Source: a virus
Direction: 5' to 3' (one strand)
UHGV virus genome: UHGV-0050054
Length of the DNA: 14,933 nt
The notes under the pieces: generated by a model
The model's input: the letters and a program-made list of their open reading frames with translations, nothing else
Database searches by the model: none
What the model was told of the DNA's origin: nothing
Made by a program: the position numbers and the translations under genes
Part shown: positions 1-14,933 of the stretch, piece by piece
How positions within the stretch are numbered: position 1 is the first letter of the stretch
Layout: each line of letters opens with the position of its first letter

Positions 1-268
1 GCACAGATGCCGGCGCTGGCGGGTAGGCGTAAAGCGGCGTTACTTCTCGCAGCGGGTCGGCATAAGCATTGCCACTATCGAAGCTGACGTTGTTTTTTGC
101 CCCGCCTCCTGACAGCAACCACGCCACCGGCTCCGCTTCGAGCGATGCCAGAGCGATACGCGCCAGTTCAAGATCCATTTGCGCTTTTTCTGACTCCGGA
201 AATCTTGATGCGACAGAAATTCTGTGCTGAAGCTTTTCGATTAACTGCTCTTTGGTGAAGGTGCTCAT
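1..268 (-). CDS. Hypothetical protein, N-terminal 89 codons only; gene runs off the window start
   Basis: ATG at 268 (minus) preceded by GAGGA about 6 nt upstream; manual translation MSTFTKEQLIEKLQHRISVASRF... stays open to position 1. Not in the ORF track because no stop lies inside the window. Confidence 0.4.
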   Translation of the reverse strand, partial: MSTFTKEQLIEKLQHRISVASRFPESEKAQMDLELARIALASLEAEPVAWLLSGGGAKNNVSFDSGNAYADPLREVTPLYAYPPAPASV

Positions 269-278
269 GGGTTAGTCC

Positions 279-455
279 TCAGTATCCAGAGTACGCGCGG
301 AGTGATGCTATTCTCGCGGTGATATCATTGATGATTTCTTCTACCACCACTGCGTGCTCATGCTCATCACGCAAGACGTCAAGGGCGCTGTCTATTTCAC
401 GGAGCATAGCCTGCTGCCATTCAATATCTTCTGATTCCGGGATTTCGTATTTCAT
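279..455 (-). CDS. Small hypothetical phage early protein (58 aa from ATG 455; track ORF starts at 473)
   Basis: Track ORF 279..473; the internal ATG at 455 (MKYEIPESEDIEWQQ...) has an AGGAG-type RBS about 8 nt upstream. Last gene of a tightly packed minus-strand operon. Confidence 0.5.
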   Translation of the reverse strand: MKYEIPESEDIEWQQAMLREIDSALDVLRDEHEHAVVVEEIINDITARIASLRAYSGY

Positions 456-469
456 ACTCACTCTCCTTT

Positions 470-1093
470 TCACTGCTGCCCATACGCTTGGATGGCTTTC
501 TCAAATCCTGCTTGATCATCTGTCTGACCGTAACTAAAGCCATGCTGGAGACCATGACGAAACGCGCTATCCTGCAATTTGTCTGCGGCTTCTAGTTTCA
601 ACTCCAGCTCAGCAATCCGCTGTCTGGCCTCCTGTAACTCTTCAAACCATTGTTCTGAGTTGTCACGCATCTCGATAGCTTGCTCTTTCCAAGTGACGGG
701 CCAGAGTGGTCCGCAGCCATTCGGGCAAGGCTCTGTTTTACTGTCGCCTGCCGTAATAGTGCCAGCTACCATATTTATGCTGTTTTTCGTCAGGACGAAT
801 CCACATCCGGCGCAGCGCATGATCCCCGGAGCGATAACAGCCGATGACAGCTCAGCGATCCGCTTCTCTGCGGCTTCCAGCGCATTTACCAGATCATCAA
901 CGATTCCAGCAGATTGGCGTGCGTAATCTGTAATTGCCAGCTCGCATTCAATTTCAGTTCCGTTTTCGTTTGTGTGGCAAATAGCAAAGTAATCGGAGTC
1001 GATTTCGTTATCAGCCAAACGCCTCAGCGTGTCGGCAACCAGCACTCCGTTTTCAATCAGCATCTCTGTTGCGCGTTTGTTGATGTTGCTCAT
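470..1093 (-). CDS. Hypothetical early protein with coiled-coil segments and a Cys cluster (ead/Ea22-like, tentative)
   Basis: 207-aa ORF; GGAGG RBS 7 nt before ATG 1093; ATGA overlap with the upstream gene stop. Motif EAAEKRIAEL is shared with the adjacent 226-aa protein. Family assignment is from memory only. Confidence 0.6.
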   Translation of the reverse strand: MSNINKRATEMLIENGVLVADTLRRLADNEIDSDYFAICHTNENGTEIECELAITDYARQSAGIVDDLVNALEAAEKRIAELSSAVIAPGIMRCAGCGFVLTKNSINMVAGTITAGDSKTEPCPNGCGPLWPVTWKEQAIEMRDNSEQWFEELQEARQRIAELELKLEAADKLQDSAFRHGLQHGFSYGQTDDQAGFEKAIQAYGQQ

Positions 1094-1770
1094 TGGGCGG
1101 CCTCCTGGCGGTCTATGCGTTCAATTTCAGCCAGAATTAAAGCCCCTGCTTTTACCAGGTTGCGACGGCGGGCATTTGGCTTCCACCATGAAGCATCCCA
1201 AGGCCACCCCCACGGCTTGCCACCATTGCGGTTAACAGTTCCTGTTTCGTTTATGTAACAAACCGCCGCCATTGCCAGTTCCCCGTTGCAGTGTTCGTCA
1301 TCATGCTCTGGCATCCACCCCTCAACCGATTGTTGCCGCTGGCGCTCTGCTATCACATCCAGAATTGCAGGATTGAATGCACGCGCTTCCAGTTCTGCAA
1401 TGCGCTTCTCTGCTGCTTCACGCGCAACGCGCAGCTTCCCAACCGTAAGCGCAATATCCTCGTTCTCCTGGTCGCGGCGTTTGATGTATTGCTGGTTTCT
1501 TTCCCGTTCATCCAGCAGTGCCAAGACGGTAGCCGGATTGGCTGCGGCGATGAATTCAGCATTGGCCTGCTGTTCAGTTTGGAAATCTTCATCGAAACCG
1601 CTTTCAGGATGCGCTCCTTCAATTCTGCAAATGGGAATATATCCAGCAGCCTCGCGATGAATTAGCGCATCATCACCATCAAATCGGCCCTCTCCATATT
1701 CGAGCGACCATACACCACACGTTGCTTTTTCTGCCTTGGCACGCAGTGCCTGATAGTCAATCTTGTTCAT
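1090..1770 (-). CDS. Hypothetical early protein (226 aa), apparent paralog of 470..1093 (ead/Ea22-like, tentative)
   Basis: Complete ORF packed against neighbours; contains AAEKRIAELEARA and a Trp-rich C-terminus (KPWGWPWDASWWKP). Confidence 0.6.
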   Translation of the reverse strand: MNKIDYQALRAKAEKATCGVWSLEYGEGRFDGDDALIHREAAGYIPICRIEGAHPESGFDEDFQTEQQANAEFIAAANPATVLALLDERERNQQYIKRRDQENEDIALTVGKLRVAREAAEKRIAELEARAFNPAILDVIAERQRQQSVEGWMPEHDDEHCNGELAMAAVCYINETGTVNRNGGKPWGWPWDASWWKPNARRRNLVKAGALILAEIERIDRQEAAQ

Positions 1771-1771
1771 G

Positions 1772-2071
1772 TCACATCACCCTGAATCCGTTGCATTTAC
1801 GTAAGAAATCGCAGATATAGCCCTTCATTTTTTCATGCCAATCTCGATCATTCCCATTGCACCAACCATCAGGTGGAGTCCAGTTTTCTATCAGAGCAGC
1901 CATTTTCTTTGCTTTCGCCGGAGTAGCTGTTGCGGTATCGCAGTAATGACGAGTGTCAACCAACGCATCCATACCATCGATATCAAGTACGCAAAACCAT
2001 GTGTGATTCGGAATTCCTACAGGTGGTATTTGTTGCCCACGTCGACGTTTATCAATAAGATATACACTCAC
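1772..2071 (-). CDS. Hypothetical protein (99 aa), GTG start
   Basis: GTG at 2071 overlaps the upstream stop (GTGA) and is preceded by AAGGAGG 6 nt upstream. Confidence 0.55.
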   Translation of the reverse strand: MSVYLIDKRRRGQQIPPVGIPNHTWFCVLDIDGMDALVDTRHYCDTATATPAKAKKMAALIENWTPPDGWCNGNDRDWHEKMKGYICDFLRKCNGFRVM

Positions 2072-2865
2072 TGGTTGCCTCCTTTGCGAAGCTGGGCGGC
2101 GATGTCTTCGAGTACACCATCAGCGAACGAGCGATCGAAATCGCCTTCCGGCGCATTAGCCATAAACTCAGTAGAGGTAAGAATCATCCTGGCAATATCC
2201 GCTGCGTTCTTCGCAGTATCATCAATAAAACCAGCATCCCAGGCAGCCAGCATTCTGTTCGCCACAAAGTAAGCTCCCTCCTTGCGTGCTTCAGTCTTCA
2301 CTTCAGCCAGGAAAGCGTCGGTGGCCGGGGTTTTGTTATCTGACTCCAGCCACTGGTTGTAGTAATAATCGAACATGCCAGTAGGATAACCACATCCGCT
2401 GTGCACGTGGTCTTTCATAGCAGAACCACACATGCAGTAGTCATTGTCAGTATTACTAATGATGTCGATAAGTTGCTGTGTCCGTTGCTTCAACATCGCA
2501 TTCTCCGCCGCCAGCGCAGAAAACTTCTCGTGCGCCAACTTAACGGCTGCATCTGCCTGCCTCATTGCCTCCATTGCTTTCTCGTTATCAGTTGCTAGCG
2601 CCGCGCACTTGGCTTCAAGTTCGGCAAACTTATCAGCCACTGATTTCGGCCCGTCTTCGCCGCAAGCCTGCATCATTGATGACTCCCATGCTCTTTCTGC
2701 TGCTTCCGATAGCTTTAATTGCACTTCAAGTAATGCAATCTTTGATTCAAGCTCACCAAATTTACGCACCAGATATTCAGCGTTTGTTTCGTTAACCTTT
2801 AAGTCTCGCGGGATGCATTTTCCTTTCAGAAATCCATCCATCTCAATTAGTGACATTTGTTTCAT
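2068..2865 (-). CDS. Hypothetical protein (265 aa from ATG 2865; track gives a GTG start at 2883)
   Basis: Track ORF 2068..2883. ATG at 2865 overlaps the stop of the small ORF 2862..3026 (ATGA), suggesting coupling. No family recognised. Confidence 0.6.
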
Positions 2866-3026
2866 TTCTTCCCACTCCGCCACATCGCATTCAGATATTT
2901 GTTTTGATTCACTGATGGAAAATAATTTCTCTTAAGCAATTCCTCTCTTGATGGCATTGGCTTTACGCGTTGGCGAATAATCATTTCTGCCGGAAGAATG
3001 CCGGGATTGTATGCAAGTCCTCTCAT
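2862..3026 (-). CDS. Small ORF (54 aa) not present in the supplied track
   Basis: ATG at 3026 with AGAGGA RBS 7 nt upstream; manual translation [26 protein letters not shown]...; stop overlaps the next start. Fills an otherwise empty gap in the operon. Confidence 0.35.
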
Positions 3027-3042
3027 GGTAAATTCCTCTTTG

Positions 3043-3357
3043 TTAATTTATTCGTATGCCTGCTCTTTCTTCATCGAGTTTTTTTAGCTTGTATCGCATA
3101 GCTCTTACTGAATAAATTGAGCGGCAGGTTGCAATTGCTATTTCTTCTGCGGAGAACTTACCGAAAAGTGATACTTCGGCTCTTGTCCATCGTCTTCCAC
3201 GAAGTCGGCTAACAATGTCAGCTCCAATCCTTGTTGCTTTCGCCATTACTGCTTTTTCAGTCCTTTCCAGTTTTTCAGCGATAACTTCAACTGGCATTGT
3301 CGCCGCTACTTCGCGCAAGAAATCGACTTCCCATTTCTCCCATGGAGTCTTTTTCAT
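3043..3357 (-). CDS. Hypothetical protein (104 aa), possibly DNA-binding
   Basis: Complete ORF; two segments look HTH-like ([22 protein letters not shown] and [22 protein letters not shown]). Weak RBS. Confidence 0.5.
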
Positions 3358-3368
3358 AGGCGATACCG

Positions 3369-3851
3369 TTATTTGATAAGAAGTGAAGGTTTCCCAACTT
3401 TGAGTTGAGCGCCGGGGATATTTATTCCTGCTTTTAGTTGGTGTTTGATTGCCAGTTTGTCGGCTTTAATTGTCGTTTCAAACTCAACGTATTCAGGAGG
3501 AAGGGCGCTTGAGTCGATTATTTCTACAATTTCTGACGGTTTGCGGATTGTTACCTGGTGAATACCTGCTCTAATCTTTTTCTTGCCTACCATTTCAAGC
3601 GATGACGCTATATACGCCATAATGCTGTCAATCTTATTTTGAATTACTGCGGCTCGCTCATTTAGTGACTTTGCCTCTTCCTTGAGGCGTTCAGCATAAC
3701 CAGTTTCATTTTTAATGACGGAAAGAAGTTGCTCTATTTTATCGGTAAATTCTCCTTCCATGCCTTCTATTGTGTCAGCAATCATCTCTGGTTCTAAATC
3801 TGAATCCATCAATTTTGCGTATTCATTGGCAATTTCATATAGTTTGCTCAC
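3369..3851 (-). CDS. Phage protein, siphovirus Gp157-like (tentative); GTG start at 3851
   Basis: Track ORF 3369..3857; GTG at 3851 has GGAGG 6 nt upstream. Size and position directly downstream of recT fit the Gp157 family that often accompanies RecT/Erf; family call from memory. Confidence 0.6.
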   Translation of the reverse strand: MSKLYEIANEYAKLMDSDLEPEMIADTIEGMEGEFTDKIEQLLSVIKNETGYAERLKEEAKSLNERAAVIQNKIDSIMAYIASSLEMVGKKKIRAGIHQVTIRKPSEIVEIIDSSALPPEYVEFETTIKADKLAIKHQLKAGINIPGAQLKVGKPSLLIK

Positions 3852-4746
3852 TGGCAACCTCCAGTTTCGCTTTGCATTCTGCGTAAATGGCTTGTACGTT
3901 CTGCTGCAATTTCATTCCAGATGTCAGGCGATATGCTTCTGCAAAATATCGCTTCAAATCATCCATGTTTTCAGCCTGAGCCATTTCATCACAAAGAAGT
4001 TGTGCTTTATCCGTTATTTCCTGCTGGCGTTTCCGTTCATCTTCGCGGATATCTTCCTCTGATTTGTGCGGCATAACTGGTTCAGTCCACACACCTTCTT
4101 CTTCGTTTAGTACGTGAATAGCACTATCAAGACGTGATGCCTTAGGCCAATACTTGCTTGCACGCTTTACGACCGTCTTTCGCGCCATCTCATTCCAGTG
4201 ATTTACCCATGGTCCTTTATCGCTGAATGCCGCCTTGCTTGTTTTCCTTACAGCCTCAATTTCAGCCAGACTCATCTCTTCCGTTAGATAATCACCTGCT
4301 GGCGTCTTAACTGTGCAGTAAACGCCAACGATATCACCACGATCACCGAAGGCGTTGTATTTATGGGTTGGTGCTTTATCAAGCCCGTTTGACTCATAGG
4401 TATCGTTAGCATGAACAAGTTTTGCCTGACCCCATGAGATAACACCAGACTCCATTGCAATATGGAGCAATCCCATATAACTGATATCAAGGCACACCAT
4501 GCCGTCGCGCGGAACCAGATAAGCCAGTTTGCTAGCCGGGTTTAAGGTGATGCCGATCGCCGCTACATTGATGATGGCGTTCTGTGCGCTGGTTGGATTT
4601 GCCAGTGCTGTTTTAGCCAGGTAATCGTTTTTCTGGAAATACTGAATTGCAAACTGGCTTTCCTTAGCCCATGTCACCGTCTGTTCAGTCAATGCTCCGC
4701 AGAATAACTGCTCTTGCTGTTTAACGAATTCAACGATATTGCTCAT
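3835..4746 (-). CDS. recT: RecT-family single-strand annealing recombinase
   Basis: 303-aa ORF with GPWVNHWNEMARKTVVKRASKYWP, matching the conserved RecT core as I recall it from Rac RecT (GPWVTHWEEMAKKTAIRR...). GGAG RBS; ATGA overlap with the upstream gene. Confidence 0.85.
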   Translation of the reverse strand: MSNIVEFVKQQEQLFCGALTEQTVTWAKESQFAIQYFQKNDYLAKTALANPTSAQNAIINVAAIGITLNPASKLAYLVPRDGMVCLDISYMGLLHIAMESGVISWGQAKLVHANDTYESNGLDKAPTHKYNAFGDRGDIVGVYCTVKTPAGDYLTEEMSLAEIEAVRKTSKAAFSDKGPWVNHWNEMARKTVVKRASKYWPKASRLDSAIHVLNEEEGVWTEPVMPHKSEEDIREDERKRQQEITDKAQLLCDEMAQAENMDDLKRYFAEAYRLTSGMKLQQNVQAIYAECKAKLEVASEQTI

Positions 4747-5054
4747 GCAGCTTCTCCATAAATATGTCTGCGTTTGAATATTGCGAAGGCATATTCAGCC
4801 TTAACTCTTTCGGTTATTGCATCCCAGAACCATTCAGCGGCTTTTTCCTGATAGTTACAGTCATCATCTTCCAGCCAGTCGATAGCGTCCTTAGTGTGTT
4901 CATCTGGTTTATATGAGCGAAGCATTTCGCTTATTGGGTCGCAACGTTTGCAGAGACGATCAACTTCACTGTTGATTCGTTCGTAATCTTCATCGGTAAA
5001 ACTTGCGATGATTTGCGATATTTCACGCTTATCATTCAGAGTCAGAATCATCAT
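4743..5054 (-). CDS. Hypothetical protein (103 aa) in the position lambda gives to gam; no Gam similarity seen
   Basis: Complete ORF with AGGAG RBS, between kil-like and recT. Acidic, Cys-containing (CKRCD...DDDCNY). Confidence 0.6.
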   Translation of the reverse strand: MMILTLNDKREISQIIASFTDEDYERINSEVDRLCKRCDPISEMLRSYKPDEHTKDAIDWLEDDDCNYQEKAAEWFWDAITERVKAEYAFAIFKRRHIYGEAA

Positions 5055-5135
5055 CTTTCTCCTGTTCTTTGTGCTGATTGAGCATTTCTTTCATCTGACG
5101 AATGAATTCTTCGTCTTACCAGTTATCTGTAAAAC

Positions 5136-5288
5136 TCATTTCCTGCGATACCACGGAAGGTTGATAGCTGATTTCATCGCTTTATTTGCTTCAAGCCACA
5201 TTTTGGAATCACCAATAAATCTGGCTATTACTGCTTTGTTCTGTGCAGCACGAAGCATCTGGTGATTGATGGCTATTTCATTGCGCAT
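5136..5288 (-). CDS. kil: Kil-like host cell-division inhibitor peptide (50 aa)
   Basis: Not in track (under 60 aa). Manual translation MRNEIAINHQMLRAAQNKAVIARFIGDSKMWLEANKAMKSAINLPWYRRK; the IARFIGDSKMWLEA core resembles lambda Kil as I remember it. GAGG RBS 8 nt upstream; overlaps the cIII-like ORF as kil and cIII overlap in lambda. Confidence 0.55.
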   Translation of the reverse strand: MRNEIAINHQMLRAAQNKAVIARFIGDSKMWLEANKAMKSAINLPWYRRK

Positions 5289-5404
5289 AATAAGACCTCA
5301 ACTCTTTTCCATCCGTCACGTAATTTACGGGTGATTCGTTCAAGTAAAGATTCATTTAGTTGGAAGGCACCCATGCGAGCGCCTCCCGCGATTGCGTAAA
5401 TCAT
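5273..5404 (-). CDS. cIII: cIII-like regulator peptide (43 aa)
   Basis: Not in track. Manual translation MIYAIAGGARMGAFQLNESLLERITRKLRDGWKRVEVLLCAMK; the ESLLERITRKLRDGWKR core matches the lambda CIII central helix as recalled. AAGGA RBS. Confidence 0.6.
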   Translation of the reverse strand: MIYAIAGGARMGAFQLNESLLERITRKLRDGWKRVEVLLCAMK

Positions 5405-5427
5405 GGGTGGTTCCTTATGTTGGTTTA

Positions 5428-6396
5428 TTAGTAGGTTATTTTTGTTGCGAATACTTCGCCTTTTACGATGGCTGTTATGATATTTTTAGCAACATCTTCT
5501 GATGCACCAACCTTGATAAGGTCAGCAAGTATTTTGTTATTTACTTCTTTCCGGTGAGCTTTATCCTTTGCTCTACGCTCTTCTTCTTCCTTGATTCTTT
5601 TTTCTTCTGCTATTCTGGCTTGCTCTTTTGCTTCAGCCTCGCGACGGATTCGTTCAGCCTCCTCCTGTGCTTTTCTGCGTTCTGCTTCAATTGCTGCCTG
5701 CTTTTCTCTTTCAGCTCGTTCTGCTGCCTCTTTTGCTTCGCGCTGTGCTCGCTGCTCGGCTTCAATGCGTTCACGCTCTGCACGTTCCGCTGCGGCCTTA
5801 GCTTCTGCTTCTCGCCTTGCTGCTGCTTCAATTTCGGCTTTTGCCTTTGCTTCGGCTTCTGCTCTGGCTTTCTCTTCAGCTTCTCTTTTTAAGCGTTCTT
5901 CATGCTCTCGCTTTTCCTGCTCCGCTTTGAGTCTTGCCTCTTCTCTTTGGCGGTCAAATTCGCGATCCATCAAAATAGCTATTTCATGGTCAGACTCAAT
6001 TTGCTTTGCGAGAGCTTCAGCTGCTGCCTTAGCTTCTTCTTCGGCTTTAATCCGCGCCTGTTCTTCCTCATAATCAGTAAGAGGCTGGCGTGCCTTGGCT
6101 TTCAGCTCATCAAGGCGATAACGCACTGTCTTGCGGTTGGCATCAATTAGCTTTGGAATTTCCTTCAGTTCAGCAACAAGGTCTTTGCCAAGACCATCGA
6201 GATATGTTTTCGTCTGCGCAACTTTATACGCCAGAGAAGCGATCTCTTTTCTGCCCTTTGCCGTTGTGATATCAGGCACAAAGGACATAACTTCACGTTC
6301 AACCTTTTGGAGAATTTCTTCAATCTGGTCAGCAGACTGAAATACAATCATTGCATTTGCTTTTTCAATAACAACTAAATCTGTTACTTCACTCAT
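5428..6396 (-). CDS. Hypothetical protein (322 aa) with a long E/R/K/A-rich predicted single alpha-helix
   Basis: Track ORF 5428..6450; preferred start ATG 6396 with GGAGG 4 nt upstream. About 150 residues are runs such as EAEAKAKAEIEAAARREAEAKAAAERAERE; globular-looking N- and C-terminal parts. Confidence 0.65.
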   Translation of the reverse strand: MSEVTDLVVIEKANAMIVFQSADQIEEILQKVEREVMSFVPDITTAKGRKEIASLAYKVAQTKTYLDGLGKDLVAELKEIPKLIDANRKTVRYRLDELKAKARQPLTDYEEEQARIKAEEEAKAAAEALAKQIESDHEIAILMDREFDRQREEARLKAEQEKREHEERLKREAEEKARAEAEAKAKAEIEAAARREAEAKAAAERAERERIEAEQRAQREAKEAAERAEREKQAAIEAERRKAQEEAERIRREAEAKEQARIAEEKRIKEEEERRAKDKAHRKEVNNKILADLIKVGASEDVAKNIITAIVKGEVFATKITY

Positions 6397-6408
6397 ATAT
6401 CCTCCGTC

Positions 6409-6435
6409 AAAAAAATCGCCCTCACATTGGAGGGC
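6409..6435 (-). terminator. Intrinsic terminator-like hairpin just upstream of the 322-aa gene RBS
   Basis: Minus strand reads GCCCTC-caatgt-GAGGGC followed by GATTTTTTTGA (6-bp GC stem, 7-nt T run). Confidence 0.55.
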
Positions 6436-6530
6436 AAAGAAGATTTCCAATAATCAGAACAAGTCGGCTCCTGTTTAGTTATGAGCGACATTGCTCCGTG
6501 TATTCACTCGTTGGAATGAATACACAGTGC

Positions 6531-6743
6531 TTATTCGCGAGCTTTGAGCATGGCATCAGCAATAAAGTAGGCATCATCTGCTAATTCTTTGTACTGTGGT
6601 GAATTCTGTCCACCGCCAAAGGAATGTCCGTCCCATCTGCGCACTATTGCTGCCATAGCCTTAGCAGCGAAGTAATCACGTAATGTCGCATCACTTGCCA
6701 TTTCTGGGCGTTTGATATCTGCTTCATAAAACTCGCACATCAT
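6531..6743 (-). CDS. Hypothetical protein (70 aa)
   Basis: Complete ORF; ATGA overlap with the upstream gene; GGGAGGTGA upstream. Confidence 0.5.
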   Translation of the reverse strand: MMCEFYEADIKRPEMASDATLRDYFAAKAMAAIVRRWDGHSFGGGQNSPQYKELADDAYFIADAMLKARE

Positions 6744-7018
6744 TCACCTCCCAGAGCCTTGCTGATTGCTGCCTTGGCTCGTTTGTATTCGGTTAACTCT
6801 CTGCACCCTTCGTCATGCTCGTAAAGGAAGACAAGCTCTTGCAGTGCTTCAAGCAAATCAGGAGCTGCTGCTATCAGTAGCGCATCCTCCCTTTCATTTC
6901 TTGTTGCTGCTTCAATGTATGTGTCACCAATCGTCACACCATGGAACGTAGTCATCATCTCGTTGACGTTTCTAACCGTGTACTTCCATTTACCAGGCGT
7001 ACCCTTAAACTCTTTCAT
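6740..7018 (-). CDS. Hypothetical protein (92 aa from ATG 7018; track gives GTG 7024)
   Basis: AGAGGTGG RBS about 6 nt before ATG 7018. Contains IAAAPDLLEALQELV. Lies just downstream of hairpin-box copy 1. Confidence 0.55.
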   Translation of the reverse strand: MKEFKGTPGKWKYTVRNVNEMMTTFHGVTIGDTYIEAATRNEREDALLIAAAPDLLEALQELVFLYEHDEGCRELTEYKRAKAAISKALGGE

Positions 7019-7026
7019 ATCCACCT

Positions 7027-7065
7027 CTGTTGTTTATGCCAAAAATAAAGGCCGACTATGCGGCC
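7027..7065 (-). terminator. Hairpin box copy 1, terminator-like on the minus strand
   Basis: Minus strand: GGCCG-catagt-CGGCC then TTTATTTTTGGCATAAACAACAG. Overlaps the stop of the 156-aa gene. Near-identical copy at 7570..7605. Confidence 0.5.
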
Positions 7066-7535
7066 TAGTAGAATACCCAATTTTCTGTTTCTTGGTTGTG
7101 TCCAAAGTTATATTCAATATCTGGTGTTGATGTATCAATATTCTTCATCCCATCAACAAGAGTTGATACAACAGCAAAATCTTGTTTGATTCTCATTAAA
7201 TGGTATTTCTTCCGGCGCAATAAACTCTCAATGGCAAGTTTCTTCGTTGGGAATGCAAAAGATCTTTCTGCATTTTTTGCTACTTTCTTAATTGCATATC
7301 TATTTCTCCTTTGTTTCCATTCCTGTAACCACTGATTTGGTGCTGGTTTAAAATCAACAATCCAATGCGCAGGAACCAACCATGCATAATGCTCTGTCTG
7401 ATGAAAAGCTATATATTGAAGTGCGAATATTTTGATTCCATCTTCTTCAACTGTCGCCTGGAATCTCCAGAAAACAGGCATTCCATCATGTTCAGTTTCT
7501 GATTCAGGAAAAGGTACGCTCCATGATTTTGTCAT
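7065..7535 (-). CDS. Hypothetical protein (156 aa) encoded in a low-GC cassette
   Basis: Complete ORF with GAGGTGAGAT RBS; visibly AT-richer than neighbours; basic central region (KQRRNRYAIKKVAKNAERSF...LLRRKKYHLMRIKQ). No family recognised. Confidence 0.6.
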   Translation of the reverse strand: MTKSWSVPFPESETEHDGMPVFWRFQATVEEDGIKIFALQYIAFHQTEHYAWLVPAHWIVDFKPAPNQWLQEWKQRRNRYAIKKVAKNAERSFAFPTKKLAIESLLRRKKYHLMRIKQDFAVVSTLVDGMKNIDTSTPDIEYNFGHNQETENWVFY

Positions 7536-7569
7536 ATCTCACCTCAAATAATTCAGTGCAGTGTTTATT

Positions 7570-7605
7570 CTGTTGTTTATGCCAAAAGAAGGCCGACTAT
7601 GCGGC
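7570..7605 (-). repeat. Hairpin box copy 2 (slightly degraded copy of 7027..7065)
   Basis: CTGTTGTTTATGCCAAAAGAAGGCCGACTATGCGGC differs from copy 1 at 2-3 positions; 4-bp stem and a weaker T run. Lies between the Cys-rich ORF and the 156-aa ORF. Confidence 0.45.
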
Positions 7606-7615
7606 ATAATTATTT

Positions 7616-7804
7616 TTAACTATCATCAATACATGGCACTTTATTCCAGTCGATATCGTTTTTATTGTCGTCCCACATGTCTTTGTTTTTGTATTTCTCG
7701 CTACATCCTAGGCAAATGTTGTATGGCCTACCGATAAGGTTTAACGAAATACGTTGCATTTCATTTGATTCAAACATGTATCCACAGAACTGACATTTAT
7801 GCAT
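7616..7804 (-). CDS. Small Cys-rich protein (62 aa), putative zinc ribbon
   Basis: CxxC at residues 4-7 and 31-34; starts 4 nt after the N stop with GAGGGGTGAG upstream; low-GC like the adjacent 156-aa gene. Confidence 0.55.
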   Translation of the reverse strand: MHKCQFCGYMFESNEMQRISLNLIGRPYNICLGCSEKYKNKDMWDDNKNDIDWNKVPCIDDS

Positions 7805-7807
7805 ATC

Positions 7808-8140
7808 TCACCCCTCATACAGTAGCTTACTGCCTAATTTCATTTTCTGGCGACCAACACAAGTCACACCCATTTCACTGCGTGGCTTGCTGTACCATGT
7901 GCGCTGATTCTTGCGCTCAATACGTTGCAGGTTGCTTTCAATCTGTTCGTGGTATTCAGCCAGCACCGTAAGGTCTATCGGATTCAGTGCGCTTTCTACT
8001 CGTGATTTAGGCTTTCGAGTCAGCGAGAGAATTTTGCGGGTGTCTGGCTTTGCGCTTACCCCAACCAACAGGGGATTTGCTGCTTTCCATTGAGCCTGTT
8101 TCTCTGCGCGACGTTCGCGGCGGCGTGTTTGTGCATCCAT
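7808..8140 (-). CDS. N: Antitermination protein N
   Basis: 110-aa product MDAQTRRRERRAEKQAQWKAANPLLVGVSAKP... matches lambda N as recalled over most of its length, including the Arg-rich N-terminus; AGGAG RBS; nutL upstream. Confidence 0.9.
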   Translation of the reverse strand: MDAQTRRRERRAEKQAQWKAANPLLVGVSAKPDTRKILSLTRKPKSRVESALNPIDLTVLAEYHEQIESNLQRIERKNQRTWYSKPRSEMGVTCVGRQKMKLGSKLLYEG

Positions 8141-8165
8141 CTGGATTCTCCTGTCAGTTAGCTTT

Positions 8166-8385
8166 GGTGGTGTGGTGGCTGGTAGTCTAGCTCCAGCTTG
8201 TTGAGTCTCATTCGGAGGGGTATAACCGGCACCCCAGCGATTTTTCCATGCGACAACGTGCGCGTTATGGCGGCCTTATCGCCCGCGGCTCCCCATCTCG
8301 TCCACGCTATTGCTAGCGTTGGGAGCGCTTCACCGCTCAACAGTAGGTAAGCACTTGCCAGTGACTAGCTGGCTTCACCACACCC
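8166..8385 (-). promoter_or_regulatory. N-leader long-range inverted repeat enclosing a GC-rich core of about 170 nt
   Basis: Arms near 8167..8193 and 8360..8384 are complementary (perfect 9-bp GGTGTGGTG/CACCACACC core plus imperfect extension). Position matches the lambda N-leader hairpin region. Confidence 0.4.
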
Positions 8386-8408
8386 CAAAGCCTTCTGCTT
8401 TGAATGCT

Positions 8409-8439
8409 GCCCTTCTTCAGGGCTTAATTTTTAAGAGCA
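8409..8439 (-). promoter_or_regulatory. nutL: nutL (boxA + boxB)
   Basis: Minus strand reads GCTCTTAA-AAATTAA-GCCCTGAAGAAGGGC: boxB is the canonical lambda hairpin, boxA-like element 7 nt upstream. Confidence 0.85.
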
Positions 8440-8478
8440 TCACCTTCATGGTGGTTAGTGCGTCCTGCTGATGGCTAA

Positions 8479-8507
8479 ATAGTACGATTTGTACTTTATC
8501 GAGTCAA
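8479..8507 (-). promoter_or_regulatory. pL-like promoter with overlapping operator
   Basis: Minus strand TTGACT (8502..8507), 17-nt spacer, TACTAT (8479..8484); palindrome AGTAC-N5-GTACT (8481..8495) overlaps the spacer and -10. Confidence 0.6.
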
Positions 8508-8553
8508 TACAAAATGTTCTAAATATGGTTGGTTTTTTATAACGCTTTGTATT
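8481..8553. promoter_or_regulatory. Putative OL operators (two sites of form A[G/T][T/A]AC-N5-GTAyT)
   Basis: AGTACgatttGTACT at 8481..8495 and ATAACgctttGTATT at 8539..8553, 58 bp apart; the same motif family recurs at OR. Confidence 0.4.
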
Positions 8554-8569
8554 TAATTGGTTTATATTT

Positions 8570-8600
8570 TGGAAAAAGAAAACCCGACACTAAGGTCGGG
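8570..8600 (-). terminator. Intrinsic terminator downstream of cI
   Basis: Minus strand CCCGAC-cttagt-GTCGGG followed by TTTTCTTTTTCC, beginning 33 nt after the cI stop. Confidence 0.7.
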
Positions 8601-8632
8601 TTATTGTTGTGTGCTTTAGAGTGGTGAGGCTG

Positions 8633-9292
8633 TTAACTAAATGTCTCTTCAGGCCACTGGCTGGCGATAACTTTCCCTACTACGGAACAGCTATCATTGC
8701 ATGGAATCATTGGATATTGCTGGTTTAGTGGCTGTAGGAACACCTGACCGCTATCCCTGATCAGTTTCTTGAAGGTAAACTCGTCACCACCAAGTCTGGC
8801 TATGCAGAAATCACCTGGCTCAACAGCCTGCTCAGGGTCAACGAGAATTAACATCCCGTCAGGAAAGCTTGGCTTGGATCCTGTTGGCGCGGTCATGGAA
8901 TTACCTTCAACTTCAAGCCAGAACGCACAATCACTGGCTTTTTTGGTTGTGCTGACCCATCTCTCCGCATCACCTTTGGTAAAGGTTCTAAGCTCAGGCG
9001 AGAACATCCCGGCCTGAACATGAGAAAAAACAGGGTACTCATATTGTTTTTTAACGGGGGCAGATGAGTATTCGCCAACAGGTGAAAATGTACCGTCGTG
9101 GTTGAATGAGACGTTATCAATACCAAGGTATTTAAACACCACACCAATCTCGTCAAGAGATGGATGACGAGATCCGCGCAACCAGTGACCAATTCCACCC
9201 TGCGTCATACCAAGCTCTTCAGCTAACTTCTCTTGAGTTATGCCGAGCTCTTTCATTCTGGATCTAGCCAGTTCATACCATTTCATTTTCAT
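8633..9292 (-). CDS. cI: CI-type prophage repressor (N-terminal HTH, C-terminal LexA/S24-like domain)
   Basis: C-terminal half ([38 protein letters not shown]...[28 protein letters not shown]...[11 protein letters not shown]) matches lambda CI as recalled, apart from a few substitutions; the N-terminal HTH differs from lambda. Track ORF begins at a TTG (9334); ATG 9292 or 9286 is more likely. Confidence 0.9.
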
Positions 9293-9301
9293 ACCCTTAT
9301 T

Positions 9302-9375
9302 ATTACGCTCTGTACTAAAACCATCCATGCACAAGATGTATTTTTTGTTTGCATTCTAAAAGTACATATCGTATT
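9302..9375. promoter_or_regulatory. Putative OR operators
   Basis: ATTACgctctGTACT at 9302..9316 and AGTACatatcGTATT at 9361..9375, 60 bp apart; the second overlaps the PR spacer and -10. Confidence 0.4.
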
Positions 9376-9377
9376 AT
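9349..9377 (+). promoter_or_regulatory. PR-like promoter
   Basis: TTGCAT (9349..9354), 17-nt spacer, TATTAT (9372..9377), about 27 nt upstream of the cro ATG. Confidence 0.55.
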
Positions 9378-9403
9378 TGTTTCATGGTTACTATGGAGGG
9401 CAT

Positions 9404-9619
9404 ATGAGCAACCTACGAAAATATCGAGAGTCACTGAATATCTCTCAAACAACACTTGCTAAGGCAGTTGGATGCACACAGGGAGCTATCGGACATTGGG
9501 AATCTGGTCGTCGCTTCCCAGACCTTAAAACATGCCGTGCTCTTGTTGAGTGCCTAAACAAGTTAGGCGCAAAAGTCAGTCTTGATGACGTGTTCCCGCC
9601 GGAACACAAAGCCGCTTAA
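9404..9619 (+). CDS. cro: Cro-like repressor (HTH, XRE type; not lambda-Cro-like)
   Basis: 72-aa product from ATG 9404 with GGAGGG RBS (track ORF 9233..9619 extends upstream in frame). HTH motif ISQTTLAKAVGCTQGAIGHWESG; divergent from cI across OR. Confidence 0.8.
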   Translation: MSNLRKYRESLNISQTTLAKAVGCTQGAIGHWESGRRFPDLKTCRALVECLNKLGAKVSLDDVFPPEHKAA

Positions 9620-9628
9620 GACATTCCA

Positions 9629-9659
9629 GCTCTTACACATCCCAGCCCTGAAAAAGGGC
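9629..9659 (+). promoter_or_regulatory. nutR: nutR (boxA + boxB)
   Basis: GCTCTTACA ... GCCCTGAAAAAGGGC, matching lambda nutR boxA and boxB as recalled. Confidence 0.85.
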
Positions 9660-9725
9660 ATCAAATTAAACCACACCTATGATGTATGCATTTATTTGCA
9701 TTCCTTCAATCAATTGTTATCTAAG
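9660..9725 (+). terminator. tR1-like Rho-dependent termination region (by homology only)
   Basis: ATCAAATTAAACCACACCTATG...TGCATTTATTTGCAT...CAATCAATTGTTATCTAAGGAAATACT closely resembles the lambda nutR-to-cII interval containing tR1; no intrinsic hairpin plus T run. Confidence 0.4.
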
Positions 9726-9738
9726 GAAATACTGACAT

Positions 9739-10032
9739 ATGGTTCGTGCAAACAAACGCAACGAGGCTCTACGAATCGAGAGTGCGTTGCTTAACAAAAT
9801 CGCAATGCTTGGAACTGAGAAGACAGCGGAAGCTGTGGGCGTTGATAAGTCGCAGATCAGCAGGTGGAAGAGGGACTGGATTCCAAAGTTCTCAATGCTG
9901 CTTGCTGTACTTGAATGGGGTGTTGTCGACGACGACATGGCTCGATTGGCACGACAAGTTGCTTCGATTCTCACCAATAAAAAACGCCCGGCGGCAACCG
10001 AGCGTTCTGATCAAATACAAATGGAATTTTAA
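9739..10032 (+). CDS. cII: Transcriptional activator CII
   Basis: 97-aa product MVRANKRNEALRIESALLNKIAMLGTEKTAEAVGVDKSQISRWKRDWIPKF... matches lambda CII as recalled; AAGGA RBS. Confidence 0.92.
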   Translation: MVRANKRNEALRIESALLNKIAMLGTEKTAEAVGVDKSQISRWKRDWIPKFSMLLAVLEWGVVDDDMARLARQVASILTNKKRPAATERSDQIQMEF

Positions 10033-10045
10033 CAACATCCAACGA
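9977..10045 (-). ncRNA. oop-like antisense RNA (tentative; 5' end uncertain)
   Basis: Minus strand has the lambda-oop-type terminator (CGCTCGG-ttgccg-CCGGGCG then TTTTTTATT, plus 9977..10005) inside the cII 3' end, and a TATAAT at plus 10050..10055. No convincing -35. Confidence 0.3.
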
Positions 10046-10054
10046 GGTAATTAT

Positions 10055-10327
10055 ATGCGAAACAAAGGCTTTAATCCATCTGATACACACAAAGAAGCTA
10101 AGCGTTTGCGCTTCCTTCGTTCCATTGATGAAAGAACTCAAATCTCTTTTGTGAAAGTTGCCAGAACTGAGCTTCTGAAGGCTGAGGCGAGGGCGTTGCT
10201 CCCGTCTCTACCAAAAGAGGATGGATATACGTTCATTCCAAACGCATTTCTGGAAAAGCTGCTCAAAGAAGACATATCCGTAAGTCAGTTTAACGATGTT
10301 CTTAAGGTCTTTCGTCAAGGCAGGTAG
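10055..10327 (+). CDS. Hypothetical protein (90 aa) between cII and the initiator gene
   Basis: ATG 10055 with GAGG RBS 7 nt upstream; in frame with the longer track ORF 9746..10327. Stop TAG lies 2 nt before the initiator ATG. Confidence 0.55.
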   Translation: MRNKGFNPSDTHKEAKRLRFLRSIDERTQISFVKVARTELLKAEARALLPSLPKEDGYTFIPNAFLEKLLKEDISVSQFNDVLKVFRQGR

Positions 10328-10329
10328 TT

Positions 10330-11277
10330 ATGAGCAATACAGCAAAAATCTACGATTTCAGCGCCGCACACGAGCGCAGGAGCAACAGGATGGAGAACCA
10401 GAAAACTGGTTACATTCCGTTGTACCGGAGCATTCTGAAACAGTCATGGGCGAAAGATGTTTATCTTCGCACCCTGTGGGAAAACCTTCTCCTGAATGCC
10501 GCCAGAAAGCCATACAAAGCGAATTTCAAAGGTCATGAATGGCATCTGCAACCCGGTCAACTGGTTGTGACAGCAGCTGATTTAGGTCTTCAGTTATGCG
10601 ACAGGCATGGCAAGCCGGCAAGCCGTGATCAGGTTGAGCGGATGCTTCAGGTTTTTGTGAAAGAGGGGATGATCACCATTGATGGAGAGAAGCAAAAAGG
10701 TCGTGTGATCACCATCACAAATTACCATGAATATGCTCAAAAAATGGACAATTCACCCGCACATGAAGCCGCACAAACAACCGCACATGATGCCGCACAT
10801 GATGAAGCCAGTAATGGCGCGGCTTTCAGCGTACATACCGCACATGAAAGCGCACATGAAGCCGCACAAACAACCGCACATCATGAACAAGAAGGTATTA
10901 ACAAGAATATAAATAATACCCCCCTACCCCCCAATGGGGGAGGCGATGGGCAGGTTAAACATGAACGTCGCAAGGCAGAACGAATCGACTACGAATCCTT
11001 CCTGAACGCCTACAACACCGAAGTCGGTGACAGACTGCCACACGCTGTTGCGGTCAACGAGAAACGCAAACGCCGCCTGAAGAAAATCATCCCGCAACTG
11101 AAAACGCCAAACGTGGACGGTTTCAGAGCGTATGTCAGGGCGTTTGTGCATCAGGCCAAGCCGTTTTACTTCGGAGACAACGACACTGGCTGGACGGCAG
11201 ATTTTGATTACCTGCTGAGGGAAGATTCGTTAACGGGAGTTCGGGAAGGGAAGTTTGCAGACAGGGGGATTGCATGA
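10330..11277 (+). CDS. Replication initiator, lambda O-like N-terminus, with internal iteron origin
   Basis: 315-aa product; [10 protein letters not shown] resembles lambda O MTNTAKILNF; repeated [10 protein letters not shown] segments coincide with DNA iterons; stop overlaps the helicase start. Confidence 0.85.
10758..10945. repeat. Putative replication origin: iterons, AT-rich tract, GC-rich hairpin
   Basis: Identical 31-bp blocks at 10758..10788 and 10851..10881; at least 5 GCACATGA motifs; AT-rich 10886..10918; CCTACCCCCC-AAT-GGGGGAGG hairpin at about 10925..10945. Same layout as lambda ori inside O. Confidence 0.6.
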
Positions 11278-12650
11278 AACAGGATATCGAAGCGAGCGTT
11301 ATCGGTGGCTTGCTGATTGGTGGATTAACACCAACTGCCAGTGACGTTCTGGCAACGCTTGAGCCGGAAGCGTTTTCAATTCCGCTCTACAGGAAAGCCT
11401 TCGAAGTTATCCGTAAGCAGGCGAGAAACAGAAATCTAATCGACGCGCTGATGGTTGCCGAGGCGTGCGGAGAGGAGCATTTCACGTCAATCCTGATGAC
11501 CAGCAAAAACTGCCCGAGTGCCGCAAACCTGAAGGGATATGCCGGAATGGTCGCGGATAACTATCACCGCCGTCTGGTGCTGGAAATCATGGATGAAATG
11601 CGTGAACCAATTCAGAGCGGAACCATCGACGCATCGAGTCAGGCGATGGATGAACTTGTAAAGCGTCTCTCAGCCATCAGAAAGCCCCGTGACGAGGTTA
11701 AACCGGTACGCTTAGGGGAAATCATCACTGACTACACCGACACGCTTGACAGGCGTCTGAGGAACGGAGAAGAGTCCGATACCCTGAAGACCGGAATCGA
11801 AGAACTTGATGCCATCACCGGAGGGATGAACGCAGAAGACCTTGTGATAATCGCTGCTCGTCCTGGTATGGGGAAAACCGAACTGGCGCTGAAGATTGCC
11901 GAAGGCGTTGCAAGCCGCGTTATTCCTGGTTCTGACGTCCGGCGCGGAGTGTTGATTTTCTCGATGGAAATGAGTGCATTGCAGATTGCAGAGCGAAGTA
12001 TTGCCAACGCCGGGAGGATGTCGGTTAGCGTGCTGCGAAATCCTGCATCGATGGATGACGAAGGCTGGGCGCGCGTTGCTAACGGCATGAGTCAGCTTGC
12101 AGATTTGGATGTATGGGTAGTCGATGCCTCGCGGTTATCGGTCGAAGAAATACGCTCAATCGCAGAACGGCACAAACAGGAAAATCCAAACCTCTCACTC
12201 ATCATGGCGGATTATCTTGGCCTGATTGAGAAGCCGAAAGCAGACCGCAACGACCTCGCAATTGCTCACATCTCAGGAAGCCTGAAGGCGATGGCGAAAG
12301 ACTTGAAAACGCCTGTTATCTCCCTGAGTCAGCTTTCGCGCGATGTTGAGAAGCGACCAAACAAACGCCCGACAAACGCAGATTTGCGTGATTCAGGAAG
12401 CATTGAGCAGGACGCAGACTCAATCATCATGCTCTATCGGGAAGCGGTATATGACGAGAACAGTAGCGCCGCGCCATTTGCTGAAATCATCGTGACGAAA
12501 AACCGTTTTGGCTCACTTGGTACGGTTTACCAGCGGTTCTGTAACGGACACTTTGTTGCATGTGACCAGGATGAAGCCAGACAGATTTGCACAGCATCAA
12601 ATGCACCTGCTGCGCGTGGCAGACGATATGCACAAGGGGCGGACGTATGA
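11274..12650 (+). CDS. Replicative DNA helicase, DnaB family
   Basis: 458-aa product with Walker A-like [15 protein letters not shown] and DnaB-type C-terminal motifs; ATGA overlap with the initiator gene. Confidence 0.9.
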
Positions 12651-12675
12651 CCATCTACATCACTGAGATAATAAC

Positions 12676-12706
12676 AGGGGCTATTTACACAGTAGCCCTT
12701 TTTTAT
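12676..12706 (+). terminator. Intrinsic terminator after the helicase gene
   Basis: AGGGGCTA-tttacacag-TAGCCCT followed by TTTTTT, 26 nt after the helicase stop. Confidence 0.7.
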
Positions 12707-12731
12707 TGGATTGGAAGTGAGAGGTGATAGC

Positions 12732-12899
12732 GTGAGTGAACCATCTAAACATGCGCAGTATTGCCCATTCTGCCAGCGTCATATTGAGCCTGAGCGAGAT
12801 GATTTAGGCGATCTGTACATTACACATGAAGGCGGATTTATTTATGTGCACGACGAAGTACTACACGATGACGATTACACATTTACGCCACTTAACTAA
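12732..12899 (+). CDS. Small hypothetical protein (about 55 aa, GTG start)
   Basis: Track ORF starts at TTG 12711; GTG 12732 has GAGGTGA 5 nt upstream. Confidence 0.45.
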   Translation: MSEPSKHAQYCPFCQRHIEPERDDLGDLYITHEGGFIYVHDEVLHDDDYTFTPLN

Positions 12900-12926
12900 C
12901 ATCCAGCACGCTGACGGAGAGGAATG

Positions 12927-13247
12927 ATGAGTAACGAAAATGGATTAATTGAATGGTTGCAAAGCGGCGAATATCTTCCTGGCTTTCTACGCGACTTTCA
13001 CGACCAGAAAGATGTGTTTAAGGCTATGCACGACACAATTGGGAATGCTAACGAAAACGGTAATGCCAGAGATGGGCATATCTATGTTATTGACACCTTT
13101 CTTTGGTACATGGCCCGATGCGGTTACACCTTGCAGAAATCAAGGAAAAATGTCGAATTTAAAGATATGCAGGATGACATTGAGCGCAGCAAAGAATGGC
13201 GGCGTGAGGCATTTTCTCGTGTTATTTCAGAACAGCACAAAGTCTAG
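12927..13247 (+). CDS. Hypothetical nin-region protein (106 aa)
   Basis: Complete ORF; GGAG about 7 nt before ATG 12927. No family recognised. Confidence 0.6.
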   Translation: MSNENGLIEWLQSGEYLPGFLRDFHDQKDVFKAMHDTIGNANENGNARDGHIYVIDTFLWYMARCGYTLQKSRKNVEFKDMQDDIERSKEWRREAFSRVISEQHKV

Positions 13248-13261
13248 TGATGGAGAGGAAT

Positions 13262-13531
13262 ATGGACGAATCAAGAAAGCAGTTTGAAGAATGGTTTGAA
13301 AATTACACCGGATGTGATCATAAAAATAAAATATACGCCAATATGGTTGAGATGTATTGGCAAGCGTGGCAGGCATCGCGAGCAGCTATTGAAATAACCG
13401 CGCCAAAGTTTATCGACAGCAGAGAAGCATTAGCCAAAGGGTTTACTGTTGATTATTCCAATGGCTTCGGTGATGGAATGGATGCTTATGAGGAAAACAT
13501 CCGCGCTGCTGGAGTCAAAGTGAAGGAGTAA
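13262..13531 (+). CDS. Hypothetical nin-region protein (89 aa; alternative starts at 13247 or 13250)
   Basis: GGAG 6 nt before ATG 13262; Trp-rich N-terminus (QFEEWFENYTG...EMYWQAWQ). Confidence 0.55.
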   Translation: MDESRKQFEEWFENYTGCDHKNKIYANMVEMYWQAWQASRAAIEITAPKFIDSREALAKGFTVDYSNGFGDGMDAYEENIRAAGVKVKE

Positions 13532-13533
13532 CG

Positions 13534-13944
13534 ATGAAGCAAACAATCTTCCTCCGAACTAAGCAACAACAGCAAGCCGCAATAAATGCCATCCTCGCAA
13601 CACCACTCGATAAAGACAAGCCAGTTACCATCCGCATTACTGACTACAAGCGCAATCTTGACCAGAACGCAAAATTTCACGCGATGGTCGCAGATATCGC
13701 TCGTCAGGTTCAATGGTGCGGCAAATGGTTAAAACCAGAACAATGGAAGGTTTTGTTGATTAGCGGTCATGCAGTGGCAACAAAGCAGGAAGCTGATGTT
13801 TTGCCCGGGCTTGAAGGCGAATACGTCAACATTCGCGAAAGTAGCGCGCAGATGAGCGTGAAGCGCATGGCAAGCCTGATTGAGTACACGACAGCATGGG
13901 CTATTGGTCAGGGTGTCAGATTTACCGACAGGAGGTACGAATGA
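13534..13944 (+). CDS. ninB: NinB-family protein
   Basis: 136-aa product; [33 protein letters not shown] parallels lambda NinB RSLDQNRKLWACLGDVSRQVEWHGRWLDAESWK as recalled; AAGGAG RBS. Confidence 0.8.
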
Positions 13945-14117
13945 GACGACAGCGACGAAGTATCACCGACATCATCTGCGAAAACTGCAAATACCTTCCA
14001 ACGAAACGCTCCAGAAATAAACGCAAGCCAATCCCAAAAGAATCTGACGTAAAAACCTTCAACTACACGGCTCACCTGTGGGATATCCGGTGGCTAAGAC
14101 ATCGTGCGAGGAAATGA
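13941..14117 (+). CDS. ninE: NinE-like small basic protein (58 aa)
   Basis: ATG 13941 with GGAGG RBS, overlapping the ninB stop (ATGA); product [36 protein letters not shown]... Assignment from memory. Confidence 0.55.
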
Positions 14118-14488
14118 CAATGGATTATTCACAGTTAAGTGATTTTGAAATTAACAGAATGGTAGGAGACATAATTTTTAAAGGCCTTTGGGCATGTAAA
14201 CCGGAAACGTCAGGGAATAACACCAACAAATGGTATTACGGAAATGCTGATACAACTTTTGAGCCATTAAACCCTTTACCTGACTACTGCAATGATCCGA
14301 GCGCCTCATGGCCTGTAATCGCAAAACATCATATCAGCATATGTGCATACGAAAGAAATAATCCTGGAATGAAGAATGAATATTGGTGGGAGGCAGATAG
14401 ATTTTGTGAATTTATTACCATAGACAACAACCCACTCCGCGCCGCCATGATTGTATTTCTCATGATGCAGGACGCCAATAATGCTTAG
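14114..14488 (+). CDS. Hypothetical nin-region protein (about 124 aa; alternative start 14120)
   Basis: ATG 14114 overlaps the NinE-like stop; ATG 14120 has better spacing from GAGG. Trp/Tyr-rich; no family recognised. Confidence 0.55.
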
Positions 14489-14657
14489 CCCATCCCAATC
14501 CATTCAATACCAGAAAGAAAGCGTCGAGCGGGCTTTAACGTGCGCTAACTGCGGTCAGAAGCTGCATGTGCTGGAAGTTCATGTGTGTGAGCACTGCTGC
14601 GCAGAACTGATGAGCGATCCGAATAGCTCAATGTACGAGGAAGAAGACGATGAGTGA
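14481..14657 (+). CDS. ninF: NinF-like small Cys-rich protein (58 aa)
   Basis: Not in track. Manual translation [58 protein letters not shown]; resembles lambda NinF as recalled. Confidence 0.55.
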   Translation: MLSPSQSIQYQKESVERALTCANCGQKLHVLEVHVCEHCCAELMSDPNSSMYEEEDDE

Positions 14658-14862
14658 TTACCTGAAATGGTATCTCTGCCACCGCTGGTTAATTAAGTGT
14701 GCTGTAAAAGACTGGATGACAGCGGATGCCAACAAGCTTAAGCAAAGAAAAGACTATTACTACGCCAGAATGAAGGAAAACTACTGCTCAATTCGCACTC
14801 GCATATTTATTAAAAAAGACCTTCAGTCAATTCTTCAATTGCGAGGGAAGGTAAATGGCTAA
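14650..14862 (+). CDS. Hypothetical protein (70 aa)
   Basis: Track ORF overlapping the NinF-like stop; AT-rich; no strong RBS seen. Confidence 0.4.
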   Translation: MSDYLKWYLCHRWLIKCAVKDWMTADANKLKQRKDYYYARMKENYCSIRTRIFIKKDLQSILQLRGKVNG

Positions 14863-14933
14863 CCTACGCAAAGAAGCACGCGGCAGAGAATGCCAGGTAC
14901 GGATTTATGGCGTATGCAATGGCAACCCTGAAA
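14855..14933 (+). CDS. 5' end of a YbcO-like (DUF1364, tentative) nin-region gene; runs off the window end
   Basis: ATG 14855 with GAGGGAAGG upstream; MANLRKEARGRECQVRIYGVCNGNPE resembles the N-terminus of E. coli prophage YbcO-type proteins as recalled. Confidence 0.45.
   Translation, partial: MANLRKEARGRECQVRIYGVCNGNPE

Follow-up and report, generated by a model that had tools for sequence, protein, structure and literature searches.

Gene X, located at positions 4743 to 5054 (minus strand) of a 14,933-nucleotide stretch of the UHGV virus genome UHGV-0050054 (here termed the window), encodes an acidic, predicted all-helical protein of 103 aa that belongs to the family phrog_3486 and is a candidate RecBCD inhibitor with the predicted fold of lambda Gam. 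As the predicted fold and a faint sequence signal mark X as a very distant Gam relative, it most likely is another inhibitor of the host RecBCD nuclease, and this anti-RecBCD role is the best-supported reading of the gene. Stated in full, with a probability of roughly 0.6, X is a very divergent relative of Gam and represents, beside Gam and GamL, a third sequence type of RecBCD inhibitors that mimic DNA with a Gam fold.

The open reading frame of 103 aa at 4743-5054 listed in the initial annotation was confirmed as a real and conserved phage gene on the minus strand. It starts with ATG and is covered over its full length by phrog_3486 (E 1.7e-59, PHROGs), and a pN/pS ratio of ~0.07 among 51 nucleotide alleles revealed purifying selection. 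The 90%-identity cluster containing X has 1003 members, and an exhaustive search of 1.84 billion representatives retrieved 54 proteins at E≤0.001, most of them ~100 aa in length. Large proteins in this search were regarded as spurious because they were eukaryote-type repeat or chromodomain proteins: P0058, P0061, and P0064 are saposin or WW repeat proteins with spurious summed-repeat matches, and P0067 is a chromodomain protein. Five database entries (P0003, P0009, P0021, P0022, and P0024) are chimeras in which the first 45 to 80 residues of X are fused to unrelated C-termini, e.g., DUF551, which suggests recombination joints or frameshifts within the gene in some prophages. A locus search of reference genomes with X alone gave no match, and the search with a closer X alignment led to one Enterobacter prophage. 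With respect to the translational start, a Shine-Dalgarno-like AGGAG read from the sequence (5059-5063, minus strand) precedes the first ATG by 4 nt and a second in-frame ATG, at 5049-5051 (start 5051), by 7 nt. Since the second ATG has this 7-nt spacing, is the start used in public records, and coincides with the beginning of the family alignment, X probably comprises 102 rather than 103 aa.

The window represents the early region of a lambdoid or P22-like coliphage, and its segment 3300-5500 was 97-98% identical to the phages vB_EcoP-683R2, Louie, Kapi1, Gally, mEpX1, and HK140. X is part of a leftward operon on the minus strand, which comprises an N-like antiterminator gene (7808-8140), several small genes, the gene of a 340-aa protein (5428-6450), cIII (5273-5404), kil (5136-5288), an 81-nt gap, X, and the genes of a RecT-family single-strand annealing protein (3835-4746), Sipho_Gp157 (3369-3857), and a 104-aa helix-turn-helix protein (3043-3357), with which the conserved block ends. 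The order cIII, kil, X, recombinase, on which the comparison with lambda had originally been based, was verified by matches of the three other genes to PF02061 (E 4e-15), PF06301 (E 1.7e-20), and PF03837 (E 2.7e-32; phrog_148), with kil as the upstream neighbour of the slot taken by X. On the other side, recT is translationally coupled to X, the stop codon of X and the start codon of recT sharing the 4 nt ATGA at 4743-4746. The downstream gene, which overlaps the end of recT, was assigned to PF05565 (E 1.8e-36) and phrog_253 and is listed in public records as a 160-aa protein starting at 3851. PHROGs names it "Mu Gam-like end protection", but this label is unproven because the match to the Mu Gam family PF07352 (E 0.0023) was below the Pfam cut-off. 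An exonuclease was not recognisable in the recombination module formed by RecT and Sipho_Gp157 (3369-4746).

The 340-aa protein encoded just upstream of cIII contains a long central stretch rich in Glu, Ala, Lys, and Arg, belongs to phrog_1376 (unknown function), and is named "TolA protein" or "cell envelope biogenesis protein" in related phages. The 104-aa helix-turn-helix protein matched phrog_11492 and phrog_323; it is annotated as Abc1-like ("similar to P22 Abc1") in phage Gally and as "D5-like regulator" elsewhere. A phmmer search with P22 Abc1 gave no match in the window at E≤1e-3, including the gene at 3043-3357, and the Enterobacter prophage (locus L099, 5191-5499) carries a clear Abc1 homologue where the window has the helix-turn-helix gene. 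P22 Abc1 was reported to trigger cell death via a P4 satellite (bioRxiv 10.1101/2023.04.06.535777). The 81-nt leader between kil and X (5055-5140, minus strand) contains tiny open reading frames, one of 7 codons overlapping the kil stop and one of 20 codons overlapping the X start; a 35-aa "hypothetical protein" is annotated in this region in some records (Kapi1_014), and distant relatives have open reading frames of 37 to 56 aa there. No significant promoters or terminators were found between kil and recT. A sigma-70-like promoter (TTGACT, 17-nt spacer, TACTAT) is present at 8479-8507 on the minus strand between the repressor gene (8633-9334) and the N gene, and it likely is the pL promoter driving the X operon. 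Chi sites were found neither in the window nor in phage SEN22, which is uninformative as less than one site is expected.

Comparison with related phages identified X together with its 81-nt leader as an exchangeable "gam-slot" cassette (4743-5139, minus strand) between the recT start and the kil stop. Phage Dewey shares 96% identical DNA with the window through RecT-Gp157; the homology stops at 4748, at the recT start, and restarts at 5133 in kil, and between these breakpoints Dewey carries a lambda-type gam in the exact position of X. In phage HK639 the order is kil-GamL-RecT-MuGam-like. Salmonella phage SEN22 was 96.5% identical to the window over exactly 4743-5139 and nowhere else nearby; here X is followed by a RecE-like exonuclease gene and RecT is missing, and Gam, GamL, Abc2, and Gp157 were not found in the whole SEN22 genome. 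When the slot was inspected in 80 viral contigs whose RecT had an identity of at least 87%, it was occupied by X in 76 cases, by lambda Gam in two, and by another small gene in one, and it was empty in one. X, Gam, and GamL never co-occurred in the nine loci scanned. Based on the Dewey gam, the HK639 GamL, the cassette-limited identity of SEN22, the census, and the lack of co-occurrence, X is an independently exchangeable cassette, and the alleles found in its place, Gam and GamL, are the two known RecBCD inhibitors of the Gam type. The initial proposal that X is a positional replacement for gam was thus supported by Dewey and HK639, which have gam and GamL in the same slot, and by SEN22, which shares the X cassette alone; the RecBCD inhibition suggested with it is likewise the function with the best support.

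The location of X immediately upstream of an annealing-protein gene in the pL operon, where it is interchangeable with gam, was retained over large sequence distances. Relatives with 25-50% identity were found upstream of RecT in elements of E. coli, Enterobacter, Pantoea, Cronobacter, and Erwinia, and in the distant relatives the two genes were directly adjacent except for one locus with an extra gene in between. In Cronobacter phage ENT47670 (X 49% identical) and Erwinia phage Midgardsormr38 (39%), the order is X-RecT-exonuclease without Gp157, which parallels gam-bet-exo, and X proteins of 25-33% identity (metagenomes and one Pantoea genome) or 52% identity (the Enterobacter prophage) are encoded upstream of RecT-Gp157.

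Alternatively, this tight linkage could reflect a partnership of X with RecT. X would then be an accessory factor for the recombinase, like P22 Arf, that binds or loads RecT or links it to Gp157 or an exonuclease without acting on RecBCD. We consider this explanation unlikely, although it agrees with the overlap of the X stop with the recT start and with the maintained position upstream of RecT, adjacent to it in all loci but one, in relatives of 25-50% identity. Arf, a cofactor of Erf recombination, holds the position of X in P22 (kil-arf-erf; locus L008, 4869-5012), is acidic like X, and faintly matched residues 13-43 of X (6.9 bits versus 2.6 bits for reversed Arf; hhalign E 0.012) including a common "NPI" motif. 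However, Arf has only 47 aa and pairs with Erf rather than RecT, the match is within the noise for a protein of this size, and the Arf family has too little diversity for a profile to be built. The presence of a 96% identical X in SEN22 beside a RecE-like exonuclease and without any RecT, together with the RecT-Gp157 pairs of Dewey and HK639 that lack X and use Gam or GamL, argues against X as an obligate partner of RecT. Furthermore, the fold match of X is Gam, which is a RecBCD binder.

X carries no name in public databases. It is annotated as "hypothetical protein" in all public records, phrog_3486 carries the PHROGs label "unknown function", and X gave no match in Pfam at E≤0.1, in NCBIfam, or, when used alone, in the PDB sequences. 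A Pfam scan of 36 X-family members at E≤10 gave just scattered single matches, and PF06064 was not among the 25 of 38 families listed. X accessions were not mentioned in any paper of the literature collection searched. To obtain structural information, an AlphaFold2 monomer model of X was built from 36 family sequences without templates. The model had a pLDDT of 91.9 and a pTM of 0.79 and is all-helical, with helices at residues 6-17, 21-35, 40-47, 54-64, and 66-102, the N-terminal region being split into helices 6-17 and 21-35 by a break at 18-20 that was predicted with high confidence. In a Foldseek search of the PDB, five GamS chains had the top probability (up to 0.75) and the top TM-scores, with E-values above 1, which are not significant. 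Non-significant Foldseek E-values are usual for short helical proteins. The X model superposed on GamS with a TM-score of 0.53 by query and 0.69 by target (2.7 Å over 75 columns), and GamS was its single best structural match among 48,164 PDB chains. As GamS chains lead in both Foldseek probability and TM-score, the best PDB neighbour of X is the very protein that fills this slot in lambda. A Foldseek search against viral models was uninformative, and Gam was not among the matches; low-ranking matches from Edno5 and Pocis76 were rejected as they had no support in sequence searches. The X model has a helical fold superposable on GamS, and the predicted fold of X is that of Gam.

A weak sequence signal was observed in addition. 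When the X family was aligned with 103 Gam sequences by hhalign, X 53-79 (HTKDAIDWLEDDDCNYQEKAAEWFWDA) was matched to GamS 57-83 with P 0.0012, and none of 300 column-shuffled Gam profiles reached the observed score of 22.6 (mean 11.0, maximum 19.6). With the Gam HMM in unfiltered HMMER searches, X scored 12.1 bits and the family member P0072 17.3 bits, collinear over Gam 6-92, and nine of the 36 X-family members outscored every reversed control, mostly in the same register. Reciprocally, Dewey GamS reached 13.8 bits and lambda GamS 10.4 bits with the X HMM, compared to at most 2.8 bits for reversed controls. The analytic HMMER P-values (1e-5 to 1e-7) proved optimistic when checked by shuffling: as 0 to 3 of 2000 composition-matched shuffles reached the scores (empirical P ~5e-4 to 1.5e-3), the significance is ~1e-3 per test rather than 1e-5 to 1e-7. 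A profile search of all PDB sequences with the X family did not return Gam at E≤10, and unrelated proteins scored higher, the top matches being alphaRep and ribosomal protein S15; in a search of a whole database, the X-Gam signal would be lost. In the register of the X-Gam alignments, the DDD turn falls on the same helix-helix junction in X and Gam, and D8 and E11 of X are aligned via P0072 with D8 and E11 of GamS. More than 80% of the X family have acidic residues at positions 8 and 11, which belong to a set of conserved acidic positions (8, 11, 21, 23, 25, 30, 32, 65, 67, 70, 78, 87, and 101). By composition, X has the acidic character of Gam, with a family median pI of 4.65 and a net charge of -9 compared to 4.99 and -10 for GamS. 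The initial annotation had described X as unrelated to Gam and without any resemblance to it. The latter statement holds at the level of BLAST and Pfam, where no similarity between X and Gam was found, and neither is supported in view of the Gam-like predicted fold, the acidic charge, and the weak collinear profile match.

The likeness of X to lambda Gam (GamS; PF06064; PDB 2UUZ, 2UV1, and 5MBV) comprises the common pL-operon slot flanked by kil and the annealing-protein gene, a length of ~100 residues, an acidic, all-helical character, and a common helix-DDD-x-[YF]-Q-E-helix segment besides D8 and E11 in the N-terminal helix. In contrast, sequence identity is only ~15%, and X lacks the invariant W15 and the RHYQQ and EKGLP motifs of Gam as well as most of the N-terminal motif NAYxxxDR..W of Gam and GamL. 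The N-terminal "plug" helix is long in Gam, whereas that of X is predicted to be kinked at 18-20, and the last helix of X is ~10 residues longer than that of Gam and carries a conserved basic patch and a terminal E-[AV]-A, which Gam does not have. Because X does not match the curated model of the Gam family, annotating it as PF06064 should be avoided.

GamL of phi80 and HK639 occupies the X slot with the same architecture in HK639 and is similar to X in size and charge (94 aa, pI 4.59). Its D8-R9-x-E11 has D8 and E11 at the same residue numbers as X, yet no sequence similarity between the two proteins was detectable (hhalign P 0.3). The resemblance to Gam is confined to the N-terminal 34 residues in GamL but is found mainly in the C-terminal half in X. 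According to a survey of lambdoid recombination modules, a Gam-like predicted fold was reported for GamL (Rotman 2012, cited in PMC12315714).

Profile and structure comparisons with the inhibitor types named in the initial annotation returned a weak reciprocal, collinear signal and the top Foldseek neighbour GamS in the case of Gam, and no sequence similarity in the case of Abc2 or gp5.9. P22 Abc2, which binds RecC (PDB 8B1T), is a small phage RecBCD modulator encoded in the recombination module, as proposed for X, but is basic (pI 8.95), is encoded downstream of the recombinase, and showed no similarity to X (hhalign probability 0.15%; HMMER 3.6 bits). T7 gp5.9 is a small acidic DNA-mimic RecBCD inhibitor of 52 aa encoded beside a recombination nuclease and was likewise dissimilar (hhalign probability 0.12%). 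Sequence similarity was also not found between X and Abc1. Mu Gam and Sipho_Gp157 represent an anti-RecBCD strategy that the same module may use via the gene at 3369-3857; unlike the mode of action proposed for X, these Ku-like proteins bind DNA ends rather than RecBCD, and X matched neither family.

X has a predicted acidic helical fold like that of the DNA mimics and could be a Gam-fold DNA mimic directed primarily against another host nuclease or defence system, such as SbcCD, a restriction enzyme, or an end-sensing defence, rather than RecBCD. Gam was reported to interact with SbcCD (PMC5218532), the N-terminal helix and the C-terminal tail of X differ from those of Gam, and these phages carry many anti-defence genes in their early-left operons. 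Nevertheless, such a target is rather improbable: the exchange partners of X in the slot, Gam and GamL, are known RecBCD inhibitors, X is consistently coupled to recombination genes and not to anti-restriction genes such as ral, and no feature of X indicates a specific alternative. That the resemblance to Gam is coincidental, as small helical bundles often superpose, and that X has some unrelated early function is very improbable, since despite Foldseek E-values above 1, the absence of Gam from database-wide sequence searches, and other PDB proteins matching the X profile as well as Gam does, the best of 48,164 chains is the protein found in this slot in lambda and Dewey, and the sequence register, helix boundaries, charge, and D8/E11 all agree with Gam.

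For the preferred reading of X as a Gam-type RecBCD inhibitor, a mechanism can be outlined by analogy. Gam is an acidic dimer that imitates a DNA end, lies over the RecB arm, and obstructs the RecBCD ssDNA channel (PMC5218532). As a product of the leftward pL operon, in which its gene directly precedes recT, X would be synthesized early and would form a comparable acidic helical dimer that mimics a DNA end. This dimer would occupy the DNA-binding site of the host RecBCD enzyme, with the N-terminal helix of X entering the RecB channel. The resulting inhibition of RecBCD would protect linear and rolling-circle phage DNA and would leave the DNA ends to the phage's own RecT and Gp157. As a counterpoint, a second anti-RecBCD function is not strictly needed beside the putative end-protection protein Gp157, which is already present; a Gam-type protein paired with a Gp157- or MuGam-type protein was also observed in HK639 and Dewey.

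In the X family, the C-terminal E-[AV]-A (4743-4757, last four codons plus stop) has Glu in 75% and the final Ala in 83% of the members. This terminus resembles an ssrA-type ClpXP degradation tag or a docking peptide, for which Gam has no equivalent. A further-reaching proposal, possible though doubtful, is that the slot between kil and the recombinase gene is filled across lambdoid phages by a single ancient, fast-diverging Gam superfamily comprising Gam, GamL, X, and perhaps a truncated Arf; Arf might be such a shortened relative. X would then be a mechanistically altered branch, in which the kinked N-terminal helix replaces the channel plug and the extended C-terminal helix with E-[AV]-A serves either as an ssrA-like degradation signal timing the inhibitor or as a new contact to RecBCD or RecT. 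If this reading were true, phages of the SEN22 type, which are listed without an anti-RecBCD gene, would possess one, and DNA ends would be protected at two levels in phages of the HK140 type.

Whether a phage relies on its own recombination system or on that of the host depends on RecBCD inhibitors, and they are triggers or licences for defence systems including retron Ec48, P2 Old, and Gabija. An inhibitor of this kind in the slot described here would bear on the most comprehensive survey of recombination modules in lambdoid phages, which in 2025 covered 325 modules and counted four anti-RecBCD types (PMC12315714). In its text, HK140 is listed with MuGam as its sole anti-RecBCD protein and with an annealing protein lacking a neighbouring phage nuclease or SSB, SEN22 is assigned to the class without an anti-RecBCD protein, and gene X is not discussed (PMC12315714). 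X amends this survey (PMC12315714), as phages of the SEN22 type may have an anti-RecBCD gene and pairs of Gam-type and Gp157-type proteins would be common. The assignment fills an annotation gap and extends known biology rather than establishing a new principle. If X is a Gam-type inhibitor, it would be a new natural scaffold for blocking RecBCD in recombineering or antibiotic potentiation, and it would be the third Gam-fold sequence type in phages and prophages of the Enterobacterales; the class "no anti-RecBCD", exemplified by SEN22, would shrink, and the pairing with a Gp157- or MuGam-type protein would be common rather than exceptional.

What the first reader, a model, noticed from the sequence alone, without database searches (positions are those of the whole stretch)
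5428..6396. 322-aa protein with a roughly 150-residue E/R/K/A-rich helix
The middle of the protein is made of imperfect EAEAKA/ERAERE-type repeats, mirrored by low-complexity GCTTC/GCTGC repeats in the DNA. This composition is typical of single alpha-helix spacers or coiled coils. It lies between cIII and the cassette, with a terminator-like hairpin touching its RBS. Automated pipelines often label such proteins TolA-like on composition alone.
Basis: seen in the sequence. Interest (0 to 1): 0.5.

Follow-up and report, generated by a model that had tools for sequence, protein, structure and literature searches.

The report
Phage Agt-family long single-helix protein
This prophage gene encodes two small conserved end domains joined by a stiff charged helix about 20-30 nm long; databases mislabel it TolA, but it belongs to a large, barely studied phage family (phi80 Agt) that sits beside the phage recombination genes.

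Summary
Window 5428-6396 (minus strand) is an intact 322-aa gene in the N-dependent early-left operon of a lambdoid prophage. A tL2a-type terminator ends four bases before its RBS, and cIII lies just downstream.

Residues about 108-283 are E/A/R/K-rich. Residues 151-283 carry a strong i/i+4 salt-bridge pattern and no hydrophobic seam, so this is an ER/K single alpha-helix, not a coiled coil. AlphaFold2 models one continuous helix from 81 to 295.

It is not TolA: it has no membrane anchor, no TolA C-terminal domain, and only a composition-driven match.

The gene is about 98% identical to Sf6 gene 33 and occurs in 530 of 5426 complete E. coli genomes. It is a collinear homolog (55% identity) of phi80 agt, annotated "anti-toxin for Gam".

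The N-terminal domain defines a family of at least 5,597 50%-identity clusters with no Pfam model. Members keep the same three-part build, usually ending in Tyr or Phe.

Across Escherichia, Pseudomonas and Acinetobacter phages the gene lies within about 0-500 nt of the strand-annealing protein gene, whichever family that is. GamL is absent here and from 80/80 close relatives.

Best reading: a recombination-module accessory/tether protein. This is a known, poorly characterised family, of moderate interest.

The parts
5428..6396 (-). Complete CDS, 322 aa plus stop. Agt/Mog-family protein, equivalent to Sf6 gene 33, IME10 Orf53 and HK544/mEp213 hypothetical proteins.
   Evidence: ORF; 97-99% nt identity over 100% of the query in 35 phage records; present in 530/5426 complete E. 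coli genomes; 55% identity, collinear with phi80 agt.
6076..6396 (-). N-terminal helical domain, residues 1-107. A short probable strand (residues 5-11) is followed by helices 12-20, 22-38 and 46-76 and the start of the long helix at 81.
   Evidence: AF2 models, (pLDDT 80-95 from residue 20 onward). The domain profile A5 finds 5,597 cluster representatives at E<=1e-3.
6067..6282 (-). Most conserved core, residues 39-110 (PDxxTxKGRxxIASxAxKVxxxKTxxDxxGKDLV...K...D..R...R..LD......R.PLT.(W/Y)E). It is basic, pI 9.8 here and a median of 9.2 in the family. Probable binding surface.
   Evidence: Mean top-residue frequency is 0.71 across 112 representatives from <=50%-identity clusters. R49, G70, R88, P105 and E110 are 100% conserved.
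5947..6075 (-). Acidic transition part of the long helix, residues 108-150. It includes the DHE..(L)LM...FDR motif conserved in enterobacterial members.
   Evidence: alignments. (pI 4.35). (helical, pLDDT >90).
5548..5946 (-). ER/K-type single alpha-helix core, residues 151-283, about 20 nm long. This is where the in-frame length variation occurs.
   Evidence: salt-bridge statistics, no heptad seam, net charge 0. (continuous helix 81-295). (indels giving 206-333 aa proteins in near-identical relatives). (low-complexity DNA).
5431..5547 (-). C-terminal mini-domain, residues 284-322 (H-R-K-x-hN...L...G..E..A...h.AI..G.h....I.Y), ending in a conserved aromatic residue.
   Evidence: 112 of 125 full-length representatives end in Y or F. 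H281 88%, Y322 90%. AF2 gives helix 300-311 and a low-confidence tail. The only outside similarity is sub-threshold, to RuvA domain III / UBA-like helix hairpins.
6400..6405 (-). Ribosome-binding site GGAGGA, 3 nt before the ATG.
   Evidence: Read directly from the sequence.
6409..6437 (-). Intrinsic terminator: stem-loop 6437-6416 plus T7 at 6415-6409. It is the homolog of lambda/Sf6 tL2a. Expression of the gene therefore depends on N antitermination of the pL transcript.
   Evidence: scan. (Sf6 annotation of the equivalent site). The N homolog lies at 7808-8140.
5273..5404 (-). cIII, immediately downstream (context).
   Evidence: PHROG 550, E=1.6e-20. It follows the gene in 80/80 close relatives.
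5136..5288 (-). kil (context).
   Evidence: PHROG 2055, E=1.2e-35.
3369..5054 (-). Recombination module downstream in the same operon: orf103 of unknown function (4743-5054), RecT-type strand-annealing protein (3835-4746), and a Gp157/Mu-Gam-like end-protection protein (3369-3857).
   Evidence: PHROGs 3486, 148 and 253. Pfam Sipho_Gp157, 1.8e-36.

Best explanation
The gene encodes a cytoplasmic, delayed-early phage protein of the Agt/Mog family.

Build. A conserved, basic N-terminal helical domain and a roughly 40-residue C-terminal mini-domain ending in an aromatic residue are held apart by one long alpha-helix of about 215 residues (about 32 nm). The core of that helix (residues 151-283) is an ER/K single alpha-helix, stabilised by i/i+4 salt bridges and not by coiled-coil packing.

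Proposed role. I propose it is an accessory component of the phage recombination (Rec) module. It would act by binding, not catalysis. The two end domains would engage two partners: a conserved one, either DNA or a host DNA-end-processing factor such as RecBCD or SbcCD, and a second protein. The helix would serve as a semi-rigid spacer or tether. The protein would thereby tune how host double-strand-end nucleases and the phage's own end-protection and annealing proteins act on replicating phage DNA. In phi80 this shows up as neutralising the toxicity of the nuclease inhibitor GamL.

What is shown: the gene, its architecture, the single-helix character, family membership, synteny with Rec modules, and the transcriptional setting.

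What is inferred: the binding partners, the spacer role, and the link to nuclease control.
For: Architecture: AF2 mean pLDDT 85, helix 81-295; N-domain model.

Single alpha-helix: 53 versus 24.7 +/- 3.8 i/i+4 ion pairs, a/d hydrophobic occupancy <=0.25, net charge 0.

Homology to phi80 agt, annotated 'anti-toxin for Gam / Mog (modifier of Gam)' and sitting next to gamL annotated 'toxic without Mog': tblastn 9e-14 on the N-domain alone, record annotation, and a 55% collinear alignment that includes both end domains.

Family size and conserved three-part build.

Synteny with Rec modules regardless of annealing-protein family:
- Sf6-type loci: 73/80 have ERF or RecT, median 508 nt away.
- Pseudomonas loci: 80/80 (41 Bet, 39 ERF), median 37 nt.
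- Acinetobacter loci: 74/80 (Bet), median 11 nt.
- Marine/Vibrio loci: 11/14 have an annealing protein or an exonuclease.
- Ten individually inspected relatives (phi80, Klebsiella ST15-VIM1phi2.1, JBD44, phiV208, Serratia Eta, Sf6, GF-2, vB_EhrS_49, TCUAN1, ZP9) and this window all show the same arrangement.

When GamL is present, the agt stop and the gamL start are 11 nt apart in 30/30 loci.

Purifying selection: the ORF is intact at 322 aa in 71/80 close relatives. The core 39-110 has near-invariant basic and acidic residues across <=50%-identity clusters.

Expression: the gene lies behind a tL2a-type terminator in the N-antiterminated pL operon.

From my own recollection of the abstract of Rotman et al. 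2012, J Bacteriol 194:6802 (not retrievable here): GamL inhibits RecBCD and SbcCD, agt is its 'antidote, apparently encoding a modifier protein', and phi80 lysogens behave as recD and sbcCD phenocopies.
Against: - No experiment exists on this protein or on any GamL-less member.
- This window and 80/80 close relatives lack GamL, so the one known genetic function cannot apply literally.
- Conversely, 44 of 74 GamL loci lack any Agt-family gene within 4 kb. This weakens the idea of an obligate pairing.
- Early-left operons are compact, so some proximity to Rec genes would arise from operon layout alone. Loci within each set are close relatives and are not independent observations.
- No sequence or fold match supports DNA binding or any particular partner. 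The RuvA-domain-III-like signal in the C-domain is below significance.
- Large in-frame deletions of the helix are tolerated in nature, down to 206 aa. This argues against a strict ruler length.
Confidence: 0.5

Rival explanations
1. It is a dedicated antitoxin or modifier of a Gam-like RecBCD inhibitor, exactly as annotated for phi80 Agt. It would bind and temper the phage's own nuclease inhibitor, and this is its only role.
For: phi80 record annotation. 55% collinear homology. An invariant 11-nt agt-gamL junction in 30/30 loci where both genes occur, plus the same order in Klebsiella phage ST15-VIM1phi2.1.
Against: There is no GamL homolog in the window or in any of the 80 closest loci, where the anti-RecBCD genes are Abc2 (70-74/80) or Gp157/MuGam-like (3/80). 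Pseudomonas and Acinetobacter members sit directly against Bet or ERF with no GamL detected. 44/74 GamL loci carry no Agt gene. It remains possible that the protein tempers other, unrelated inhibitors (Abc2, MuGam-like). That case merges into the best explanation.
Confidence: 0.2
2. It is a TolA-like cell-envelope protein, as most automated annotations state. It would be a membrane-anchored helical protein spanning the periplasm, perhaps interfering with Tol-Pal or with superinfection.
For: The PGAP and GenBank product names 'cell envelope biogenesis protein TolA', 'TolA protein' and 'colicin import membrane protein'. Its composition resembles TolA domain II.
Against: BLASTP against E. coli K-12 TolA gives E=0.27 for the single comparison, over a 60-residue low-complexity stretch only. 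K-12 TolA hits Pfam TolA_C at 2e-38, while this protein has no Pfam hit at E<=1. No TolA model appears in NCBIfam. The maximum 19-residue Kyte-Doolittle hydropathy is 1.07, against 2.45 for the TolA anchor, so there is no transmembrane segment or signal peptide.
Confidence: 0.02
3. It is a self-associating structural protein. It would form either a parallel or antiparallel dimeric coiled coil or a head-to-tail polymer, with the N-terminal strand and domain of one chain capturing the C-terminal aromatic tail of another. Such a scaffold or filament could organise phage replication and recombination.
For: Residues 1-10 and 312-322 are the only low-confidence parts of the monomer model. Both look strand-like, and both are conserved (L7 89%, I320 86%, Y322 90%). 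This is what would be expected for segments that fold only on a partner. Residues 108-150 retain some hydrophobic periodicity (a/d occupancy 0.38-0.5).
Against: The 133-residue core has almost no hydrophobic residues, so it cannot form a canonical coiled coil. No multimer prediction or co-evolution test could be run here. The idea rests on indirect hints only.
Confidence: 0.15
4. It is an anti-defence or decoy protein, or a trigger of host immunity, that merely travels in the early-left accessory region and has no role in recombination.
For: It lies in the mosaic accessory stretch between N and cIII, where ral and other host-takeover genes sit. It is widespread and of unknown function.
Against: There is no PADLOC match. 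Unlike typical accessory genes, it keeps a fixed position next to the annealing-protein gene in unrelated phage lineages, and its core is unusually well conserved. Its neighbours upstream vary freely while cIII and the Rec genes downstream do not.
Confidence: 0.1

Closest known systems
Phage phi80 (Lula) Agt / Mog, 'anti-toxin for Gam' (NC_021190 29843-30811, YP_007947961)
   Same: Both are 322 aa, 55% identical and collinear over all three parts. They share the MSEVTDL start, the PD..T.KGR..ASLA core, the R.PLT.WE..EQ.RIKAEE junction, the DHE..LLM..FDR motif, an ER/K helix, and an ADLI..G..E.A...AI..G.V...I.Y tail. Both lie in the N-dependent early-left operon upstream of a RecT-type recombinase.
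   Different: In phi80 the gene directly precedes gamL, and its known phenotype is relief of GamL toxicity. This window has no GamL. cIII, kil and an unknown 103-aa gene separate it from recT, and the end-protection gene is Gp157/MuGam-like.
Shigella phage Sf6 gene 33 protein and its near-identical copies in HK544, Sf101, mEp213/234/043, IME10 (Orf53), CUS-3 and Stx1a phages
   Same: 97-99% nucleotide identity over the full gene. The tL2a terminator upstream and cIII downstream are the same.
   Different: None in the protein itself. These copies are uncharacterised, and most sit upstream of Erf/SSB/Abc2 modules instead of RecT/Gp157. CUS-3 carries a 1-nt insertion that splits the gene.
TolA domain II (E. 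coli Tol-Pal system)
   Same: A long Ala/Glu/Lys-rich helical region. This shared composition is the source of the database name.
   Different: TolA has an N-terminal membrane anchor and a C-terminal TolA_C domain, works in the periplasm, and is encoded in the tol-pal operon. None of these apply here.
ER/K single alpha-helix (SAH) domains of eukaryotic proteins (myosin VI/X lever extensions, caldesmon, MAP4K4 and others); named from general knowledge
   Same: A run of more than 100 residues of E, R, K and A with alternating charge blocks, strong i/i+4 ion pairing and no hydrophobic seam. It connects two folded modules, as SAH spacers do.
   Different: This one is bacteriophage-encoded, unusually Ala-rich (26%), and has no homology to those proteins. 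The resemblance is structural and compositional only. Monomeric behaviour in solution has not been tested.
P22 Abc1 and Arf: accessory recombination proteins of unknown mechanism encoded inside Rec modules (PMC12315714, section 12)
   Same: Non-catalytic proteins of unknown mechanism encoded in or next to lambdoid Rec modules.
   Different: No sequence relationship. The Pfam Phage_Arf hit came from one Pseudomonas member only (E=0.0084, below the cut-off), and the P22 Arf sequence shows no obvious resemblance to the C-domain by eye.

Membership tests
phi80 Agt/Mog family (Sf6 gp33-like; PHROG 1376) | Significant full-length, collinear sequence homology to phi80 Agt | tested here: met
   tblastn with the N-domain alone hits phi80 agt at 9e-14. 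The pairwise alignment is 55% identical over 322 aa, including both end domains. PHROG 1376 matches full length at 5.4e-109.
phi80 Agt/Mog family (Sf6 gp33-like; PHROG 1376) | Three-part architecture: conserved N-domain, long charged helix, and a roughly 45-aa C-domain ending in an aromatic residue | tested here: met
   AF2 model. Of 125 full-length representatives, 112 end in Y or F, with a median length of 333 aa and charged helical middles.
phi80 Agt/Mog family (Sf6 gp33-like; PHROG 1376) | Located in the early operon next to the recombination module | tested here: met
   In the window, cIII, kil, orf103, RecT and Gp157 follow on the same strand. Family-wide synteny is shown.
phi80 Agt/Mog family (Sf6 gp33-like; PHROG 1376) | Adjacent gamL gene whose toxicity it relieves (the only phenotype on record) | tested here: not met
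   No GamL homolog in the window (best E=0.10 against orf103) or in 80/80 close relatives. The functional antidote activity cannot be tested with these tools.
TolA (Tol-Pal system protein) | N-terminal transmembrane anchor (domain I) | tested here: not met
   Maximum 19-residue hydropathy is 1.07, against 2.45 for K-12 TolA residues 14-32.
TolA (Tol-Pal system protein) | C-terminal TolA domain III (Pfam PF06519) | tested here: not met
   No Pfam hit at E<=1. K-12 TolA scores 2e-38 in the same search type.
TolA (Tol-Pal system protein) | Sequence homology beyond composition; tolQRA-tolB-pal gene context | tested here: not met
   BLASTP gives E=0.27, with a low-complexity 60-residue segment only. 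The context is a lambdoid early-left operon, against the tolQ-tolR-tolA-tolB order in K-12.
ER/K single alpha-helix (SAH) class (a structural class, not a homology family) | Long helix rich in E/R/K with enriched i/i+4 opposite-charge pairs and no a/d hydrophobic seam | tested here: met
   (z about 7 against shuffles; a/d occupancy 0.12-0.25). (continuous helix, pLDDT 70-96).
ER/K single alpha-helix (SAH) class (a structural class, not a homology family) | Monomeric, stable isolated helix in solution | not testable with these tools
   This needs circular dichroism with thermal melts plus SEC-MALS or AUC on residues about 108-283.
Canonical dimeric coiled coil | Heptad repeat with hydrophobic a/d positions | tested here: not met
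   In residues 151-283 there are 8 Leu/Ile residues out of 133, and the best-register a/d occupancy is <=0.25. Residues 108-150 are ambiguous (0.38-0.5).
RuvA domain III / UBA-like helix hairpin (C-terminal mini-domain) | Significant profile match to RuvA_C | tested here: inconclusive
   PDB 1ixs E=0.19. Pfam RuvA_C matches 2 of 18 members, best E 0.0069, below the cut-off. hhalign against K-12 RuvA residues 160-187 gives probability 12% and P=0.0024.

The most novel reading that the evidence does not exclude
The Agt family would be an unrecognised, near-universal fifth component of Rec modules in temperate phages of Gammaproteobacteria. It has at least 5,600 clusters at 50% identity, no Pfam model, and is mislabelled TolA. 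In this reading its 20-30 nm ER/K single helix acts as a physical tether or ruler. The conserved basic N-domain would dock on a conserved host DNA-end machine (RecBCD, SbcCD) or on DNA itself. The aromatic-tipped C-domain would recruit or restrain a second partner. This would explain both the relief of GamL toxicity in phi80 and the persistence of the family in phages that lack GamL. It would be one of very few functional single alpha-helix spacers described in bacteria or phages.
Probability: 0.3. Interest if true: 0.6.

Novelty: new member of a known kind. Interest (0 to 1): 0.35.

Why it matters
The practical value is a correction. Thousands of database entries, including those in about 10% of complete E. 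coli genomes, call this protein 'cell envelope biogenesis protein TolA', and that label fails every defining test for TolA.

Biologically, the family is one of the commonest uncharacterised genes of lambdoid early-left operons. It keeps station beside the recombinase gene across Escherichia, Klebsiella, Serratia, Pseudomonas, Acinetobacter, Vibrio and Shewanella phages.

If it does modulate host double-strand-end nucleases or the phage's own inhibitors, three consequences follow:
- It would add a missing part to the phage Rec-module model.
- It could matter for recombineering toolkits, where Gam toxicity is a known practical nuisance.
- It would give a bacterial-virus example of an ER/K single-helix spacer whose length varies naturally.

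None of this overturns current understanding. It is an ordinary but under-annotated phage gene.

Tried and rejected
- Pfam, NCBIfam and PADLOC scans of the full protein gave nothing meaningful. PHROGs gave only 'unknown function' families.
- phmmer/hmmsearch of the N-domain sequence, the N-domain profile and the C-domain profile against PDB sequences gave nothing below E=0.04.
- Phage_Arf lead: one Pseudomonas C-domain hit Pfam Phage_Arf (E=0.6, then 0.0084 for the isolated domain). No other member did, and the P22 Arf sequence looks unrelated. Rejected as chance.
- orf103 (4743-5054), in the position that GamL occupies in phi80, is not a GamL homolog by BLASTP and has no Pfam hit.
- The assumption that GamL always needs Agt was rejected: 44/74 GamL loci lack it.
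- True DNA tandem repeats are not present. There are only weak period-6, period-15 and period-18 arrays.
- Literature: the primary phi80 paper (Rotman 2012) is not held. The papers that cite it, and the 2025 survey of 325 lambdoid Rec modules, do not discuss this protein. Searches for 'TolA' plus prophage, and for gamL/agt terms, found nothing relevant.
- The plus-strand ORFs overlapping the region (5554-5892, 5591-6073 and others) are mirror artefacts of the low-complexity coding strand.
Full report
**1. What is there**

The window is the early region of a lambdoid prophage. Reading leftward on the minus strand, it carries:
- a cI-type repressor (8633-9334) and an N homolog (7808-8140);
- a mosaic set of small genes (6531-7804);
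- the gene in question (6396-5428);
- cIII (5404-5273) and kil (5288-5136);
- an unknown 103-aa gene, a RecT-type annealing protein (4746-3835), and a Sipho_Gp157/Mu-Gam-like protein (3857-3369).

The 322-aa ORF starts at the ATG at 6396, 3 nt after a GGAGGA site. A hairpin at 6437-6416 followed by seven T residues ends four bases before that RBS. In phage Sf6, where the gene is 97.7% identical, the same element is annotated as terminator tL2A by homology to lambda. The gene therefore belongs to the N-antiterminated pL transcript.

**2.

- Residues 108-283 are 80% E/A/R/K.
- The core 151-283 has E40 A35 R25 K16, net charge zero and eight aliphatic residues.
- It has 53 opposite-charge i/i+4 pairs, against 24.7 +/- 3.8 in shuffles. 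i/i+3 pairs are not enriched.
- Charge autocorrelation is negative at lag 4 and positive at lag 8.
- The best heptad register places hydrophobic residues at no more than 25% of a/d positions.

This is the signature of an ER/K single alpha-helix, not a coiled coil. AlphaFold2, run with a 23-sequence alignment, gives mean pLDDT 85. It models short helices at 12-20, 22-38 and 46-76, then one uninterrupted helix from 81 to 295 (about 32 nm), then a small C-terminal element. Only residues 1-3 and 315-322 fall below pLDDT 50.

The DNA reflects the composition. GCTTC and GCTGC are about 10-fold enriched in the central part, but there is no true tandem array.

**3. It is not TolA**

Most records call it 'cell envelope biogenesis protein TolA'. 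Compared with E. coli K-12 TolA:
- the only similarity is a 60-residue low-complexity stretch, with E=0.27 for the single comparison;
- TolA matches Pfam TolA_C at 2e-38, while this protein matches nothing in Pfam at E<=1;
- the TolA anchor has hydropathy 2.45, against a maximum of 1.07 here.

**4. What family it is**

The gene is 97-99% identical at the nucleotide level to Sf6 gene 33 and to unnamed genes of HK544, Sf101, mEp213/234/043, IME10, CUS-3 and Stx1a phages. It is present in 530 of 5426 complete E. coli genomes.

A tblastn search with the N-terminal 113 residues finds 200 phage records in Vibrio, Pseudomonas, Klebsiella, Erwinia, Yersinia, Shewanella, Acinetobacter, Serratia, Edwardsiella and Aeromonas phages. 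These include phi80 gene agt.

It annotates the next gene, gamL, as 'gam-like host nuclease inhibitor; toxic without Mog'. The two proteins are both 322 aa, 55% identical and collinear across all three parts.

A profile of the N-domain, run over 1.84 billion cluster representatives, finds 5,597 proteins at E<=1e-3, of which 962 are at E<=1e-30. The domain is almost always at the N-terminus, and the median protein length is 333 aa. Of 125 full-length representatives, 112 end in Tyr or Phe after a recognisable C-terminal motif.

Conservation is concentrated in residues 39-110. The mean top-residue frequency there is 0.71 across clusters at <=50% identity, and R49, G70, R88, P105 and E110 are invariant. 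This segment is basic, with a median pI of 9.2. The helix keeps its composition but not its sequence.

There is no Pfam model, no solved relative and no informative fold match. The C-domain shows only sub-threshold resemblance to RuvA domain III / UBA-like helix hairpins. I treat this as a lead, not a result.

**5. Length variation and integrity**

Near-identical E. coli copies range from 206 to 333 aa through in-frame deletions and duplications confined to the helix. One example is an 11-residue RERIEAEQRAQ duplication. Others are 22-, 47- and 77-residue deletions, and one 206-aa form retains both end domains.

The 322-aa form dominates: 71 of the 80 closest viral loci have it intact, and seven carry frameshifts or truncations at different positions. 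CUS-3 has a 1-nt insertion that splits the gene. PHROGs 17211 and 21365 match the two halves and probably come from such split gene calls.

**6. Genomic company**

Within the Sf6-type clade the upstream neighbours vary (ral, gene 34, other small genes), but cIII always follows (80/80). An annealing protein is found in 73/80 loci, and Abc2 in 70-74/80. No locus has GamL.

| Clade | Loci with an annealing protein | Median distance |
|---|---|---|
| Sf6-type (Escherichia) | 73/80 (ERF or RecT) | 508 nt |
| Pseudomonas | 80/80 (41 Bet, 39 ERF) | 37 nt |
| Acinetobacter | 74/80 (Bet) | 11 nt |
| Marine/Vibrio | 11/14 (annealing protein or exonuclease) | - |

In the Pseudomonas loci an exonuclease is also present in 78. 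Ten relatives inspected individually, and this window, agree with this picture.

So the gene is a companion of Rec modules whichever annealing-protein family they use. Two caveats apply. Loci within a set are close relatives, and early operons are compact. The signal therefore rests on a handful of independent lineages.

Starting from GamL instead, only 30 of 74 loci have an Agt gene upstream, always with the same 11-nt junction, and 44 have none within 4 kb. The GamL pairing is thus real but partial in both directions. It cannot explain the family, or this gene.

**7. Mechanism**

*Shown:*
- a cytoplasmic, non-enzymatic-looking protein;
- two conserved end modules separated by a single-helix spacer of about 20-30 nm;
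- delayed-early expression;
- fixed association with recombination genes;
- one homolog annotated as modifying a RecBCD/SbcCD inhibitor.

*Inferred:*
- the protein works by binding;
- the basic, near-invariant N-domain recognises something common to all these hosts, either DNA or a host end-processing machine;
- the C-domain, with its terminal aromatic residue, engages a second partner;
- the helix sets the distance or reach between them.

The net effect would be to tune nuclease inhibition and end protection during phage replication and recombination. I put this at about 0.5.

*Rivals:*
- a strictly GamL-type antitoxin (0.2; contradicted by the absence of GamL);
- a self-associating scaffold, hinted at by the two strand-like, low-confidence, conserved termini (0.15);
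- an unrelated anti-defence accessory gene (0.1; no PADLOC match);
- TolA (0.02; fails all tests).

**8. Novelty and verdict**

The gene is long catalogued (Sf6 gene 33, D3 Orf53-like), and its family has one genetically studied member. It is therefore a new member of a known, poorly characterised kind.

The 2025 survey of 325 lambdoid Rec modules does not mention this family in its text sections on Rec-module and other early-left proteins that I read or term-searched (PMC12315714). I could not retrieve the primary phi80 paper. What I say about its content beyond the GenBank annotation is from memory.

Interest is moderate. The finding corrects a widespread misannotation and points to a testable accessory role for a very common phage protein, but nothing about it is anomalous.

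Noticed in passing
Loci L095-L174 (IMG/VR loci holding phi80-GamL homologs): Only 30 of 74 GamL loci with enough upstream sequence carry an Agt-family gene, always with an 11-nt junction. The other 44 have none within 4 kb. This sits oddly with the phi80 record's note that gamL is 'toxic without Mog'.
   Followed up: partly
Loci L175-L254 (Pseudomonas JBD44-type): The same Agt clade (92-100% identical N-domains) lies directly upstream of Bet in 41 loci and of ERF in 39. The partner annealing protein has therefore been swapped while Agt stayed in place.
   Followed up: partly
L001 3001-3970 (phage CUS-3); PHROGs 17211 and 21365: The CUS-3 copy is 970 nt and is annotated as two CDS. Two PHROG families match exactly the N-terminal 115 and the C-terminal 212 residues, so they probably derive from such frameshifted or split gene calls and not from real separate genes.
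   Followed up: partly
window 5431-5547 (C-terminal mini-domain): There is sub-threshold similarity to RuvA domain III / UBA-like helix hairpins: PDB 1ixs E=0.19; Pfam RuvA_C in 2 of 18 members; hhalign against K-12 RuvA 160-187 P=0.0024 with probability 12%. This is suggestive in a recombination context but not significant.
   Followed up: partly
window 10757-10802 and 10837-10881: Two blocks of 12-nt tandem units (CCGCACATGAAG, about 3.8 copies each) lie inside the O-like replication initiator gene (10330-11277). They encode a His/Ala-rich repeated peptide and are probably the origin iterons, as in lambda.
   Followed up: no
window 470-1093 (-) and 1090-1770 (-): Two adjacent early-left ORFs of unknown function share the peptide AAEKRIAEL(E) within predicted helical stretches. 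This could reflect a shared module or partial duplication.
   Followed up: no
window 6531-6743 (-), orf70: Its tail motif LRDYFAAKAM...ADAML.ARE recurs in small genes upstream of gamL in unrelated loci (L103, L128, L147). It matches only the C-terminal part of PHROG 2201, so it looks like a mobile small-gene or domain fragment of the accessory region.
   Followed up: no
window 5554-5892, 5591-6073, 5628-5801, 5902-6150 (+ strand): Long plus-strand ORFs opposite the gene translate to Ser/Phe/Cys/Leu-rich nonsense. They are mirror artefacts of the low-complexity coding strand, not genes.
   Followed up: yes
window 4743-5054 (-), orf103: This 103-aa gene occupies the slot immediately upstream of recT that gamL holds in phi80. 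It has no GamL, Pfam or PADLOC similarity (PHROG 3486, unknown function). It travels with the RecT/Gp157 module in the 3 related loci that have that module.
   Followed up: partly

Follow-up and report, generated by a model that had tools for sequence, protein, structure and literature searches.

Probable single-gene accessory cassettes between N and cIII in a lambda-type prophage pL operon

Introduction

In phage lambda, transcription from pL is antiterminated by N, and terminators lie after that gene. The virus genome UHGV-0050054, of which a stretch of 14,933 nucleotides was analysed as a whole (the window), carries in the segment downstream of N (positions 7027–7806) two small genes encoding proteins of 156 and 62 residues. 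A first reading, made from the sequence alone, had taken them for a two-gene cassette bracketed by a repeated hairpin box, and for the strongest candidate in the window for an undescribed system. The locus thus raises the question of whether the two genes form one system acquired as a unit or whether each of them belongs to the lambdoid early operon as a separate accessory gene.

Base composition and operon organization

The G+C content of 7027–7806 is 36.5%, a minimum for the window at this length: stretches of 780 bp average 46.3 ± 3.7%, which places the segment 2.6 standard deviations below their mean, and only 0.1% of them are as low. Both genes contribute (35.4% for the 62-residue ORF; 36.5% for the 156-residue ORF, with a GC3 of 28.7%), whereas the neighbouring N gene and 94-residue ORF reach 50.8% and 47.0%, respectively, in agreement with the initial remark that the segment is richer in AT than its flanks. 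The identity of the operon follows from the Pfam and PHROG family matches obtained for N, cIII, Kil, RecT, a Mu-Gam-like protein and the repressor; the proposed location between N and cIII is confirmed by the N36 match of the former and the phrog_550 match of the latter. The features of the region are the following:

8633–9334: cI-type repressor gene (phrog_4)
8479–8507, minus strand: pL-like sigma-70 promoter, TTGACT-17-TACTAT, from a consensus scan, between the repressor gene and nutL; putative pL by its position only
8409–8423, minus strand: nutL boxB hairpin, GCCCTGAAGAAGGGC on the transcribed strand, from direct sequence reading; presumably identical to the boxB of lambda nutL
7808–8140, minus strand: antiterminator N, 110 residues, lambda N36 type (Pfam PF11438, E 3.8e-23; phrog_271)
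7616–7804, minus strand: acidic C4 zinc-ribbon protein of 62 residues (phrog_19863; mEp213_050)
7569–7608, minus strand: box A, between the 62- and 156-residue genes; weakened hairpin, short U-run and linker
7065–7535, minus strand: 156-residue protein (phrog_1636), orthologue of HK97 gp45, 933W L0079 and phi24B vb_24B_11c
7026–7067, minus strand: box B, terminator-like hairpin followed by the linker and ribosome-binding site of the 94-residue gene
6740–7018, minus strand: gene of 92 residues from the ATG at 7018, or 94 residues from a GTG at 7024 (phrog_1273; Bas106_0041, mEp213_049)
6531–6743, minus strand: 70-residue gene (phrog_2201), overlapping the stop of the preceding 92/94-residue gene
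6493–6530, minus strand: long conserved hairpin, −20.2 kcal/mol
6416–6437, minus strand: strong intrinsic-terminator-like site, 8-bp stem, −12.9 kcal/mol, U7
5273–5404: cIII (phrog_550, E 2e-20)

The order proposed for the minus strand would accordingly read pL, nutL, N, 62-residue gene, box A, 156-residue gene, box B and the 94- and 70-residue genes, and would continue with tL, formed by the long hairpin and the strong terminator, and then with the gene of a charged, Sf6-gp33-like product, cIII, kil, RecT and Gam. A hairpin of the 6493–6530 type is found directly after the gp45 stop codon in HK97, 933W and E. coli ECONIH4, and the site at 6416–6437 corresponds to the "putative terminator" that the HK97 annotation places after gene 45. 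Scanning the minus strand from 6613 to 8478 with a simple consensus, which weak or non-sigma-70 promoters could escape, yielded no sigma-70-like promoter. The plus-strand ORFs of the stretch matched no phage family, and alternative coding on that strand was ruled out on this basis. The boxes and hairpins match no Rfam family, whether the whole window is searched at gathering thresholds or 6300–8700 at E ≤ 1. A scan marked the boxB site at 8409–8423 as terminator-like on the plus strand.

The two protein families

Both ORFs are genuine genes and not pseudo-ORFs, as each matches a phage family from end to end: the 156-residue protein phrog_1636 (residues 1–156 of 156, E 3.4e-111) and the 62-residue protein phrog_19863 (residues 1–62 of 62, E 5.6e-47), the latter being the only phage family matched. 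These same families contradict the description of the segment as undescribed, since the products are already catalogued as HK97 gp45, 933W L0079 or phi24B vb_24B_11c on the one hand and as mEp213_050 on the other. The suggestion that they are without lambda counterpart is upheld: the 62-residue protein gives no BLASTP alignment with lambda Ral at E ≤ 100, and phage lambda is not among the listed tblastn matches of the 156-residue protein.

The 62-residue gene is 100% identical to mEp213_050 at the nucleotide level. Its product contains two cysteine pairs (C4-x2-C7 and C31-x2-C34), all four cysteines being invariant across 8 clusters, and synonymous sites are saturated (pS 0.90, versus pN 0.14–0.21). 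The gene was found in 6 of 5426 complete E. coli genomes, in all 6 of which it is missed by the RefSeq annotation. Its ATG lies 3 nt past the stop codon of N, to which it is predicted to be translationally coupled, and it adjoins an N-type gene in every context examined, involving three N families and, once, a position upstream of N. This constant adjacency could reflect a functional link with N. Along with the predicted coupling, and with a size and slot that are about those of ral, the gene following N in Sf101 and HK544, it would fit a protein that functions like lambda Ral in restriction alleviation, or else a cofactor or modulator of N. However, no Ral-annotated PHROG is matched by the protein, a relationship to Ral was rejected at the sequence level given the missing BLASTP alignment, the rarity of the gene indicates that N does not need it, and the adjacency may mean no more than that this slot is the first of the operon; such a role appears rather unlikely. 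The protein has no membrane segment (maximum 19-residue Kyte-Doolittle hydropathy of 0.41) and, as a small zinc ribbon with an acidic tail, most likely acts as a protein-binding modulator.

The 156-residue gene shows 98.5% nucleotide identity to HK97 gene 45 and 933W L0079, and is present in 598 of the 5426 complete E. coli genomes as well as in 80 phage records. It is confirmed to lie downstream of N in the pL operon, here as the second gene after N and not the first; in Bas106 it is preceded by a different gene, of 54 residues. The protein is predicted to be soluble, without transmembrane segment (maximum 19-residue hydropathy of 0.56), and combines a strongly basic centre (net charge +12 over residues 71–120) with acidic ends. 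AlphaFold2 gave no usable model from 22 close homologues (pLDDT 55); the model retained was built from 67 sequences (pLDDT 95.4, pTM 0.82) and shows an N-terminal antiparallel β-sheet together with a long helix. Fold searches of the PDB with this model revealed no relative, and sequence-profile searches of the PDB with both families gave nothing below E 0.1. Uncharacterised proteins from many other phages share the fold of the model, those of Erwinia phiEa2809, Achromobacter phiAxp-3 and Delftia RG-2014 among them, and distant homologues lie next to DNA methylase and integrase genes in early operons. The 156-residue protein belongs to a broad, uncharacterised phage superfamily. Scanning 67 members of this superfamily against Pfam yielded chance-level matches only, and two apparent domain fusions (P0067 and P0090, long, repeat-rich sequences matched in the profile search) were discarded as low-complexity false positives. 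The literature searched under L0079, HK97 gp45, vb_24B_11c, WP_000167595 and phrog_1636, and in a broader search, contained nothing relevant to function. The protein most likely binds nucleic acid or an acidic host protein.

Association of the two genes

The genes are adjacent and similarly AT-rich, and the junction formed by the 62-residue gene, the box and the 156-residue gene recurs in E. coli ECONIH4 and in an IMG/VR contig (L066), all of which would agree with the joint acquisition of one co-functional system, be it anti-defence, toxin-antitoxin-like or exclusion. This interpretation is largely refuted by the co-occurrence counts. Indeed, the 598 and 6 carriers among complete E. coli genomes include a single genome in which the two genes are adjacent, and the phage collection contains no record with both, 80 having the 156-residue gene only and 4 the 62-residue gene only. 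Given that adjacency is limited to one complete genome, we regard the two genes as independent cassettes. Moreover, they are separated by a terminator box and, in L110, by a third gene as well, encoding a membrane protein of 149 residues. PADLOC-DB v2 yielded only a chance-level match for the 156-residue protein (Cas1_II, E 0.019, 12 bits) and none for the 62-residue protein; Pfam and NCBIfam gave nothing above chance level for either. Family, structure and literature searches found no experiment or annotated homologue that provides a function for either protein, and none of four peptide fragments taken from the two proteins occurs in the text supplements of an accessory-gene screen (PMC12373910). 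A single two-gene system is thus highly improbable, and the genes assort independently, contrary to what the sequence-only reading had assumed. The segment is ordinary lambdoid mosaicism and not a new two-gene system; it probably corresponds to the N-proximal part of a lambda-type prophage pL operon built of independently assorting single-gene accessory cassettes.

The repeated boxes

Two near-identical boxes do flank the 156-residue gene, as first noticed, with lengths of 42 nt for box B (7026–7067) and 40 nt for box A (7569–7608) instead of the 36 bp initially given. They have 38 identical columns, are distinguished by a 2-nt indel, and share an exact 19-mer, expected by chance 0.01 times, and an exact 15-mer core. 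As the pair encloses the 156-residue gene only and its upstream member, box A, lies between the two genes, the pair of genes as a unit is not bracketed. In the RNA, box A forms a GCCG-CAUAGU-CGGC hairpin (4-bp stem, −5.0 kcal/mol), followed by UUCUUUU and a GGCATAAACAACAGA linker; it failed the terminator scan, corresponds only weakly to an intrinsic terminator and, its stem being weakened, may not terminate at all. Box B forms an AGGCCG-CAUAGU-CGGCCU hairpin (6-bp stem with 5 GC pairs, −9.6 kcal/mol), followed by UUAUUUUU; it passes the terminator scan and has the hairpin and U-run of a Rho-independent terminator, and the TAG stop codon of the 156-residue gene overlaps its stem. On the strength of these sequence features, both boxes are putative terminators, the activity of which N may suppress. 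Their linker leads into a GAGGTG(A/G)(G)AT-ATG start region, a motif common to three consecutive genes.

The 156-residue gene behaves as the discrete module that had been proposed: 543 bp carrying it are exactly missing in mEp213, where the order is N, 62-residue gene, one box and 94-residue gene. The boxes cannot be retained as the mark of this particular insertion, since the same box is found at many gene junctions and gp45 of HK97 and 933W is without any box. The box core is present in more than 120 IMG/VR contigs, and 93 sampled copies with a T-run follow at least 14 gene clusters and precede at least 14; no box was found in lambda.

It could be argued that direct repeats flanking a gene exactly, together with a single-box arrangement in mEp213 that resembles an "empty site", designate the 156-residue gene as carried by a small mobile element, the boxes being a target-site duplication or terminal repeats left by transposition or homing. 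Yet the 40–42-nt box is not specific to this gene and borders at least 14 other gene families; the gene has no box, or only one, in HK97, 933W and ECONIH4; it is accompanied by no transposase, integrase or homing endonuclease; and what is repeated, in direct orientation and without inverted ends, is a terminator and ribosome-site linker. Because of this promiscuity of contexts, an origin of the boxes in transposition or homing was rejected, and we consider it extremely improbable. Exchange of modules through short conserved flanking sequences is an established idea for lambdoid phages (PMC2327257, citing Clark et al. 2001). Occurring at unrelated junctions of many lambdoid phages, the box offers a short homology at which cassettes would be swapped in and out, and recombination between boxes A and B would delete the 156-residue gene exactly and generate the mEp213 arrangement. 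The positions of the junctions suggest that crossing-over takes place at the box itself.

Expression and role

The low G+C content and the flanking terminator are classic traits of morons, the corresponding slot in lambda is occupied by sieB, and Stx prophages very commonly carry the 156-residue gene, of which a genome can have up to 4 copies. One or both genes might therefore be morons or lysogenic-conversion genes, expressed from the prophage for exclusion or defence in the manner of sieB or rexAB. Nevertheless, no promoter-like site was found upstream of either gene, the 62-residue gene is predicted to be coupled to N, and gp45 starts in HK97 and 933W 8 nt past the N stop codon, which leaves no room for a promoter. 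In addition, SieB has a membrane segment, unlike either protein; the PADLOC search returned no defence match above chance; and the fold of the 156-residue protein is found in many other phages, including N4-like phages, which are virulent. Prophage expression of this kind is decidedly unlikely.

Under the preferred reading of independent accessory cassettes in the pL operon, both genes would be silent in the lysogen, neither having a recognisable promoter of its own. Upon induction, the 62-residue gene, coupled to N and ahead of the first terminator, would be made immediately with N, and the 156-residue gene, with the weak box A ahead of it, would be expressed chiefly once N mediates read-through. 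We infer that both proteins are non-essential, early-lytic accessory proteins, involved in host takeover or counter-defence, and not prophage-expressed exclusion factors.

The gene that comes right after N in HK97, 933W, H-19B and phi24B is among the first to be expressed when a Shiga-toxin prophage is induced. For its family, which defines a phage-wide superfamily, there is now a confident structural model without any solved relative. Moreover, the terminator-linker box provides a clean, countable short conserved junction for cassette exchange in early operons, which can serve in studies of the movement of accessory and anti-defence cargo between prophages.

Comparison with known systems

The genes described here occupy the same slot between N and cIII as the non-essential early genes of nin/ea type in lambda, with tL1-type terminators likewise following N and transcription from pL obeying the same scheme of antitermination by N, but none of them resembles lambda ral, sieB or ea10 in sequence, and lambda also lacks the box. 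SieB- and Rex-type exclusion genes differ in having their own promoter and encoding membrane proteins, neither of which was seen here by consensus scan and hydropathy analysis. With morons the segment shares the low G+C content, the single-gene unit and the 3′ terminator (box B); it differs from them in that the consensus scan found no promoter of its own, that the starts are coupled to the preceding gene or to a linker, and that the unit is embedded in the pL operon. The boundary or linker sequences of Clark et al. (2001), as cited in PMC2327257, are likewise intergenic elements of about 40 nt that are found in many phages between unrelated genes; the conserved element here is itself a terminator hairpin with a translation-start linker. 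The closest relative of the 62-residue gene, mEp213_050, also begins 3 nt past N and is followed by the same box, which in mEp213 leads straight into the 94-residue gene, the 156-residue gene being absent. Finally, HK97 gp45, 933W L0079, phi24B vb_24B_11c and the ORF after N of H-19B are 98–99% identical to the 156-residue protein over its full length, and their genes have the same operon and orientation downstream of N; whereas the gene directly follows N in HK97 and 933W, the 62-residue gene and box A are interposed here, and box B and two further genes come after it.

Genetic setting and base composition

The window represents the early region of a prophage of lambda type, and the order of genes on the minus strand bears out the position that a sequence-only reading had given to the two genes under study, in the N-to-cIII slot of the pL operon. 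In order of transcription the features are:

8633-9334, minus strand: cI-type repressor gene (phrog_4)
8507-8479, minus strand: pL-like promoter (promoter scan)
8423-8409, minus strand: hairpin reading GCCCTGAAGAAGGGC on the transcribed strand (read from the sequence), which we take to be lambda nutL boxB
8140-7808, minus strand: N (Pfam N36, E 3.8e-23)
7804-7616, minus strand: 62-aa ORF
7535-7065, minus strand: 156-aa ORF
3' of the 156-aa ORF, minus strand: 94-aa ORF (phrog_1273)
after the 94-aa ORF, minus strand: 70-aa ORF (phrog_2201)
6437-6416, minus strand: strong terminator-like site, preceded by a long hairpin
5428-6450, minus strand: highly charged Sf6-gp33-like protein, mechanical 340-aa ORF (phrog_1376)
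5404-5273, minus strand: cIII (phrog_550)
past cIII, minus strand: Kil, a RecT-like annealing protein and a Mu-Gam-like protein

The terminator scan also flagged 8409-8423 as a plus-strand terminator; this was set aside as a false positive for termination, since the minus strand reads the lambda-type nutL boxB hairpin there. Plus-strand ORFs within the stretch gave no match.

The stretch 7027-7806 is indeed AT-richer than its flanks, as had been proposed: its G+C is 36.5% against a mean of 46.3% (sd 3.7%) over all 780-bp windows, of which only 0.1% are as low (the minimum, 36.3%, starts at 7066). By gene, G+C is 35.4% for the 62-aa ORF and 36.5% for the 156-aa ORF (GC3 28.7%), against 50.8% for N and 47.0% for the 94-aa ORF.

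Further downstream, the 340-aa ORF of the Sf6-gp33-like protein uses a TTG start and overlaps the 6416-6437 terminator; in Bas106 and mEp213 the annotated gene for this protein measures 969 bp, and such a gene would start near 6396 here. The product is extremely charged (70 K+R, 81 D+E, no Trp), and its gene gives rise to the strongest AT skew of the window (-0.74 at 5551-5850). RefSeq names it 'cell envelope biogenesis protein TolA'; its family is that of Sf6 gene 33, without known function. The hairpin is a near-perfect one of 38 nt at 6493-6530 on the minus strand (-20.2 kcal/mol), about 55 nt upstream of the terminator, and its sequence lies directly 3' of the gp45 stop codon in HK97, 933W and E. 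coli ECONIH4. It could serve in RNA processing, for instance as an RNase III site, or in regulation of the pL transcript.

Two genes of catalogued families

Both ORFs are real genes and both have already been catalogued, so the term 'undescribed' does not hold for them. The 156-aa gene belongs to the HK97 gp45 / 933W L0079 family: the phrog_1636 match spans the whole protein (E 3e-111), and at 98.5% nucleotide identity the gene corresponds to HK97 gene 45, 933W L0079 and phi24B vb_24B_11c. Equivalent ORFs occur in H-19B, BP-4795, Min27 and many other Stx phages (80 phage records in total), and the gene is found in 598 of 5426 complete E. coli genomes, in up to four copies. Orthologues of 55-84% identity are present in Pectobacterium, Cronobacter, Brenneria and Rosenbergiella. 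The 62-aa gene falls in the mEp213_050 family (phrog_19863, E 6e-47; DNA 100% identical to mEp213_050) and is rare, with 4 phage records and 6 of the 5426 genomes. It encodes a C4 zinc ribbon with an acidic tail, the four cysteines being invariant across eight clusters; comparison with two diverged homologues gave pS 0.90 (synonymous sites saturated) against pN 0.14-0.21, indicating purifying selection. Despite this conservation and selection, RefSeq/PGAP annotates the gene in none of the six carrier genomes. In every context seen it adjoins an N-type gene; the N genes concerned represent three different families, and in one case the 62-aa gene is the upstream one of the two.

None of the libraries searched assigns a function to either protein. 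A profile search over 1.84 billion representatives found 87 relatives of the 156-aa protein, most of 130-155 aa and 19-27% identity; they fall in PHROGs 13631, 25384 and 28215, all without known function. The AlphaFold2 model, built on a 67-sequence alignment, is confident (pLDDT 95.4, pTM 0.82) and predicts three long antiparallel strands (19-55), short helices, a strand (83-86), a long helix (98-130) and an ordered C-terminal tail. Foldseek returned no PDB fold relative with E < 1; among viral models, 12 uncharacterised phage proteins match (E <= 1e-3), from phages of Erwinia, Achromobacter, Delftia, Rhizobium, Sinorhizobium, Tenacibaculum and Cellulophaga, of which those of Achromobacter and Delftia are N4-like and virulent. 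Distant homologues lie in early operons of temperate elements, beside DNA methylase, RdgC and integrase genes. The 156-aa protein lacks a membrane segment; residues 71-120 carry a net charge of +12 between acidic ends, and several basic residues of this central part are invariant within the close family. On the basis of the relatives, the fold, the operon neighbours, the lack of a membrane segment and the basic centre, we tentatively suggest an early-lytic accessory function through binding of nucleic acid or of an acidic host protein, a proposal we hold at slightly less than even confidence.

Terminator-like boxes

The near-identical boxes reported from the sequence are real: box A (7569-7608) and box B (7026-7067) align with 38 of 42 columns identical and a 2-nt indel, and share an exact 19-mer (chance expectation 0.01) and an exact 15-mer core. 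They flank only the 156-aa gene, however, the upstream copy lying between the two genes, so that the pair is not bracketed. Box B RNA forms AGGCCG-CAUAGU-CGGCCU (-9.6 kcal/mol) followed by UUAUUUUU and passes the intrinsic-terminator scan; its stem overlaps the TAG stop of the 156-aa gene. Box A has a G-to-U change in the 5' arm, common to all 62-aa-linked copies examined, and a shorter U-run (-5.0 kcal/mol). The U-run is followed by GGCAUAAACAACAGA and then by the start region GAGGUG(A/G)(G)AU-AUG, nearly the same in three consecutive minus-strand genes (62-aa, 7795-7819; 156-aa, 7526-7550; 94-aa, 7010-7030), which may be part of the recombination substrate. In HK97 and 933W the linker before gp45 (GGCAGCAAACCACTTATTTGAGGTGAGATATG) belongs in part to the 3' end of N, and linkers resembling it follow other box copies.

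An exact-match scan of viral contigs for the 15-nt core found it, among the matches listed, in more than 120 contigs; the 93 listed copies with a U-run follow at least 14 gene clusters and precede at least 14, in many combinations. The box was not found in phage lambda and no Rfam family matches it. Isolated 41-nt copies (97-100% identical) lie in E. coli NZ_CP168987 and NZ_CM143887, under or beside genes annotated 'Nmad5 family putative nucleotide modification protein', so the box is not confined to the slot after N. According to a passage in PMC2327257, citing Clark et al. 2001, lambdoid phages swap modules at short conserved flanking sequences by homologous recombination. The distribution of the box is the pattern expected of such a flanking sequence. 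The boxes are intrinsic-terminator-like linkers of a type common to lambdoid phages.

Two separate cassettes

Co-occurrence speaks against the two-gene system that had been proposed. Given the 598 and 6 carrier genomes, the genes are adjacent in only one, ECONIH4, and no record in the phage collection searched carries both. mEp213 has the order N, 62-aa gene, single box, 94-aa gene, the 543 bp bearing the 156-aa gene being exactly absent with breakpoints inside the box; a crossover joining box A to box B would take out the 156-aa gene and leave this arrangement. Bas106 reads N, a different 54-aa gene, 156-aa gene, box B, 94-aa gene. In HK97 and 933W the 156-aa gene starts 8 nt past the N stop with a box on neither side, and directly 3' of it comes the hairpin-plus-terminator sequence found here at 6530-6416. 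In an IMG/VR contig (L110) the two are separated by a gene for a 149-aa membrane protein, which has a box at either end. These counts and arrangements lead us to regard each gene as a separate cassette.

In ECONIH4 (NZ_CP026399) an ISSpu7-family IS1634-like transposase is inserted just downstream of the 156-aa gene (locus L004, 1226-2836), and the left operon of that prophage is therefore disrupted. mEp213 (JQ182733) carries two different N genes, HK620-type and HK244-type, in tandem segments of its left operon (locus L002, 2359-2631 and 3784-4116); behind each N gene come small accessory genes and one copy of the terminator box described here, the second copy at L002 1739-1753.

Predicted expression

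Across 6613-8478 of the minus strand the promoter scan found no promoter-like site, and both genes should consequently stay off as long as pL is repressed. For the 62-aa gene, the ATG is 3 nt past the N stop, with its Shine-Dalgarno sequence within the last N codons, and the gene is upstream of the first terminator; its product should be synthesised along with N. Box A precedes the 156-aa gene, and box B and the 6437-6416 site precede the downstream genes; full expression of all of these should need N-modified polymerase, on which full expression of the lambda delayed-early genes depends. In HK97 and 933W gp45 itself is in an immediate-early position.

Comparison with known systems

The 62-aa protein may be linked to N or may act in a Ral-like way; its identification as Ral itself fails on sequence, as it has no similarity to lambda Ral. 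The arrangement differs from morons in the promoter, and from SieB/Rex-type exclusion in both promoter and membrane character. Two items keep a moderate interest: an early protein that is very common in Stx phages and has no match among solved structures, and a small zinc-ribbon gene that accompanies N and has escaped annotation. None of this amounts to a new kind of system; cassettes have been shuffled in a known hotspot, and the arrangement is a further result of that process.

What the first reader, a model, noticed from the sequence alone, without database searches (positions are those of the whole stretch)
7027..7605. Two copies of a 36-bp hairpin box exactly bracketing one gene
CTGTTGTTTATGCCAAAA..GGCCGACTATGCGGCC occurs at 7027..7065 and, with 2-3 changes, at 7570..7605. 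On the minus strand each reads as a GC hairpin followed by a T run and then the RBS of the next gene. They may be module-boundary terminators or recombination scars left by cassette exchange.
Basis: seen in the sequence. Interest (0 to 1): 0.55.

Follow-up and report, generated by a model that had tools for sequence, protein, structure and literature searches.

The report
Shared terminator-linker box between lambdoid phage genes
The two copies are real: they are a short hairpin-plus-T-run sequence that many lambda-like phages carry just downstream of gene N, at the joints between interchangeable accessory genes, so this is an ordinary, largely known kind of phage module boundary.

Summary
The repeat is confirmed. 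Copy 1 lies at 7027-7065 and copy 2 at 7570-7605. They share identical 18-nt and 15-nt blocks, separated by ATAAA in copy 1 and GAA in copy 2. They flank a 156-aa gene of unknown function (933W L0079, phrog_1636) in the leftward early operon downstream of N.

On the transcribed minus strand, copy 1 looks like a plausible intrinsic terminator: a 6-bp stem of -9.2 kcal/mol followed by UUUAUUUUU. Copy 2 is degraded to a 4-bp stem of -5.0 kcal/mol.

The box is not special to this genome. It matches in 232 phage records and in more than 120 IMG/VR contigs. Wherever an N gene was detectable (117 of 117 instances), the box lies 188-1694 bp downstream of it. It joins 11 unrelated upstream gene ends to 11 downstream contexts in 26 combinations.

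Variant sites inside the box occur in all four combinations. Phage mEp213 differs from this window by exactly one repeat period (543 bp).

Lambda carries a hairpin-less version directly after ral. In Sf6 the box sits about 10 nt from the annotated boundary sequence bsq4.

Best reading: a terminator-type intergenic linker that also serves as a homology patch for cassette gain, loss and exchange. Termination and recombination activity are inferred, not shown. It is a further example of a known kind and of modest interest.

The parts
7027..7065 (-). Box copy 1. On the minus strand it reads: hairpin AGGCCG-CAUAGU-CGGCCU (7066-7049), T-run UUUAUUUUU (7048-7040), then GGCAUAAACAACAG, which runs into the RBS GAGGTG of the next gene.
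   Evidence: D13; terminator-like site 7066-7049; -9.2 kcal/mol, z -2.56.
7570..7606 (-). Box copy 2, the variant with GAA in place of ATAAA and a C-to-A change at the outer stem base. The hairpin is reduced to 4 bp and the T-run is UUCUUUU.
   Evidence: -5.0 kcal/mol, z -0.71. One search shows an alternative 8-bp pairing, UUAUGCCG with UGGCAUAA. The scan does not call it a terminator.
7551..7569 (-). First 19 nt of the conserved lambda-type intergenic sequence that normally follows the box (minus strand AATAAACACTGCACTGAAT..). It is carried along with copy 2.
   Evidence: Alignment with lambda and Sf6.
7526..7550 (-). Junction in front of the 156-aa gene. It holds the RBS GGTGAGAT and an 8-nt remnant of a Dewey/933W-type N 3' end (TTATTTGA). 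It is a direct repeat of 7795-7819, the junction between the N stop and the 62-aa gene start.
   Evidence: D15, 76%, spacing 269.
7065..7535 (-). Cargo between the two boxes: a 156-aa ORF of unknown function, equivalent to 933W L0079 and matching phrog_1636.
   Evidence: It matches in 1109 of 5426 complete E. coli genomes.
7616..7804 (-). 62-aa CxxC...CxxC ORF (phrog_19863) between N and box copy 2. It equals mEp213_050.
6740..7018 (-). 92-aa ORF (phrog_1273) directly downstream of box copy 1. It equals mEp213_049 and Dewey CDS0043.
6405..6537 (-). The rest of the lambda ral-ea10-type conserved intergenic sequence. It includes the tL2a-like terminator (6437-6416) and a second hairpin, and begins at GAATAAGCACTG right after the stop codon of the 70-aa ORF.
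   Evidence: (-12.9 kcal/mol). Sf6 annotates the homologous stretch as tL2A and bsq4.
7808..8140 (-). Antiterminator N of the lambda type, with the N36 arginine-rich motif.
   Evidence: PF11438, 3.8e-23.
8409..8439 (-). Lambda-type nutL: boxA TGCTCTTAA at 8439-8431 and boxB GCCCTGAAGAAGGGC at 8423-8409. It lies downstream of a pL-like promoter at 8507-8479.
   Evidence: (I11). Identification as nutL rests on established knowledge of the lambda sequence.
3835..4746 (-). RecT-family single-strand annealing protein of the same phage. It is the candidate enzyme for short-homology exchange.
   Evidence: PF03837, 2.7e-32.

Best explanation
The box is a roughly 40-bp intergenic linker of the lambdoid pL operon. 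It consists of a Rho-independent terminator-type hairpin plus U-tract, followed by about 14 conserved bases that lead either into the next gene's RBS or into the longer conserved ral-ea10-type intergenic sequence.

It sits at the 3' end of whichever accessory gene occupies the slot downstream of N. During lytic growth, N-modified polymerase loaded at the lambda-type nutL is expected to read through it. Unmodified transcripts would stop there. These two steps are inferred.

The same sequence is present in many phages between unrelated genes. It therefore also acts as a patch of homology where phage RecT/Red-beta-type or host RecA recombination swaps, adds or deletes gene cassettes.

This genome has two copies because two adjacent cassettes each end with the box: [62-aa gene + box] and [156-aa gene + box]. 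Phages with one copy, such as mEp213 and Dewey, correspond to the products or substrates of exchange at the box or at the neighbouring N-stop/RBS junction.
For: 1. Anatomy. Copy 1 is called terminator-like and folds at -9.2 kcal/mol with an 8-of-9 U tail. It lies on the strand of N and all neighbouring ORFs, and the hairpin overlaps the stop codon.

2. Distribution. The box matches in 232 phage records, including lambda, Sf6, Stx phages, P22-like phages and a Klebsiella phage. It also matches in at least 120 IMG/VR contigs.

3. Position. In all 117 instances with a detectable N gene, the box lies 188-1694 bp downstream of N on the same strand. The best-matching N query differed among all 10 used, which included lambda-, 933W-, HK620- and BTP1-type proteins.

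4. Combinatorial flanks. There are 11 left and 11 right flank classes in 26 combinations. Homology ends at the base of the stem, GCGGCC(T).

5. Exchange inside the box. Position 6 (G or A) against right-half type (hairpin or ral) gives counts of 76, 50, 5 and 3. The middle segment (ATAAA or GAA) against the last base (C or A) gives 60, 4, 3 and 2.

6. Indels bounded by the repeat. mEp213 matches window 6738-8200 over 920 bp instead of 1463 bp, so it lacks exactly 543 bp, the copy-to-copy spacing. Its single box has copy 1's left flank and copy 2's variant and right flank. Dewey has only copy 1.

7. Other box-bracketed cargo. Examples are L090, L100, mEp213 (a whole second N module between two boxes) and Sf6 gene 34.

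8. Feasibility. Identical boxes of 39-41 bp exceed the minimal pairing segments quoted for RecA (31-34 bp) and Red-beta (23-27 bp) in PMC3945230. The phage encodes RecT.

9. Precedent. Short conserved boundary sequences have been proposed to mediate lambdoid mosaicism (Clark et al. 2001, as cited in PMC3029335 and listed in PMC2327257). Sf6 annotates bsq4 and tL2A next to the box.
Against: No experiment shows termination at the box.

Copy 2 and the lambda ral-type version have weak stems (-5.0 and -4.1 kcal/mol).

The terminator scan as a whole is not enriched over shuffles (22 sites found against 15.6 +/- 4.1 expected).

Stem variants show wobble changes or disruptions but no compensatory double changes, so there is no covariation support.

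The four-gamete patterns could partly be recurrent mutation, and the IMG/VR instances are not independent samples.

The window's two copies share only 18-bp and 15-bp perfect runs, which is below the quoted pairing minima. The window's own arrangement could also have arisen by a crossover inside the 156-aa gene rather than in a box.

The same 156-aa gene also occurs without a downstream box, in 933W and L130.
Confidence: 0.75

Rival explanations
1. The box is only a conserved terminator, a tL1-like stop for polymerase not modified by N. Its presence at many different joints reflects random illegitimate recombination followed by selection for intact gene boundaries (the Hendrix-type model). Homology in the box plays no part.
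For: The right edge of homology coincides with the base of the stem in about 10 independent contexts, as expected if the hairpin must be kept. The literature favours illegitimate recombination at most mosaic joints (PMC3029335). The neighbouring joint at 7536-7550 has only about 11 nt of identity.
Against: Near-identical nucleotide sequence in all contexts indicates one shared piece of DNA, not repeated independent joints. All four combinations of variant sites occur within 20-30 nt. The mEp213/window indel is exactly one repeat period. Weak-stem versions persist.
Confidence: 0.15
2. The two copies are a target-site duplication, or the ends of a small mobile element (MITE, integron-like cassette or homing element) that carries the 156-aa gene.
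For: The copies are direct repeats flanking a single gene.
Against: A 36-39-bp duplication is far longer than transposon target duplications (general knowledge). No transposase, integrase or homing nuclease lies between or beside the copies. The same gene occurs with one box or with none downstream (933W, L130). The box flanks many other genes, usually as a single copy.
Confidence: 0.02
3. The conserved bases after the hairpin (UUUUGGCAUAAACAACAG) belong to a functional RNA, for example a 3'-UTR-derived small RNA or a processing or stability element. That function, rather than termination or recombination, is what is conserved.
For: The 14 nt after the T-run are as conserved as the hairpin itself in all contexts, which termination alone does not explain.
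Against: No Rfam family matches at gathering threshold. The permissive search gave no match at the box, only one sub-threshold CrcZ match at 7629-7692. The folds are not exceptional compared with shuffles (z about -1.2). The conservation is equally explained by recent spread through recombination.
Confidence: 0.06

Closest known systems
Lambdoid 'boundary sequences' (bsq; Clark et al. 2001 on HK620; annotated in Sf6 as bsq4 at NC_005344 24156-24268)
   Same: A short, nearly identical intergenic sequence shared by many lambdoid phages at joints between unrelated modules, and proposed as a site of homologous exchange. The box is physically contiguous with the bsq4/tL2A stretch in lambda and Sf6.
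   Different: The Sf6 bsq4 annotation stops about 10 nt short of the box, and no record examined annotates the box itself. The box also behaves as a separable unit: it occurs without the rest of that sequence (window copy 1, mEp213, mEp043), and the rest occurs without the box (933W, window 6405-6537).
Lambda pL-operon intrinsic terminators (tL1, and tL2a downstream of ral; read through by N-modified polymerase)
   Same: Same operon, strand and position class, with hairpin plus U-tract anatomy. Lambda carries the homologous T-run and downstream bases directly after the ral stop codon.
   Different: Lambda's version lacks the 5' half of the stem (-4.1 kcal/mol). To my knowledge it is not one of the named lambda terminators. 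The tL2a homologue is a different hairpin, at 6416-6437 in this window.
PeSL cassettes of T4-type phages (Arbiol et al. 2010, PMC2839356; Comeau et al. 2014, PMC4122927)
   Same: Small repeated regulatory motifs containing a terminator stem-loop, concentrated among non-essential genes. Recombination between them causes insertion, deletion and replacement of single genes.
   Different: PeSLs include a strong early promoter and occur many times per genome in hyperplastic regions of virulent myoviruses. This box has no promoter, occurs once or twice per genome, and is confined to the slot downstream of N in temperate lambdoid phages. There is no sequence relationship.
Morons (Juhala et al. 2000)
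   Same: An accessory gene with its own terminator, inserted between conserved phage genes.
   Different: No promoter-like site precedes the 156-aa gene. It appears to be an ordinary member of the pL transcript.

Membership tests
Rho-independent (intrinsic) terminator | A G+C-rich stem-loop on the transcribed strand | tested here: met
   Copy 1 has a 6-bp stem with 5 G-C pairs, at -9.2 kcal/mol and z -2.56. Copy 2 has only 4 bp at -5.0 kcal/mol, which is weak.
Rho-independent (intrinsic) terminator | A U-tract immediately 3' of the stem | tested here: met
   UUUAUUUUU in copy 1 and UUCUUUU in copy 2.
Rho-independent (intrinsic) terminator | Measured transcript 3' ends or termination at the site, suppressed by N | not testable with these tools
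   This needs a reporter assay or 3'-end mapping.
Rho-independent (intrinsic) terminator | Stem maintained by compensatory changes among homologues | tested here: inconclusive
   Variants are wobble changes (GCGACC, GCAGCC) or disruptions (GCGTCC, GAGGCC, Sf6 GGCAG). There are no double compensatory changes.
Lambdoid boundary sequence (bsq) | A short conserved sequence lying between non-homologous modules in several lambdoid phages | tested here: met
   11 x 11 flank classes in 26 combinations over 128 instances; 232 phage records.
Lambdoid boundary sequence (bsq) | Evidence that exchange occurs within the sequence | tested here: met
   All four combinations occur at two pairs of sites within the box. 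mEp213 differs by exactly one repeat period and carries a hybrid box. Recurrent mutation is not excluded.
Lambdoid boundary sequence (bsq) | Being one of the sequences already listed or annotated as bsq | tested here: not met
   Sf6 bsq4 spans locus positions 1379-1491, whereas the box lies at 1501-1541. The original HK620 paper could not be read.
Moron | Own promoter upstream of the inserted gene | tested here: not met
   No sigma-70-like site on the minus strand in 7536-7615.
PeSL | Composite strong early promoter plus stem-loop, in many copies in T4-type hyperplastic regions | tested here: not met
   No promoter, only two copies in 14.9 kb, and a lambdoid context.
Transposon / MITE / integron cassette | Terminal inverted repeats or attC sites with an associated transposase or integrase, and a short target duplication | tested here: not met
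   The copies are direct, not inverted. No such enzyme domains are found in neighbouring ORFs.

The most novel reading that the evidence does not exclude
The box, together with the neighbouring N-stop/RBS junction, could be more than a passive patch of homology. It could be a selected docking site that makes the slot downstream of N work like an integrase-free cassette array. In this reading, phage single-strand annealing proteins (RecT, Red-beta, Erf) use the roughly 40-bp linker to plug in, stack or drop single accessory genes at high frequency. Divergent variants of the linker, such as the ATAAA and GAA forms seen here, would be kept within one genome to prevent self-deletion.
Probability: 0.2. 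Interest if true: 0.55.

Novelty: new member of a known kind. Interest (0 to 1): 0.3.

Why it matters
It gives a concrete, countable example of how lambdoid phages exchange single accessory genes next to N. One roughly 40-bp terminator-type linker is found with at least 11 different genes on each side.

That makes the old dispute over homologous linkers versus illegitimate recombination testable at a defined site. It also helps annotation: the box marks the end of the variable slot after N.

It does not reveal a new mechanism. The cargo genes, which include the very common 156-aa Stx-phage protein, remain of unknown function.

Tried and rejected
- Rfam gave nothing relevant: no match for the whole window at gathering threshold, and only a sub-threshold CrcZ match for 6300-7900 in permissive mode.
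- Pfam, NCBIfam, PHROGs and PADLOC gave no function for the 156-, 62-, 92- and 70-aa ORFs.
- A fuzzy-regex scan for extra diverged copies timed out. I replaced it with blastn-short.
- The count of 124 E. coli genomes with at least 80% coverage looked like many double-box genomes. It is an artefact: the query's two boxes both align to a single box. L130 has one box followed by the box-less conserved sequence. No complete E. coli genome carries the window's 156aa-box-92aa junction at 80% coverage or more.
- The species-representative genome scan found the exact hairpin version only in Shimwellia pseudoproteus, so it added little on taxonomic breadth.
- A literature search for tL2/ral terminator papers returned nothing in the held library. 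The Clark 2001 and Casjens 2004 papers were not readable, so the comparison with bsq rests on the Sf6 GenBank annotation and on secondary citations.
- I looked by eye for a promoter reading of the box on either strand and rejected it. The candidates were TTGGCA as a -35 on the minus strand and TTGTTT..GACTAT on the plus strand; neither has an acceptable -10, and one search lists nothing there.

Full report
**Setting**

The window is the early region of a lambda-like temperate phage. The minus strand carries these features, in order:
- a cI-type repressor (8633-9334; HTH plus S24 peptidase)
- a pL-like promoter (8507-8479)
- a lambda-type nutL, with boxA at 8439-8431 and boxB GCCCTGAAGAAGGGC at 8423-8409
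- N, with the lambda N36 motif (7808-8140)
- a string of small ORFs, RecT (3835-4746) and other recombination-region genes.

The plus strand carries the replication genes O, with iterons, and a DnaB-type helicase. The closest sequenced phages for 6500-8200 are Dewey, CurroJimenez_Bas106 and mEp213. Each covers only part of that stretch, which already shows a mosaic.

**Observation**

- Copy 1 is at 7027-7065 and copy 2 at 7570-7605.
- They share an identical 18-nt block and an identical 15-nt block.
- The blocks are separated by ATAAA in copy 1 and GAA in copy 2.
- The base after the 15-nt block is C in copy 1 and A in copy 2.

Shuffles of the window give 0.02 expected matches for the 18-mer at up to 3 mismatches, against 2 found.

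The ORF between the copies (7065-7535, minus strand, 156 aa) ends with a TAG whose G is the first base of the copy 1 hairpin. Copy 2 ends 34 nt before its ATG.

**Anatomy on the transcribed strand**

Copy 1 reads AGGCCG-CAUAGU-CGGCCU, then UUUAUUUUU, then GGCAUAAACAACAGAGGUGGAUAUG.
- The hairpin folds at -9.2 kcal/mol, and only 3 of 200 shuffles fold as well.
- The consensus scan calls it terminator-like.
- The last bases are the RBS and start codon of the next ORF (6740-7018).

Copy 2 has lost the outer stem pairs, leaving 4 bp at -5.0 kcal/mol.
- Its U-tract is shorter.
- Its best fold pairs UUAUGCCG with UGGCAUAA around the small hairpin.
- The scan does not call it.

For comparison, the tL2a-like hairpin at 6437-6416 folds at -12.9 kcal/mol and the t_oop-like hairpin at 10008-9981 at -17.2 kcal/mol. 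Copy 1 is therefore a plausible moderate intrinsic terminator, and copy 2 probably is not. These are predictions only.

**What the box is homologous to**

A 53-nt query around copy 1 matches 232 phage records: lambda, Sf6, many Stx phages, the mEp and HK phages, P22-like Salmonella phages and a Klebsiella phage.

In lambda the homologous bases lie directly after the ral stop codon. The sequence there is ...TGATAGTGGCCTTTATTTTTGGCATAAATAACAG, and it continues into the conserved ral-ea10 intergenic sequence with a second hairpin and tL2a. In lambda the 5' half of the stem is replaced by ral coding sequence, and the fold is only -4.1 kcal/mol.

In Sf6 the full box lies between gene 34 and the stretch annotated 'bsq4; boundary sequence' and 'terminator tL2A'. 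That annotation stops about 10 nt short of the box.

The alignment shows that the window holds this lambda-type intergenic sequence in three pieces:
- box plus its first 19 nt at 7551-7605
- box alone at 7027-7065
- the remainder, starting at GAATAAGCACTG, at 6405-6537.

Genes lie between these pieces. In 933W the 156-aa gene is followed by the box-less remainder.

**The box as a shared joint**

Together with the fetched phage loci this gave 128 instances with enough flank to classify.
- The 40 nt beyond each edge fall into 11 left and 11 right classes, in 26 different combinations.
- Upstream genes include ral, an Nmad5-family gene, Sf6 gene 34, the 156-aa gene, the 62-aa gene, mEp043 gp47 and others.
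- Downstream is either the lambda-type conserved sequence, or the 156-aa gene junction, or directly the RBS of one of several small genes.
- On the upstream side, homology ends at the base of the stem, GCGGCC(T), in nearly all classes. The stop codon sits before, on, or (for Nmad5) inside the hairpin loop.
- In all 117 instances where an N gene could be detected, the box is 188-1694 bp downstream of it on the same strand. The best-matching N query differed among all 10 used, which included lambda-, 933W-, HK620- and BTP1-type proteins.

The box is therefore a positional landmark of the pL operon. It is not tied to one N specificity or to one cargo.

**Evidence for exchange at the box**

1. Two pairs of variable sites inside the box show all four combinations.
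   - Position 6 (G or A) against the hairpin-type or ral-type right half gives counts of 76, 50, 5 and 3.
   - ATAAA or GAA against the last base C or A gives counts of 60, 4, 3 and 2.
2. mEp213 matches window 6738-8200 in two pieces spanning 920 bp instead of 1463 bp.
   - It therefore lacks 543 bp, exactly the spacing between the copies.
   - Its single box has copy 1's left flank together with copy 2's internal variant and right flank.
   - This is the structure expected from a crossover in the shared 18-nt block, in either direction.
3. Dewey has only copy 1. It lacks about 270 bp, namely the 62-aa gene, copy 2 and the 19 nt.
   - That indel is bounded by a second repeat, the N-stop/RBS/ATG junction CATATCTCACC at 7526-7550 and 7795-7819 (D15).
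4. Other genomes carry box-bracketed cargo:
   - L090: Nmad5 gene, box, 156-aa gene, box, 95-aa gene.
   - L100: 62-aa gene, box, a 149-aa gene-34-like gene, box, 156-aa gene. Here the repeat extends to about 73 nt.
   - mEp213: two boxes about 1.8 kb apart enclosing a second, HK620-type N module.
   - Sf6-type phages: ral with a half box, then gene 34, then a full box.

**Mechanism proposed**

Shown by the data: the conserved sequence, its position, its combinatorial flanks, and indels bounded by it.

Inferred:
- The hairpin and U-tract stop polymerase that is not modified by N, and N-modified polymerase reads through. This follows the lambda paradigm and is established knowledge, not tested here.
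- Identical 39-41-bp boxes in co-infecting phages or resident prophages serve as substrates for RecT/Red-beta/Erf-type annealing or for RecA. The quoted minimal pairing segments are 23-27 bp for Red-beta and 31-34 bp for RecA (PMC3945230), and this phage encodes RecT.

The two copies within this genome share only 18-bp and 15-bp perfect runs. This should make self-deletion inefficient.

The exact route to the present arrangement cannot be fixed. A crossover inside the 156-aa gene between an L066-like and a Dewey-like parent would also produce it.

**Comparison with known systems**

The closest concept is the lambdoid 'boundary sequence' of Clark et al. 2001 (cited in PMC3029335 and PMC2327257), annotated in Sf6 next to this box.

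The functional analogue in virulent phages is the PeSL promoter-terminator cassette of T4-type phages, which mediates indels of single genes by recombination (PMC2839356, PMC4122927). The present box lacks a promoter and is restricted to one genomic slot.

It is not a moron in the strict sense, because there is no promoter. It shows none of the defining features of transposons, MITEs or integron cassettes.

**Verdict**

The element is a further example of a known kind of lambdoid module-boundary sequence with terminator anatomy. It is widespread and ancient enough to be present, in degenerate form, in lambda itself.

Interest is modest. It offers a clean, quantifiable site for testing linker-mediated cassette exchange, but nothing about it would surprise a lambdoid-phage specialist.

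Noticed in passing
window 7526-7550 and 7795-7819: A second direct repeat (D15; core CATATCTCACC) forms the N-stop/RBS/ATG junction in front of both the 62-aa and the 156-aa genes. The copy at 7536-7552 keeps an 8-nt remnant of a Dewey/933W-type N 3' end. Dewey differs from the window by about 270 bp, which is one period of this repeat.
   Followed up: partly
window 7579-7612 (minus strand): In copy 2 the C-to-A change removes the outer stem pair. It also creates an 8-bp alternative helix (UUAUGCCG with UGGCAUAA) that encloses the small hairpin and the U-tract. The GGCA variant recurs with three different upstream genes (the 62-aa gene, L035 and L064).
   Followed up: partly
L135 (mEp213, JQ182733 28300-32400): mEp213 carries two different N genes in tandem (lambda/HK244-type and HK620-type). 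The second N module and its neighbours lie between two copies of the box, with a 469-nt gap without annotated genes upstream of the second N.
   Followed up: partly
L130 2529-2544 (E. coli NZ_CP185938 prophage): An Nmad5-family 'putative nucleotide modification' gene lies immediately upstream of the box. It reads through the 5' half of the hairpin stem and uses the TAG in the hairpin loop as its stop codon.
   Followed up: no
window 7065-7535: The 156-aa protein (933W L0079, phrog_1636) matches in 1109 of 5426 complete E. coli genomes, usually right after N. It has no Pfam, NCBIfam or PADLOC match.
   Followed up: partly
window 5428-6450: A 340-aa ORF similar to Sf6 gene 33 (labelled 'TolA' in some RefSeq annotations) contains many imperfect internal repeats (families D2-D4, around 5558-6042), suggesting a repetitive, low-complexity protein.
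   Followed up: no
window 10745-10899: A cluster of 12-nt-spaced CCGCACATGA-type repeats lies inside the O replication gene. These are presumably the origin iterons.
   Followed up: no
window 8581-8602 and 9981-10008: Two strong hairpin terminators. One reads as terminator-like on both strands just below the repressor gene (Timm-like position). The other is a t_oop-like hairpin at -17.2 kcal/mol.
   Followed up: no

Follow-up and report, generated by a model that had tools for sequence, protein, structure and literature searches.

The leader of the N gene of phage lambda is a textbook example of how autoregulation of translation can be coupled to RNase III. To our knowledge, the lambda-type N leader has been dissected in essentially one phage. 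Steege et al. are said to have found in 1987 that this leader is cut after CUUUGG on the 5′ strand of its helix and after the ACC of ACCAAAG on the 3′ strand, with a stagger of 2 nt.

According to the passages of PMC5725501 that cite Wilson (1997, 2002), N and the Nus factors at nutL repress the translation of N about 200 nt downstream. In the same passages, and in the part of PMC5371410 that cites Steege (1987), the lambda leader is described as highly structured, with RNase III modulating the repression by N. A sequence-only reading of the locus described here had taken this lambda interval to hold an RNase III-processed leader hairpin that controls N translation, and these sources agree with it as regards a structured, RNase III-linked leader. 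The boxA of lambda reads CGCUCUUA (PMC2724277), boxC is defined in lambdoid nut sites as the alternating GU sequence that comes after boxB (PMC6614797), and a weak terminator, tL0, accompanies lambda nutL (PMC7315355).

Here we describe an N leader from the virus genome UHGV-0050054. By the window we mean the whole 14,933-nt stretch of DNA that was analysed. It corresponds to the early region of a coliphage that is lambdoid, P22-like and mosaic, and any single sequenced phage covers 50% of it at most. The leader in it is a known kind of element in an undescribed enlarged form, and carries the largest of the previously uncatalogued, interchangeable apical cassettes that we found.

RESULTS

A lambda-type N leader with an enlarged tip

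The order of genes and signals in this part of the window is as follows, in the direction of transcription:

8633-9334, minus strand: CI-type repressor gene (HTH_3 and Peptidase_S24 domains)
8602-8581, minus strand: terminator between the CI-type repressor gene and pL
8479-8507, minus strand: pL promoter, with -35 TTGACT at 8507-8502 and -10 TACTAT at 8484-8479, from a promoter scan and alignment with the annotated pL and +1 of lambda and HK544
about 8472, minus strand: start of the pL transcript, ATCAGCAGG, as in lambda
8432-8439, minus strand: nutL boxA, UGCUCUUA, read from the sequence, at the position of the boxA annotated in HK544 (EF120455)
8409-8423, minus strand: nutL boxB hairpin, GCCCUGAAGAAGGGC, identical to the boxB of lambda nutL and annotated as boxB in HK544
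8385-8397, minus strand: 5′ strand of the proximal helix (CAG..GG followed by CUUUGG), from folds and from columns that are invariant among the lambda-type leaders compared
8376-8384, minus strand: distal 5′ arm, GGUGUGGUG, which is the GU-rich boxC of nutL, from the repeat search, folds and covariation
8178-8375, minus strand: interior of the apical insert (class E), 198 nt, about 58% GC, no function detected
8169-8177, minus strand: distal 3′ arm, CACCACACC, pairing with 8384-8376 in a perfect 9-bp core
8155-8168, minus strand: bulged A (8168) and 3′ strand of the proximal helix (CCAAAG at 8167-8162, CU at 8161-8160, CUG at 8157-8155)
8148-8152, minus strand: Shine-Dalgarno sequence of N, AGGAG, 7 nt before the AUG and 3 nt past the helix, identical to lambda
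7808-8140, minus strand: gene for the N antitermination protein, 110 aa (Pfam PF11438, N36, E = 3.8e-23)

The reading frame at 7808-8140 is called N in at least 19 phage records. It is followed by a 62-aa ORF (7616-7804, minus strand) that starts 4 nt past the N stop and has a CxxC motif (MHKCQFCGYMFESNEMQ...) and no match in Pfam. With boxB at 8423-8409, the helix at 8397-8155, the Shine-Dalgarno sequence at 8152-8148 and the AUG at 8140, the interval is indeed the N leader between nutL and the N start, as had been proposed from the sequence.

The long complementary arms noted at the outset, a perfect 9-bp core with an imperfect extension, were recovered by a repeat search as an inverted repeat (8164-8177 and 8376-8389, arms of 14 nt, 86% complementary, 198 nt apart). 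On the minus strand, which is the strand transcribed from pL, these arms belong to an interrupted helix of 20 bp in which 8397-8376 pairs with 8177-8155, between the nutL boxB and the ribosome-binding site of N. Folding predicts 20 pairs, one bulge and one 2x2 internal loop, or about two helical turns. Below the 9-bp core CUUUGG (8390-8385) pairs with CCAAAG (8167-8162), and a lower extension of GG with CU and CAG with CUG joins 8397-8391 to 8161-8155. The helix encloses 198 nt (8375-8178), more than the roughly 170 nt first estimated; the enclosed segment is GC-rich, as had been remarked, with a GC content of 0.56-0.62 inside against 0.33-0.51 in the flanks.

Folded whole, the 268 nt of leader reach -105 kcal/mol (z = -4.1 against dinucleotide shuffles), and the opposite strand of the leader folds equally well. 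The 198-nt interior alone gives -68.0 kcal/mol, compared with -66.0 +/- 4.1 in dinucleotide shuffles (z = -0.49). Stable structure beyond chance, which the sequence-only reading had staked itself on, is thus borne out for the element as a whole and not for its interior. Since the interior without the helix is no more stable than shuffled sequence, the non-random feature of the leader is its closing helix and not what the helix contains.

Identity between the window and lambda is about 97% on either side of the insert, from pL as far as CUUUG and from CAAAG onward into N, and these stretches take in boxB, the helix base and the ribosome-binding site of N. Between CUUUG and CAAAG there is no similarity beyond the ends of the arms. 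This segment was suspected from the start of being longer than, and different from, that of lambda. It is both: CUUUG to CAAAG spans 229 nt in the window and 119 nt in lambda, the interiors are dissimilar, and an alignment of the two leaders finds neither the same length nor the same sequence. The whole leader measures 332 nt in the window compared with 222 nt in lambda. An intrinsic terminator like tL0 was looked for in the window leader and rejected, as a terminator scan of the minus strand at 8140-8408 found none.

The further suggestion that this could be a variant processing site did not hold up. CUUUGG and ACCAAAG, together with the sequence flanking them on both sides, are identical to lambda, the differences being confined to the distal 9 bp and the apical insert. 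Across 31 distinct leaders, that of lambda among them, the CUUUGG and ACCAAAG columns show little or no variation. By analogy with lambda, RNase III cutting of the window helix is predicted in its proximal strands, 8385-8397 and 8155-8168. Carried over to the window, the lambda cut positions would presumably fall at 8385|8384 and 8166|8165, with a helix of about 11 bp above them and the release of a fragment of about 219 nt.

Compensatory changes in the closing helix

Predicted folds return the same helix in all 36 of the arm haplotypes. Across 31 distinct sequences 91.6% of the cells are paired, against 79.7% in shuffles, and when the two arms are slid out of register pairing lies at 30-44%. 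Among the same 31 sequences half of the pairs (10 of 20) have been altered on both sides. The covariation score is 0.299, compared with 0.103, and was reached by none of 500 shuffles. Variants of the arms include GGUGUGGUG/CACCACACC, GAUUGGAUG/CAUCCAAUC, GUAGGUCAG/CUGACCUAC and AGUAGCGCG/CGCGUUACU. In the lambda class, which is more diverse with a pi of about 0.05, the sole double change falls in the closing helix.

Among lambda-type leaders neither CUUUGG/CCAAAG nor the lower stem varies. The lower stem is rebuilt from different flanking sequence in the lambda-type, the Stx-type and a third context.

Many unrelated inserts at one leader site

Related loci were gathered by homology to N, and also by the invariant 3′ flank, both in IMG/VR and in a set with a single genome for each species. 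The roughly 270 loci carry about 29 unrelated inserts at the same leader site, with 29-229 nt from CUUUG to CAAAG. The IMG/VR loci account for 24 unrelated interior classes, and about five further classes come from Serratia, Pseudescherichia, Pantoea, Yokenella and one other Enterobacteriaceae genome. The shortest insert is a bare hairpin of 29 nt from Pantoea; the longest is that of the window, class E, at 229 nt, and the runner-up among these loci has 159 nt. Comparison of the classes with blastn-short found similarity in the stem ends alone, plus one match of 16 nt between classes E and D that includes the last hairpin of the window's insert. The boundaries of the classes are sharp, and the cassettes are far more uniform than their flanks.

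Three phages, Louie, Dewey and vB_EcoP-683R2, have an immunity region and N of the window's type and yet carry different cassettes. Louie (133 nt), Dewey (71 nt) and lambda (119 nt) share the flanks of the window and have unrelated interiors, and the immunity region is common to Louie and Dewey. Class E is carried, as in the window, by Sf6, HK544, HK446, HK633, mEp043, mEp213 and Sf101.

Homologues of the 198-nt interior of class E were sought with blastn (word size 11) in 50,697 phage records and 5,426 E. coli genomes. The interior is 100% identical in 19 phage records, and 98-100% identical when about 60 of the 5,426 E. coli genomes are included. All matches in these two sets were such copies, with no divergent homologue among them, and in the phage collection the matches were class E leaders only. 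Because the copies are 98-100% identical, the blastn matches do not lend themselves to a covariation analysis of the interior. Nucleotide diversity (pi) in the same loci is about 0.009 in the class E interior, about 0.046 in the adjacent N gene and 0.107 in the 90 nt upstream. The uniformity of class E fits either recent spread or constraint, and could reflect purifying selection instead of youth.

The class E interior is unannotated in 17 of the 19 phage records; of the other two, one bears a hypothetical protein called automatically and one lies only within a broad 'immunity region' feature. A literature search for leader variation in Sf6, HK or mEp phages, or for prophage sRNAs at the N-leader site, found nothing relevant.

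Two observations from this survey concern other loci. Some phages with the 71-nt cassette (L009 and L027, at about 1040-1200) have an extra 43-codon ORF (MNNEALKEMIAKLLEDARRIQEVEPNAGTQSRIDEAMKLLKGE) with its own Shine-Dalgarno sequence, between the leader helix and N. About 20 genome assemblies from non-enteric bacteria (L205-L239, including Marinifilum, Limosilactobacillus, Nocardioides, Shewanella, Desulfovibrio, Pseudomonas and others) contain a lambda-class N leader; many of these are on tiny or low-coverage contigs and are most likely contamination with lambda DNA.

Class E in other leaders

A metagenome scan with the 5′ junction of class E as the query turned up the same 229-nt unit, unchanged and with CUUUGG...CCAAAG as its exact limits, in two further settings. 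In one of these it stands behind a different boxB, GCGCUGACAAAGCGC, and ahead of a 127-aa N protein of the Stx1a-phage type. The 127-aa protein is unrelated in sequence to the N of the window; it is annotated as N in TL-2011a and as an antitermination protein in mEp506, and its position is unannotated in the Stx1a-converting phage records listed. In the other setting (L256) class E lies behind an rrn-like boxA and ahead of a 39-codon ORF.

There is also a locus, L064 (about 900-1200), in which class E and a lambda-type N occur behind a different boxB (GCGCUGAAAAAGCGC) and different operators. Therefore, the class E cassette is linked neither to nut specificity nor to immunity type.

Some leaders have been rearranged. 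On the metagenome contig L253 (about 12767-13200) class E is followed in tandem by class C, ahead of an N of the Stx-phage type, and the two cassettes are separated by the first 13 nt of an N gene fused to a boxB tail; this is either a relic of unequal recombination between two leaders or a chimeric assembly. Prophage breakpoints inside leader cassettes were seen in L258 (about 2844-3500), L101, L082/L160 and H99 (E. coli P276M, 503215-503305). In L258 class E is truncated after GGGCGATAA and runs into an integrase-like ORF, while in L101, L082 and H99 unrelated coding sequence is joined to the 3′ half of a class E or class C cassette, in H99 under the annotation 'packaged DNA stabilization protein'.

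In the Stx-type context the loci L252 and L262 have CCAAAG-UGAA-CUUUGG just upstream of the helix. The base of the 5′ arm could therefore form a local 6-bp hairpin that competes with the long-range helix, and this hairpin might act as a folding switch.

Tests for function inside the insert

The predicted local hairpins of the interior include 8373-8357, 8197-8178 and one with a GCAA tetraloop. Rfam, including its tRNA and tmRNA models RF00005 and RF00023, gave no match at gathering scores over the whole window, and nothing relevant at E <= 10 over 8100-8520, where the sole match was a chance one over boxB. ARAGORN called no tRNA or tmRNA genes in the window, in Sf6 or in six related loci examined, and the GTTCRA T-loop motif is absent from class E. 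A promoter and terminator scan within the insert found neither. Three ORFs of the insert had no match in PHROGs or Pfam, and a search with its 68-codon frame against 5.8 billion proteins returned only near-identical ORF calls. Complementarity between the insert and the rest of the window, sought as antisense targets, is never longer than 10 nt.

Measured against dinucleotide shuffles, interior stability is not significant in any of 24 classes save two tiny perfect hairpins. Pooling 12 variants of class E gives 20 variable sites, of which 8 are unpaired, 7 break a pair, 5 form a wobble and none is compensatory; 60% of the variable sites are at positions predicted to be paired, against 62% expected. 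With variants as uniform as these, a lack of surplus MFE stability and of covariation counts only weakly against function. The idea that the insert embeds a small RNA, floated in the sequence-only reading, finds no positive evidence in the Rfam and tRNA/tmRNA searches, the interior z-score of -0.49 or the 12 variants. Positive evidence for the insert as an independent small RNA is lacking, and the apical 198 nt are a replaceable cassette without detectable constraint.

DISCUSSION

The closing helix and its tip

We think it probable that the element is a leader helix of the lambda type, serving RNase III processing and N autoregulation, with a tolerated and swappable stuffer at its apex. The mechanism that we propose follows published lambda work. 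The helix, with boxC as its 5′ arm and its 3′ arm just upstream of the Shine-Dalgarno sequence of N, would bring the N/Nus-modified RNA polymerase that is tethered to nutL beside the ribosome-binding site of N, where N would then repress its own translation. RNase III would cut both strands in the invariant CUUUGG/CCAAAG, severing nutL from the N start and relieving the repression. We suggest that the tethered nut RNA keeps boxC near the polymerase until the 3′ arm emerges; a tethered leader arm that awaits its partner has been proposed for the leader-trailer helix of 16S rRNA (PMC4807359).

As the two arms are what matters in such a scheme, the length and sequence of the loop would be free, and because they are free the tip may serve as a 'safe harbour' in which unrelated inserts are gathered and exchanged. 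That said, a neutral stuffer does not obviously explain why inserts of 198 nt persist while 29 nt suffice. The sharp bounds and the uniformity of the cassette classes, together with the tRNA-like cassette described below, also speak against dismissing the insert as plain junk.

Our comparison suggests that selection acts only on the two arms and on the CUUUGG/CCAAAG base. The roughly 90 nt enclosed in the lambda leader would then be one of about 30 interchangeable fillers that have been exchanged between unrelated N/nut systems, including that of the Stx-phage type. This predicts that the tip is dispensable and that the distal arm tolerates compensated changes. For annotators, the class E segment is leader RNA that has gone unrecognised in all 19 phage records and is sometimes mis-called as a hypothetical protein.

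Alternative explanations

The insert might instead be cargo. On this reading, which we regard as possible though unlikely, the helix serves as a socket for excision, and RNase III frees from it an RNA of about 219 nt (about 8384-8166), capped by the 9-bp terminal helix and acting in trans as a decoy, sponge or tRNA mimic. The order of parts, a nut site (boxA/boxB/boxC), a long helix and an enclosed RNA, parallels that of the rrn operons, in which a nut-like site precedes the 16S rRNA that is excised (PMC4807359, PMC6614797). The cassettes are sharply bounded units, very uniform within a class, that move between unrelated N systems, and one of them, from locus L146, scores 34.8 bits on the Rfam tRNA model (gathering score 29) and is called tRNA-like by ARAGORN. 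Of the 29 classes, 4 contain a hairpin resembling a T-arm, in which a stem of 5 bp carries a GTTCRA loop, against 0.92 expected (P about 0.015). The last hairpin of the window's insert (8197-8178) has the stem GCUGG/CCAGC in common with the T-arm-like hairpin of class D, though it has no T-loop. Against a cargo, the class E interior shows neither a match in Rfam or ARAGORN, nor excess stability, compensatory variation or a T-loop motif, and has no complementarity above 10 nt to the rest of the window. Rearranged prophages apart, class E lay at the leader site wherever its flanks were retrieved, and in Pantoea phages a 29-nt hairpin suffices. A broader form of the idea, which draws on these parallels and which we hold to be more doubtful again, is that the leader helix beside nutL in N-type phages would be a general socket for the excision of structured accessory RNAs by RNase III. 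Its alternative payloads would number about 30, with tRNA-like ones among them, and the window's RNA of about 219 nt would be a new trans-acting ncRNA. If this were true, the window RNA might act as a decoy, for instance of a host nuclease or a defence system, or as a mimic that engages tRNA enzymes.

The tRNA-like sequence of L146 (370-450, minus strand of the locus, on an IMG/VR contig) is enclosed by the helix, with the boxC stem as its acceptor and a canonical D-arm and T-arm; it is typed by ARAGORN as tRNA-Pro(agg), the anticodon arm being aberrant. The four classes with T-arm-like hairpins are L075, L166, L235 and L146, and in three of them the 7-nt loop reads UUCGACU, UUCAAGU or UUCGAUU. 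In L075 and L146 this hairpin directly adjoins the 3′ arm of the closing helix.

The remaining explanations give the insert a role in cis, an origin as a mobile element, or a coding function. A fold responding to a ligand, temperature or protein could control the closing helix and thereby tune the translation or processing of N. The insert is placed where alternative folding would govern formation of the helix, an alternative pairing of 8193-8201 with 8364-8372 is available, and in the centroid structure the central part of the insert has no defined fold. We nevertheless judge such a sensor to be very unlikely, given that Rfam holds no matching riboswitch or thermometer family, that the insert has no signal of structural conservation, and that some 29 unrelated sequences, down to 29 nt, occupy the same site, which argues against a specific sensor being required. 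With its small size, sharp boundaries, terminal inverted repeats and three different flanking contexts, the insert also resembles a MITE-like element of 229 bp with imperfect 15-bp terminal inverted repeats that landed in the leader by chance. It is, however, never dispersed: the median is one copy per positive E. coli genome (60 of 5,426), no target-site duplication is visible, and apart from rearranged prophages the copies whose flanks were retrieved, from phage, viral and metagenome loci, are at the leader position. CUUUGG/CCAAAG, moreover, belongs to the site and not to the insert, because it is common to all other cassette classes and to lambda. We have rejected a MITE or dispersed repeat of the ERIC or Correia kind on the single-copy median and on the leader context found wherever flanks were retrieved, and give the chance insertion of a mobile element only a very slim probability. 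Slimmer still is that of a leader peptide or small protein, encoded by a TTG-initiated ORF of 60 codons (8340-8158, minus strand) or by plus-strand ORFs inside the insert. There is an open frame of 60-68 codons, and some automated annotations call a hypothetical protein here, but frames of this length are not unusual in GC-rich sequence, the ORF has neither an ATG nor a Shine-Dalgarno sequence, and the PHROG, Pfam and protein searches given above returned nothing except near-identical ORF calls. In addition, the variant L026 has a frameshifting deletion of 1 nt that breaks the sole long ORF. A protein-coding gene or leader peptide was accordingly rejected for want of a start signal and of homologues, and on the L026 frameshift.

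Comparison with known systems

The closest relative of the window's element, read as a leader helix with a swappable tip, is the N-leader helix of lambda. The window's element matches it in position and architecture, in pL, boxA, boxB, Shine-Dalgarno sequence and N start, and in the base CAG..GGCUUUGG / CCAAAGCU..CUG with its bulged A. The two differ in the distal arm, which is one compensated step apart (GGUGUGGUG/CACCACACC in the window, GGUGUGUG/CACACACC in lambda), and in the enclosed sequence, which in the window is unrelated and 110 nt longer.

A second comparison is with the 16S rRNA leader-trailer helix. In the rrn operons the enclosed RNA is a functional rRNA, whereas the 198 nt enclosed in the window give no indication of a function and are followed downstream by an mRNA. 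What the two systems share is a Nus-binding nut site with a GU-rich boxC as the upstream arm, and a long-range RNase III helix that tolerates a long enclosed RNA (PMC4807359, PMC6614797, PMC8632103).

Follow-up and report, generated by a model that had tools for sequence, protein, structure and literature searches.

The closest described relatives of the locus studied here are Shiga-toxin (Stx) phages, the type members being VT2-Sakai (Sp5), Stx2-II, Stx1 (Morioka V526; AP005154/AP005153), Nil2, 1717, 2851, and YYZ-2008. The cI variant of this type was named 'CI2c' by Smith et al. 2012, who remarked that its C-terminus is identical to that of lambda (PMC3430580). In GenBank AP005153, six sites are annotated as 'putative operators', and operators are also annotated in AP005154. 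A 2023 paper lists three VT2-Sakai OR sites, with matching sequences in its Table S1, and states that all six VT2-Sakai operators were employed as oligonucleotides (PMC10742460). The binding data on these oligonucleotides are for lambda CI only, with a micromolar apparent Kd (PMC10742460), and no experiment on binding of the cognate repressor or Cro to the six sites was found in the searchable literature. Through its association with Eru2/Eru3, the type probably corresponds to Clade I of PMC8951638. Operators with the core TAC-N5-GTA have been predicted in epsilon34 (WTACRAWWTGTAT; PMC2629481).

We analyzed a 14,933-nucleotide stretch of virus genome UHGV-0050054, the whole of which is referred to here as the window. 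With a probability of roughly 0.85, its lysis-lysogeny switch would be a lambda-style switch of the VT2-Sakai/Stx2-II/Nil2 immunity type with intact open reading frames (ORFs). The switch appears functional, and this immunity type is one that was catalogued before in Shiga-toxin phages such as VT2-Sakai. It would be seated between lambda-type N/nutL and nutR/cII modules, carried by a P22-like mosaic phage or prophage. Of 5426 complete E. coli genomes examined, 786 (~14%) carried the type.

Lambda-like flanks of the immunity region

The following features flank the switch genes or lie between them.

7808-8140, minus strand: lambda-type N antiterminator gene (Pfam N36, E=3.8e-23; similar to lambda N)
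8379-8473, minus strand: pL leader with nutL and a boxB hairpin at 8409-8423 (97.9% identical to lambda 35489-35583)
8581-8602, minus strand: intrinsic terminator directly after cI, an 8-bp GC-rich stem followed by TTCTTTTT
9626-10032, plus strand: lambda-type nutR (9629-9659), tR1 region, and cII (9739-10032; Pfam Phage_CII, E=5e-48)
9748-9761, minus strand: pRE -35 repeats TTGC-N6-TTGC, found as TTGCGTTTGTTTGC

In blastn analysis, positions 7839-8187 matched lambda N at 90.0% nucleotide identity, and the first 58 residues of the encoded protein were identical to those of lambda N. The lambda-like nutL leader ran as far as the predicted transcription start of pL. On the other side, positions 9626-10028 matched nutR/tR1/cII of lambda (38247-38649) at 96.0%, with 2 differences among the 97 residues of cII. 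The near-identity to lambda that the first-pass annotation had reported for N/nutL, nutR/tR1/cII, and the C-terminal domain of cI was thus borne out, at 90-98% identity. OL and OR DNA gave no similarity to lambda in blastn.

Between 8474 and 8632 there was no ORF of at least 40 amino acids, and rexA and rexB were absent; the hairpin and T-run of the terminator directly follow cI, whose stop is at 8633, just as the first-pass annotation had described. Over 36 bp, the terminator shared 86% identity with lambda 35799-35834, a stretch that spans the rexB stop codon (the gene ends at 35825) and the sequence immediately downstream.

Positions 8188-8378 were considered as a repeated mobile element. 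This was rejected, as the median copy number of the segment was one per genome and other variants occupied the equivalent position in 683R2 and lambda; it looks like a variable loop in the N-leader stem rather than a dispersed repeat. The GC-rich N-leader segment matched no known RNA family, and neither Rfam nor tRNA scans gave any hit across the whole window.

The cI repressor and Cro are of the Stx-phage type

The two regulators are encoded as follows.

8633-9292, minus strand: cI repressor, 219 aa (Pfam HTH_3 at residues 10-57 and Peptidase_S24 at residues 86-208; aligned with lambda cI)
9404-9619, plus strand: cro, encoding a 71-aa HTH_3 protein (Pfam HTH_3, E=1.4e-12)

The cI protein consists of a non-lambda HTH_3 N-terminal domain (approximately residues 1-85) joined to a lambda-type S24 C-terminal domain (Pfam Peptidase_S24, E=3e-28). 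In the protein alignment with lambda cI, the two sequences ran near residue-for-residue through the C-terminal part to the end and were barely alike before it, the N-terminal domains aligning weakly (E about 1e-3). The C-terminal domain matched lambda at 93.6% nucleotide identity in blastn (8639-9043) and at ~97% amino acid identity, with 4 differences in ~135 residues. The motifs VQAGMF, GNSM, and FKKL were all identical to those of lambda cI. From the lambda literature, we take the VQAG motif to be the Ala-Gly cleavage site and GNSM/FKKL to be the Ser/Lys dyad. The ~97% identity to lambda CI suggests that this cI may undergo RecA-stimulated autocleavage on SOS induction.

By contrast with lambda, the N-terminal domain was nearly identical to that of Stx phages. 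In tblastn analysis, residues 1-83 showed 95.2% identity to VT2-Sakai and 96.4% to Stx2-II, 1717, YYZ-2008, and PA phages, and residues 1-69 were 95.7% identical to cI of Stx1 Morioka. The cI start at 9292 was also kept in the related locus L089 and in ST64T. Cro did not align with lambda Cro and did not match the lambda Cro family in Pfam; it was 98.6% identical to Stx1 (Morioka) Cro, agreeing at 70 of 71 residues with ORF B58 of AP005153. Taken together, the cI N-terminal domain and Cro were 95-99% identical to their counterparts in VT2-Sakai, Stx1/Stx2-II (Morioka), Nil2, 1717, and 2851. The recognition helix of Cro, CTQGAIGHW, parallels that of cI, the common form being TQG(G/A)IGHW. A PDB sequence search found no solved structure of a VT2-Sakai-type repressor or Cro; the best match to Cro was 28tn, a 'lambda repressor-like protein' (E=2e-16), in which the recognition helix is different.

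These comparisons indicate a natural chimera, with a 434/P22-like five-helix HTH_3 DNA-binding domain connected at the linker to the C-terminal domain of lambda. The latter should confer dimerization and self-cleavage at Ala-Gly via the Ser/Lys dyad, stimulated by RecA, and probably dimer-dimer contacts.

Six predicted operators form two triplets

We scanned the whole window for the motif AKWAC-N5-GTAYT. Six strand matches were obtained, corresponding to five distinct exact sites against 0.06 expected, and this count was matched or exceeded in 0 of 200 shuffles. The scan thus supported the motif and returned one site more than the four that had been proposed earlier. With a sixth, partly degenerate site, the predicted repressor sites form two triplets, OL1-25-OL2-33-OL3 and OR3-26-OR2-33-OR1 (distances in bp). 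None of the sites is assigned a strand.

8481-8495: OL1, AGTACGATTTGTACT, fully palindromic, within the pL spacer and -10 (exact match on both strands)
8506-8520: OL2, AATACAAAATGTTCT (exact match on the minus strand as AGAACATTTTGTATT; annotated operator in AP005153)
8539-8553: OL3, ATAACGCTTTGTATT (exact motif match; annotated in AP005153)
9302-9316: OR3, ATTACGCTCTGTACT, inside the pRM spacer and -10 (exact motif match)
9328-9342: OR2, TGCACAAGATGTATT, with a degenerate left half, TGCAC (listed for VT2-Sakai; half-site conservation)
9361-9375: OR1, AGTACATATCGTATT, in the pR spacer and -10 (exact motif match)

The four operators in two pairs of the first-pass annotation do exist, with spacings of 58 and 59 bp, but OL2 and OR2 had been missed and the pairs are parts of triplets. 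The proposal that one pair overlaps each promoter likewise held for OL1 at pL, OR1 at pR, and OR3 at pRM, but no promoter overlapping OL3 was identified. We also rejected a rightward OL3 promoter analogous to pR at OR1: the candidate was weak (8/12) and was not conserved in AP005153.

The same six sites are those annotated in AP005153, where the counterpart of OL1 is TAGTACGATATGTACTT. For VT2-Sakai, OR3, OR2, and OR1 are given as TATTACGCTCTGTACTG, ATGCACAATGTGTATTT, and AAGTACATATTGTATTT, respectively (PMC10742460). The motif is therefore not distinct in the sense of new, as had been suggested: it is annotated in AP005153/AP005154, is represented in the oligonucleotides of PMC10742460, shares its TAC-N5-GTA core with the operators predicted in the related phage epsilon34 (PMC2629481), and is common to L/ST64T.

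Conservation was examined by phylogenetic footprinting of 34 distinct OR variants. Variable columns numbered 3 of 30 in half-sites, 12 of 15 in central spacers, and 48 of 70 elsewhere in the intergenic DNA (half-site versus all other columns, Fisher p=5e-9). OR1 half-sites had 0 of 10 variable columns and OR3 half-sites 1 of 10. The half-sites and tripartite layout were kept in an Enterobacteriaceae metagenome-assembled genome, an Erwinia prophage, and Salmonella ST64T/L, in which Cro was 80%, 78%, and 70% identical, respectively; this held for the last two despite a different cI C-terminal domain. Conservation of OL3 was weak in distant relatives. Three related, part-palindromic sites per side, placed over pR/pRM and pL, thus point to the tripartite architecture of lambdoid phages.

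Promoters and predicted operation of the switch

Three promoters were placed in the region.

8479-8507, minus strand: pL, -35 TTGACT (8507-8502), 17-bp spacer, -10 TACTAT (8484-8479) (consensus scan, 9/12)
9299-9327, minus strand: predicted pRM, -35 TGGATG (9327-9322), 17-bp spacer, -10 AATAAT (9304-9299) (sequence reading)
9348-9377, plus strand: pR, -35 TTTGCA, 18-bp spacer, -10 TATTAT (consensus scan, 9/12)

The start implied for pL, at approximately 8472-8473, is where the lambda homology begins. The hexamers of pL and pR overlie OL1 and OR1, and OL2 abuts or overlaps the pL -35. The predicted pRM scored below the threshold of the promoter scan, its -35 matching at only 3 of 6 positions; the -35 is placed on the same bases by Sato's annotation, and the arrangement GTAATAAT, 6 nt, then ATG is conserved in the window, L089, and ST64T. 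The predicted pRM start, at approximately 9292, is the A of the cI ATG, which would give a leaderless transcript as in lambda.

On this arrangement, cI and Cro would both bind six 15-bp sites of the form A(G/T/A)(T/A)AC-N5-GT(A/T)(C/T)T, with the left half of OR2 degenerate. Occupation of OL1 and OR1, in the spacer and -10 of pL and pR, would block the lytic promoters, and OL2 would act next to the pL -35. OR2 lies beside the -35 of a weak pRM, its center ~43 bp upstream of the predicted start, where lambda CI sits when it activates pRM. OR3, over the pRM spacer and -10, would switch off cI when repressor is high, and establishment transcription would come from lambda-type cII and pRE. The analysis demonstrates sequence identities, motif enrichment, and conservation of half-sites and site positions; repressor and Cro binding at the six sites, activation from OR2, cooperativity, the leaderless start, and OL-OR looping across ~820 bp are predictions. 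Lambda-style cooperativity between OR1 and OR2 is not assured, because their spacing is 33 bp here (32-35 in relatives) versus 24 bp in lambda, as calculated from the lambda operator coordinates.

Comparison with described immunity types

Likeness to the Stx-phage type extended across the module: the cI N-terminal domain (95-96%), Cro (98.6%), and the same lambda-type C-terminal domain. The six operator positions and the placement of pL and pR were the same as in AP005153, with 11 of 12 half-sites identical; the exception was the left half of OL3, ACAAC there and ATAAC here, a difference of one base. Nucleotide divergence from the Stx-phage type was ~7% (92.9% identity), and within OR and OL most of the differences lay between operators or in their central spacers. 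The surroundings differed more. N/nutL and cII are lambda-type here, whereas AP005153 is annotated with an HK97-like N and an HK022-like cII. The interval from OL to cI contains only the terminator here, with 822 bp between OL2 and OR2, but in Stx phages it holds ~1.5 kb of extra ORFs and the distance is ~2.2 kb. Unlike in Stx phages, no stx gene was found in the window. The repressor of BAA2326, the O104:H4 Stx2 phage, was rejected as a member; it is also ~61% identical to lambda CI but is of a different type. Its DNA-binding domain is described as lambda-like, and its footprinted operators (ATAACTGTGCGTAATG and others; PMC5977221) were absent here.

Gene order and three operators per side are shared with lambda, as are near-identical N, nutL, nutR, tR1, cII, and pRE, and an OR2 placed ~42-43 bp upstream of a pRM whose predicted transcript is leaderless. 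The DNA-binding domain here, however, is shorter, of HTH_3 class, and without the N-terminal arm region of lambda, and rexA and rexB are absent. The operators are 15-bp AKWAC-N5-GTAYT sites, in contrast to the annotated 17-bp sites of lambda such as TATCACCGCCAGTGGTA (OL1). Center spacings are 25/33 and 26/33 bp here versus 24/23 (OR) and 24/20 (OL) in lambda, computed from coordinates; the order of spacings is the same left to right in OL and OR, whereas that of lambda is near-even and roughly symmetric. CI N-terminal domain, Cro, and operators were all non-lambda. Because these elements differ, the immunity specificity would be other than that of lambda, and this agrees with the earlier proposal, which had likewise recognized the cI DNA-binding domain and Cro as non-lambda.

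Among other phages, the 434 repressor and Cro and P22 c2, whose structures are solved, share the Pfam HTH_3 class, and the 434 pair has closely similar recognition helices, as here. Sequence similarity to the 434 and P22 repressors was marginal (E from 0.006 to 0.4), and their operators differ, those of 434 being 14-bp ACAA-N6-TTGT sites and those of P22 being 18 bp. The comparison suggested earlier, with lambda, 434, 21, P22, HK97, and phi80, would miss the real relatives. As for the possibility that cI and Cro match a characterized type with other operators, Cro and the N-terminal part of cI are indeed matched by a catalogued type, and the operators annotated for it are the proposed motif sites.

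Alternative readings

It is improbable that only four operators are bound, two per side ~59 bp apart, with OL2 and OR2 non-functional. The outer four sites are the best consensus matches, the left half of OR2 has two mismatches, and the OR2-OR1 spacing is variable, but OL2 fits the first-pass pattern exactly on the other strand, and its spacing of 25-26 bp to OL1 is kept in relatives from E. coli, Erwinia, and Salmonella, L088, L089, and ST64T among them. At OR2, L088 and L089 retained GCAC-N5-GTATT and ST64T retained CAC-N5-GTATT, against variation in the flanks and in each of the 5 spacer columns. Moreover, OR2 lay 26 bp from OR3 in 86 of 86 loci and abutted the pRM -35 in every relative. 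We regard as very improbable a decayed or cryptic prophage remnant with a dead switch, as was suggested for VT2-Sakai, whose cI has a premature stop, is split in the RefSeq record, and has probably lost DNA binding (PMC3430580). Many E. coli copies are indeed prophages of unknown activity, but in the window the reading frames of cI (219 aa), cro, N, and cII are each unbroken, and isolated phages match the region: vB_EcoP-720R6 (partial genome record) at 99.0% identity over 100% of the query and vB_EcoP-683R2 (complete genome record) at 98.9% over 88%.

A tentative alternative concerns the breadth of the type. The specificity may functionally be that of Salmonella phage L/ST64T, rather than private to E. 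coli/Stx phages, which would make E. coli Stx-type phages and phage L cross-immune. L/ST64T immC shares the operator core TAC-N5-GTA and the tripartite OL/OR layout and spacings (25 bp and ~60 bp), with AATAC-N5-GTACT at OL1 and OL2, ATTAC-N5-GTATT at OR3, and AGTAC-N5-GTATT at OR1 of ST64T. ST64T Cro is 70% identical, and the recognition helices of both proteins are near-identical, CTQGAIGH(W/Y) in Cro and (M/K)TQG(G/A)IGHW in cI across both groups. The cI N-terminal domains, however, are only 52% identical overall, and the specificities could be set apart by preferences in the central spacer, by contacts in the flanks, and by the differing C-terminal domain. The L/ST64T C-terminal domain is non-lambda, though still S24-type by alignment with the Erwinia homologue, and these phages have a Salmonella host and P22-type flanks (gene 24, c1). 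A more speculative and rather unlikely reading is a natural domain swap in which a near-lambda cooperativity and cleavage domain on a foreign DNA-binding domain and a different operator geometry gives a switch logic unlike that of lambda. The OR1-OR2 distance ranges from 32 to 35 bp by way of a T-run, which lies at 9341-9347 in the window, and OR2-OR3 is fixed at 26 bp. If cooperativity needs lambda-like spacing, the cooperative OR pair would be OR2-OR3, or none, instead of OR1-OR2. The shared C-terminal domain notwithstanding, the switch logic would then differ from that of lambda, and OL and OR would loop across only ~820 bp.

Implications

Under the preferred reading, a lambda-style switch of the VT2-Sakai type, little in the module is new: it is catalogued in Stx phages, and its operators were already annotated, as predictions. 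The VT2-Sakai immunity type governs induction of several Stx1 and Stx2 prophages of O157:H7 (Sakai Sp5, Stx2-II, 1717, and 2851). With intact ORFs and no accessory genes separating OL from cI, the compact, lambda-flanked version described here would be a convenient model for measuring cognate repressor-operator interaction. The same version would also let the lambda C-terminal domain be tried on a different operator geometry.

Organization of the immunity region

A complete lambdoid immunity region was found around positions 8479-9404 of the window. The first-pass annotation had described it as a hybrid of non-lambda specificity, with lambda-like N/nutL, nutR/tR1/cII and cI C-terminal domain but a non-lambda cI DNA-binding domain and Cro, and this interpretation was confirmed by blastn against lambda and by protein alignments.

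Genes and lambda homology (percentages are blastn identities to lambda)
7808-8140, minus strand: N (Pfam N36)
7839-8187: homology to lambda N, 90.0%
8379-8473: homology to the lambda pL leader and nutL, 97.9%
8581-8602: terminator (hairpin and T-run) after the cI stop
8633-9292, minus strand: cI repressor (Pfam HTH_3, residues 10-57; Peptidase_S24, residues 86-208)
8639-9043: homology to the 3' half of lambda cI, 93.6%
9404-9619, divergent from cI: cro, 71 aa (HTH_3)
9626-10028: homology to lambda nutR/tR1/cII, 96.0%
9739-10032: cII

No blastn match to lambda was detected in 8474-8574 (OL/pL) or 9044-9625 (N-terminal half of cI, OR, and cro). The first ~85 residues of cI aligned poorly with lambda cI, and Cro gave no meaningful alignment with lambda Cro. 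The C-terminal part of cI, up to the C-terminus, showed 4 differences from lambda cI in about 135 residues, and this stretch contains VQAG, GNSM, and FKKL, the motifs in which the lambda cleavage site and catalytic Ser and Lys lie. The end of the pL-leader homology coincides with the predicted pL transcription start. As had also been noted, rexA and rexB are absent from the region and a terminator directly follows cI; the sequence around it matches lambda 35799-35834, at the rexB stop codon and just past it, with 86% identity over 36 bp.

Megablast and tblastn searches identified the non-lambda block as the Stx-phage immunity module carried by VT2-Sakai (Sp5), Stx2-II and Stx1 of Morioka V526, Nil2, 1717, 2851, YYZ-2008, and the PA series. 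Identity to these phages is 95-96% in the cI N-terminal domain, 98.6% in Cro, and 92.9% at the DNA level. Window 8100-9750 was 99.0% identical over 100% of the query to the isolated P22-like phage vB_EcoP-720R6 and 98.9% identical over 88% to vB_EcoP-683R2, and the type-specific 582 bp (9044-9625) were found in 786 of 5426 complete E. coli genomes. Among related loci, the commonest arrangement is compact, with OL2 and OR2 near 822 bp apart and without accessory genes.

In GenBank AP005153, three 17-bp "putative operators" are annotated at OR and three at OL, coinciding with the six sites in the window. The VT2-Sakai OR1, OR2, and OR3 sequences are given in Table S1 of a study in which all six operators were reportedly used as oligonucleotides and only lambda CI was tested on them, with a micromolar apparent Kd (PMC10742460). 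The repressor has been named CI2c, with a carboxy terminus common with lambda CI, which has a unique amino terminus (PMC3430580). The CI of Eru2 and Eru3 Stx phages belongs to Clade I with lambda CI, to which it is 61% identical, and in the supplementary tables AP005153 and AP005154 are assigned to Eru3, phage 2851 to Eru2 (PMC8951638); through this association, the window cI would fall in Clade I. The BAA2326 repressor, likewise ~61% identical to lambda CI, was rejected as a counterpart: it is a separate protein whose footprinted operators differ. According to PMC2629481, the epsilon34 repressor is most closely related in its N-terminus to those of L, VT2-Sa, and Nil2; the epsilon34 operators predicted there, WTACRAWWTGTAT, have the same TAC-N5-GTA core as the window sites. 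A PDB search returned no solved structure of a VT2-Sakai-type repressor or Cro, and in the literature, with older papers covered in part, we found no experiment on binding of the cognate repressor or Cro to the predicted sites. Neither the module nor its predicted operators are new, both having been catalogued before.

Six predicted operators in two triplets

The operator pattern proposed in the first-pass annotation, AKWAC-N5-GTAYT, gave 6 strand matches in a scan of the whole 14.9-kb window against 0.06 expected, a count reached by 0 of 200 shuffles. These matches represent 5 distinct sites, a genuine enrichment, far above what chance would give. The four sites originally named exist, but OL2 and OR2 had been missed, so that the predicted architecture is six sites, not four; given the OL2 and OR2 spacings, the reported pairs 58-60 bp apart are the outer members of two triplets.

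Predicted operators and promoters (promoters from a consensus scan)
8481-8495, both strands: OL1, exact match, perfect palindrome
8506-8520, minus strand: OL2, exact match
8539-8553: OL3, exact match
9302-9316: OR3, exact match
9328-9342: OR2, TGCACAAGATGTATT, degenerate left half, between OR3 and OR1
9361-9375: OR1, exact match
8507-8479: pL, -35 TTGACT (8507-8502), 17-bp spacer, -10 TACTAT (8484-8479), implied start ~8472-8473
9348-9377: pR, -35 TTTGCA (9348-9353), 18-bp spacer, -10 TATTAT (9372-9377)

Start-to-start distances are 25 bp (OL1-OL2), 33 bp (OL2-OL3), 26 bp (OR3-OR2), and 33 bp (OR2-OR1). OL (8481-8553) and OR (9302-9375) have the same left-to-right order of spacings, and OL1-OL2 is therefore 25 bp but OR1-OR2 33 bp, whereas the lambda spacings are near-even. 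The Erwinia and Salmonella relatives keep this order, with an OL2-OL3 distance of 30 bp.

Conservation of the sites

A search of IMG/VR and GTDB genomes with Cro as the query yielded 86 related loci. Across 34 distinct OR sequences, variable columns numbered 3/30 in the half-sites, 12/15 in the central spacers, and 48/70 in other intergenic positions (Fisher p=5e-9, half-sites versus all other columns). The most divergent relatives by Cro identity were an Enterobacteriaceae MAG (L088, 80%), an Erwinia phyllosphaerae prophage (L089, 78%), and Salmonella phage ST64T (L093, 70%), the last being 99.9% identical to phage L (PMC8022706). All three retain the half-sites of OR1, OR3, OL1, and OL2 while spacers and flanks differ, and OR2 is retained as GCAC-N5-GTATT in L088 and L089 and as CAC-N5-GTATT in ST64T. 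OL3 is well conserved within E. coli and weak in distant relatives.

OL1-OL2 is 25-26 bp among related loci, and OR3-OR2 is 26 bp in 86/86. By contrast, OR2-OR1 is 32 bp (n=14), 33 bp (n=59), 34 bp (n=12), or 35 bp (n=1), because the T-run that separates OR2 from the pR -35 (window 9341-9347) varies in length. The placement of OR2 thus seems to be tied to pRM, not to pR.

The repressor (MTQGGIGHW) and Cro (CTQGAIGHW) have a common recognition helix (BLASTP E=5e-13), as expected if both proteins compete for the same predicted sites. In L089 (2222-3216) and ST64T, this Cro, the recognition helix, and the operator family are found together with a cI whose C-terminal S24 domain is different and not of the lambda kind, indicating that the DNA-binding and C-terminal domains of this repressor family reassort at the linker.

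Predicted control of cI transcription

OL1 and OR1 lie within the pL and pR spacers, respectively, each overlapping the -10, and OL2 adjoins the pL -35. On the minus strand, a weak pRM may be formed by -35 TGGATG (9327-9322), a 17-bp spacer, and -10 AATAAT (9304-9299), which would place the start on the A of the cI ATG, at ~9292. The arrangement GTAATAAT, 6 nt, and ATG is common to the window, the Erwinia prophage, and ST64T, and the -35-like hexamers next to OR2 are TGGATG, TTGTTA, and TTGTCA, respectively. OR3 would occupy the spacer and -10 of this putative pRM. The OR2 centre is ~43 bp upstream of the predicted start, where lambda CI binds to activate pRM. Two acidic residues in helix 2 of the cI N-terminal domain (QEKLAEEL) align with those of lambda QESVADKM, E34 and D38 of the positive-control patch. 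Repressor bound at OR2 may therefore activate pRM.

The cI annotation in AP005153 (L001, 1501-2196) starts at an upstream ATG (MDGSSTERNNKDMKMKW...), which would carry the reading frame through OR3 and the predicted pRM; similar extensions appear in ORF listings of L088, L089, and ST64T. The cI start conserved among relatives is MK(M/R/T)..W, at 9292 in the window.

N leader and replication block

The minus-strand transcript has a 191-bp GC-rich segment (8188-8378) after nutL and before the N ribosome-binding site, where lambda has ~80 bp. It is flanked by sequences that pair into a long stem (8379-8400 with 8160-8187), at the place of the RNase III site in lambda, and the folding energy of the 333-nt leader is -123 kcal/mol (z=-3.2). 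This variant occurs in 60/5426 E. coli genomes and phage vB_EcoP-720R6, whereas 683R2 has a third variant; Rfam gave no match for the segment.

The O-like replication gene (10330-11277) contains five overlapping repeat copies at 10745-10899, 12-bp-phased CCGCACAT units coding for a His/Ala-rich stretch, which by analogy with the lambda ori inside O are probably origin iterons. The 458-aa protein paired with this initiator (11274-12650, plus strand) was judged by eye, from its own sequence and annotations of neighbouring phages, to be a putative DnaB-type helicase (P22 gene 12 type), not lambda P; with such a pair, the lambda-like early-regulation block would give way just after cII to a replication block of non-lambda type. 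Three small ORFs, 10055-10327 (plus), 7616-7804 (minus), and 7065-7535 (minus), match phrog_2519, phrog_19863, and phrog_1636, of unknown function, and had no Pfam domain. Among them, the 62-aa protein downstream of N looks zinc-ribbon-like because of two CxxC pairs (CQFC, CLGC), and the 90-aa ORF fills a position between cII and the O-like gene that is empty in lambda.

With a lambda C-terminal domain acting on a 26/33-bp geometry, some neighbouring sites may pair cooperatively; OL and OR may loop over ~820 bp, and this immunity type may be cross-immune with Salmonella phage L.

Follow-up and report, generated by a model that had tools for sequence, protein, structure and literature searches.

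The replication module of the lambdoid phages is a textbook system; to our knowledge, no function has ever been assigned to the small open reading frames (ORFs) that are found between cII/oop and the initiator gene. Lambda itself has no such gene, since its annotation places cII at 38360-38653 and O at 38686-39585 with nothing between them, as the sequence-only reading of the locus studied here had stated. An extra ORF at this position is not an unusual feature: many lambdoid phages have one, and ORFs in this slot are recorded in P22 (orf48), HK620 (hkaW), HK022 (orf48), HK97 (p43), and epsilon34 (gp49). P22 orf48, which lies between cII/c1-oop and the initiator gene, encodes a small, basic product of 48 aa; the annotated oop promoter lies over its start, and its stop codon overlaps the start of gene 18 by 8 nt. 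Epsilon34 gp49 and HK97 p43 (phrog_1331, 53 aa) are small, basic ORFs of the same slot that overlap the start of the O-like gene. In the alignment of 23 lambdoid phages by Hayes and colleagues (PMC3349717), position 1 of the oop-proximal conserved sequence coincides with an ATG that belongs to lambda O, to the P22 orf48 homologues (hkaW and others), or to an HK97 gp53 homologue (orf54), and HK022 orf48 and HK97 p43 are recorded as ORFs to the left of the O-like gene (PMC3349717). Our reading of the literature found no functional test of the slot ORFs, P22 orf48 being mentioned only as part of constructs, and searches by family name, or for O proteins that are truncated or coupled, gave no result.

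The DNA analyzed here, a stretch of 14,933 nucleotides that we refer to as the window, comes from a P22-like lambdoid phage and constitutes its early region (Table 1). Enterobacteria phage CUS-3 is approximately 99% identical to it over positions 9722-10700, and JEP4, HF4s, Gally, and Kapi1 are also close. Between cII and the gene for an O-like replication initiator lies an ORF of 90 sense codons (ORF90), which runs from an ATG at 10055-10057 to a TAG at 10325-10327. The ORF90, initiator, and helicase genes are contiguous and on the same strand, with a 4-nt overlap between the initiator stop and the helicase gene start, and cro and cII lie on that strand as well; all five would be transcribed together. 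The sequence-only reading had described a 90-aa ORF that has its own ribosome-binding site, ends 2 nt before the initiator ATG, and has an oop-like promoter region over its start, and this description was confirmed in each part: a GAGGT motif precedes the start codon, the dinucleotide TT separates TAG from the initiator ATG, and the -10 hexamer TATAAT covers the A of the ORF90 ATG and is conserved in relatives. The ORF90 frame is mechanically open from a GTG at 9746, a stretch that overlaps cII in another frame; this GTG is not the conserved start of ORF90.

Table 1. Features of the early region in the window, with the evidence or remarks attached to each.
Feature	Position	Strand	Remarks
RecT-like gene	3835-4746	-	
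N-like antiterminator gene	7808-8140	-	
cI-type repressor gene	8633-9334	-	
cro	9404-9619	+	
cII (97 aa)	9739-10032	+	Pfam Phage_CII, E 5e-48; 3' end overlaps the oop-like antisense RNA
oop-like antisense RNA	9975-10046	-	Ends approximate; terminator scan, fold, near-identity to lambda oop
Shine-Dalgarno sequence of ORF90, GAGGT	10044-10048	+	6 nt before ATG; direct sequence reading
pO-like promoter	10050-10078	-	-10 TATAAT is the reverse complement of 10050-10055; 17-nt spacer; -35 TGGATT
ORF90 (90 aa)	10055-10327	+	TAG included; translation; phrog_2519 family
Basic N-terminal extension, codons 1-31	10055-10147	+	Only in Escherichia/Salmonella-type long forms; short forms lack it
Mini-O core, codons 32-90	10148-10324	+	Helix, short hairpin with invariant IPN, two helices
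Coupling junction AGGTAGTTATG	10322-10332	+	Weak Shine-Dalgarno AGGT, TAG, 2 nt, initiator ATG
O-like replication initiator (315 aa)	10330-11277	+	Pfam Phage_rep_O, E 3.6e-15; phrog_345, E 5e-100
60-nt patch at initiator 5' end, conserved at nucleotide level, then internal Met21 ATG (10390)	10330-10392	+	
12-nt CCGCACA-type repeat array within initiator gene	10745-10899		Repeat search; presumed origin iterons
DnaB-type replicative helicase (458 aa)	11274-12650	+	Pfam DnaB_C, E 9.5e-78; DnaB, E 4e-13
NinB gene	13534-13944	+	

ORF90 lies between cII/oop and an O-like gene, its start is under the oop promoter, and its stop abuts the initiator; it is therefore a member of the already recognized class of small slot ORFs. 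Like P22 orf48 it is small and basic; however, orf48 is without the IPN-helix-helix core of ORF90. Epsilon34 gp49 and HK97 p43 have no detectable sequence similarity to ORF90 and belong to a different PHROG family. What is new here is the composite make-up of the ORF90 protein, its truncated-initiator core, its strict linkage to an initiator and a helicase, and the strength of selection on it.

The length of ORF90, 90 aa, is not in itself beyond chance; however, its conservation is, and from this conservation we conclude that ORF90 is a genuine phage gene. Pairwise comparison of seven diverged loci gave dN/dS values of 0.05 to 0.23, with dS ranging from 0.9 to saturated, and constraint was seen in all three segments of ORF90, most strongly in the C-terminal core. 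ORF90 was intact in all 82 near-identical loci, in which 15 nucleotide alleles encode only 5 protein alleles. Relatives of 68 to 98% identity are mostly exactly 90 aa long and end in FRQGR, with one Salmonella clade at 86 aa. The ORF90 segment is present in 279 of 5,426 complete Escherichia coli genomes (approximately 5%), where the gene is intact and labeled "hypothetical protein" in 24 of 25 among the matches listed, and in 57 of 50,697 phage records; Stx2a-converting phages account for 49 of these. It matches phrog_2519, a family annotated as of unknown function, along the whole profile (E 1.4e-56; residues 1-90 aligned with all 90 positions), as do all 27 aligned relatives. ORF90 is unannotated in the CUS-3 record and hypothetical in that of Kapi1, where phrog_2519 and the CDD Phage_rep_O motif are noted. 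The family is narrow: an exhaustive profile search among 1.84 billion representative proteins returned only 15 relatives and no full-length initiator. Absence from related genomes had been named by the sequence-only reading as a finding that would count against the gene; ORF90 proved to be conserved and syntenic across its relatives.

The sequence of the ORF90 protein points to a composite of an orf48-like N terminus and a second part that we call the mini-O core, a fusion reading for which the statistics are moderate. The boundary is given by standalone homologues of 59 to 62 aa from Proteus, Providencia, Xenorhabdus, and Klebsiella, found when the C-terminal 43 residues were used in a word-indexed search, which returned only further small proteins. 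Since these short forms align only to residues 32-90, these residues constitute the conserved core, in which I61, P62, N63, L83, and F86 are invariant. The core appears, again with moderate statistics, to be homologous to the first 60 or so residues of O-type initiators; the similarity is weak in each single score but consistent. Pfam Phage_rep_O was matched by 17 of 20 family members, always at approximately profile positions 6-39 of 95 (best E 5e-5), and four families of O-like or DnaD-like PHROGs were matched by 18, 10, 4, and 2 of 27 members, respectively. The window protein itself scored 16.8 bits against Phage_rep_O (PF04492), below the Pfam gathering cutoff of 28.7. With hhalign, residues 32-88 were collinear with initiator residues 1-60 (P 0.003, probability 10%). 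The core shares with the N terminus of lambda O and other Phage_rep_O proteins the pattern G-Y/F...N...L...D-L/I-S/T..Q-F..L and the order strand-helix-helix. Searches elsewhere gave little: the exhaustive profile search, in which no full-length initiator appeared, did not strengthen the initiator link, the family profile had no match among PDB sequences, even at E 10, and none in NCBIfam, and PADLOC gave only a 13.6-bit match to JetB that was treated as noise.

An AF2 model of the ORF90 protein (mean pLDDT of 80, and 80 to 92 in the core) predicts helices at residues 10-23 and 26-51, a hairpin at 53-59, and helices at 63-71 and 76-88. Compared with an initiator, the core would comprise the N-terminal peptide, the strand that bears the G-Y/F-x-x-I-P-N motif, and helices one and two of the winged helix. 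Phage_rep_O initiators carry in addition a recognition helix, a wing, an iteron linker, and a C-terminal helicase- or loader-binding domain, none of which is found in the ORF90 protein: the profile match stops at position 39 of 95 and the model ends after the second helix, so that the recognition helix and wing are absent, and the helicase- or loader-recruiting domain is carried instead by the neighboring 315-aa initiator. Judged from sequence and model, the ORF90 protein is not an initiator.

MicroProteins, such as the Id proteins and LITTLE ZIPPER, are truncated paralogues that titrate a larger protein. Like them, the ORF90 protein keeps part of the domain of a DNA-binding protein without its DNA-contacting elements; however, the ORF90 core is closer to the consensus of O-type N termini than to the N terminus of its own neighboring initiator. 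Because of this, a simple heterodimer between the ORF90 protein and its cognate initiator is not favored; the occurrence of the same initiator type without ORF90 in other phages likewise speaks against it.

The likeness of the N-terminal extension to P22 orf48 is slighter. Alignment by hhalign paired ORF90 residues 10-27 with orf48 residues 11-28 (P 0.002) over 18 columns only; the orf48 family profile (phrog_1913) was matched by 6 of 27 relatives (best E 0.0024) and not by the window protein at E 0.1, and BLASTP gave an E value of 0.096. The gene order in Proteus bears on the same point: orf58 (phrog_1913, E 9e-8), mini-O, O, and DnaB follow one another, the orf48-family and mini-O genes being separate, overlapping neighbors upstream of the initiator gene. 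Since both parts occur there as separate genes, ORF90 can be read, with modest statistics, as the two joined into one. The Proteus orf58, used as query in a word-indexed search, returned only five proteins, all from Proteus. The pN/pS ratio in codons 1-31 was 0.47; the same DNA carries the antisense promoter, and the orf48 likeness could partly reflect constraint at the level of the DNA.

Synteny ties ORF90 to the replication genes. The loci comprised 80 viral contigs, two species-representative genomes, and the contigs that carry diverged relatives, and covered Escherichia, Salmonella, Scandinavium, Pseudescherichia, Klebsiella, Proteus, and Xenorhabdus; in every one of these loci (approximately 100), the ORF90 family lies directly upstream of a Phage_rep_O initiator gene, and the gene for a DnaB-type helicase comes next wherever the contig extends far enough. 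The neighbors themselves vary. There are at least three types of initiator DNA-binding domain, with several C-terminal domains, and at least three types of helicase, some only 31 to 37% identical to that of the window; on the other side there are at least three types of cII (100%, approximately 67%, and approximately 40 to 47% identical to the window cII), and the Xenorhabdus loci with an ORF90 homologue have no cII upstream. From these comparisons it is concluded that ORF90 travels with the initiator-helicase module and not with cII, which favors a role in replication over one in lysogeny. Of the two roles that the sequence-only reading had offered, that of a replication accessory factor is therefore the better supported by the gene neighborhoods. 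Klebsiella phages with an initiator DNA-binding domain of 80% identity lack ORF90 and have a 265-aa regulator in the slot, and Yersinia phages in which this domain is 74% identical lack it too and have a KilAC antirepressor there; in both, the partner of the initiator is of the lambda P type and not a DnaB-type helicase. P22 has a DnaB-type helicase without a mini-O core. ORF90 is thus not obligatory for either partner.

The start of ORF90 is shared with elements of the opposite strand. Identity to lambda is approximately 96% in the 3' end of cII and in the oop terminator, the similarity breaks at the cII stop codon, and by alignment the ORF90 start takes the position of the lambda O ATG relative to oop. 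The terminator, on the minus strand, consists of a strong hairpin and a U-run at 10008-9981, with a folding energy of -21 kcal/mol (z of -2.8), and the location of the -10 hexamer predicts a 5' end of the oop-like RNA near 10040-10046. Positions 10050-10057 have CATATAAT as their reverse complement, which contains a perfect -10 hexamer that overlaps the A of the ORF90 ATG; the -35 element (the reverse complement of 10073-10078) is weak, and a generic promoter scan did not call this site. CATATAAT is invariant in all eight loci examined with forms of 86 to 93 aa, and in the Klebsiella and Proteus relatives TATAAT adjoins the ATG. The arrangement is that of lambda pO, where CATAAT lies over the O ATG, and of the P22 oop promoter over orf48. 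Rfam, which holds no oop model, gave no match in 9600-10500. Mosaic breakpoints in the Stx2a phages place the oop terminator, ORF90, and the initiator gene in one block.

The junction between the ORF90 stop and the initiator start is the most constant feature of the locus. The TAGnnATG spacing is invariant in all loci with forms of 86 to 90 aa, even where the O protein is only 31 to 63% identical; forms of 92 to 93 aa have a 4-nt overlap (ATGA), and the short forms overlap the initiator gene by 8 nt. The coupling that the sequence-only reading had considered apparent is thus borne out, as a matter of geometry only, in all relatives, in which the stop adjoins or overlaps the initiator start. 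The initiator ATG is preceded only by AGGT, compared with the GAGGT of ORF90. Its N terminus matches the lambda O sequence MTNTAKILNF, and the first 60 nt of the gene are homologous to the start of lambda O, which carries pO; pS is 0.0 to 0.39 in this patch versus approximately 0.75 in ORF90 just upstream. Some gene callers put the initiator start 60 nt downstream, at Met21 (10390), where an AGGAG at 10378-10382 precedes the ATG, and this internal site could, from its sequence, allow initiation that is independent of coupling. In one Klebsiella relative (L097), Leu replaces Met21, so that, from the small ORF up to the DNA-binding domain, the overlapping ATG is the sole in-frame Met. The repeat array within the initiator gene has a position analogous to that of the lambda ori iterons within O.

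Several other explanations of ORF90 have to be weighed against a replication role for its product. One is that ORF90 is a cis-acting leader, delivering ribosomes to the poorly signaled initiator start and carrying the antisense pO, with a functionless peptide. The invariance of the stop/start geometry fits such a leader, as do the weak AGGT of the initiator, the overlap of the -10 hexamer with the ORF90 start codon, and the occurrence of the same overlap in unrelated slot ORFs (P22 orf48 of phrog_1913 and epsilon34 gp49 of phrog_1331). A pure spacer, however, would not be expected to conserve its length and residues, and purifying selection acts on the amino acids along the whole of ORF90, with synonymous sites at saturation; from Escherichia to Xenorhabdus, relatives retain the IPN-helix-helix core. 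We consider a functionless peptide unlikely, and a leader role can in any case coexist with an additional function of the peptide. Somewhat less unlikely, but still improbable in our judgment, is a "moron," that is, accessory cargo in a variable slot with a target outside the replication of the phage itself; it might, for example, exclude lambdoid competitors by mimicking a consensus initiator N terminus, act in counter-defense, or take over the host. Relatives do carry unrelated cargo in the slot (the Klebsiella regulator and the Yersinia antirepressor), the same initiator type occurs without ORF90, the core resembles consensus O-type N termini rather than its own initiator, and the narrowness of the family among 1.84 billion proteins would suit cargo. 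Against this, the ORF90 family is always joined to the initiator translation unit and was never found elsewhere in the loci examined, the known defense and counter-defense models of PADLOC gave no match, and the gene order suggests that ORF90 is expressed within the early lytic operon and not by a promoter active in the prophage.

A lysogeny factor that acts with cII or oop, the other half of the sequence-only interpretation, is suggested by the adjoining cII gene, by the oop promoter over the ORF90 start, and by the single mosaic block of oop terminator, ORF90, and initiator in the Stx2a phages; it is made very unlikely by the linkage to the initiator and not to cII, which is of at least three types and is missing from the Xenorhabdus loci, and by the lack of similarity to any regulator family in profile searches of PHROG, Pfam, and NCBIfam. 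That ORF90 is now functionless and decaying, as the 5' stump left behind when module exchange displaced an initiator gene, would explain the homology of its core to the first 60 or so initiator residues and a start at the place where lambda O starts relative to oop, and a displaced stump is a plausible account of the origin of ORF90. As an account of its present state, it is contradicted by the evidence of selection: dN/dS lies well below 1, none of the 82 copies is broken, length is conserved across genera, and 279 complete E. coli genomes carry ORF90, all of which makes decay extremely improbable. Least credible of all is that ORF90 is part of the initiator, through frameshifting or through an in-frame start farther upstream, for which the 2-nt gap is the sole support. 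An initiator start within the ORF90 frame, which the sequence-only reading had asked to be checked, is excluded because the two frames differ and their relation varies among relatives (5-nt spacing, 4-nt overlap, or 8-nt overlap). A fusion by frameshifting or read-through was likewise rejected, there being a TAA at 10303-10305 in the initiator frame and no slippery heptamer in 10306-10325; moreover, the initiator has an N terminus of its own that is homologous to that of lambda O.

We tentatively prefer to regard ORF90 as an early replication-module gene, composite in make-up and coupled to the initiator gene, whose product would most likely be an accessory or regulatory subunit of the module formed by the initiator and the DnaB-type helicase. 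The simplest view of a truncated, non-DNA-binding paralogue that always accompanies an initiator and a DnaB-type helicase is that it serves as such a subunit. Ribosomes that reach the end of ORF90 probably re-initiate at the weakly signaled initiator ATG, so that the ORF90 protein and the initiator would be made together. As a truncated initiator paralogue that would itself be unable to bind the origin, the ORF90 protein could then bind the initiator, or a partner that both have in common, and thereby tune the assembly of the origin complex or of the helicase. A more specific version, which we consider rather doubtful, is that the core is a "micro-initiator," a separate, cotranslated, truncated paralogue that would control origin firing posttranslationally. 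For example, it might cap initiator oligomers, pass the phage DnaB-type helicase on to the origin complex, or compete for a protease or chaperone of the initiator N terminus.

In conclusion, ORF90 is a strongly constrained gene carried by P22-like coliphages (CUS-3 and Kapi1), by 49 Stx2a-converting phages among the records searched, and by about one in twenty complete E. coli genomes. The resemblance of its core to a truncated initiator N terminus yields a concrete hypothesis that is cheap to examine, namely, an interaction of the ORF90 protein with the initiator or the helicase. Should the peptide prove dispensable, the locus would still be a clean natural example of termination-reinitiation with an antisense promoter over the start codon. 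If the ORF90 protein does act on the initiator-helicase module, it could affect the tuning of prophage induction and hence the replication of Shiga toxin phages, and a micro-initiator, if true, would represent a previously unrecognized regulatory layer in lambdoid replication, present in some Stx2a phages and in that same fraction of complete E. coli genomes.

The cII 3' end and the adjoining oop segment form a conserved block that is widely shared, being found in 144 phage records. In Stx2a phages, mosaic breakpoints fall close to one position within this block (see table), indicating that the oop terminator, the 90-aa small ORF and the O-like initiator gene move as a single block. The oop-proximal conserved stretch was called Clark's "sequence 5" by Hayes et al. 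(PMC3349717); bsq5, one of Clark's boundary sequences, is annotated in CUS-3 elsewhere in the early region, between N and cI. The space between cII and the initiator takes varied cargo, since in Klebsiella and Yersinia phages whose initiator DNA-binding domain is 74 to 80% identical, it is occupied by a 265-aa "transcriptional regulator" or a KilAC antirepressor.

Features in and around the initiator module
Feature	Sequence	Coordinates	Remark
Conserved cII 3' end and oop segment	window	9930-10060	
Mosaic breakpoints, Stx2a phages	window	close to 9970	
Conserved patch, initiator 5' end	window	10330-10392	first 60 nt of initiator
AGGAG and internal Met21	window	10378-10392	within initiator gene
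CCGCACA-type repeat array	window	10745-10899	within initiator gene; 12-nt periodicity
Gene between cII and initiator, Klebsiella/Yersinia loci	L092	1704-2501	
	L093	1821-2501	
orf48, P22	L104	1350-1496	phrog_1913
cII as annotated, CUS-3	L001	2931-3311	381 nt

Synonymous sites are much better conserved at the 5' end of the initiator gene, where pS is 0.0 to 0.39, than in the adjoining upstream ORF, where it is approximately 0.75 when the same loci are compared. This patch is the homologue of the start of lambda O, which in lambda bears the oop promoter, pO, and its reverse strand reads like a degenerate pO (TCGTAG-17-CATAAC). The patch may represent either a region of homology through which initiator modules are swapped or an element that functions as DNA or RNA. 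Further into the gene, the CCGCACA-type repeats are arranged in two clusters, which translate as [17 protein letters not shown]-like repeats and presumably constitute the origin iterons for this type of initiator.

The PHROG family that includes P22 orf48 is labeled "tail protein"; this label looks like an annotation error, because orf48 is a 48-aa early-operon ORF located upstream of gene 18. A 73%-identical homologue of the enterobacterial small ORF is present in OR850084.1, a 2.7-kb record titled as a Staphylococcus aureus phage; this match equals that of a Salmonella phage record in identity, E-value and bit score, and the record is probably a contaminant or a mislabeled contig. In the CUS-3 record, cII is annotated as 126 aa, compared to the 97-aa length of the cII family member in the window, and the 90-aa ORF is unannotated; the deposited annotation around these genes is imprecise.

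A strong AGGAG motif, with 7-nt spacing, precedes an internal methionine codon of the initiator, Met21. In several related contigs, gene calling places the initiator start at this codon, and Klebsiella phage 2b LV-2017 is annotated in the same way. It is possible that the initiator is produced as two isoforms; if so, only the long isoform would carry the lambda-O-like N terminus, MSNTAK.

Follow-up and report, generated by a model that had tools for sequence, protein, structure and literature searches.

In phage lambda, the origin of replication contains four annotated 18-bp iterons (ITN1-4) that are spaced by ~20-24 bp, carry an internal dyad (ATCCCTC...GAGGGAT), and lie at residues 116-144 of the 299-residue O protein; each iteron is bound by an O dimer. 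The origins of SPP1 (gene 38/oriL) and lactococcal Tuc2009 (rep2009) likewise lie inside the initiator gene. Theta plasmids use winged-helix initiators, exemplified by F RepE, pPS10 RepA and R6K pi, that act on direct-repeat arrays beside an AT-rich unwinding element, although plasmid iterons are 17-22 bp in length and are located outside the rep gene. In P22, the origin is annotated at the place within gene 18 that corresponds to the element described here. The binding of lambda O to its iterons is documented (PMC8022706), and the N-terminal domain of O-type initiators sets origin specificity (PMC2629481; PMC8022706). The closest published relatives of our element are the phage L/ST64T-type loci: Zaworski et al. 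(2021, G3) recognised six imprecise 11-bp repeats in phage L gene 18 as the likely origin (PMC8022706), and GenBank record MW013503 annotates a putative rep_origin at 31650-31726, such that the origin of phage L is itself only predicted.

Here, we analysed a 14,933-nucleotide stretch of viral DNA (UHGV-0050054; the window) that is the early region of a lambdoid prophage and is 98-99% identical to phage CUS-3 and Stx2a phages. The minus strand of the window encodes Ea22-like, RecT, N, and cI-type repressor proteins, and its plus strand encodes cII, an O-like initiator, a DnaB-like helicase, NinB, and NinX (Table 1). The initiator is made up of a predicted N-terminal origin-binding domain, a repeat/linker region, and a C-terminal domain of the P22 gp18/HK97 gp54 type. 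A Pfam search identified Phage_rep_O (PF04492) at residues 20-132 (E 3.6e-15, 56.7 bits against a cut-off of 28.7) as the only domain in this protein, with no Rep_3-type domain detected. At the DNA level, the initiator gene is 98-99% identical to genes annotated as 'replication protein O' in CUS-3, JEP4, Gally, HF4s, and ~50 Stx2a-converting phages, and the origin segment is present in 283 of 5426 complete E. coli genomes (~5%). The start of the helicase gene and the stop codon of the initiator gene overlap by 4 bases, and counterparts of this helicase are annotated as replicative helicases in CUS-3, HK97, and P22; we presume that it is the partner brought in by the C-terminal domain of the initiator.

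We consider it likely that positions 10758-10919 constitute the replication origin of this phage, situated inside the linker-coding part of its own initiator gene. This reading draws on DNA-level constraint amongst relatives, a concerted switch of the repeat core, co-variation of that core with the initiator, the existence of other specificity groups, a predicted unwinding element, the modularity of the locus, its stable layout, and precedent.

Table 1. Features of the putative origin, the initiator gene that contains it, and the adjoining helicase gene, in window coordinates
Feature	Position	Strand	Basis or remarks
Initiator gene, lambda-O-like, 315 aa	10330..11277	+	ORF and translation; Pfam; relatives
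N-terminal winged-helix domain (predicted), aa 1-141	10330..10752	+	AlphaFold2 model; Foldseek; co-variation
Predicted recognition helix, aa 99-111	10624-10662	+	AlphaFold2 model
Iteron array 1, four 12-bp direct repeats, core CGCACA(T/A)	10758..10805	+	Starts 10758, 10770, 10782, 10794; 3 or 4 units kept in 32 relatives
Central spacer AGTAATGGCGCGGCT, codes SNGAA	10810..10824	+	Lies between the arrays, with small changes only, in phage L and all specificity groups examined
Iteron array 2, degenerate unit and four 12-bp units	10830..10886	+	CGTACAT at 10830; starts 10839, 10851, 10863, 10875
Junction of last iteron and AT-rich tract, CATCATGAACAAGAA, near-invariant	10879..10893	+	25 distinct loci
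AT-rich tract, predicted DNA-unwinding element	10885..10919	.	77% A+T
C-run/G-run inverted repeat CCCCCCTACCCCCCAATGGGGGAGG, codes TPLPPNGG, opens C-terminal module	10919..10943	.	Weak hairpin
DnaB-like replicative helicase gene, 458 aa	11274..12650	+	Pfam DnaB_C E 9.5e-78; DnaB N-terminal domain E 4e-13

As the original prediction had stated, the initiator ORF (10330-11277) contains two identical 31-mers (CGCACATGAAGCCGCACAAACAACCGCACAT) at 10758-10788 and 10851-10881, whose starts are 93 bp apart and which, being in frame, encode the same 10-residue peptide twice; the interval proposed in that prediction, 10758-10945, covers the whole element. The identity of the two blocks is exact and does not extend on either side of them. 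Its chance expectation, which we estimate at ~1e-11 (~1e8 position pairs x 4^-31), excludes a chance origin of the pair. Tandem Repeats Finder reported period-12 arrays at 10757-10802 and 10837-10881, and GCACATGA occurs five times in the window, each time inside 10759-10859. The motif CGCACAW has 12 matches on the two strands of the window, compared with an expectation of 5.8 +/- 2.3, and eight of these fall within the 124 bp between 10758 and 10881, all on the plus strand and in 12-bp phase; no second cluster of this core was found elsewhere in the window. The eight units span residues 143-186 of the 315-residue initiator, between its two domains, and an inverted-repeat search revealed no dyad symmetry inside them. 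The degenerate unit that precedes the second array is the most variable part of the element amongst close relatives, encoding VHT, VHA, AHA, VRS, and others. A terminator-like match on the minus strand (10867..10850) also lies inside the repeats; it has a 5-bp stem, is probably due to chance, and was set aside.

The functional unit of this element, as judged from its relatives, is the 12-bp direct repeat with core C-GC(A/G)-CAT, present in two arrays of four, and not the 31-bp block that the original prediction had taken to be the iteron. What is conserved amongst relatives is a 12-bp unit with a 7-bp core, in 3+3 or 4+4 copies. Were the 31-bp block itself the iteron, the locus would consist of two large direct repeats 93 bp apart, each bound by one initiator oligomer. 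The identity of the two blocks agrees with such an arrangement, as do a similar array-to-array block identity in Yersinia loci L003 and L110 and the repeated peptide blocks in L114. However, the block is missing in most relatives, in which the conserved parts are the 7-bp core and the 12-bp phase only, and Kapi1, whose N-terminal domain is 99% identical to that of the window, has a rearranged second array. Furthermore, when the variable bases of the two arrays were compared across the 25 loci with 3+3 units, their identity was 0.49 within a locus versus 0.46 between loci, a difference that is not significant (1215 of 10000 permutations reach the observed value). We regard a 31-bp iteron as very improbable on these grounds. 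The array-to-array identity over 31 bp is peculiar to the lineage of the window and a few others, and most likely reflects a duplication or conversion event that took place recently between the arrays of the window's lineage.

A scan of genome contigs using the N-terminal domain as a single protein query gave no match, and the relatives used for comparison came from a profile-based rescan of one genome per species, which yielded 36 prophage loci with N-terminal domains that share 48-85% identity with the query. Together with phage records, these provided 32 loci in the window's group, in which 213 units were counted. All 32 loci share a single layout that comprises 3-4 four-codon units, a spacer (..GAA GCC AGT AAT GGC GCG GCY TC..), 3-4 more units, and an AT-rich tract, with the second array ending in a near-invariant CAT CAT GAA CAA GAA. 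The base that precedes the core is C in 207 of the 213 units. Where this base is the silent third position of a four-fold codon, it is C in 192 of 193 cases, against a background of 27% C in the rest of the same genes, and the amino acid encoded by that codon varies between P, A, S, T, G, N, and Y. Histidine is encoded in the units by CAT 175 times and by CAC 7 times (background 82:59), and GCC or GCT, which make up 59% of alanine codons in the background, are never used. The information content of the silent base across the 25 distinct loci with 3+3 units is 2.0 bits, versus 0.1-0.8 bits for the first base of the same codon, and the five bases after each core vary freely. Silent positions are thus more conserved than replacement positions, which is the reverse of the pattern produced by coding constraint. 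The original prediction had proposed that this segment is under both coding and cis-acting constraint, and the comparative counts for the silent C and for CAT bear this out, indicating that the initiator gene carries two overlapping codes, DNA and protein.

The layout of the locus also persists where its sequence does not. Loci with divergent N-terminal domains (43-52% identity) have the same layout with other cores, such as CCGATGAAC, GTCGAA, AGGTAAC, and CGRTACA, and encode unlike peptides, e.g. PDEPCDKPSD, VEGSDEPPVE, and EVTKQVSN. In phage L, an 11-bp unit places successive copies in different frames, and no peptide repeat results. Amongst close relatives, the repeats were retained rather than absent: all 57 scorable near-identical IMG/VR loci keep 4+4 units, with no indels and no gain or loss of a unit, and their substitutions are concentrated in non-core codons and the degenerate unit. 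These observations bear on the suggestion that the repeats have no cis role and are instead a low-complexity peptide linker of AHxx repeats generated by slippage, possibly forming a His-rich metal-binding helix. It is true that the region encodes a repetitive Ala/His-rich linker and that tandem 12-bp units are prone to slippage. Against this, copy number is constant in the 57 close relatives, and the combination of silent-site invariance, unlike peptides in groups of the same layout, and the 11-bp period of phage L rules out a purely peptide-level explanation; we find a linker without any cis role scarcely credible.

Within a given locus, the core contains GCA in nearly all units, or else GCG/GAG, which divides the group into 23 GCA-type and 9 GCG-type loci. 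A single odd phased unit was observed in only three loci (L003, L107, and L109), and the alanine codon in the spacer is nearly always GCG in loci of both types. Two residues of the initiator, A82 (or P) versus S and D100 versus H, distinguish the loci of the two types with no exception, and on neighbour-joining trees built without columns 82 and 100 the core type has switched at least 2-3 times.

To place these residues, we used an AlphaFold2 model of the N-terminal domain (mean pLDDT 75), in which helix H2 comprises residues 82-88, helix H3 residues 99-111, and a beta-hairpin wing residues 115-129. The alignment for this prediction was built from homologous proteins, nearly all of them truncated 'partial' entries of 77-241 aa, and this was their sole use. 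No PDB sequence relative of the initiator was found at E <= 1. Foldseek returned weak matches only (E ~0.01), all of which are winged-helix DNA-binding domains, e.g. CRP, MarR, and CodY, and we claim no specific structural homologue for the modelled domain. In the model, A82 is at the start of helix 2 and D100 is the second residue of the predicted recognition helix, which would place both co-varying residues at the N-terminal ends of the helices of a helix-turn-helix, where DNA contacts are usual. The co-variation is suggestive of core recognition by the initiator; it is only suggestive because the switches are few and the two residues are closely linked to the arrays, lying within ~200 bp of them, such that linkage could contribute.

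The first full unit of array 2 follows the last unit of array 1 at a distance of 45 bp (15 codons) in every scored locus and of 44 bp in phage L. The conserved spacer could be the true nucleation site; no DnaA-box, IHF, or Fis consensus was seen in it on informal inspection by eye. At the far end of array 2, the junction with the AT-rich tract contains CATGAACAA (codons 33-35), which carries 2.0 bits at each base across the 25 distinct loci and is flanked by CAT and GAA at 1.5-2.0 bits. The AT-rich tract named in the original prediction is readily apparent, with 10889-10919 being the least stable 31-bp duplex in the 14.9-kb window (nearest-neighbour dG of -30.9 kcal/mol versus a mean of -41.5, sd 3.3). 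In 32 of 32 relatives, the least stable 31-mer of the initiator gene begins 7-20 bp downstream of the first base of the last unit, whatever the C-terminal module. The GC hairpin that the original prediction had listed alongside this tract is present (C6-TA-C6-AAT-G5 at 10919-10940) but is not notable: its DNA fold of -7.4 kcal/mol has a z-score of -0.89, 41 of 200 shuffled sequences fold as well, and we consequently rejected it as a significant structural element. Its C5/G5 arms also occur, with differing loops, in P22, HK97, L004, and L007, and they are missing in relatives that have the same iterons but a lambda-type C-terminal domain. The hairpin is part of the P22/HK97-type C-terminal module and not of the iteron module.

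DNA-level constraint proves a cis-acting role but not which role, and the conserved spacer hints at a second ligand. The repeats might accordingly be sites that do not serve origin firing, being used for autoregulation, copy control, or initiator titration, or they might be bound by a different protein, e.g. a host factor or one encoded by the small ORF upstream of the initiator gene, with the origin located elsewhere. We consider this unlikely. The least stable duplex of the gene is always directly after the arrays, the arrays occupy the position at which the origins of lambda, P22, and phage L are found or annotated, and they co-vary with the helix-turn-helix residues of the initiator itself. 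In addition, the core does not cluster a second time in the window, and a promoter/terminator scan of 9700-11400 found no sigma-70-like promoter for such sites to control.

The reading of the element as an origin is also consistent with the way in which the initiator gene has been assembled. When compared with phage genomes using tblastn, the initiator splits into two parts. Residues 3-195, which comprise the N-terminal domain and the repeats, are 76% identical to sequences in Klebsiella phages, and a 74% identical match in Yersinia phages ends at residue 143, just ahead of the repeats. In these Klebsiella and Yersinia phages, the remainder of the O protein is a C-terminal domain of the lambda type (SSENSGESSD...), and the gene that follows carries the annotation of a P-type replication protein. 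Residues 190-315, on the other hand, are 97% identical to HK97 gp54 and 60% identical to P22 gp18, two proteins whose N-terminal halves are unrelated to that of the window and whose repeats are different. The DNA similarity changes from the Klebsiella type to HK97 within ~10 bp inside the AT-rich tract, at ~10908-10918. As the joint lies inside this tract, its left part is inherited as one module with the N-terminal domain and the repeats, and the partner-binding domain forms another module. The combination of N-terminal domain, arrays, and left AT tract is found joined to at least three types of C-terminal module: P22/HK97, lambda, and other.

From these data, we propose the following model for initiation. 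The N-terminal winged helix of the initiator would recognise the short core C-GC(A)-CAT, which recurs head to tail at 12-bp intervals; two arrays of four such cores, with one further degenerate copy, flank the 15-bp spacer. Approximately eight protomers would load on the two arrays to form a nucleoprotein complex analogous to the lambda O-some, and the loaded arrays, being about four helical turns apart, could then come together and distort the DNA. Such a complex would weaken the neighbouring AT-rich tract, which would open, and the C-terminal domain would deliver the phage's DnaB-like helicase, as is likewise assumed for P22 gene 18 and gene 12. From homology with lambda O and from what is generally known of iteron origins, we infer that the initiator binds the units with one protomer each, that the tract melts, and that the C-terminal domain recruits the helicase; as the units have no dyad, unlike the dimer-binding iterons of lambda, the stoichiometry and geometry of binding are guesses. 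More speculatively, the window, its relatives, and phage L might assemble their initiator in a manner unlike that of lambda, with single winged-helix protomers aligned head to tail along two arrays of 11-12-bp direct repeats, and no dimer-on-dyad sites. Under this tentative proposal, AGTAATGGCGCGGCT would be a separate site that acts as a host-factor, nucleation, or bending centre, and D100/H together with A82/S would form a one-residue-to-one-base readout code for origin specificity.

The presence of an origin inside an initiator gene is textbook lambda biology, and the finding thus changes no concept. The module is, however, found in the Stx2a prophages of O121:H19 and in EPEC E2348/69, where it is annotated only as 'replication protein', and in these Stx prophages links between replication type and toxin output are under study (PMC8044961, PMC8951638). 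Papers on the 'Eru' replication types of Stx phages address proteins only, with no origins or repeats (the word 'repeats' occurs 0 times in PMC8044961), and our search of the full-text literature found no paper that describes the iteron type of the window, including the iterons of CUS-3 or Stx phages, or that reports experiments on its binding or origin activity. Exact sites would allow origin specificity to be typed in prophages of pathogenic E. coli, replication incompatibility or cross-activation between co-resident prophages to be predicted, and origin-titration or recoding experiments to be designed. The locus also offers a natural case of overlapping codes, in which silent positions are invariant, probably as a result of DNA-binding constraint, while amino acids drift, and its residue-to-base pair would allow specificity to be tested in the Phage_rep_O winged helix, a domain for which our search returned no PDB sequence relative.

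Compared with known origins, the locus shares the general plan of lambda. In both, the origin has a central position in the initiator gene, where the N-terminal DNA-binding and C-terminal partner-binding domains meet, and iterons, an AT-rich tract, and a GC-containing inverted repeat follow in the same order. Both initiators have a Phage_rep_O N-terminal domain, and their first 10 residues are nearly the same (MTNTAKILNF in lambda); the first ~65 residues align weakly (32% identity, E 0.005), with otherwise no pairwise similarity between the two N-terminal domains. The original description of the locus as a lambda-type origin with different iterons therefore holds for the layout and, on comparative evidence, for its possession of iterons of its own, but not for their geometry. 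In place of the 18-bp sites of lambda, the window has eight 12-bp direct repeats without visible dyad, in two arrays around a spacer, and these do not conform to the 18-19-bp dyad geometry of lambda. The partners also differ, with the P loader in lambda replaced by what is presumably the DnaB-like helicase in the window.

P22 gene 18 and HK97 gene O share with the window the type of C-terminal domain, the C-run/G-run element coding for TPLPPNGGG, and a helicase partner. They differ in that their N-terminal domains fall on another branch of Phage_rep_O and their dyad-like repeats are spaced by ~20-24 bp (P22: GGTAAAACATTTACC); their AT-rich tract, too, is similar to that of lambda (ACAAAAGACA...) and not to that of the window. 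Plasmid initiators of the Rep_3 family differ in having a Rep_3-type double winged-helix domain, which Pfam did not detect in the window's protein.

The greatest similarity is to phage L, in which, as in the window, the initiator gene contains two arrays of short direct repeats and is followed by a gene for a DnaB-like helicase. The two phages share the two-array layout, the spacer AGTAATGACGCGGCT, and an AT-rich tract; in phage L, the spacer reads ACCAGTAATGACGCGGCT and is followed by AACAATAATATAAATAATAT. The common form of the spacer, AGTAATG(G/A)CGCGGCT, is located at 10810-10824 in the window and at 2690-2704 of L130 in phage L. The initiators are colinear distant homologues that are 22% identical (pairwise E 2e-9), although the phage L protein falls below the Pfam threshold for Phage_rep_O. 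Phage L has 3+3 units with a period of 11 bp, in contrast to the 4+4 units and 12-bp period of the window, and its core is TGTCCAACGGA as opposed to CGCACAT, a difference that assigns the window to a different origin-specificity type. Collectively, these comparisons indicate that the element in the window is a new specificity type within a recognised, predicted sub-architecture of lambdoid origins.

Between the two iteron arrays of the initiator gene lies a short spacer, AGTAATGGCGCGGCT, that is kept in all of the specificity groups defined by the initiator N-terminal domain and its iteron core. This conservation extends to phage L, which differs strongly from the window in both its N-terminal domain and its iterons. 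Within the spacer codons, positions 1 and 3 are constant while the middle position is variable (GnC GnG). Its possible roles include that of an additional binding site, a centre of bending, or a motif of the encoded peptide.

Features described in this section
Feature	Location	Strand	Details
Spacer AGTAATGGCGCGGCT	window 10810-10824		between the two iteron arrays; codes SNGAA
Initiator N-terminal peptide	window 10330-10362		
Intrinsic-terminator-like hairpin	window 9981-10008	minus	strong; 12 pairs, then T run
Hexamer repeat	window 5801-5884		within the 340-aa ORF
ORF of 340 aa	window 5428-6450	minus	contains the hexamer repeat
Helicase gene downstream of the initiator gene, phage TL-2011a	L131 111-2504 (JQ011316 12510-14903)		in a close relative with the same initiator gene
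phiAT3 ORF30 (Lactobacillus phage)	L011 1489-2286		annotated DnaD-like helicase loader

The 73 database homologues returned for the N-terminal domain (P0001-P0073) are all short, at 77-241 aa, and many of them carry the label 'partial'. It may be that draft assemblies tend to break at or just past the origin and the mosaic joint, where the iteron module meets the C-terminal module, perhaps owing to modules common to co-resident prophages. A bias of the search towards short proteins may also have contributed.

In phage TL-2011a, the gene downstream of the initiator encodes a DnaB-like helicase of 797 aa in which an insert interrupts the C-terminal domain. As the insert contains LAGLIDADG/homing-endonuclease matches, these data suggest that it is an intein. 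Elsewhere in the window, approximately 14 tandem copies of the hexamer GCTTCT were identified within an ORF that has no Pfam match.

The N-terminal domain also has a distant homologue, with 33% identity, in a Gram-positive phage, namely ORF30 of phiAT3. Past this domain, ORF30 contains a short repeat of its own, NQVS..NQVS, and then a stretch rich in K and E. Given this combination of domain and repeat, the origin-in-gene layout may also occur outside enterobacterial phages.

Upstream of the initiator gene, the terminator-like hairpin overlaps the 3' end of cII at a position that matches the annotated oop terminator of P22 and phage L, which suggests an antisense RNA of the oop type. The N-terminal peptide of the initiator is nearly identical to the MTNTAKILNF of lambda O, whose N-terminus is its ClpX recognition signal; by analogy, the initiator of the window may likewise be unstable, as a substrate of ClpXP.

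Follow-up and report, generated by a model that had tools for sequence, protein, structure and literature searches.

Genes of the early region

The window considered here, which is the whole stretch of DNA that was analysed (14,933 nucleotides of the virus genome UHGV-0050054), represents the early region of an E. coli phage, a lambdoid mosaic of the P22/HK97 type. The minus strand carries an Ead/Ea22-like gene, Gp157, RecT, a lambda-type N antiterminator gene (positions 7808-8140; Pfam N36, E = 3.8e-23) and a cI-type repressor (8633-9334). The plus strand carries cII, an O-type initiator (10330-11277), a replicative helicase of the DnaB type (11274-12650; Pfam DnaB_C 9.5e-78 and DnaB 4e-13) and, later, NinB, NinE, NinX and NinF. 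In E. coli G3, which has a nearly identical prophage, the helicase is named 'replicative DNA helicase' by RefSeq. The closest phage DNA matches span only 35-50% of the window, with an identity of approximately 97%, and such partial coverage is the usual picture in lambdoid mosaics.

The interval of interest begins downstream of N, cI, cII, O and the helicase. Its conserved left flank is the helicase gene and its conserved right flank is ninB (13534-13944, plus strand; Pfam NinB 4.1e-55, PHROG 72), the gene of the Orf recombination mediator, with the genes of NinE, NinX and NinF downstream. Three open reading frames lie between the helicase terminator and ninB, as an earlier note on this DNA had proposed, and all of them are on the plus strand: ORF1 (12732-12899), ORF2 (12924-13247) and ORF3 (13262-13531). 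The genes are tightly packed, with intergenic gaps of 4, 24, 14 and 2 nt, the last one between ORF3 and ninB. Tight packing of this kind has been described for nin regions (PMC8022706). The GC content of the cassette interval is 43%, compared with 51% in the replication genes.

ninA and the terminator

The stop codon of the helicase overlaps, within the sequence ATGA, the start of a mini-ORF on the plus strand (12647-12727) which codes for a hydrophobic product of 26 residues. This product aligns with P22 NinA (MTIYITELVTGLLVIAGLFIWGRGKT) and with HK97 gp56. An intrinsic terminator is located inside this ninA gene on the same strand, with a tR2-like hairpin and T-run at 12676-12706 (stem 12676-12700). 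The terminator scan gave a 10-bp stem followed by TTTTATT, and the RNA folds with -17.2 kcal/mol (z = -4.17), while none of 200 shuffled sequences folds as well. In P22 the terminator is annotated at the homologous position, likewise inside ninA. In the DNA alignment the stems of P22 and of the window are distinguished by paired changes, which indicates that the hairpin itself is conserved.

The three genes had been described earlier as a replacement of the ren/ninA interval of lambda. They do take the position of lambda ren, but ninA is kept at its place and the genes are inserted after it. The three-gene cargo therefore sits between ninA and ninB. The identification of ORF3 with P22 NinA was also considered and was rejected, because NinA is the separate 26-residue ORF.

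Reality and general properties of the three genes

Each of the three starts is preceded by a Shine-Dalgarno sequence of the GAGG/GGAG type, and each of the three products matches one PHROG phage family from end to end. The dN/dS values, calculated by the Nei-Gojobori method against diverged homologues, are 0.11 for ORF1, 0.06-0.07 for ORF2 and 0.35-0.43 for ORF3; all three genes are subject to purifying selection, which is strong in ORF1 and ORF2. The reading frames are short, and RefSeq annotates all three in the E. coli G3 prophage only as 'hypothetical protein', so that they might be taken for chance frames or for decayed, functionless remnants. This is hardly credible in view of the full-length matches to families which span several bacterial phyla, the dN/dS values of 0.06-0.11 for ORF1 and ORF2, the good Shine-Dalgarno sequence at every start and the motifs that are invariant across the families. 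The three proteins are in fact already catalogued in PHROGs and in RefSeq, and ORF3 also in Pfam.

The predicted isoelectric points are 4.5, 5.8 and 4.9 for ORF1, ORF2 and ORF3, respectively. No transmembrane segment was found in any of the three proteins, and no enzyme-like or known DNA-binding domain; all three are regarded as cytoplasmic proteins of acidic to mildly acidic character. The local Pfam copy and NCBIfam gave no family for them, while the same Pfam copy recognizes NinB, NinE, NinX and NinF alongside. The defence models of PADLOC-DB v2 gave no match at E <= 1, and searches of the PDB sequences with single sequences and with family profiles returned matches at the level of chance only. 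Altogether, no similarity to a characterised protein was found in Pfam, NCBIfam, PADLOC, PDB sequences or PDB folds. No papers were found in the literature on the names of the families, on PF26207, on the PHROG identifiers or on the sequence motifs, and the supplements of two screens of accessory genes, including the sequence tables of Silas et al., do not contain the family motifs.

The three proteins were compared with the housekeeping proteins of the nin region, to which a confident homology would have spoken against the earlier note. None was found: in BLASTP against lambda P and NinB-I, against P22 NinA, B, D, E, X, F, G, Y, H and Z, and against HK97 gp56 and gp60, the best E value was 1.1 or worse.

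ORF1

ORF1 codes for an acidic protein of 55 residues with a GTG start (12732-12899) and belongs to phrog_36993 (E = 1.1e-39). The profile match is over the full length, and the protein contains the pattern C-x2-C ... H-x4-H. In an alignment of 18 members of the family, residues C11, C14, H40 and D41 are invariant and H45 is at least 90% conserved, and the general pattern of the family can be written as YCPFCQR..(about 20 residues)..YVHD..V.HDDDY. From these four conserved residues alone, the two Cys and the two His, the pattern is considered to be a putative CCHH zinc knuckle.

The family is rare. Only 19 matches were obtained among 1.84 billion representative proteins, with about 16 genuine clusters of proteins of approximately 50 residues; three long matches were rejected as repeat-protein artefacts. 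Among 5426 complete E. coli genomes, five have ORF1. Only two records of phages contain it, one being a lambdoid siphovirus from bat faeces and the other a Vibrio phage.

ORF2

ORF2 (12924-13247) has an ATG start and codes for an all-helical protein of 107 residues. It belongs to phrog_15705 (E = 4.5e-52), with residues 1-105 matching positions 1-106 of the 106 positions of the profile. The characteristic motif is LP..F.RDFHDQKD.FKA ... D.FLW.MA..GY.LQ. Among 111 diverse members of the family, residues L18, P19, F32, D57, F59, L60 and G67 are invariant, and residues W11, D24, F25, H26, Q28, K29, K33, W61, M63, A64, Y68, L70 and Q71 are at least 90% conserved.

A profile constructed from distant members collects 2385 proteins, none of which has a Pfam domain. 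The family is far larger than a search with the single sequence implies. Its members are found in phages of Proteobacteria, Bacteroidota and cyanobacteria, with hosts including Klebsiella, Yersinia, Vibrio, Shewanella, Pseudoalteromonas, Cellulophaga/Flavobacterium and Synechococcus, and they occur also in T4-like cyanophages and in a Shewanella myovirus of 134 kb. A Foldseek search of BFVD with ORF2 retrieved its own family only, and no structural match was found in the PDB. No fused domain could be recognised in the long members of the family. One homologue carries the JGI label 'exonuclease I', which was set aside as being without Pfam support. The phage family of ORF2 is thus very widespread and under strong constraint, and it has neither an annotation nor a structural relative.

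The neighbours of the ORF2 homologues were compared in 80 IMG/VR viral loci. A conserved neighbour was not found, the largest neighbour cluster being present in 6 of the 80 loci, and the proposal of a conserved partner gene was rejected. The phage integrase is the only Pfam family that recurs beside the homologues (7 of 134 neighbour proteins). The other neighbours are scattered early genes, such as those of replication protein P, SSB, RecT, methylases and NinX. Some homologues adjoin integrases or stand alone on the opposite strand inside structural modules. A gene for a 108-residue protein, which is found at the position of ORF2 in other prophages, was examined as a possible relative and was rejected (E = 2.1).

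ORF3

ORF3 (13262-13531) codes for an acidic protein of 89 residues. Its ATG start has been adopted here; an alternative in-frame GTG start upstream, at 13247, is also possible. The protein matches phrog_343 over residues 1-89 (E = 1.6e-28). The corresponding Pfam family is Phage_phiTE_015 (PF26207), and this assignment is by proxy: a precomputed PF26207 match is present in all 120 listed homologues of ORF3 (62-98% identical), while the local Pfam copy gives no PF26207 match for any member. A protein with 97% identity to ORF3 is named 'phiTE_015 family protein' by RefSeq.

The family is present in 176 phage records. In every fetched lambdoid locus with a member, the gene either adjoins ninB on its upstream side or is separated from it by one small ORF. 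The earlier note pointed to exclusion or anti-exclusion cargo in this slot; ORF3 is not exotic cargo, since its family is the usual one upstream of ninB.

The ORF3 family is internally mosaic. A conserved start, MDESRKQFEEWF, is followed by a hypervariable middle of very different lengths. Then come the segment WQASRAAIEI, which is conserved, C-terminal modules of alternative kinds and, at the end, the likewise conserved IRAAGVKVKE. In the AlphaFold2 model of ORF3, which has moderate confidence (pLDDT 72), a helical hairpin is followed by a small C-terminal part. The ribosome-binding site of ninB is located inside the last codons of ORF3 (GTG AAG GAG TAA), and GTGAAGGAGTAAcgATG joins the stop codon of ORF3 to the start of ninB. 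At the DNA level, phages such as mEp235 match only the 3' 167 bp of ORF3, with 97.6% identity. This fits conserved joints which act as recombination points: the conserved ends of ORF3, including the ribosome-binding site of ninB, are probably the joints at which cassettes are swapped. ORF3 in this way illustrates the swapping of modules inside a single small gene.

The slot in related phages

The gene content of the interval was compared across lambdoid genomes, as had been suggested earlier, and it proved to be truly variable in P22, HK97, CUS-3, lambda and others. The slot of P22 contains ninA only and leads straight to ninB. The slots of HK97 and CUS-3 contain ninA and one gene for a 70-residue protein (gp60 in HK97; phrog_6308), those of mEp235 and 683R2 contain two genes each, and that of a Yersinia phage contains four, with the members of the ORF2 and ORF3 families in the opposite order. 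In lambda the slot, between P and ninB, is occupied by ren. Several other combinations of genes are carried by eight E. coli prophages. The occupants belong to at least nine different PHROGs, all of them families of unknown function. The replication module upstream varies too and can code for a DnaB-type helicase, a DnaC-type ATPase or a toprim primase.

In about 20 fetched loci the flanks are conserved and the content between them is unrelated, which is what is expected of a phage accessory region; it ranges from no gene beyond ninA in P22 to four genes, and other lambdoid phages and prophages have two, three or four. Between the replication genes and ninB there is thus a variable slot, the contents of which are exchanged gene by gene. 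In the window the slot belongs to the early-right (pR) operon and is an accessory region of the cassette type, with three unrelated small genes. It is a known kind of feature, non-essential and prone to swapping, and represents ordinary lambdoid mosaicism.

The three genes are adjacent, co-oriented and tightly spaced, and they might therefore be considered as one three-component system, for example a module of the toxin-antitoxin-like or sensor-effector kind. ORF2 is present in four of the 5426 complete E. coli genomes and is accompanied by ORF1 in all four, and ORF3-family genes flank the ORF2 homologues in 12 of the 80 viral loci. However, ORF1 is paired with a different middle gene, coding for 65-66 residues, in two loci (L017 and L019), and ORF3 is accompanied elsewhere by entirely different partner genes. 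ORF2 is found alone in most phages, and the ORF1 family occurs in just 2 of the 80 ORF2 loci. The exact trio of the window is present in no complete E. coli genome, the best match having 91% coverage in two pieces. The independent assortment of the three genes indicates that they are not one system, and a joint system of this kind appears very improbable.

Expression and possible function

A simple sigma-70 consensus scan, which can miss weak or activated promoters, found no promoter-like site on the plus strand in 12300-14200. The terminator scan found no terminator 3' of the cassette, the sole strong terminator being the one upstream of it, and no Rfam RNA family was found within 12400-13800. 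The cassette, with neither an own promoter upstream nor an own terminator downstream, does not have the organization of a moron. Its arrangement suggests that the three genes would be silent in the lysogen and transcribed only in lytic growth, as delayed-early genes, and that their expression would depend on N, which would let RNA polymerase read through the terminator at 12676-12700.

In the exclusion half of the idea in the earlier note, one or more of the genes would be expressed in the lysogen, for exclusion or defence, and would block superinfecting phages. This is difficult to reconcile with the organization of the cassette. With its low GC content (43%) and its sporadic distribution the cassette resembles typical morons, and the ORF2 homologues that lie beside integrases, or alone on the opposite strand within structural modules, would also fit such a role. 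However, the cassette has no promoter-like site before or within it and belongs to the repressed pR operon, in which a terminator precedes it; on its other side it passes without a terminator, over a gap of 2 nt, into ninB. The proteins have no PADLOC match and no membrane segment, and the ORF2 family is present in large myoviruses, namely the T4-like cyanophages and the 134-kb Shewanella virus. A role in exclusion by the prophage is consequently regarded as unlikely.

The account that we favour, although we would give it slightly less than an even chance, is that the cassette is an accessory slot of the pR operon coding for delayed-early proteins which bind host or phage proteins. The suggested mode of action, in which each of the three proteins binds one host or phage protein one-to-one during lytic growth and serves host takeover or counter-defence, we infer with reserve. 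One-to-one binding is preferred to catalysis because the three proteins are small, acidic and non-enzymatic. The role in lytic growth is favoured because relatives of ORF2 are found in the T4-like cyanophages and the large Shewanella myovirus, which we take to be strictly lytic. ORF1 would probably bind its partner by means of the CCHH zinc knuckle, and ORF2 probably by a surface formed by the invariant DFHDQK and FLW motifs. In ORF3 the conserved helical hairpin is probably joined to a C-terminal module that can be exchanged. The favoured role in lytic growth would agree with what has been proposed for variable accessory regions in general (bioRxiv 10.1101/2023.04.06.535777) and with the precedent of Ren at this position in lambda.

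The location of the genes also allows a different proposal, in which the three proteins are accessory modulators of replication or recombination alongside NinB/Orf, binding for example SSB, the helicase or recombination proteins. The cassette sits between the replication genes and ninB, and the ORF3-family genes are close to ninB translationally, with a gap of 2 nt and the ribosome-binding site of ninB inside ORF3. Homologues of ORF1 and ORF2 in unrelated phages adjoin genes for an RdgC-like exonuclease, dUTPase, UvsW, SSB, RecT or methylases, and the frequent replication, recombination and methylase neighbours of ORF2 fit a role in DNA metabolism equally well. On the other hand, the slots of P22, HK97 and lambda are without these genes, which shows that none of them is needed for lambdoid replication or recombination. 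Of the 5426 complete E. coli genomes only five contain ORF1 and only four ORF2, the neighbours of ORF2 are not conserved, and the acidic isoelectric points speak against direct binding to DNA. Modulation of replication or recombination is a rather improbable explanation, but it is the main rival of the favoured account.

The binding of host or phage proteins in lytic growth can be extended to a bolder proposal for ORF2. Its large and unrecognised family may have a fold that is absent from solved structures, and the DFHDQK/FLW surface may target either a component that is conserved widely among bacteria or a signal in the form of a small molecule, so that the family would be a new class of counter-defence or host-takeover proteins. 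ORF1 and the modular ORF3 would then be further independent inhibitors in the slot. We consider this extension to be rather improbable as a whole. ORF2 is the most interesting element of the cassette, and the practical value of the slot is that it points to the ORF2 family. The known repertoire of anti-defence proteins would grow if any of the three proteins proved to be an inhibitor of a host defence.

Comparison with known systems

The end of the helicase gene, the ninA mini-ORF and the terminator of the window are homologous to and collinear with those of P22 and HK97. The difference begins after ninA, where P22 has no gene, HK97 and CUS-3 have one unrelated gene for a 70-residue protein, and the window has three others. 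In mEp235, gp47 (annotated as similar to Sf6 gene 48) is 63% identical to ORF3 and is found in the same place before ninB. The hypervariable middle segment of ORF3 is a variant of its own when compared with other members of phrog_343. Other members of Phage_phiTE_015, a family to which the 144-residue protein of 683R2 also belongs, carry inserts, N-terminal extensions or alternative C-terminal modules.

It is of interest to compare the slot with lambda Ren, a small, non-essential protein that protects from Rex exclusion. The ren gene has the same position in the early-right operon as ORF1-ORF3, between the replication genes and ninB. However, no sequence similarity of Ren (96 residues) to any of the three proteins was found by BLASTP (no match at E <= 10), in agreement with the earlier impression that they do not resemble it. 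To our knowledge, ren is the only gene of the slot with a known phenotype, which is anti-exclusion. A Ren-like anti-exclusion (anti-defence) role may also be played by the cassette.

The accessory regions described by Silas et al. are like the slot, as they consist of variable small genes amid core genes and are horizontally exchanged, although their supplementary sequence tables contain none of the three genes (bioRxiv 10.1101/2023.04.06.535777). Counter-defence genes are found enriched in variable regions of this kind, with core genes on either side (bioRxiv 10.1101/2023.04.06.535777). If inhibition of defence should prove to be true for any of the three genes described here, the interval before ninB would be a hunting ground for such proteins, as lambda Ren hints.

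Mosaic structure of the ORF3 family

The ORF3 family, represented in the window by the 89-residue product of 13262-13531 (+), displays mosaicism within a single gene of about 90 residues. In the family alignment (A1), three conserved joints can be recognized, MDESRKQFEEWF, WQASRAAIEI and IRAAGVKVKE. These joints set apart a hypervariable middle section and the C-terminal modules, which come in at least three alternative forms. The ribosome-binding site of ninB overlaps with the last of the joints.

One variant of this family, P0238, is very common and is found on at least 1000 contigs. It is labelled in some sources as a "VOC family protein". Its match to Glyoxalase_4 is only below threshold (E = 1.7e-4; 22 bits, the cutoff being 27). 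Over-annotation is the probable source of this label; alternatively, a distinct C-terminal module may account for it.

The distance from ORF3 to ninB is 2 nt in the window, while in the closest prophage, that of E. coli G3 (L001), the ORF3 homologue is separated from ninB by about 200 bp of non-coding DNA (6926-7126). A similar spacer of 200 bp is present in E. coli 81EVA (L018).

Pairing with ORF2 and a related block in phage BUCT610

Genes of the ORF2 family (window 12924-13247, +) are directly adjoined by ORF3-family genes, on either side, in 12 of the 80 viral loci; such neighbours occur in L057, L058, L063, L064, L078, L086 and the Yersinia phage L005. Among these adjoining ORF2 copies, some share no more than about 50% identity with that of the window. 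This adjacency is the sole recurrent pairing seen, and it may simply reflect common residence in the slot upstream of ninB.

A small block of five genes ending with an ORF2 homologue was found in Klebsiella phage BUCT610 (L004, 4046-5294), a phage of about 47 kb. The block includes a gene of the DUF2591/NinX family and is transcribed in the direction opposite to the adjoining tape-measure gene. The block resembles a transplanted nin-like fragment in an otherwise unrelated genome.

Other open reading frames of the window

A 70-residue ORF without family follows NinF (14650-14862, +), its only match being a weak, sub-threshold one to GNAT_C (E = 0.0019). A "hypothetical protein" of similar length likewise follows NinF in the G3 prophage. 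For four sizeable early-left ORFs of the minus strand, of 340 (5428-6450), 271 (2068-2883), 207 (470-1093) and 156 residues (7065-7535), no Pfam family was found. The related G3 prophage and phage 683R2 each have a gene here that is annotated as "TolA", a name unlikely to apply literally.

The ninA ORF and its terminator

The tiny hydrophobic ninA ORF (window 12647-12727) is also conserved in P22 (L003, 34673-34753), HK97 (L012, 2497-2595) and CUS-3. Its N-terminus (MTIYITELIT...) recurs in E. coli N9, fused there to a protein of 133 residues (phrog_5907 and phrog_5903). A tR2-like terminator hairpin is located inside ninA in P22, HK97, CUS-3 and the window alike, and the hairpin stems of the window and P22 are distinguished by paired changes.
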